A stretch of 18,287 nt of DNA, taken from NCBI GenBank assembly GCA_965263355.1, contig CBDHHL010000015.1, positions 1 to 18,287 on the forward strand, read 5' to 3'. The notes below the pieces were generated by a model that did no database searches, was not told where the DNA came from, and saw nothing but the letters and a program-made list of their open reading frames with translations. Position numbers and translations under genes: made by a program. Each line of letters begins with the position of its first letter. The stretch's first letter is position 1. The stretch is from Leptolyngbyaceae cyanobacterium (GTDB lineage: Bacteria > Cyanobacteriota > Cyanobacteriia > Phormidesmidales > Phormidesmidaceae). This document shows, piece after piece, positions 1-18,287 of this stretch.

Positions 1-324
1 CCAGAAATCGTCTCCAACTTCAGGCTTTAAGTGCAGTGCAATACTGGCCCTACCTTTTCCGTCACAGTTAACGTTATTAAGTTCTCTATGCTCTAAAACG
101 GCAATTGTGTCGGCAACATATATCGCCAGTGTTTGGTTGCCACCGTACGGCTGGGTAAATGCTTCATAGTGCCTGCTGGAAAGCTTATGAAGTTCTTCGA
201 GCCAACTTATATCTTCGCCTGCTTGGACTTCGGCAAAAGCATAAATATCTTTGCCGGGTGGGAGATGTGGCACGATTTCACTCGCACCTTTCATAAAACC
301 ATTCCAGAAAACTACTGATTGCAT
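1..324 (-). CDS. Endonuclease/exonuclease/phosphatase (EEP, DNase I-like) family protein, partial (runs off window start)
   Basis: Translated by hand; not in the ORF track. Open frame from ATG at 324: MQSVVFWNGFMKGASEIVPHLPPGKDIYAFAEVQ...LAIYV...GRASIALHLKPEVGDDFW. The N-terminal xxWN and DIxxxxE motifs fit EEP proteins. Confidence 0.55.
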   Translation of the reverse strand, partial: MQSVVFWNGFMKGASEIVPHLPPGKDIYAFAEVQAGEDISWLEELHKLSSRHYEAFTQPYGGNQTLAIYVADTIAVLEHRELNNVNCDGKGRASIALHLKPEVGDDFW

Positions 325-484
325 CCAAATAGTAATTGACGGCTTTGCTTGGATATTAGCCTAGTTTTTTAATTTTGGCACTGGTAATAATTGTCATGCA
401 AAATACAAATCCGGATGTTGCAGCCAAAATTGTGAATAGTTTTTCAGAATAGCTACTGAATTTTCAAATGCAACGGGCAATCGT

Positions 485-530
485 AAAAAGTAGCCTGCAT
501 CGCCATCGGATAATCAGGCAATGCAGGCTA
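485..530 (-). terminator. Putative intrinsic terminator
   Basis: Stem TAGCCTGCATTGCC / GGCGATGCAGGCTA (one G-U pair) followed by CTTTTT on the minus strand, downstream of the 621-797 gene. Confidence 0.55.
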
Positions 531-620
531 TTCAGAAAAGACTTATTTTGGTTCGTCGGCAGTGGTGGCGACTGGCTGTGTATACGGTCGGACGGCGCGA
601 TCGTGGGCGGTTGCTGTGAA

Positions 621-797
621 TTATTTGTTGATGTGCGCGTTGAATAAAGCAAGCATCACTTCATGAACCTGTTGATCTTTTTCTGTGGTGCGTTCTGCAA
701 AGTCGCGATTGTCCATTCTGTAGACGATTCTTTCAGCAGCATCACGGCATTCAGCCATGAGCTTAATTGAATTCGAATTCAAGAAAATAGGTGTCAT
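621..797 (-). CDS. Hypothetical protein (58 aa, MTPIFLNS...)
   Basis: ATG at 797 preceded by GGAGA, 4 nt after the stop of the upstream gene. Confidence 0.55.
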   Translation of the reverse strand: MTPIFLNSNSIKLMAECRDAAERIVYRMDNRDFAERTTEKDQQVHEVMLALFNAHINK

Positions 798-801
798 TAT
801 C

Positions 802-1242
802 TCATCTCCCGAATAAAATTTCTTGAGGCCAGTATCCATCTTTAAGCATATGCACACAATCCGCTATCACACATCCAGCCAAGACAGGCAATGCAATTAA
901 CAGGCCAGGTTTGCAAATTAGAAAGAAAACCCAGCCACTAACAATCAATCTGATGATTGTTCCAGGAATAATTGAATGACTAAACCTTGAACGATGCGCA
1001 ACGGTTAGGGCGTAGTCCTTCCACCACCACACCCAAAAACGACGATACCAACGGCCCTTTTTAAGACTTCTAGAGTTCACGTCATTGTCGCATGTTCCCC
1101 ATAGTTCCCACAGTGGGATAGTTGCGGCAGTAACGAAAAATTGCCAAGGCAAGTTTAGAACGATTGCACCTCCAAGCAAGCTACAGCCGACAGCGATCGC
1201 GGCTGTAACATGGCCAGTGCGGTTAGAGTTAAATATTTTCAC
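802..1242 (-). CDS. DUF2227-like putative metal-binding membrane protein
   Basis: Motifs GH..., DND, WWKDY, HRSRFSH..IPGTIIRL and ADCVHMLKD with hydrophobic segments match the DUF2227 / metal-dependent hydrolase pattern. Confidence 0.65.
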   Translation of the reverse strand: MKIFNSNRTGHVTAAIAVGCSLLGGAIVLNLPWQFFVTAATIPLWELWGTCDNDVNSRSLKKGRWYRRFWVWWWKDYALTVAHRSRFSHSIIPGTIIRLIVSGWVFFLICKPGLLIALPVLAGCVIADCVHMLKDGYWPQEILFGR

Positions 1243-1501
1243 GCCAGTAATAAATATCTTTTTCTGAGTCGTATTCTTCCGTCCAAATGCGTCGAGAAAC
1301 TACGTTTTTTGAAGTCGTCAAACCAATAGGCAATTCCCTAAATTCAAGCTTAATCACGAATCCATCTGTGACCTCAAAATTCGGTGGTATGCCGTGCTTT
1401 TGAAAATAAGAGTCTATGGCAGCATTTGCTTCTTCTAAAGACTCAAAATAACCACAAGGATAATAAACTTCATCATTTGTTACGTCTGCTATTTCGATCA
1501 T
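1229..1501 (-). CDS. Hypothetical phage protein
   Basis: 90-aa ORF tightly packed with neighbours. Confidence 0.6.
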   Translation of the reverse strand: MIEIADVTNDEVYYPCGYFESLEEANAAIDSYFQKHGIPPNFEVTDGFVIKLEFRELPIGLTTSKNVVSRRIWTEEYDSEKDIYYWRENI

Positions 1502-1504
1502 TTT

Positions 1505-1723
1505 CTATAGCGTTTCACGATCAATTACAATCTCCTCTAGAGTTTCTAGCCGTTGGGTGTGATTTTTCAGAATGTTTACTTGTTTGTTTAGTTCGTCAAT
1601 TTCTTCTTGCAAGAAAGCAATTTTCTTACTTTGTTTTCTGCTAACGCCAGAAGTGAAGATGTTTTCTATCGCCATGATAGCCATGGCTATTAAGCCAACT
1701 AAGAAAATATCCATTTTAATCAT
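1505..1723 (-). CDS. Small protein with N-terminal TM helix and coiled coil
   Basis: Hydrophobic IFLVGLIAMAIMAI, then heptad-like LQEEIDELNKQVNILKNHTQRLETLEEIV. Confidence 0.6.
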   Translation of the reverse strand: MIKMDIFLVGLIAMAIMAIENIFTSGVSRKQSKKIAFLQEEIDELNKQVNILKNHTQRLETLEEIVIDRETL

Positions 1724-1757
1724 CGCCTCGCATGCGTTTCATCATTTTTGTTTGGCA

Positions 1758-3413
1758 TCATCTGGCGACCACAAACAGCGGTTCATCTGGTGGCCAGATA
1801 TTAATGCTTTGGCCGCGTTCTTCAATCTTTAATAGATTAAGTTTGCCAGCTTTTTTGGTTAGGATCTTCGCAGTCTCACGACCTTTAGCCCTGATATCTT
1901 CATCATGGCTATTTAGCTTTAGATGCTTTTTCAGCTCATAACAGTTGGCTAGCAGCTGGGCCAACGTTGTTTTATTAAGCTGCCTATCGCTTAAATACTT
2001 TACGACCACATAGGCGAATCGTTCAGTATTTTCACAAATTTCTTTTTCTTCTAAGTCAATCTCGTCTTTGCTGGGATGCGCAATGGTTGTGGCCCCTTCC
2101 CAAAGGGCGGTTAACTGCTGTCTAGCTGAGTCAATGGAGTTATCAGCGACGGAAACCGCTGCAACTGTTTGATAAGACCGTGGTTCGACTTGCCCCTGTA
2201 ATTCAGGGAAATATGCCAGCACCGATCGCACGTAGCACGGTAATCCCTCATCATTCAGTTCAAATTGTAACCAGTCAGGCAAAGTTAAAGTATCTTTTGA
2301 GTCGCTAAGTTTATTGTCTGAGTCCATCTCTAGATATGTATATTGCCCGCTGGGGTAACGACCTCCATGAGCTAATTTACGCCGTTCGCTAACGGCTACA
2401 GTTTCAGACATACGCTTAGCTCTTAAGATAGTTGCCTCCTGCTTGGCTTGCTCATTGAAGCCGTTAGGAACGCCCATGGCTGGCAGAGTTTTACCGTGAA
2501 TAACTAACCGGGCATGTGCTCTGGTCTTAACAAATCCGGTCAATAATTGGTTCCATAAAGGTTGTGAAATCGTCTCACGGTCTTGCCTAGTCAACTCATC
2601 AAACAGCCAAGACTGATCAGATGCCTTGCCCTTGGTCAACTGTGAAACCGTTTTCACTTCATCTCGGTAACCTTCAACCGAATCTACAACAGATGCGAAC
2701 TTAAACGGATAAACATCGCTATCCGTAGTCGCATAGTGAACTTTCTTGTCCAGCAACGCAGTCTCAAAAATCGACAAAATAACTAACAGTGTTGACTTCC
2801 CAGACTGCTGTTCGCCAGTGACTGCCACAATTGAATCATGCAACAAGTCTCTTAGGTCACATCCAGACAATGCCAGTGATTCTAATAAGCTTTCAGCCCT
2901 TTCAGCTATAGGGAGCTGCAATAGCTCACTAACATTAGGTGCTCTAAACCTAGCCTGAGCTGCCTGGTCAATTGCCTTATCTTCAGGAGATGCGTATACA
3001 TCCCCTTCATACTTCCCTAGGTTTTTTTTAACCCATGGGTTATCAACAAATTGCGGTTCTATTTCTATTACGGGCTTATCGGGATATTGCAGTTCTGTCT
3101 GCAATTTCTCAAATTTACTTATCAGAGTTTCCTCTTCTTGCTCAATGATCTCCTGAGCTAACTCATGCTTTTCTTCCTTGGCATCATTATCGGCTTGCTT
3201 TTTAGATGTTGCCCTGACATCTCGATAGCCTAAATAGGCCAAAGCAATCAACGATATAAACCCGAAAGGTTGCAGATATAGGAATGAACCAATCGCCAAA
3301 GATGCCCATGTGCCCATCAATACCGTGTCGTCTTTGATTAGATTCCCCAAGGTTGGGGAATTTAAATCATCTTCAAACTGAATAGAGTCCTTGAACTTGA
3401 CGATCTCGCTCAT
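1758..3413 (-). CDS. Membrane-anchored P-loop ATPase (FtsK/HerA/TraB-like), possible C-terminal winged helix
   Basis: Two N-terminal TM segments, Walker A GEQQSGKST, Walker B WLFDE, low-complexity linker and a basic helical C-terminal domain. Start overlaps the upstream stop (ATGA). Confidence 0.75.
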   Translation of the reverse strand: MSEIVKFKDSIQFEDDLNSPTLGNLIKDDTVLMGTWASLAIGSFLYLQPFGFISLIALAYLGYRDVRATSKKQADNDAKEEKHELAQEIIEQEEETLISKFEKLQTELQYPDKPVIEIEPQFVDNPWVKKNLGKYEGDVYASPEDKAIDQAAQARFRAPNVSELLQLPIAERAESLLESLALSGCDLRDLLHDSIVAVTGEQQSGKSTLLVILSIFETALLDKKVHYATTDSDVYPFKFASVVDSVEGYRDEVKTVSQLTKGKASDQSWLFDELTRQDRETISQPLWNQLLTGFVKTRAHARLVIHGKTLPAMGVPNGFNEQAKQEATILRAKRMSETVAVSERRKLAHGGRYPSGQYTYLEMDSDNKLSDSKDTLTLPDWLQFELNDEGLPCYVRSVLAYFPELQGQVEPRSYQTVAAVSVADNSIDSARQQLTALWEGATTIAHPSKDEIDLEEKEICENTERFAYVVVKYLSDRQLNKTTLAQLLANCYELKKHLKLNSHDEDIRAKGRETAKILTKKAGKLNLLKIEERGQSINIWPPDEPLFVVAR

Positions 3414-4102
3414 ACTGCTGCCCCCGTAACCCGTGTAACCCGTACAGCTACAGCAGCCTTAAGTAAGAAGTGAATAGTTAGTTCGACAGCGGCCATTGTT
3501 GCGATCGCCCAAAAGAAATTCGGCCAGCTCCAAAGACTGGGGTCTAAGAAAAACCCATTCGTTAAATCACTTAATAGCCGACTAAAATCACCACCAGCGT
3601 ATGGAGGATACTTGATGAAGCACGCGATCGCTTCGATCAAGTAAGCTGCAATCCGATAATTCCTAAGTTCTTTCAGCCACTCACGGTTTGTCCCTGCAAT
3701 GCTGTGCTTGCAAATTAATGGGGCAGCTTGAACAACTTGAATCCAGCTCCAAAAAATGAATCCAACCAGTTCAGCAATTGCAGAAATTAAAGTGTTTGGG
3801 TTTAGCAAAAGAACTAAACCACACATTGCAGCCCAGACCGCCAACCAAGGCTTTTTCTTGCATTGTTGAAAGGTAATAAAGAAAAAGACGAACGCGAGCA
3901 CCTTGCCAGCCTTCCCGCCAACCAGCCAATCGGCAAGCCTAATTAAAAGATTTTTATTAATCATTGCTGTAAAGTCAGCCCCTAGCGCAAACCATGGCTC
4001 TAGGTTCATCCATATAACGACCAGTAGTACGGCTGAAGCTAATGACCAAAAAACAATAGTTACGATGTCACTTGCTTGTCGTGAATTTTTTTTCATAATC
4101 AA
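3410..4102 (-). CDS. Multi-pass membrane protein
   Basis: 230 aa with several hydrophobic helices; translationally coupled to both neighbours. Confidence 0.75.
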   Translation of the reverse strand: MIMKKNSRQASDIVTIVFWSLASAVLLVVIWMNLEPWFALGADFTAMINKNLLIRLADWLVGGKAGKVLAFVFFFITFQQCKKKPWLAVWAAMCGLVLLLNPNTLISAIAELVGFIFWSWIQVVQAAPLICKHSIAGTNREWLKELRNYRIAAYLIEAIACFIKYPPYAGGDFSRLLSDLTNGFFLDPSLWSWPNFFWAIATMAAVELTIHFLLKAAVAVRVTRVTGAAV

Positions 4103-4554
4103 TGAGCTCCAGGTTGTTTAGAAAAATAATCGTTATACAAATCAACGTCATCTGGGGCAATTCGCTTTACTTGCGATACGCGACCGCCCCAGGTTTCTGC
4201 TGTATCCCCTAATTTTGTGCAAATCAGCGAACCATCCCCTAAAGGGATGGTGCTATCGCGTGAGGCAATTACCTCAACGCCTTCAGCTAGATGAGTTTGC
4301 TTAAAAGTTGACTTGGCCACTACTGGCACACAACCAGCTCGCACCCGGTCTAATGCAATTTTTGAGTCTTGCCTAGCTTGAGTAGCGTGCATTGTGGCCA
4401 GCCTGTCTTGCCTAGCCTGAATTTTTCGCTGCTCTCTAATTTCAGACGCATTATTCCAGTTCTCTGAAATTTCTTGAGAACTTAACGCAGCAGGTAGGCC
4501 CACTCCGATTAGCAATAATATCCAAGATGTTTTTACCACCATTTTTTTCACCAA
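4099..4554 (-). CDS. Membrane-anchored or secreted protein (true start may be ATG 4542)
   Basis: N-terminal hydrophobic segment WILLLIGVGLPAAL, coiled stretch, then a Cys-containing beta-rich C-terminus. Confidence 0.7.
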   Translation of the reverse strand: MVKKMVVKTSWILLLIGVGLPAALSSQEISENWNNASEIREQRKIQARQDRLATMHATQARQDSKIALDRVRAGCVPVVAKSTFKQTHLAEGVEVIASRDSTIPLGDGSLICTKLGDTAETWGGRVSQVKRIAPDDVDLYNDYFSKQPGAH

Positions 4555-4661
4555 AAATAAGCTGTCTTAGATATCTTGGATTTCTCTTAGACAGCTAGAC
4601 ATACTGGAAATAAAGGTGTCTAGCTGTCTAAGGCATCTTGGATATCTTGGATATTGTCTAA
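4518..4661. repeat. Repeat cluster: perfect 16-bp inverted repeat plus four ATCTTGGAT copies
   Basis: CTTAGACAGCTAGACA (4586-4601) / TGTCTAGCTGTCTAAG (4617-4632), 15-nt loop. ATCTTGGAT at 4573, 4635, 4644 and inverted at 4520-4528. Confidence 0.85.
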
Positions 4662-5101
4662 GCTCCTGGTAACGATTTTTGAGCCATTTGAGCAGGACTT
4701 AAAAACAGATTTTTGCTGCGTGCTAGTTGAGCAGGGCTGGACTTGCGCCAACGGCTTTGCTCAGTCAGCGCCATGAATGCTTGGCCAACTTGCTGTGCAT
4801 ACTGATCAGGCTCGTCAATCCGGTCTGTAGCGCCCATCTCAACGACTTCAGCACACACCTTATCCAAAATGCGAGCACCCATCTGAGCCCTGTTGTGGAC
4901 AATCGCGCTAGCTGCTGCATCTTCAACCTGCTCCTGGGCTGTAATCACTTGCTGGACAAGGGATAGAGCTTCATTGCCCATGGAACCCTGAATAGCCAAG
5001 GCCATATCAGAAGCGTTGACTGTTTCGGTAGGCGATGGTGCAGATTTGGGGGCAAAACCCTTGCCCTGATTGTCTTCTGTGGTTTTGTCTTTGATAGCCA
5101 T
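4658..5101 (-). CDS. Hypothetical helical protein
   Basis: 147-aa Ala/Gln-rich ORF with a strong RBS (AAGGAG). Confidence 0.75.
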   Translation of the reverse strand: MAIKDKTTEDNQGKGFAPKSAPSPTETVNASDMALAIQGSMGNEALSLVQQVITAQEQVEDAAASAIVHNRAQMGARILDKVCAEVVEMGATDRIDEPDQYAQQVGQAFMALTEQSRWRKSSPAQLARSKNLFLSPAQMAQKSLPGA

Positions 5102-5124
5102 CTGTAGAGTCTCCTTTTAGGAAA

Positions 5125-5427
5125 TTAACTAACCATTGCGGGCGTGAATTCGCCCTTTTTCCAAAGTAAATATTGCTTCAGAGTGCATCCTGTCTTAGCC
5201 CTGAAATCCAGGTATCCCAACAGGTGTAGCACTTCCTCTCGCCCATAACATCCATCGTCATCAACCTCAATACCAAGTCGATAACGCCAAGAGTTGAACG
5301 TGTCACGGCATACACGACGGCCAACCACTTCAGACACAGTTACTCTGAATTGCCTAGGTGTATAGCGCTCGCGGCTATACACCCCTGGCTCCTCCAAAAC
5401 CTCTGCGTTACAAGCTTGAACCGACAT
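5125..5427 (-). CDS. Putative MerR-like winged-HTH DNA-binding protein
   Basis: YTPRQF...VCRDTFNSWRYRLGI...CYGREEV resembles MerR/excisionase-type wHTH. Start taken at MSVQ (5427). Confidence 0.55.
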   Translation of the reverse strand: MSVQACNAEVLEEPGVYSRERYTPRQFRVTVSEVVGRRVCRDTFNSWRYRLGIEVDDDGCYGREEVLHLLGYLDFRAKTGCTLKQYLLWKKGEFTPAMVS

Positions 5428-5437
5428 AATCGCAAAC

Positions 5438-5502
5438 CTTGCACAACCCCTGCACAAGTTCTGAACAAGTGCAACTAAAGTATAATCATCGTACGCACTT
5501 GT
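5438..5502. promoter_or_regulatory. Divergent promoter/operator region
   Basis: Three 11-bp-period repeats CTTGCACAACC / CCTGCACAAGT / TCTGAACAAGT (5438-5470). Inverted repeat ACAAGTGC (5465-5472) / GCACTTGT (5495-5502) flanks a + strand TATAAT (5481-5486). Confidence 0.55.
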
Positions 5503-5581
5503 GACAACCCTTAGGAACGGTTGTAGACGGGTTCAGTGTGTAGACGATATAGTTAAGCGGTACAATCACTGGGTTCTGTTC

Positions 5582-5824
5582 GTGGCTGAAGTCGTGCCTC
5601 CCAAGAAAACCGAAAAGCTAATTCCTGTTACTGTTAATTTGCCTAGAGAAATCATCGAAAAAGCAGACGCCCTTGCCAATGACCAGGGGCTCAGCAAGGG
5701 CGATTTGTATAGAGATTGCTTTTTGGACGGTCTAGCCATTCAGTTCGAGAAATACACCAAGCCTGAGGTTTACCAGAAAGTGCGTAGCCGCAACCGACAG
5801 CCAGAGGGGAAAGACCCAGAATAA
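5582..5824 (+). CDS. Ribbon-helix-helix (CopG/Arc-like) regulator
   Basis: PVTVNLPREIIEKADALANDQGLSKGDLYRDCF fits the RHH pattern. Start uncertain: GTG 5582 preferred, the track starts at 5501. Confidence 0.7.
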   Translation: MAEVVPPKKTEKLIPVTVNLPREIIEKADALANDQGLSKGDLYRDCFLDGLAIQFEKYTKPEVYQKVRSRNRQPEGKDPE

Positions 5825-5851
5825 AAAACGAGGACCCCGCAGAGTCCCCGT
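5823..5851 (-). terminator. Intrinsic terminator of the minus-strand small-gene operon
   Basis: ACGGGGACTC-TGCG-GGGTCCTCGT (two G-U pairs) followed by a T-tract on the minus strand. Confidence 0.6.
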
Positions 5852-5876
5852 CACCGAAGCTTATTTGTTTACTCTA

Positions 5877-6002
5877 TCAAGCCGAACCCTTCTTCTTCTG
5901 CACAGGCTTGACGTTCGCGAACTTTGCTATCTGCTTTACCTGCCATTCAGACATGTTGGTCCGTGCGGCCACCTCAGCAGCCTGCTTTTTAGTGAGTGAC
6001 AT
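5877..6002 (-). CDS. Small basic protein (41 aa, MSLTKKQAAEVAARTNMSEWQVKQIAKF...)
   Basis: Translated by hand; RBS AAGGA upstream; HTH-like pattern. Confidence 0.5.
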   Translation of the reverse strand: MSLTKKQAAEVAARTNMSEWQVKQIAKFANVKPVQKKKGSA

Positions 6003-6067
6003 TGATTTGAATTCCTTAGTGTTTACAGGCCGACCACCGAAGTGGGGTGATCGGCTATGGATTGTGA

Positions 6068-6235
6068 TTAGCCGTTGAACAGCGGACGATACTCAGGGTC
6101 AAAGTTCATTGCCAAGGAGAACGATTGAGGCACCCCCCTTCGACGAGCTTTGTCAAATGCGCTTACGTGGCCCTTGGCCCAGATCAACCAGACAACATCG
6201 GAGTTGTCATGATCGATCAGCTGTACGTATTTCAT
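6068..6235 (-). CDS. Small hypothetical protein (55 aa, MKYVQLIDHDNSDVVWLIWAKGH...)
   Basis: Translated by hand; AGGGGG RBS just after the upstream stop. Confidence 0.55.
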   Translation of the reverse strand: MKYVQLIDHDNSDVVWLIWAKGHVSAFDKARRRGVPQSFSLAMNFDPEYRPLFNG

Positions 6236-6245
6236 GGCTAACCCC

Positions 6246-6731
6246 CTATGCTGCTACTGCTTGACGATTGCGGACGGGTTTACGAGTCCAGCGGATGCAT
6301 GGACGGCCTGTGTATTTATCTGGGAATAGCTCCACCACAGAACCCTTAACCAGGTTGCGGGCAAAGCTAGTGGGTGTCAGCACCTCATACACTTCATCGT
6401 CCGACTCGACAGTGACAGTGACCTCGTTGTGGCTGCCAGACACACGCCATGATGTGCGACGGTGGACGTAGGCAGGCTTAACGTCGTCTGCAATGTGTGC
6501 GACGGTGGCAATAGCGACTTCTGGCTTAGGAGACAAATCGCGATTAGCTTCTGCCTTGCAGTGGTCCAAGCTGCCAACCGCTACGACTGCTTGGCCATAA
6601 GGGTTATACTCCCAACGCATGGCCGTAATGTTGAAGGCGATAGTGCCGACGTTCTCAGTGCCACGATAAATGACGTATTGGGAATCTGATGTTTGACGGA
6701 ATTGAAGTTCAGTTTTTGCTAGAGTTTGCAT
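6246..6731 (-). CDS. Hypothetical protein; N-terminal domain paralogous to 12081-12422
   Basis: Start at MQTL. Shares FRQT...G.I.FN.TAMRWEY.PYGQ.V.A.GSL..CKA.A with 12081-12422. Confidence 0.75.
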   Translation of the reverse strand: MQTLAKTELQFRQTSDSQYVIYRGTENVGTIAFNITAMRWEYNPYGQAVVAVGSLDHCKAEANRDLSPKPEVAIATVAHIADDVKPAYVHRRTSWRVSGSHNEVTVTVESDDEVYEVLTPTSFARNLVKGSVVELFPDKYTGRPCIRWTRKPVRNRQAVAA

Positions 6732-6809
6732 AGTTCGAATGTGACTAGTTTGGACTAATGGGCTCATTGCAAACTTTGGACGGTGGGCAATGAGCCTTTG
6801 TTATGGAAT

Positions 6810-7019
6810 TTAGTGCTGCTGATTAAATGCGTATGCCTGGATTTGCATCATCCTGTCAGTCAGCAAGTCTTGGTACTGCTCAGGGATATTGCCATCTAGG
6901 GTCACCTGCAAGCGAGCATTGGACAGTAGGTGCAGCCGCTTGGAGGTTACTGTGCGGCCACGCTGGTAGTCAGCGGCGGTGTTTTCCAAGGATTTTTGTA
7001 ACTGAGAAAGGTTGATCAT
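6810..7019 (-). CDS. Hypothetical protein (69 aa, MINLSQLQ...)
   Basis: ATG at 7019 with GGAG RBS, just downstream of a near-consensus promoter. Confidence 0.65.
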   Translation of the reverse strand: MINLSQLQKSLENTAADYQRGRTVTSKRLHLLSNARLQVTLDGNIPEQYQDLLTDRMMQIQAYAFNQQH

Positions 7020-7052
7020 GTGGCTCCGGTGGTGTTTGCTTGCTTGGTTTAA

Positions 7053-7107
7053 TAGTATCAATCGATTCATACAGATGTCAAGCAATTCGTGCGAATCGAT
7101 TGATACT
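7053..7107 (-). promoter_or_regulatory. Sigma70-type promoter overlapped by a 15-bp inverted-repeat operator
   Basis: Minus strand TTGACA (7082-7077), 18 bp, TACTAT with an extended TG. AGTATCAATCGATTC (7054-7068) / GAATCGATTGATACT (7093-7107) is a perfect inverted repeat. Confidence 0.7.
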
Positions 7108-7186
7108 CCTTGCTTATGCGTACAGCCTTGAAATATAGTTACAACTAATACTCAATTGATATGAATCAAGTTATATTAGGGGTGCA

Positions 7187-7423
7187 ATGATAGTTAGAAA
7201 AACGACTATGAAACAATTAAGAGAGAGAGCAGGGCTTTCTCAAAATGAGTTAGGCAAAAGAATGAACCTAACCGCATCAGCAATATCAAAATGGGATCAA
7301 GGGATTGCATTCCCGAAGCTCTATCCTGCTGCAACGCTGCAACTTTGTGACGTCCTAAGTTGCACCATGGATGAGTTAGTTGAAGCACAGCGTAACTGGG
7401 AGGAAGAGCAAGCCAGTGATTAA
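7187..7423 (+). CDS. XRE/Cro-family HTH transcriptional regulator
   Basis: LRERAGLSQNELGKRMNLTASAISKWDQG..P...LCDVLSCTMDEL is a classic HTH_3 pattern. Confidence 0.9.
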   Translation: MIVRKTTMKQLRERAGLSQNELGKRMNLTASAISKWDQGIAFPKLYPAATLQLCDVLSCTMDELVEAQRNWEEEQASD

Positions 7424-7547
7424 CCGATGAAGAGGATGGCCCTATCGTAGGGCTGACTGATAAAGGTAGAGATTTTGTGTCCAACCTTTTGAGTATTGGA
7501 CAAGGGCTGGTGAATATAGAGAAAACTAACGCAGGAGATAGAACCCC

Positions 7548-7748
7548 ATGACCACGTATTACATGACCTTTGGTCAAAAATCTGACAACCGCAATCACTG
7601 GGTTGAAATACAGGCATCTAACTATCAAATCGCATTCGACTATGCCAAGGAAAACTATGCCGATAGCTGGAGCAATCTATATAAAGAGGATGAATTTAGC
7701 CCAGAGTATTTTAGTGGCGGGAAATTGAGAGAGGAGGCAGCATCATGA
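7548..7748 (+). CDS. Hypothetical phage protein
   Basis: YYMTFGQ...WVEIQA...W...Y pattern; GGAG RBS; coupled to the next gene. Confidence 0.65.
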   Translation: MTTYYMTFGQKSDNRNHWVEIQASNYQIAFDYAKENYADSWSNLYKEDEFSPEYFSGGKLREEAAS

Positions 7749-7930
7749 CAGATGATCAATTGTATCGACGATCGATAGAAATGATTAGAAAAATATTGTG
7801 CGCCATTGGCTGGCATAAATGGGCTTGGCTGCTGTCTGAAGTCGGTTATATAGATCTGGACGGGCCACCGCCAGACTGCGCAAAGTGTAAATATTGTGGC
7901 GTGAGGTATGGGGAAGATGAGCCTAGCTGA
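7745..7930 (+). CDS. DUF1660-like small Cys/His phage protein
   Basis: LCAIGWHKW...CKYCG pattern; GAGGAGG RBS. Confidence 0.55.
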   Translation: MTDDQLYRRSIEMIRKILCAIGWHKWAWLLSEVGYIDLDGPPPDCAKCKYCGVRYGEDEPS

Positions 7931-8405
7931 AGCTATAAGGGAACGAATCGACTACGCGCAAGGCAAAATCACTTCATGGTCATTTACCAAGGAGTATATT
8001 AATCGAAGTGAAGTTTCTCATGAAATCCTTGTCAAGCTAAACAGCGGCAAGACTCATGCCAAAAGTACAGAAAGTCATATCTCTTGGTATGAGCAGGATA
8101 ACGAAGGAAAGATTTTTAAGTGGATCGAGGTTAGGGGCGTTATTTGCCCAAATCTAGAAAAGTGGTCCGGTAAAGTGCCAAAAATGTCTGACAGACGGCA
8201 AGGCGTCCCAGTGATTCAAGGCTATTGGATCAGGCAAACTGAATGTCGCAAGTGTGAGTTTTACAAAACACGAAAACAATCAAGCCTAAAATTTCCGACC
8301 TGTGATTGGGCCAAAAAAGATAGATGCGGCGATGAAAGCCCTAGTGTAGTTGCCCGAAAAAATCTTAAAAAAGATGTATTGGAAGTAATGAAATTCATCT
8401 CATGA
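7908..8405 (+). CDS. Hypothetical protein with a C-terminal Cys cluster
   Basis: CRKC...C motif; overlaps neighbours. Confidence 0.6.
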   Translation: MGKMSLAEAIRERIDYAQGKITSWSFTKEYINRSEVSHEILVKLNSGKTHAKSTESHISWYEQDNEGKIFKWIEVRGVICPNLEKWSGKVPKMSDRRQGVPVIQGYWIRQTECRKCEFYKTRKQSSLKFPTCDWAKKDRCGDESPSVVARKNLKKDVLEVMKFIS

Positions 8406-8740
8406 ATGAAGACGACCTGAAACAGCTCATTTACCATCTTTGCAATGTGACTATGCGGCAGTATAGTTGCCGACTTGAAGCGCTGGCTAAAAATGATGAT
8501 GCTGAATGCAGAAAGCATTTATCTGAGCAATTCCCCATCATCCAGGGAACGAAGCTGCAGCAAACGCTTAGGAAGCTTGGCAACCGTGCGTCAGACAAAG
8601 AGGCTGCGAATCGCGCGATCGAGCGACTGACTGAGGAAGCCTCCATGCAGGAGTTGGCCGAATCAGACCAAGAATGGGTGTGGACTACAAGTGAAAACAG
8701 GATTCCATTTAAGGGAGACACGTCACAAGGAAATGAGTAA
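8402..8740 (+). CDS. Hypothetical protein
   Basis: ATGA-coupled 112-aa ORF. Confidence 0.6.
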   Translation: MNEDDLKQLIYHLCNVTMRQYSCRLEALAKNDDAECRKHLSEQFPIIQGTKLQQTLRKLGNRASDKEAANRAIERLTEEASMQELAESDQEWVWTTSENRIPFKGDTSQGNE

Positions 8741-9149
8741 AACCAAAGCATTTAGAAAAATGGCTCGCGAGCACTTAAAAAGCGAGTCGGCAGAATACCC
8801 CAAAAACGGGCTGGTTGAAATCCCTAAAGAAAAGTGGCCAACAACCAAGGGCAAGCCACCCTTTAGAGTGCTAAGAGGTCGCAAGTTCTTTGTCCAGCTT
8901 TACCTGGAGCCCAATGGCGTTGTTAGAATTAGCGTTACCAAGGCTGAGCTAGGCATGTGCCGCAAGTTTGCTGATGGGATTTCTTGGGATGAATTGCAGG
9001 ATATTAAGCGTTGGTGTGGTTATGGGGATTTGATGGCCGTAGAAATATATCCAGCTGACTGCAACATCGTGAACGACGCGAATATGCGCCATCTATGGGT
9101 ATTGAATGAGTCTATACCTGTTGGATGGTTCGCGAGCACAGCTGACTAG
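8733..9149 (+). CDS. Conserved phage protein (DUF7694-like)
   Basis: SWDELQDIKRWCGYGD..AVEIYP....VNDANMRHLW motif. Start at MSKT with AAGGA RBS. Confidence 0.65.
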   Translation: MSKTKAFRKMAREHLKSESAEYPKNGLVEIPKEKWPTTKGKPPFRVLRGRKFFVQLYLEPNGVVRISVTKAELGMCRKFADGISWDELQDIKRWCGYGDLMAVEIYPADCNIVNDANMRHLWVLNESIPVGWFASTAD

Positions 9150-9181
9150 TTACTTCACTGCTATTTGTTTGAGGTTTTAAT

Positions 9182-9442
9182 TCAACTTTCATCCATCACT
9201 GTAGGGCAATTTTCAGGAATAACGAACGCTTCAAACCATTGACCCAGACCTTGCGCTGGCCTATTTTTGAGTGCCTTAACGAAGCTTTGATTATTTAATC
9301 CCAACGGGATAGCGTCACCACCAATAACAGCGTTTAGTCCATCACTTCGATAGTAACCCCAAGAGCTAGCACAGGAGCAATAACGAAGTCCATAGGCCAA
9401 AGCTCTGATATCTTCGCATTTTGGACAAAATATAAGTTTCAT
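9182..9442 (-). CDS. Small Cys-rich (putative Zn-binding) phage protein
   Basis: CPKC...CSC motifs. Confidence 0.65.
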   Translation of the reverse strand: MKLIFCPKCEDIRALAYGLRYCSCASSWGYYRSDGLNAVIGGDAIPLGLNNQSFVKALKNRPAQGLGQWFEAFVIPENCPTVMDES

Positions 9443-9513
9443 GAAAAGTCTCGATAAGCCCGCTGCCAGCCTTAGGCATCTTATATTGCAAAAGCAGCGG
9501 GCATGAATATTAT

Positions 9514-9546
9514 AAAGGCTCAGGACTTGCGAATCCTGAGCCTTTT
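9514..9546. terminator. Intrinsic terminator-like hairpin, possibly bidirectional
   Basis: AAAGGCTCAGGA (9514-9525) / TCCTGAGCCTTT (9534-9545), just after the stop at 9551. Confidence 0.7.
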
Positions 9547-9550
9547 AGCA

Positions 9551-9685
9551 TTAAACCTTAGTCACTGTTGCCCCTGGATTATCGGCTCTTGCCTCTCTCA
9601 AGGCTTGAGCATAATCTTGGTAAGCGTATTCAACCGTTGGACCATTATTTATCTTGAACTTGAACGTCTGTAGCTTCTGCTTCAT
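9551..9685 (-). CDS. Small hypothetical protein (44 aa, MKQKLQTF...)
   Basis: C-terminal part of the track ORF; ends right before the terminator hairpin. Confidence 0.45.
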   Translation of the reverse strand: MKQKLQTFKFKINNGPTVEYAYQDYAQALREARADNPGATVTKV

Positions 9686-9821
9686 GATCTTGACTTTTTC
9701 CGAACATTTCCAATAACAATTTTTCTCGTGATACACCTGATTGTTTTTGAGCTTTTTTAGCCGCTTCCGCAAGCGCTAAATCTATGCTTCTATCTGCAAT
9801 TAGACTGCTTAGTATTTCCAT
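9645..9821 (-). CDS. Small hypothetical protein (58 aa, MEILSSLIADRS...)
   Basis: Translated by hand; AAGGA RBS; overlaps the upstream stop. Confidence 0.45.
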   Translation of the reverse strand: MEILSSLIADRSIDLALAEAAKKAQKQSGVSREKLLLEMFGKSQDHEAEATDVQVQDK

Positions 9822-10120
9822 GAATTCCTTCTTTGTCTAAACTGCGTTTTATAAAAACCTCCATCATGAGCTTTAGAGTCCCCAAATGATGTTTTCCGAT
9901 GACTTCCTGACGGCTTCGCGATCGACTGTTGCACATAGCCGAGCGCCTTTAATGCCGCCACACTAAGCCAACCAACACGCGGCAGAAATGCATCTCCTGT
10001 AACAGTATCAAAAGACAAATTAATGTCTTGTCCCTTATGCTTGAAAGGCCACTGAATGACCCGTTGACTATCACAATTTTTCAAGATATTCTCCCATTGC
10101 TTTTGAAATAACGATTTCAC
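9809..10120 (-). CDS. Hypothetical protein
   Basis: 103-aa ORF in a packed operon. Confidence 0.5.
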   Translation of the reverse strand: MKSLFQKQWENILKNCDSQRVIQWPFKHKGQDINLSFDTVTGDAFLPRVGWLSVAALKALGYVQQSIAKPSGSHRKTSFGDSKAHDGGFYKTQFRQRRNSWKY

Positions 10121-10262
10121 GTTGTTTTTGAGTTTTGACCGGCATACCTGTTATGGCTGCATACTGACGGATTGCCAGGCTTAGCGCCGTTGGCCCTGTA
10201 GCTGTAGCGATCGTTTTGATCACAAATTGTCGCCATTCTTCAGAGCTTAAAACTTCAGCCAT
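10071..10262 (-). CDS. Hypothetical protein (MAEVLSSEEW...)
   Basis: ATG at 10262 overlaps the stop of 10255-10404. Confidence 0.5.
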   Translation of the reverse strand: MAEVLSSEEWRQFVIKTIATATGPTALSLAIRQYAAITGMPVKTQKQREIVISKAMGEYLEKL

Positions 10263-10404
10263 TTTTATTGTTAGATTGCTGAACATTAGGCAATAACGGA
10301 CTATATATTTGAGCCCTGAGTCCAAGCAACTCGCCTGATTGATGTGCAGTTGTAGGTTGGGCTACTACGCCATCGGTTGGGGGTTTGATTGGTTTATTTT
10401 TCAT
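10255..10404 (-). CDS. Small hypothetical protein (49 aa, MKNKPIKPPTDG...) starting at the IsrB right-end junction
   Basis: Translated by hand; its ATGA directly follows the element right end. Confidence 0.35.
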   Translation of the reverse strand: MKNKPIKPPTDGVVAQPTTAHQSGELLGLRAQIYSPLLPNVQQSNNKNG

Positions 10405-10457
10405 CACAAAACTCCGTGAAACCCCCATCTTCGTTCAAGTGGGGGAGGAAAGGAGAG

Positions 10458-11582
10458 TCAGGCTGCTACGCTCGATGCGTTGCTGACTGACAATCTCTGT
10501 GGGCAATTAACCAGCAACCCCGTAGAACGATAGAGAAGCTGGACTTTAGACGCGGTAAATTGGGCGATTCGCTTCCAGTTGAAATCAGACACCGACACCT
10601 TATTTTTTGTATCCCCAGACACCCAACCGATTGATTGGATGCCTTTCTTTTCAGCAATAACCAAATCGCCTTTTCTAAACCCGTGACGAGTCACAGTGCC
10701 CCCATACTTCCGCCTTAATCCACCCTTAGCGGGCACCATTAAATGGAGTTGACGACGGCTTACGGGTGGCCGATGAACGACTACAAAGTGAGCTGACGTG
10801 ATATTGACCGAGCCAAACCAGTCAGCACCTCTTGAGTCATTGCTGTGATATTTGCGATATTCCACAAACTCACTGGCTGCTAAAGCTATGCCGTCAACGG
10901 CATGAGATTGGGGGGATTGCTCCGCTTTGTTCTTAGACTTTTCTAAGCCCAAATGATCTCTCATGGTGGCAGTCTGCCACCCGTAAAGAGTGCGGACAGG
11001 TGCAAGCTTTTCCAATTGAGCGATGGCCCATTTTTGCCCAACCTGTACCGGGCTGAACGAGCAACCTTTCTTAGTTCGAGCTTTAACGTATTCAAAGACG
11101 ATTCTTGAAACAGGGAATAGCTTGCAAAGCTCAGTTACTACCCTAAGTTCAAGTTGGCGATTAGCCCGAATACTGGGAGGCACTTTTGTTTGCTTACGGT
11201 TGTCAAACCGCTTTTGACGATGTGCCCGCAATTCAAAAGGCAAACTACGGTTAATGCGCCTACCACGCCTGCCACGTCGCATCATTGCCCGTGACTCCAT
11301 CCGATCTTTTGCCCGCTTGAAGGGTAAGAGTAGATGAGCTGTGAACAATGTTGCTTTAGCAGACTGACAGGCTACGCCGGAGAATAATTTTCCCGGATCG
11401 ATACCGACCGCTATTGGCTGGGTAGCTCTACCTGATGGTTCGGATACTAGCCTGACAGCTTTGATCCGAAGGTCGGTCTTAACCCAAACTGCTTTACCTT
11501 GCTCTACCCACTTTTTAGCTCTGGCGAGCTTAGTGGGCATTGCTGGTGAACCGTCTGGGTTGAGTGTTGGAATTCTGAACAT
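10458..11582 (-). CDS. isrB: IsrB RNA-guided nickase (RRXRR family, 374 aa)
   Basis: PLMP-like start MFRIPTLNPDGSPAMPT, RuvC-I GIDPG, Arg-rich bridge helix RRGRRGRR, RuvC-II VFEYV, RuvC-III HAVDG; no HNH between RuvC-II and III. Confidence 0.88.
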   Translation of the reverse strand: MFRIPTLNPDGSPAMPTKLARAKKWVEQGKAVWVKTDLRIKAVRLVSEPSGRATQPIAVGIDPGKLFSGVACQSAKATLFTAHLLLPFKRAKDRMESRAMMRRGRRGRRINRSLPFELRAHRQKRFDNRKQTKVPPSIRANRQLELRVVTELCKLFPVSRIVFEYVKARTKKGCSFSPVQVGQKWAIAQLEKLAPVRTLYGWQTATMRDHLGLEKSKNKAEQSPQSHAVDGIALAASEFVEYRKYHSNDSRGADWFGSVNITSAHFVVVHRPPVSRRQLHLMVPAKGGLRRKYGGTVTRHGFRKGDLVIAEKKGIQSIGWVSGDTKNKVSVSDFNWKRIAQFTASKVQLLYRSTGLLVNCPQRLSVSNASSVAA

Positions 11583-11800
11583 AGTTGGTTGAGAGATAAT
11601 CTCAGTTACTACAGGTCTCTTAAGCCACAAGATTGCAGATGTCTAGCCGTTAGCTACGCCTCAGTAAAAAGGCTTACAGGAGTCCAAAGTAGAGAAGCCT
11701 TTGGAAGTGTTAACCGCAATCTTGCTCAATGGCCTATTCGCAGTTACGCCAGTCTTACTCCTGGCACTCCCCCATCCTCTTTAAGGTGGGGGTCATTGAA
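11583..11800 (-). ncRNA. Omega-RNA (HEARO-like) scaffold of IsrB element 1; guide expected from ~11801-11820
   Basis: Lies between the left end and the ATG. Stems CAAGATTGCGG/CTGCAATCTTG and TCCAAAG/CTTTGGA; motifs shared with the second copy. Confidence 0.8.
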
Positions 11801-11833
11801 TGTCTTTCTTTTCGTGCTAAGTATAAACATTGC

Positions 11834-12094
11834 TTACAATTCCTTTTTTAATTCTTCAATAAATTCCCTAACACCCTGCTCATTCCTGGTGTAATTAACG
11901 AAACTTGCCCGTCTTACACCAGTCACAAGACCCGCAGCTTCTAACTGCTTCAAATGCCTAGAAGCCGTAGGATGATGCACCCCTAACGCGATCGCAACCT
12001 CGCCGCTAGTGAGCACGCTTTCTCTTTTCAGCACTTGCATAACCTCCAGTCGGCCAGGGTTAGCAAGCGCTGAAAGACAATCATGTACGCTCAT
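11834..12094 (-). CDS. ArsR/SmtB-family winged-HTH regulator
   Basis: LSALANPGRLEVMQVL...TSGEVAIALGVHHPTASRHLKQLEAAGLV...Y. Confidence 0.9.
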   Translation of the reverse strand: MSVHDCLSALANPGRLEVMQVLKRESVLTSGEVAIALGVHHPTASRHLKQLEAAGLVTGVRRASFVNYTRNEQGVREFIEELKKEL

Positions 12095-12422
12095 TTTCCG
12101 TTTTTAGGCAAGTAACAGAGAGTTTCCCAACATATAAACCGCTGTGTTTTCGACGCTTTGACGGCTCGATAAAGACTTCAGCGATATCCCCAGACTGATA
12201 ACCGTTAATAGGTCTTAGCGGATAGTTTGGATGCTGTTTATTCTCGGCAATGGCTGCAGCTTTGCAATCCTCCAGGGAGCCTGTTGCTGCAACTGGCTGG
12301 CCATATGGCGAATACTCCCAGCGCATAGCTGTGAGATTGAATCCGATGTGGCCCAGTTTCTCTGCCTCGTTCAGGACAATCCATTGAGTGCTGTGAGTTT
12401 GGCGAAATGTTATGGTGGTCAT
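12081..12422 (-). CDS. Hypothetical protein; N-terminal domain paralogous to 6246-6731
   Basis: Start at MTTITFRQT; shares the TAMRWEY.PYGQ block. Confidence 0.7.
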   Translation of the reverse strand: MTTITFRQTHSTQWIVLNEAEKLGHIGFNLTAMRWEYSPYGQPVAATGSLEDCKAAAIAENKQHPNYPLRPINGYQSGDIAEVFIEPSKRRKHSGLYVGKLSVTCLKTENERT

Positions 12423-12847
12423 AAGGCTAAATAATTGTGGGATCTTCTCCCAAGCATTGCTGTAAAGTTTGCCTCGAAACTGTTGGGAAAGGTTGATAGA
12501 CAAGAGACACAGGCTTATAAACCGTTCGTCTATACTGTTTAATCTCAAGTCCTCAGAGCTACAAACTGGCGGTCATTCGCAGGTGAGTCGCATTAAAGCG
12601 TCACTTTCTCAACGTGGATACTTAAACCCTTGCTTTCGCAACTTCAGTCATTTCTGAAGATTCTGCACGTTACTTCCCTGCTAAGCAGGTTTGACTACAT
12701 CTGTACGGATTTGTCTAGGTTTTTAGTAACGGTTCCAGTTAAGTTCTATGCAGCCCTGGTAAACTTCACCTGGCAGATAAATAGACCAGGAGTCGATGCC
12801 TATCTTAGTGAAAGTCATTTTCCATTTTTGGAAAGTGTTCAATTCCA

Positions 12848-12876
12848 ATTATGGATGTTATTTCCAAATCTGTCAA
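12848..12876 (-). promoter_or_regulatory. Sigma70-type promoter
   Basis: TTGACA, 17 bp, CATAAT on the minus strand. Confidence 0.7.
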
Positions 12877-12878
12877 TA

Positions 12879-13232
12879 CTAAATTGCCGCAAACTGTTGA
12901 ATTGATTGATTAATCTGCTCTCGCTTCTGCCAAAGGCTGCCTAGCCTTTTGGACTGTTTTTTCTCTAGCCAAACACCATGCTCAAGATAGTAGCTAATTT
13001 CATGAGCCTTTAGCCCTCTATGGGCCAAAATCTTTTCTAATGCCTGAAAAGAAAAGTCGTCTAGTTGCTTAACATAATTGCCAGAACGCCAAGCCGCAAT
13101 TGTTTGATGACTTGCTAGTCCATCGCAGCGATCGCTTAGGTCTCGAACCGTTGCATCAATTCCAGCTGCTTTAAGTATCTTTTTCGATAGCAGCTCTGAT
13201 AATCTTTGTTTATATTGCGTTGATGCTCTCAT
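12879..13232 (-). CDS. Putative HTH DNA-binding protein
   Basis: TVRDLSDRCDGLASHQTIAAWRSG resembles an XRE-type HTH. Confidence 0.55.
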   Translation of the reverse strand: MRASTQYKQRLSELLSKKILKAAGIDATVRDLSDRCDGLASHQTIAAWRSGNYVKQLDDFSFQALEKILAHRGLKAHEISYYLEHGVWLEKKQSKRLGSLWQKREQINQSIQQFAAI

Positions 13233-13242
13233 GGCCGTTAAA

Positions 13243-14097
13243 CTATGAAACTAAAACTTTCAGGCTAATCATTTCGATGGGGGGAAGTGCCCCTAGTGAC
13301 AGCATGCCCTGCTTACATTCATGAGCAAGGCTCAAGTCAGGCTTACTTGCTAAATTTACTCCTCTGTAAATAGTATTTACAGATTCCTTTGATTCTAGGA
13401 TATCAAATTGTTTGGGCGGTCGCAGTAAATCAATTAAGTATTTTGCTGAACCATCGCTTAAGTTATCGGCTTTATCGCCGACTGCTATCTTCCATCGCCA
13501 AACGTCATCACATCTAAATGATTGATAGCTAGGCAATGCCCACCATTTCTGACGTTTCTTAGATTGCTGGTTCCATTTGCTGCAAAGCCAATTAAATATC
13601 TCTTCTCGACTTCGAACGCGTGGAGGGTGGTTGCGAGTATTTAACCAAAAAATATCAGGGTTTTGGACTAACCCATGCCAGTCACTATCAACGGTAGCCA
13701 AATAGATTTGATCGATCAATCCTGAGCTGCTATCTAGCCATAGCCGAACAATAGCAGCGGCTACGTCGTCGGCTTCTTGTGATTTTATATCAATCAAAGA
13801 AGCACTGCTGCTTAATATGCCCTCCATTGCAGTATGAAATGATGCGGGTTTAGGTTTGCGGCCTGCTTTGTAATCGGGGAATAGCTGATTACGCCAGTAG
13901 GGCTTAGAGTCAATTGCCCAAACGCATTTAGCAGTTGATTGCAACGTAGGAATCCAGCTTAGTGAATTAACCCATTCTGCCGCCATGTAGGCGTAAACTT
14001 TAGCGTTAGTTTCAGTTAGGCCTGCCTTGTCAATCTGTGCCGACATTTGGAAGGCGATCACAGACGTATCAACAATAATTAGGTTGTTCACTATCAC
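13243..14097 (-). CDS. 5'-3' exonuclease / flap endonuclease (T4 RNase H / T5 D15 / PolI N-terminal family)
   Basis: Motifs IIVDTS, WAIDSKPYWR...YKAGRK, EADD, TVDSDW and GDKADNL. Confidence 0.9.
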   Translation of the reverse strand: MIVNNLIIVDTSVIAFQMSAQIDKAGLTETNAKVYAYMAAEWVNSLSWIPTLQSTAKCVWAIDSKPYWRNQLFPDYKAGRKPKPASFHTAMEGILSSSASLIDIKSQEADDVAAAIVRLWLDSSSGLIDQIYLATVDSDWHGLVQNPDIFWLNTRNHPPRVRSREEIFNWLCSKWNQQSKKRQKWWALPSYQSFRCDDVWRWKIAVGDKADNLSDGSAKYLIDLLRPPKQFDILESKESVNTIYRGVNLASKPDLSLAHECKQGMLSLGALPPIEMISLKVLVS

Positions 14098-14173
14098 ACA
14101 AAAATATAAACATCAAATTTTTTCCCAAGATCTGTCAAACCCATGCTGTGAAAGGGTTATTTAGATTTTTCGC

Positions 14174-15712
14174 TCAATCAGCCATCAATTTGTAAACTAA
14201 ACTTTGAGCTTTAGCGATGCATTCTTGAAATTCTTTTTCCTGAGCAGAGTCGACGGCGTACCACAATGTTTCTAGCCCTGGGATTGCAAGAAACCCGTCA
14301 ATTTCGTACTCTTCACAAAAACAGTCAATCAGGCAGATCATGACATGCATAGCATCGGTTAATGGTCTTAATTGCAGCCAATCAGCCTTAGCTTTTTTGT
14401 TGGCTTTCACTGGCTCAGGGGGCTTAGCAAAATGCGTTTTAATGTTCGGCTGGCTGGCTAATGTCTTAGCTAATGCATTCCCTGGGATAATCGGCATCGG
14501 AACCCTAGCTTCAAACAGCATGTAACTAGTGGTCGGCTGATCACTAACTCCAGTAATTAAAAATTGCCGAATCATCCAGTGATGACTCCAGATGGTGCTT
14601 TTGGGCATCCCTGATACATCGTGAGCAGGGTTAAAGCCCATATTGGTCATGCCGTTAACGCTGTATCCATCGCGAAATGTACGCAAATGTGATTTGCCCC
14701 AATTGACTAGAGCAATATCATTAGAATCTCGTTTGCTAGGCTTAATTTTTTTGGCTTTTTCGTATTCAGTTTCTATATACGAAACAAGTTCTTGCCAATC
14801 ACCAACCGGATATCTAAGCCCAGTCGTTGCCGCCATGCCATACAAAATTACTGGACTGGGGCAATAGATATTCGCAACCAGTGGCCATAGTTCTTGAAAC
14901 AATCGAAGGGTTATCCAGACATCTTGAGCACAATATTCAAACAGCGTCTGTGGCCCTTCCCCTCCAACTGTTTTCAGAATCTCAATTCCCAGTACGTCAC
15001 TAGCTAAGCTGGCCAGATCCATGTCGGATGCCTGAGTTACCCAATCGGGAGCAGGCTTACCATTAGCGATCGCAACCTTGTACTTCTCATACTGCGATCG
15101 CTGTTCTTTATGCACACCTCTGACAAGCATTGCCAGGGCCATCACATCTATAAATAGACAACGCTCTGGTCCATACTCTGCATAAGAACTACTAAGAAAT
15201 TGCGAATCATGGGCAGCGCCATTCTGAGTGATCACGATGCAGCCAGTTGGAAACGGGATAGTGCGCCGCTTAGTTTCCGTCCAACGATACATTGGATTTT
15301 GCTCTTGCCATGCATACCAGTAACCATCGGCCCCATAGCAAATGCATAGGCAAGGCAACCATGCGTCTATATCAGCGTTTGCCGTGAATGCTTGCAATTC
15401 AATGGATTCAACATCGAGAACCATGGTTGCAGGCAGGTCATCAGGGGAAATGCATTGCCAGCTGCCCTCATCAAGACGAGCCCAACCACTACCGCCCACC
15501 TGGTCAAATGTCGGGATAAATTCAACTGGGAATCGCTCAACTTGCACATTATTTAATAGGGGGGTTAATTCAACTGCGATGTCATGCCATAAGTCCCCAA
15601 CCATTCCTTCTAGCCAAGCTCGCCACTCGGCACCCGTGGCCCCCTCCTTAGGATATGGATAAGAGCTGAACTTTGGTTCTGTTACTGGTCTAGTAATTGT
15701 TGTTGTTGACAT
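14174..15712 (-). CDS. DNA polymerase gamma-like protein: intact DEDDy 3'-5' exonuclease, reduced and degenerate polymerase region
   Basis: ExoI VLDVE (D100, E102), ExoII QNGAAHD (D169), ExoIII YCAQDVW (Y260, D264), plus PolG-like segments CPSPVILYGM...YPVGDW and DAMHVM...EEYEIDG. Confidence 0.8.
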   Translation of the reverse strand: MSTTTITRPVTEPKFSSYPYPKEGATGAEWRAWLEGMVGDLWHDIAVELTPLLNNVQVERFPVEFIPTFDQVGGSGWARLDEGSWQCISPDDLPATMVLDVESIELQAFTANADIDAWLPCLCICYGADGYWYAWQEQNPMYRWTETKRRTIPFPTGCIVITQNGAAHDSQFLSSSYAEYGPERCLFIDVMALAMLVRGVHKEQRSQYEKYKVAIANGKPAPDWVTQASDMDLASLASDVLGIEILKTVGGEGPQTLFEYCAQDVWITLRLFQELWPLVANIYCPSPVILYGMAATTGLRYPVGDWQELVSYIETEYEKAKKIKPSKRDSNDIALVNWGKSHLRTFRDGYSVNGMTNMGFNPAHDVSGMPKSTIWSHHWMIRQFLITGVSDQPTTSYMLFEARVPMPIIPGNALAKTLASQPNIKTHFAKPPEPVKANKKAKADWLQLRPLTDAMHVMICLIDCFCEEYEIDGFLAIPGLETLWYAVDSAQEKEFQECIAKAQSLVYKLMAD

Positions 15713-15854
15713 GATTTATTAGTTTGTTCGAATTAGATAATAATCACAGCGGCATAGGCTAGCGTCTAAGCCTGGGATGATGGCATTTGGCGAAGTAGTG
15801 CATTTGGTTTTAGAACGACGGGTTAACGGCAGTTCTAATTAGTAAGGCATGGTT
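15677..15854. repeat. Direct repeat copy 1 (internally deleted) of 16301-16669
   Basis: 15677-15734 matches 16301-16358 (1 mismatch); 15733-15854 matches 16548-16669 ungapped; about 190 bp are missing between the blocks. Confidence 0.92.
15719..15850 (-). pseudogene. Decayed duplicate of 16306-16665
   Basis: Reads MPY*LELPLTRRSKTKCTTSPNAIIPGLDASLCRCDY: stop at codon 4 and an internal deletion. Confidence 0.8.
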
Positions 15855-16336
15855 TACGTCCAAATTATTTTATTGACCTCATCCTGCAAGCCATTTTGAA
15901 GTTTGATGTTTTCTTGTGCATACAAAGCTTGAATCCTCTCATAGGCTTCATTGATATCTTCAAAAGTAGACCCATTTGAAACTAAGTAAAAAAGATCAAC
16001 ACAGAAATAGCCAAGTGCGTTAATTTGCTTGCTAGACAATCTCCATTTAGTAGATGCTCGAAGAATACTTTTTGCTCGATTAAGGTAGTACAGTTCAAAA
16101 TATTCTTTATTAACCTGTTCTGCGCAATAAACGCCAAACTTGGCGAGCTGGATTATTTGCTCATGGCTCTTATTGCTTAATAGCCATGAGCAAATAACAT
16201 TAGGGTTGCTTACAGGCCAAGAAACAATATATGGGTTGAAAATATCTTCCAAGCTTTGTTCTAGACAATGATCGGCCATGTCGCCCATTGGTTTAACTCC
16301 TTCTGTTACTGGTCTAGTAATTGTTGTTGTTGACAT
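15854..16336 (-). CDS. Hypothetical protein carrying the duplicated MSTTTITRPVTE start (own start may be MGDMAD at 16288)
   Basis: First 12 codons are identical to those of the Pol-gamma-like gene; a second RBS (AAGGAG) precedes MGDMAD. Confidence 0.65.
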   Translation of the reverse strand: MSTTTITRPVTEGVKPMGDMADHCLEQSLEDIFNPYIVSWPVSNPNVICSWLLSNKSHEQIIQLAKFGVYCAEQVNKEYFELYYLNRAKSILRASTKWRLSSKQINALGYFCVDLFYLVSNGSTFEDINEAYERIQALYAQENIKLQNGLQDEVNKIIWT

Positions 16337-16669
16337 GATTTATTAGTTTGTTTGAATTTTTGACCGGCCCATTGTGCGTGTTTACGTTTCGCATTCTGAG
16401 CCTTTGTTTCTTTTGTATCGTCGTCGTGAGCAACACCAACGGTTTGACGACGGTATACCTCAATTAAGTAGGGGATTTTATGCTTTTTCTTATTGAGGCA
16501 GTCAAGCCGTTGATCCTCATCTACCCACCAAATGCCATCAGAACGAGTTAGGCAATAATCACAGCGACATAAGCTAGCGTCTAAGCCTGGGATGATGGCA
16601 TCCGATGGGGCAGTACATTTGGTTTTAGAACGACGGGTTAAGGGTAGTTCTAATTGGTGAGGCATGGTT
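16301..16669. repeat. Direct repeat copy 2 (full length)
   Basis: Counterpart of 15677-15854. Confidence 0.92.
16306..16665 (-). CDS. Hypothetical Cys-containing protein
   Basis: 119 aa with CRCDYC motif. Confidence 0.6.
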   Translation of the reverse strand: MPHQLELPLTRRSKTKCTAPSDAIIPGLDASLCRCDYCLTRSDGIWWVDEDQRLDCLNKKKHKIPYLIEVYRRQTVGVAHDDDTKETKAQNAKRKHAQWAGQKFKQTNKSCQQQQLLDQ

Positions 16670-16816
16670 AAACAGGAAAGATTTCTAGTGGGATATCTGC
16701 ACCTGTCTTTTTCAGAACTTGAGCAAATTTGTTATCAAGTAGAGAAAACGATAGTTCTTGGAATCCCCGCCTCTTTAGAGCGGGGAGGAAAAGACAACGA
16801 GCGGCTTTAGCCGCTA

Positions 16817-17596
16817 TCAAGCTACACATAATTTATTAGACCTCCGAATCAATGTTGTTTGCTTAAGTCCAAACTGGCCTAAACGCTTCCAGTTATGGTC
16901 ATAGACAGAAACTTTTTTACTCTTAGCTGTTTGGGTGTAGCCGCCAATCCAACCAGTAATCACAGTCCCTTTAGTTTTGACTTTAACCTTGTCCCCAGCT
17001 CGATACCCAAATGGGGTAACAGTCCCTCCTTTACGCTTGCGCTTACCACCCTTCTCAGCATTATCGAAATGTAGTGCTCTGCGAAAATAAGCAGGTCTAG
17101 TAATGACTCTGAACTGAGCTGGTGTAATATCTACCGCTCCAATCCATGTTCTTAAATCGGATTTACTCCCAGGGATAAGGCCAAACCTGGTGAACTGGCT
17201 AGCAGCTAAAGATACGCCATCTACAGCATGAGCTTCAGGTGTTTGAGCTTTCTTATCCTTAGTTTTGGTTAATCCTAGATGCTTGCGGATCTGGCTGGTC
17301 CCATTACAGTCTTTTTGCCATCCGTGAAGGATACGCAACAGGAGCAATAATTTTTAGTTCATCTATAGCTTTGTATTGAGCTGTCATGACAGGGGCAAAG
17401 CCCTTGCCTGATCTGGACCCCTTGCGACCACTAGTTAGGTCTACATCAGCCTTTACAACTTCATAGACGAATGAGGTCATGGGGAAGATTTTGCCCATAG
17501 TTCAGAAATAACTCTAATCTCCATTTGTCGAGCTGCCCAGATCGACGGTGGGACTTTTGATTGCTTACGATTAATGAACCGCTTTTGCCTATGGGC
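16817..17596 (-). pseudogene. isrB: isrB pseudogene: 5' region lost, two frameshifts
   Basis: Three frames: AHRQKRFINRKQSKVPPSIWAARQMEIRVISEL, then KIFPMTSFVYEVVKA, then LHGWQ...HAVDGVSLA...KRKGGTVT...GWIGG. Collinear with IsrB 1; shifts near 17497 and 17330. Confidence 0.85.
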
Positions 17597-17764
17597 TCAA
17601 TATCCTTGCTATCACTAGCATTTTCTGAAAACTCCCCCTCTGAGGGGGTAGATAAGTACGGACACTTTTGATGTCTTAAAAACTCATCAAACAATTCTTT
17701 CGTGGGCTCGGTTTTTAGCCAATGATCAATTCGCTTGCCGGTAGCATTAGCCACGTAGTTGCAT
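17597..17764 (-). pseudogene. KilA-N-like gene fragment inside IsrB element 2
   Basis: ANATGKRIDHWLKTEPTKELFDEF matches the KilA-N pattern (GKR..W L....TKE); no IsrB similarity here. Confidence 0.6.
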
Positions 17765-17979
17765 TGTGGAGATAATCCTAATTACTTAGTTGTGTGTCCC
17801 TACGACCACCGAAAGAAGCATGTCTTGTCTTTACGCAACGCCTTTGGCAAAAGGCTTAGAGATAAACTGAGCTAGGGAAATACTCAGCAGTCTGTAACAT
17901 CTTTCGGCTCATGGTCTAGTCAGAACTTAGTGCATCTTGCCAATGCAAGCCCCGTCACTTTAGTGCGGGGTCATCTGGC
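17765..17979 (-). ncRNA. Omega-RNA scaffold of IsrB element 2; guide expected from ~17980-17999
   Basis: Same motif order as omega-RNA 1 with compensatory changes; ends GGATTATCTCCACA-ATG. Confidence 0.78.
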
Positions 17980-18063
17980 AAAATCTTCGAATGTTGCATA
18001 AAAATTAAGGCTTGACTCACCTTCTTTCCAAATTTGAATTGCTTTTGGTTTTTGGAATGCCAT
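17980..18063 (-). pseudogene. 5' half of a small host ORF interrupted by IsrB element 2
   Basis: 28 open codons MAFQKPKAIQIWKEGESSLNFYATFEDF run exactly up to the element left end. Confidence 0.5.
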
Positions 18064-18132
18064 GGGTTAAAACTCGCTAACTAAATTACTTGAACTAAAT
18101 TGATGCACCCGTGAATTGACGAACTTGACTAG

Positions 18133-18287
18133 TTAGCACATAAAAATCAACTGTTTACGTGCCCTAGTAGCTGCGGTGTACAGCAGCTTTCGAGGATCCC
18201 AAGTTTCGTCAAATTTTGCTTGTGCGTTCGACATAAGAGTCTTCATGTCAAGCACGACAATATCTACTGTTACGCCTTGCAGTCGAT
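18133..18287 (-). CDS. SF1 helicase (RecD/Dda-like) C-terminus, partial
   Basis: Translated by hand: RLQGVTVDIVVLD...RKLLYTAATRARKQLIFMC*, i.e. helicase motifs V and VI. Confidence 0.85.
   Translation of the reverse strand, partial: RLQGVTVDIVVLDMKTLMSNAQAKFDETWDPRKLLYTAATRARKQLIFMC

Follow-up and report, generated by a model that had tools for sequence, protein, structure and literature searches.

The locus and its gene neighbourhood

We analysed a stretch of DNA of 18,287 nucleotides (the window), which encodes a short relative of DNA polymerase gamma (Pol gamma), P0001, together with the genes and features given in Table 1. The 512-aa open reading frame of the original prediction was found where it had been placed, and its strand, which the prediction had left unstated, is minus. 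P0001 and its homologs of similar length are called minis below.

Table 1. Coordinates of the mini gene, its domains and motifs, and the neighbouring features in the window
Feature	Position	Strand	Basis
Mini Pol-gamma-like gene P0001	14174..15712	-	512-aa ORF, ATG start; stop codon 14174-14176
3'-5' exonuclease domain, about residues 71-300	14813..15502	-	PF18136 match and profile match to POLG exonuclease
Exo I, D100-V-E102	15407..15415	-	Alignment of minis
Exo II, N164...H168-D169	15206..15223	-	Alignment of minis
Exo III, Y260-C-A-Q-D264	14921..14935	-	Alignment of minis
Thumb stub, residues ~305-350	14663..14800	-	Helices in model (306-321, 330-347), W338; placed against long relatives
Motif-A-like beta strand, residues 397-403	14504..14524	-	MAFFT alignment, AlphaFold model
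C-terminal palm remnant, residues 437-512	14177..14404	-	Model; profile match to palm of full-length relatives
L480-E481-T482 in motif C His-Asp-Glu columns	14267..14275	-	Alignments to POLG and relatives
5'-3' exonuclease / flap endonuclease (FEN), 284 aa, downstream	13243..14097	-	PF02739 1.1e-13; PHROGs exonuclease/polymerase families
117-aa gene downstream of FEN	12879..13232	-	37% identical syntenic homolog; no Pfam or PHROGs match
119-aa Cys-rich protein, family unassigned, upstream	16306..16665	-	56% identical syntenic homolog; 4 further homologs
Duplicated start region: first 12 mini codons and decayed 5' piece of 119-aa gene	15677..15854	-	Repeats 16301-16358, 16544-16669

The cassette formed by the 119-aa gene, the mini gene, FEN and the 117-aa gene is common to the window and a prophage in a contig of a cyanobacterial MAG, where the homolog of FEN is 54% identical and syntenic; these two loci make up the gene context considered here. 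In the prophage the 119-aa gene lies directly upstream of the mini gene and overlaps it. The same prophage encodes a D5-type primase-helicase, an SF1 helicase, terminase, portal, coat and lysozyme, and close to its mini gene it has counter-defence-like genes (Acb2/Tad1 hairpin domain, 1.5e-6). The cyanophages encoding Pol gamma that are treated in the relevant part of PMC7156551 carry the same partners, i.e. FEN, helicase and primase; the mini gene keeps the same gene company as the cyanophage Pol-gamma genes. A complex prediction of the mini family with the upstream 119-aa protein gave a score of 0.00, which, having been run without controls, is evidence neither way. The surroundings of the mini gene are in flux: next to the duplicated start region they contain an inserted ORF of 160 aa, elements of the IscB type and a truncated copy. 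The Rfam search of the window at gathering thresholds and the tRNA scan returned nothing.

No other DNA polymerase was detected in the related prophage by Pfam (103 ORFs, 1e-5, several large ORFs being without a family) or by PHROGs (30 ORFs), and phmmer searches using seven full-length Pol-gamma-like queries gave no match to the polymerase part in the 18-kb window or in the 122-kb related contig. The window ends ~2.6 kb upstream of the gene, and hence a polymerase elsewhere in the replicon is possible. The family A polymerase domain PF00476 had no match in the MAG genome G001, the host Pol I included, a result that says little as G001 is incomplete.

Kinship to Pol gamma in sequence and fold

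Human POLG is the best solved relative of P0001 in both sequence and fold. Using HMMER against PDB chains, the whole protein matches the POLG chain with an E-value of 2e-9, and the similarities to human POLG that had been quoted reappear in these alignments: the FIDVMALAMLVRGV region and the EYCAQDVW...CPSPV...YPVGDW region match POLG residues 252-329 with 30.8 bits. The profile of the mini family matches POLG with an E-value of 7e-30, where residues 62-307 cover the exonuclease domain and a second stretch covers the motif C region.

The C-terminus had been predicted to align without gaps to POLG, with the His-Asp-Glu of motif C turned into Leu-Glu-Thr. We did observe this ungapped match, between residues 440-487 of P0001 and the His-Asp-Glu stretch of POLG; taken alone it is not significant (3.2 bits), and its significance comes from the family profile, the closest full-length relatives and the fold. 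The family profile gives 16.6 bits (i-E 0.025) against POLG over the C-terminal region, P0001 alone matches full-length relatives there with an E-value of 2e-7, and the HMM positions ~400-499 match the C-terminal palm of the full-length relative P0013 with an E-value of 4e-17. The offset between chain and full-length numbering places L480-E481-T482 on H1134-D1135-E1136 of POLG.

We predicted the 3D structure of P0001 by AlphaFold without templates (pLDDT 91.9, pTM 0.92), from an input alignment that included full-length Pol-gamma-like rows and may thus favour a Pol-gamma-like domain arrangement. The top Foldseek matches of the model are all Pol gamma (8e-18, TM 0.74 normalised to the query). 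VIA aligned 463 of the 512 residues with Z 36 and rmsd 5.5, laying model residues 1-512 on POLG 115-1166 (retained parts only). Its top 35 rows are all Pol gamma with Z 20-36, and Pol I-type enzymes follow at Z 16-17, so that the comparison with unrelated DEDD nucleases ended with Pol gamma itself as the best fold match.

The model retains an N-terminal helix, the two palm halves and a short stub of the thumb, all placed relative to one another as they are in POLG. The earlier view that only a palm scaffold had been kept is thus right about the palm and wrong about "only", since the N-terminal helix is present as well, and so is a thumb stub of two helices (306-347). W338 in this stub is the sole invariant column of our 38-row alignment, common to all 37 aligned relatives. 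The C-terminal palm remnant consists of a helix (439-468), a hairpin (473-488) and a further helix (489-511). The C-terminal half of P0001 is not basic, with a net charge of -2 and a pI of 6.3, and residues 305-512 gave a best score of 0.89 in the Protein Atlas, which is under the level that counts and provided no lead. Within an N-terminal tail of otherwise low model confidence, a YPYP motif is invariant in the five closest homologs.

Conserved and lost parts across the mini family

We found 12 homologs at 28-52% identity to P0001, all of 469-525 aa and with the same architecture, and none of them is full length. They come from different samples and sources, and all 12 minis fall on one branch of the IQ-TREE phylogeny (SH-aLRT 98). 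The mini form is a conserved family and no recent deletion or broken gene. A decaying pseudogene, a recent deletion or an assembly artefact could be suspected from the disordered surroundings of the gene described above, i.e. its duplicated start region, inserted ORF, IscB-type elements and truncated copy. This explanation has next to no probability and is already refuted by twelve homologs, intact and equally long, that reach down to 28% identity and come from various samples and sources, by the single branch they form, the confident AlphaFold folding of the entire chain, and a 98% identical copy of P0001 that exists elsewhere.

We found no match to P0001 at 1e-3 by tblastn against the phage and plasmid collections and no relative in the scan of viral contigs, and the scan of metagenome contigs gave one weak locus, L002, with 32% identity over 76 residues. 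In a sample of 401 genomes from the phylum to which G001 belongs, a match at 1e-10 came from G001 alone, and the others searched yielded no family member. The sequence is contained in three sequencing runs of one study, with no RNA run among the matches listed.

The polymerase residues divide the relatives by length. All 20 active-type relatives (745-1110 aa) retain the motif A Asp, the NWxIQS motif and the motif C His-Asp, while neither the motif A Asp nor the His-Asp pair is found in P0001 or in any of the 15 short relatives examined. The YMLFEARV segment, proposed earlier as the motif A position, is aligned by MAFFT to the PxGYxxVxAD strand of the full-length relatives and forms a strand at 397-403 in the AlphaFold model, in agreement with the proposal. 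R403 occupies the column of the catalytic Asp; this placement, less certain than that of motif C, depends on a single MAFFT alignment in a region rich in indels. The motif C Asp column of the short relatives holds Asp in two (P0006 with QDE and P0020 with ADS) and Glu in five, and His-Asp in none. Motif B had also been reported missing, and indeed all minis in the 38-row alignment have a single gap where the long relatives have their entire fingers block, and the P0001 model has no element corresponding to the fingers or to motif B (O helix Arg/Lys/Tyr). PF00476 does not match P0001 at E 0.01 in Pfam; it is absent in 10 of 10 short relatives of at most 536 aa and present in 12 of 15 relatives of at least 726 aa. 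Judged by these sequence features, P0001 is predicted to be unable to polymerise.

The missing parts could in principle be supplied in trans, with the fingers and thumb tip coming from another gene or through an intron or intein arrangement as in Mic1. The Pol gamma of phage Mic1 is made of two ORFs with an intron between them, as the relevant part of PMC7156551 describes, and T7-like polymerases with separate exonuclease and polymerase genes exist, according to the part of PMC10201439 that concerns them. Such a split or trans-complemented polymerase is nevertheless highly improbable here: the P0001 ORF runs uninterrupted from the exonuclease domain through the C-terminal palm, the catalytic carboxylates of the retained palm are themselves replaced, and no ORF in the two contigs matched the polymerase part of the seven full-length relatives.

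The exonuclease domain presents the opposite picture to the polymerase parts. PF18136, the Pol-gamma-type exonuclease, matches residues 75-217 of P0001 in Pfam with 39.9 bits against a cut-off of 26.7 (E 3.6e-10). All DEDDy residues, i.e. D100, E102, D169, Y260 and D264, are present, and the three motifs of the original prediction (D100-x-E102, N164...H168-D169 and Y260-x-x-x-D264) are invariant in the five closest homologs; as far as the sequence tells, the exonuclease site of P0001 is intact. Among the minis covering each region, Exo I has Asp in 13/13 and Glu in 11/13, Exo II has N and D in 14/14, and Exo III has Tyr in 13/14 and Asp in 14/14. The exonuclease domain is the best-conserved part of the family, with a mean pairwise identity of 38.5% vs 23-29% for the regions outside it. 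PF01612 scores 17.2 bits in P0001, below its cut-off of 23.6, and 30.0 bits, over that cut-off, in the 51% identical homolog P0003. We considered a clamp-binding motif at QTLF (residues 255-258) and rejected it, as it does not fit the QxxLF pattern and lies directly upstream of the Exo III helix.

One lineage departs from this pattern. In P0011, a cluster of three members, the Glu of Exo I, the His of Exo II and the Tyr of Exo III are gone while the full architecture is retained, which implies a nuclease-independent role in at least this lineage. The minis might then be mainly non-catalytic scaffolds: their dead core would bring order to the phage replisome, for instance through contacts with the primase-helicase, the host polymerase or the clamp, in a way similar to the inactivated polymerase half of Pol epsilon, and their exonuclease would be secondary or dispensable. 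P0011 keeps the whole fold-defining sequence without those residues, the remnants of palm and thumb show conservation and a confident fold though they are catalytically dead, the invariant YPYP in the N-terminal tail could be a docking peptide, and family B offers known examples of inactivated polymerase modules that serve a structural role, as covered in part of PMC2669801. We nonetheless consider a scaffold unlikely, since 11 to 14 of the 13 to 14 lineages, deeply diverged as they are, still carry the exonuclease residues, in the very domain that is best conserved, and no partner has been identified.

Proposed function and known counterparts

Taken together, P0001 is probably a polymerase-dead, miniaturised descendant of a cyanophage-type Pol gamma (family A) polymerase that works as a stand-alone 3'-5' exonuclease; we infer a role either of this kind or as an accessory subunit. 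By analogy with family A polymerases, from which DNA binding is assumed, the thumb stub and the dead palm may hold duplex DNA as a platform, on which the 3' end could reach the exonuclease site only. The protein would then remove 3' flaps or cut back primer ends that are mismatched or frayed, in the setting of a replication and repair module of a temperate cyanophage with primase-helicase, SF1 helicase and FEN, and DNA synthesis would be left to another polymerase, most likely that of the host. Tentatively, we suggest that the replicative Pol gamma of a temperate cyanophage lineage might have been turned into a polymerase-less trans proofreader, docking on the primer ends of a hijacked host replicase or on the phage primase-helicase, which could make it a functional analogue, encoded by the phage, of the epsilon subunit and the first family A pseudo-polymerase. 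Our literature search found no description of a polymerase-dead mini Pol gamma with a live exonuclease, and no family A case of a dead polymerase homolog with a new job.

A 3'-5' DNA exonuclease could also act outside replication, in recombination or end processing with FEN, in the degradation of host DNA or in counter-defence. The mini gene adjoins a 5'-3' exonuclease/FEN and is syntenic with it, the setting is that of a temperate phage with an Acb2/Tad1 hairpin domain gene nearby in the related prophage, and no polymerase was found within the element to proofread for. We regard this as quite unlikely, as the mini gene fills the place of the Pol-gamma gene in the primase-helicase / helicase / FEN module, and the retained duplex-binding core would suit primer-template ends better than bulk degradation.

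P0001 shares PF18136, the fold and the domain arrangement with Pol gamma, i.e. human POLG, yeast Mip1 and the enzymes of the cyanophages A-HIS1/2, S-TIM5, S-CBWM1 and Mic1. For P0013, the closest active relative, the best matches among named phages are in Mic1, S-CBWM1, S-TIM5-like phages and A-HIS2 (25-31% identity). P0001 differs from these enzymes in being about half the size or less, in having a thumb stub only and no spacer domain, fingers or motif B, and in its replaced motif A Asp and motif C His-Asp, which together with the missing PF00476 match lead to the prediction that it does not polymerise.

Stand-alone DnaQ-like/DEDDy exonucleases (PF01612; RNase D and WRN type), which are related to the proofreading domain of Pol I, consist of a nuclease domain joined to accessory domains and are not known to carry a polymerase remnant. 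By its sequence P0001 shares with them the DEDDy set and the lack of a working polymerase, and like them it is predicted to be a 3'-5' exonuclease without polymerase activity, but it retains ~200 conserved residues of thumb and palm. The solo 5'-3' exonuclease paralogs of Pol I, FEN-like proteins of bacteria described in part of PMC12926913, are another case of a family A nuclease domain persisting without polymerase activity and seem to follow the same evolutionary logic, whereas they represent the other nuclease domain, lack a palm remnant and belong to cells and not to a prophage. Polymerase folds that outlive catalysis, presumably for binding or scaffolding, are represented by the C-terminal half of Pol epsilon in family B (in the part of PMC2669801 on this module) and by ImuB in family Y (in the corresponding part of PMC12926913). 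Both belong to other polymerase families than P0001, and in the dead module of Pol epsilon the exonuclease is inactivated too, whereas that of P0001 looks alive.

If our reading is right, the mini family represents a replicative family A polymerase reduced to an exonuclease and a catalytically empty thumb/palm core that has been kept under selection. The minis could serve as a natural minimal construct for the contribution of palm and thumb to editing, separate from synthesis, and as a test case for how phages that replicate themselves come to depend on the polymerase of the host. They also bring further data to the diversity that surrounds the lineage of the mitochondrial polymerase in prokaryotes and viruses. 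Such genes are likely to be labelled 'DNA polymerase gamma' on the exonuclease domain alone, which is a risk for annotation.

We also observed three mid-size relatives of 726-769 aa (P0022, P0029 and P0035), two of which are named hypothetical proteins of cyanobacterial MAGs. Like the minis they combine intact exonuclease motifs with the loss of the motif A Asp, of motif B and of the motif C His-Asp, and Pfam finds no PF00476 in P0022 and P0029; they differ by having ~230 more residues between the exonuclease domain and the palm. These relatives form their own branch (SH-aLRT 100), which is placed beside the minis by FastTree (support 88) and with the active relatives by IQ-TREE (92), a disagreement that allows for one or two independent inactivations. 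It is possible that the mid-size dead forms are intermediates of the shrinkage.

Motifs and relatives of the short protein

The ORF of P0001, the 512-aa protein studied here, is real and uninterrupted as originally predicted, and lies on the minus strand (Table). Residues 75-217 match PF18136, the mitochondrial-polymerase exonuclease domain (3.6e-10, 39.9 bits against a cut-off of 26.7), which is the only Pfam domain above its cut-off; a match to PF01612 is below threshold, and no family A polymerase domain was found by Pfam. Pol gamma catalytic subunits make up 14 of its 17 matches at E <=1 among all PDB chain sequences, the best at 2.1e-9. HMMER alignments to PDB chains reproduce the similarities to the human catalytic subunit (POLG) that had been quoted, including the ungapped C-terminal match, in which residues 440-487 pair with the POLG stretch ending in His-Asp-Glu. 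This stretch of P0001 alone scores just 3.2 bits. With a profile built from 14 family members, the match to POLG reaches 7e-30 and the C-terminal stretch 16.6 bits.

The closest relatives are short as well. A word-indexed search gave four proteins of 493-517 aa with 98, 51, 49 and 42% identity, and an exhaustive profile search of 1.84 billion representatives matched 310 proteins at E <=1e-3 and 30 at <=1e-30. A recent deletion would have left close homologs that are all full length; the best whole-length matches (P0003, P0005-P0008, P0010-P0012, P0014 and P0020) are instead all short, with 469-525 aa, P0009 is an N-terminally cut 376-aa piece, and proteins of 726-1333 aa rank below them and match in two separate stretches. 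Among 25 of these matches scanned with Pfam, PF00476 is absent from all 10 that have <=536 aa and present in 12 of the 15 that have >=726 aa, the exceptions being P0015, P0022 and P0029. In an HMM built from 14 short proteins, positions 1-303 (the exonuclease and a little beyond) match the long proteins, and positions of about 400-499 match the C-terminal end of their polymerase domain, significantly by themselves in P0013, the closest active relative (4e-17), P0018 (9e-14) and P0023 (3e-16); positions of about 304-400 have no HMMER match there. The family is rare: only one of 401 genomes sampled from the phylum of G001, the cyanobacterial MAG carrying P0003, matched, namely G001 itself, already in hand. 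Members that carry a name come from cyanobacteria. P0003 and P0022/P0170 are listed as hypothetical proteins in cyanobacterial MAGs, and the active relative P0023, encoded on a 1.44-Mb contig, as a "DNA polymerase" in Leptothoe sp.

We aligned 14 short proteins, one 227-aa fragment, 3 mid-size and 20 long proteins with MAFFT (38 rows). All 20 long active-type proteins have the motif A strand PxGYxxVxAD with its catalytic Asp, the motif B block (R..AK..nF...Y), NWxIQS and the motif C His-Asp. The predicted losses are borne out in the short proteins: the motif A Asp column holds R, E, Q, L, I, S, Y or T and in 0/15 Asp, and motif B, together with the entire fingers region, is missing from all of them as one continuous gap. 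The His-Asp of motif C is found in none; P0001 reads L480-E481-T482, the HDE-to-LET change that had been claimed. P0001 has neither aspartate; among the short proteins the motif C column holds Asp in two (P0006 QDE, P0020 ADS) and Glu in five including P0001. From the exonuclease domain to the motif-A-like strand there are about 85 residues in the short proteins versus some 260 in P0013, and W338, which is retained, is the alignment's sole invariant column. P0001 is homologous to the Pol-gamma-like family A polymerases and evidently descends from them. It lacks four of their defining features, the PF00476 domain plus motifs A, B and C, and ought to be neither classified nor annotated as a DNA polymerase.

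The DEDDy exonuclease motifs are present as claimed (D100, E102, D169, Y260 and D264); Exo II further contains N164 and H168. In the short family, Exo I has Asp in 13/13 and Glu in 11/13 (Asp in P0008, Ser in P0011), Exo II has Asn and Asp in 14/14, and Exo III has Tyr in 13/14 and Asp in 14/14. The mean pairwise identity of 12 short proteins is 38.5% in the exonuclease domain and 23-29% in other regions; judged by this comparison, the polymerase remnant evolves faster than the exonuclease domain, yet is clearly constrained. P0011 is the one lineage with several exonuclease residues replaced: this 525-aa protein (JGI metagenome, contig up to 124835 bases) has lost the Exo I Glu, Exo II His and Exo III Tyr and keeps the remaining architecture, which hints at a role independent of nuclease activity. 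The N-terminal tail carries a YPYP motif that the five closest homologs all share unchanged and that degenerates in more distant homologs; it may be a docking peptide.

Predicted fold and origin

AlphaFold2 without templates, on the 38-row alignment that included full-length relatives, gave a model with mean pLDDT 91.9 and pTM 0.92, falling below 50 in pLDDT only at residues 1-10. The best 34 Foldseek rows are all Pol gamma rather than unrelated DEDD nucleases (from 7.9e-18, TM <=0.74 normalised to query). VIA-align places model residues 1-512 over human POLG 115-1166 with Z 36.0 (463 residues, rmsd 5.5), and for another conformer 450 residues align with rmsd 3.1; Z is 24 for yeast Mip1 and 16-17 for Pol I-type large fragments, the next family. 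These matches to POLG indicate that the exonuclease, thumb stub and palm halves are arranged as in a real polymerase, the labels "thumb stub" and "palm" being based on sequence alignment, secondary structure and aligned ranges.

In a FastTree exonuclease-domain tree of 131 matches, 11 of 12 short proteins cluster within a group of long relatives, and the long-branched P0014 falls elsewhere. An IQ-TREE quick search on 42 rows places all 12 on one side of a branch with SH-aLRT 98, so a single origin of the short form is the simplest reading. In both trees the label "active" is assumed for rows outside the 38-row alignment. P0022, P0029 and P0035 (726-769 aa), which come from cyanobacterial MAGs and metagenomes, keep their exonuclease motifs but no longer have motifs A, B and C; they form their own branch (support 100). 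Its placement conflicts, beside the short family in FastTree (88) and with active relatives in IQ-TREE (92); these proteins are possible intermediates or a possible second independent inactivation. The best named phage matches of P0013 are the known Pol-gamma cyanophages Mic1, S-CBWM1, S-TIM5-like and A-HIS2, at 25-31% identity.

Gene context and proposed role

BLASTP of the window ORFs found nine genes in common with a 122-kb cyanobacterial MAG contig, which has chromosomal genes at each end and roughly 85 kb of prophage between. The two loci, from which the genomic context is drawn, share an ordered cassette of a 119-aa protein (56%), the mini protein (51%), a 5'-3' exonuclease/flap endonuclease (FEN, 54%) and a 117-aa protein (37%). 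The prophage also encodes DNA methylases, a primase-helicase (DUF3854, D5_N, DUF5906) and an SF1 helicase, together with integrase-like, small and large terminase, portal, P22-type coat, lysozyme and M15 peptidase genes. No second DNA polymerase was found in it by Pfam (103 ORFs >=110 aa, E 1e-5) or by PHROGs (30 ORFs without Pfam assignment), several large ORFs having no family assignment. A search for a full-length paralog, using phmmer with seven full-length Pol-gamma-like queries on ORFs of >=60 aa, matched only the two mini genes in the contig and the window, which reaches about 2.6 kb upstream of the mini gene. Published Pol-gamma cyanophages carry FEN, helicase and primase (PMC7156551); from the same company, the mini gene occupies the place of the working Pol gamma gene in these lytic cousins. 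A 120-aa ORF of the related prophage has an Acb2/Tad1 hairpin domain and is a candidate anti-defence sponge.

Temperate phages usually leave synthesis to the host replicase. In family A editing, the duplex of the primer-template lies on thumb and palm with a few melted 3' nucleotides in the exonuclease site, and nucleotide addition needs the motif A and C carboxylates and O-helix residues. In P0001 the polymerase catalytic residues and dNTP-binding fingers are gone, and the exonuclease residues, thumb stub and palm core are conserved in a predicted Pol-gamma-like fold; we have little doubt that it is a polymerase-dead Pol-gamma derivative of a conserved family. The remnant core may bind primer-template or flap junctions, and the protein would be capable only of removing 3' nucleotides. 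We lean, with some reserve, towards a stand-alone editing or 3'-end-trimming nuclease on a dead core, which would act alongside FEN and leave DNA synthesis to another polymerase, probably the host replicase. The main rival, a chiefly structural role in the replisome, draws on the P0011 lineage, which has lost exonuclease residues too; the Exo II and Exo III Asp are kept in all 14 short proteins.

In one family A survey (PMC10201439), Pol gamma and a few cyanophage enzymes form one cluster. Another (PMC12926913) covers 5'-3' exonucleases that stand alone, as well as polymerases whose proofreading domain is dead; its accessible part mentions no polymerase-dead form with a live proofreader. We found no description of such a form in searches of open full-text papers.

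Duplications and other elements near the gene

A 160-aa ORF of unassigned family, without a counterpart in the related prophage, carries at its start a 98% identical duplicate of the mini gene's ribosome-binding region and first 12 codons. This ORF is separated from the mini gene by a decayed copy (87%) of the 119-aa gene's 5' part; the copy has an early stop and lacks about 185 nt. The sequence gives the impression that a gene was inserted between the 119-aa and mini genes, with the junction being duplicated. Two paralogous ORFs share a core ...TAMRWEY.PYGQ... with no family assignment and have a 28% identical homolog in the related prophage; the probable true start of the second is a Met some 42 codons inside it, shortly past the 64-bit HEARO-like match in the direction of reading.

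Table. Features of the window, the P0001 model and the related prophage; all HEARO scores in the window are lower than the Rfam gathering score of 83
Feature	Position	Strand	Remarks
Mini gene (P0001)	14174..15712	-	512 aa, ATG start, uninterrupted
YPYP motif	15661-15682	-	residues 11-17
FEN	76 bases after mini gene		284 aa; PF02739 1.1e-13; PHROGs
Duplicated regions	15677-15854, 16301-16358, 16544-16669
160-aa ORF	15854-16336	-
TAMRWEY.PYGQ ORF, first	6246-6767	-
TAMRWEY.PYGQ ORF, second	12081-12548	-
RRXRR protein, IscB/IsrB-type	10458-11630	-	390 aa; PF14239 3.7e-41
HEARO (omega-RNA) match, weak	11609-11800	-	29 bits; precedes 390-aa RRXRR protein
HEARO match, sub-threshold	12462-12695	-	64 bits; no nuclease ORF after
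Second RRXRR protein, C-terminal fragment	16817-17347	-	176 aa
HEARO match, sub-threshold	17789-17979	-	34 bits
Helices after exonuclease	residues 306-321, 330-347		AlphaFold2 model
Motif-A-like strand	residues 397-403		AlphaFold2 model; after small strands
Long helix	residues 439-468		AlphaFold2 model
Beta hairpin	residues 473-477, 482-488		AlphaFold2 model; turn P-G-L-E at motif C His-Asp site
Last helix	residues 489-511		AlphaFold2 model
Acb2/Tad1 ORF, related prophage	L006 (G001 contig C1) 10447-10809	+	120 aa; 1.5e-6
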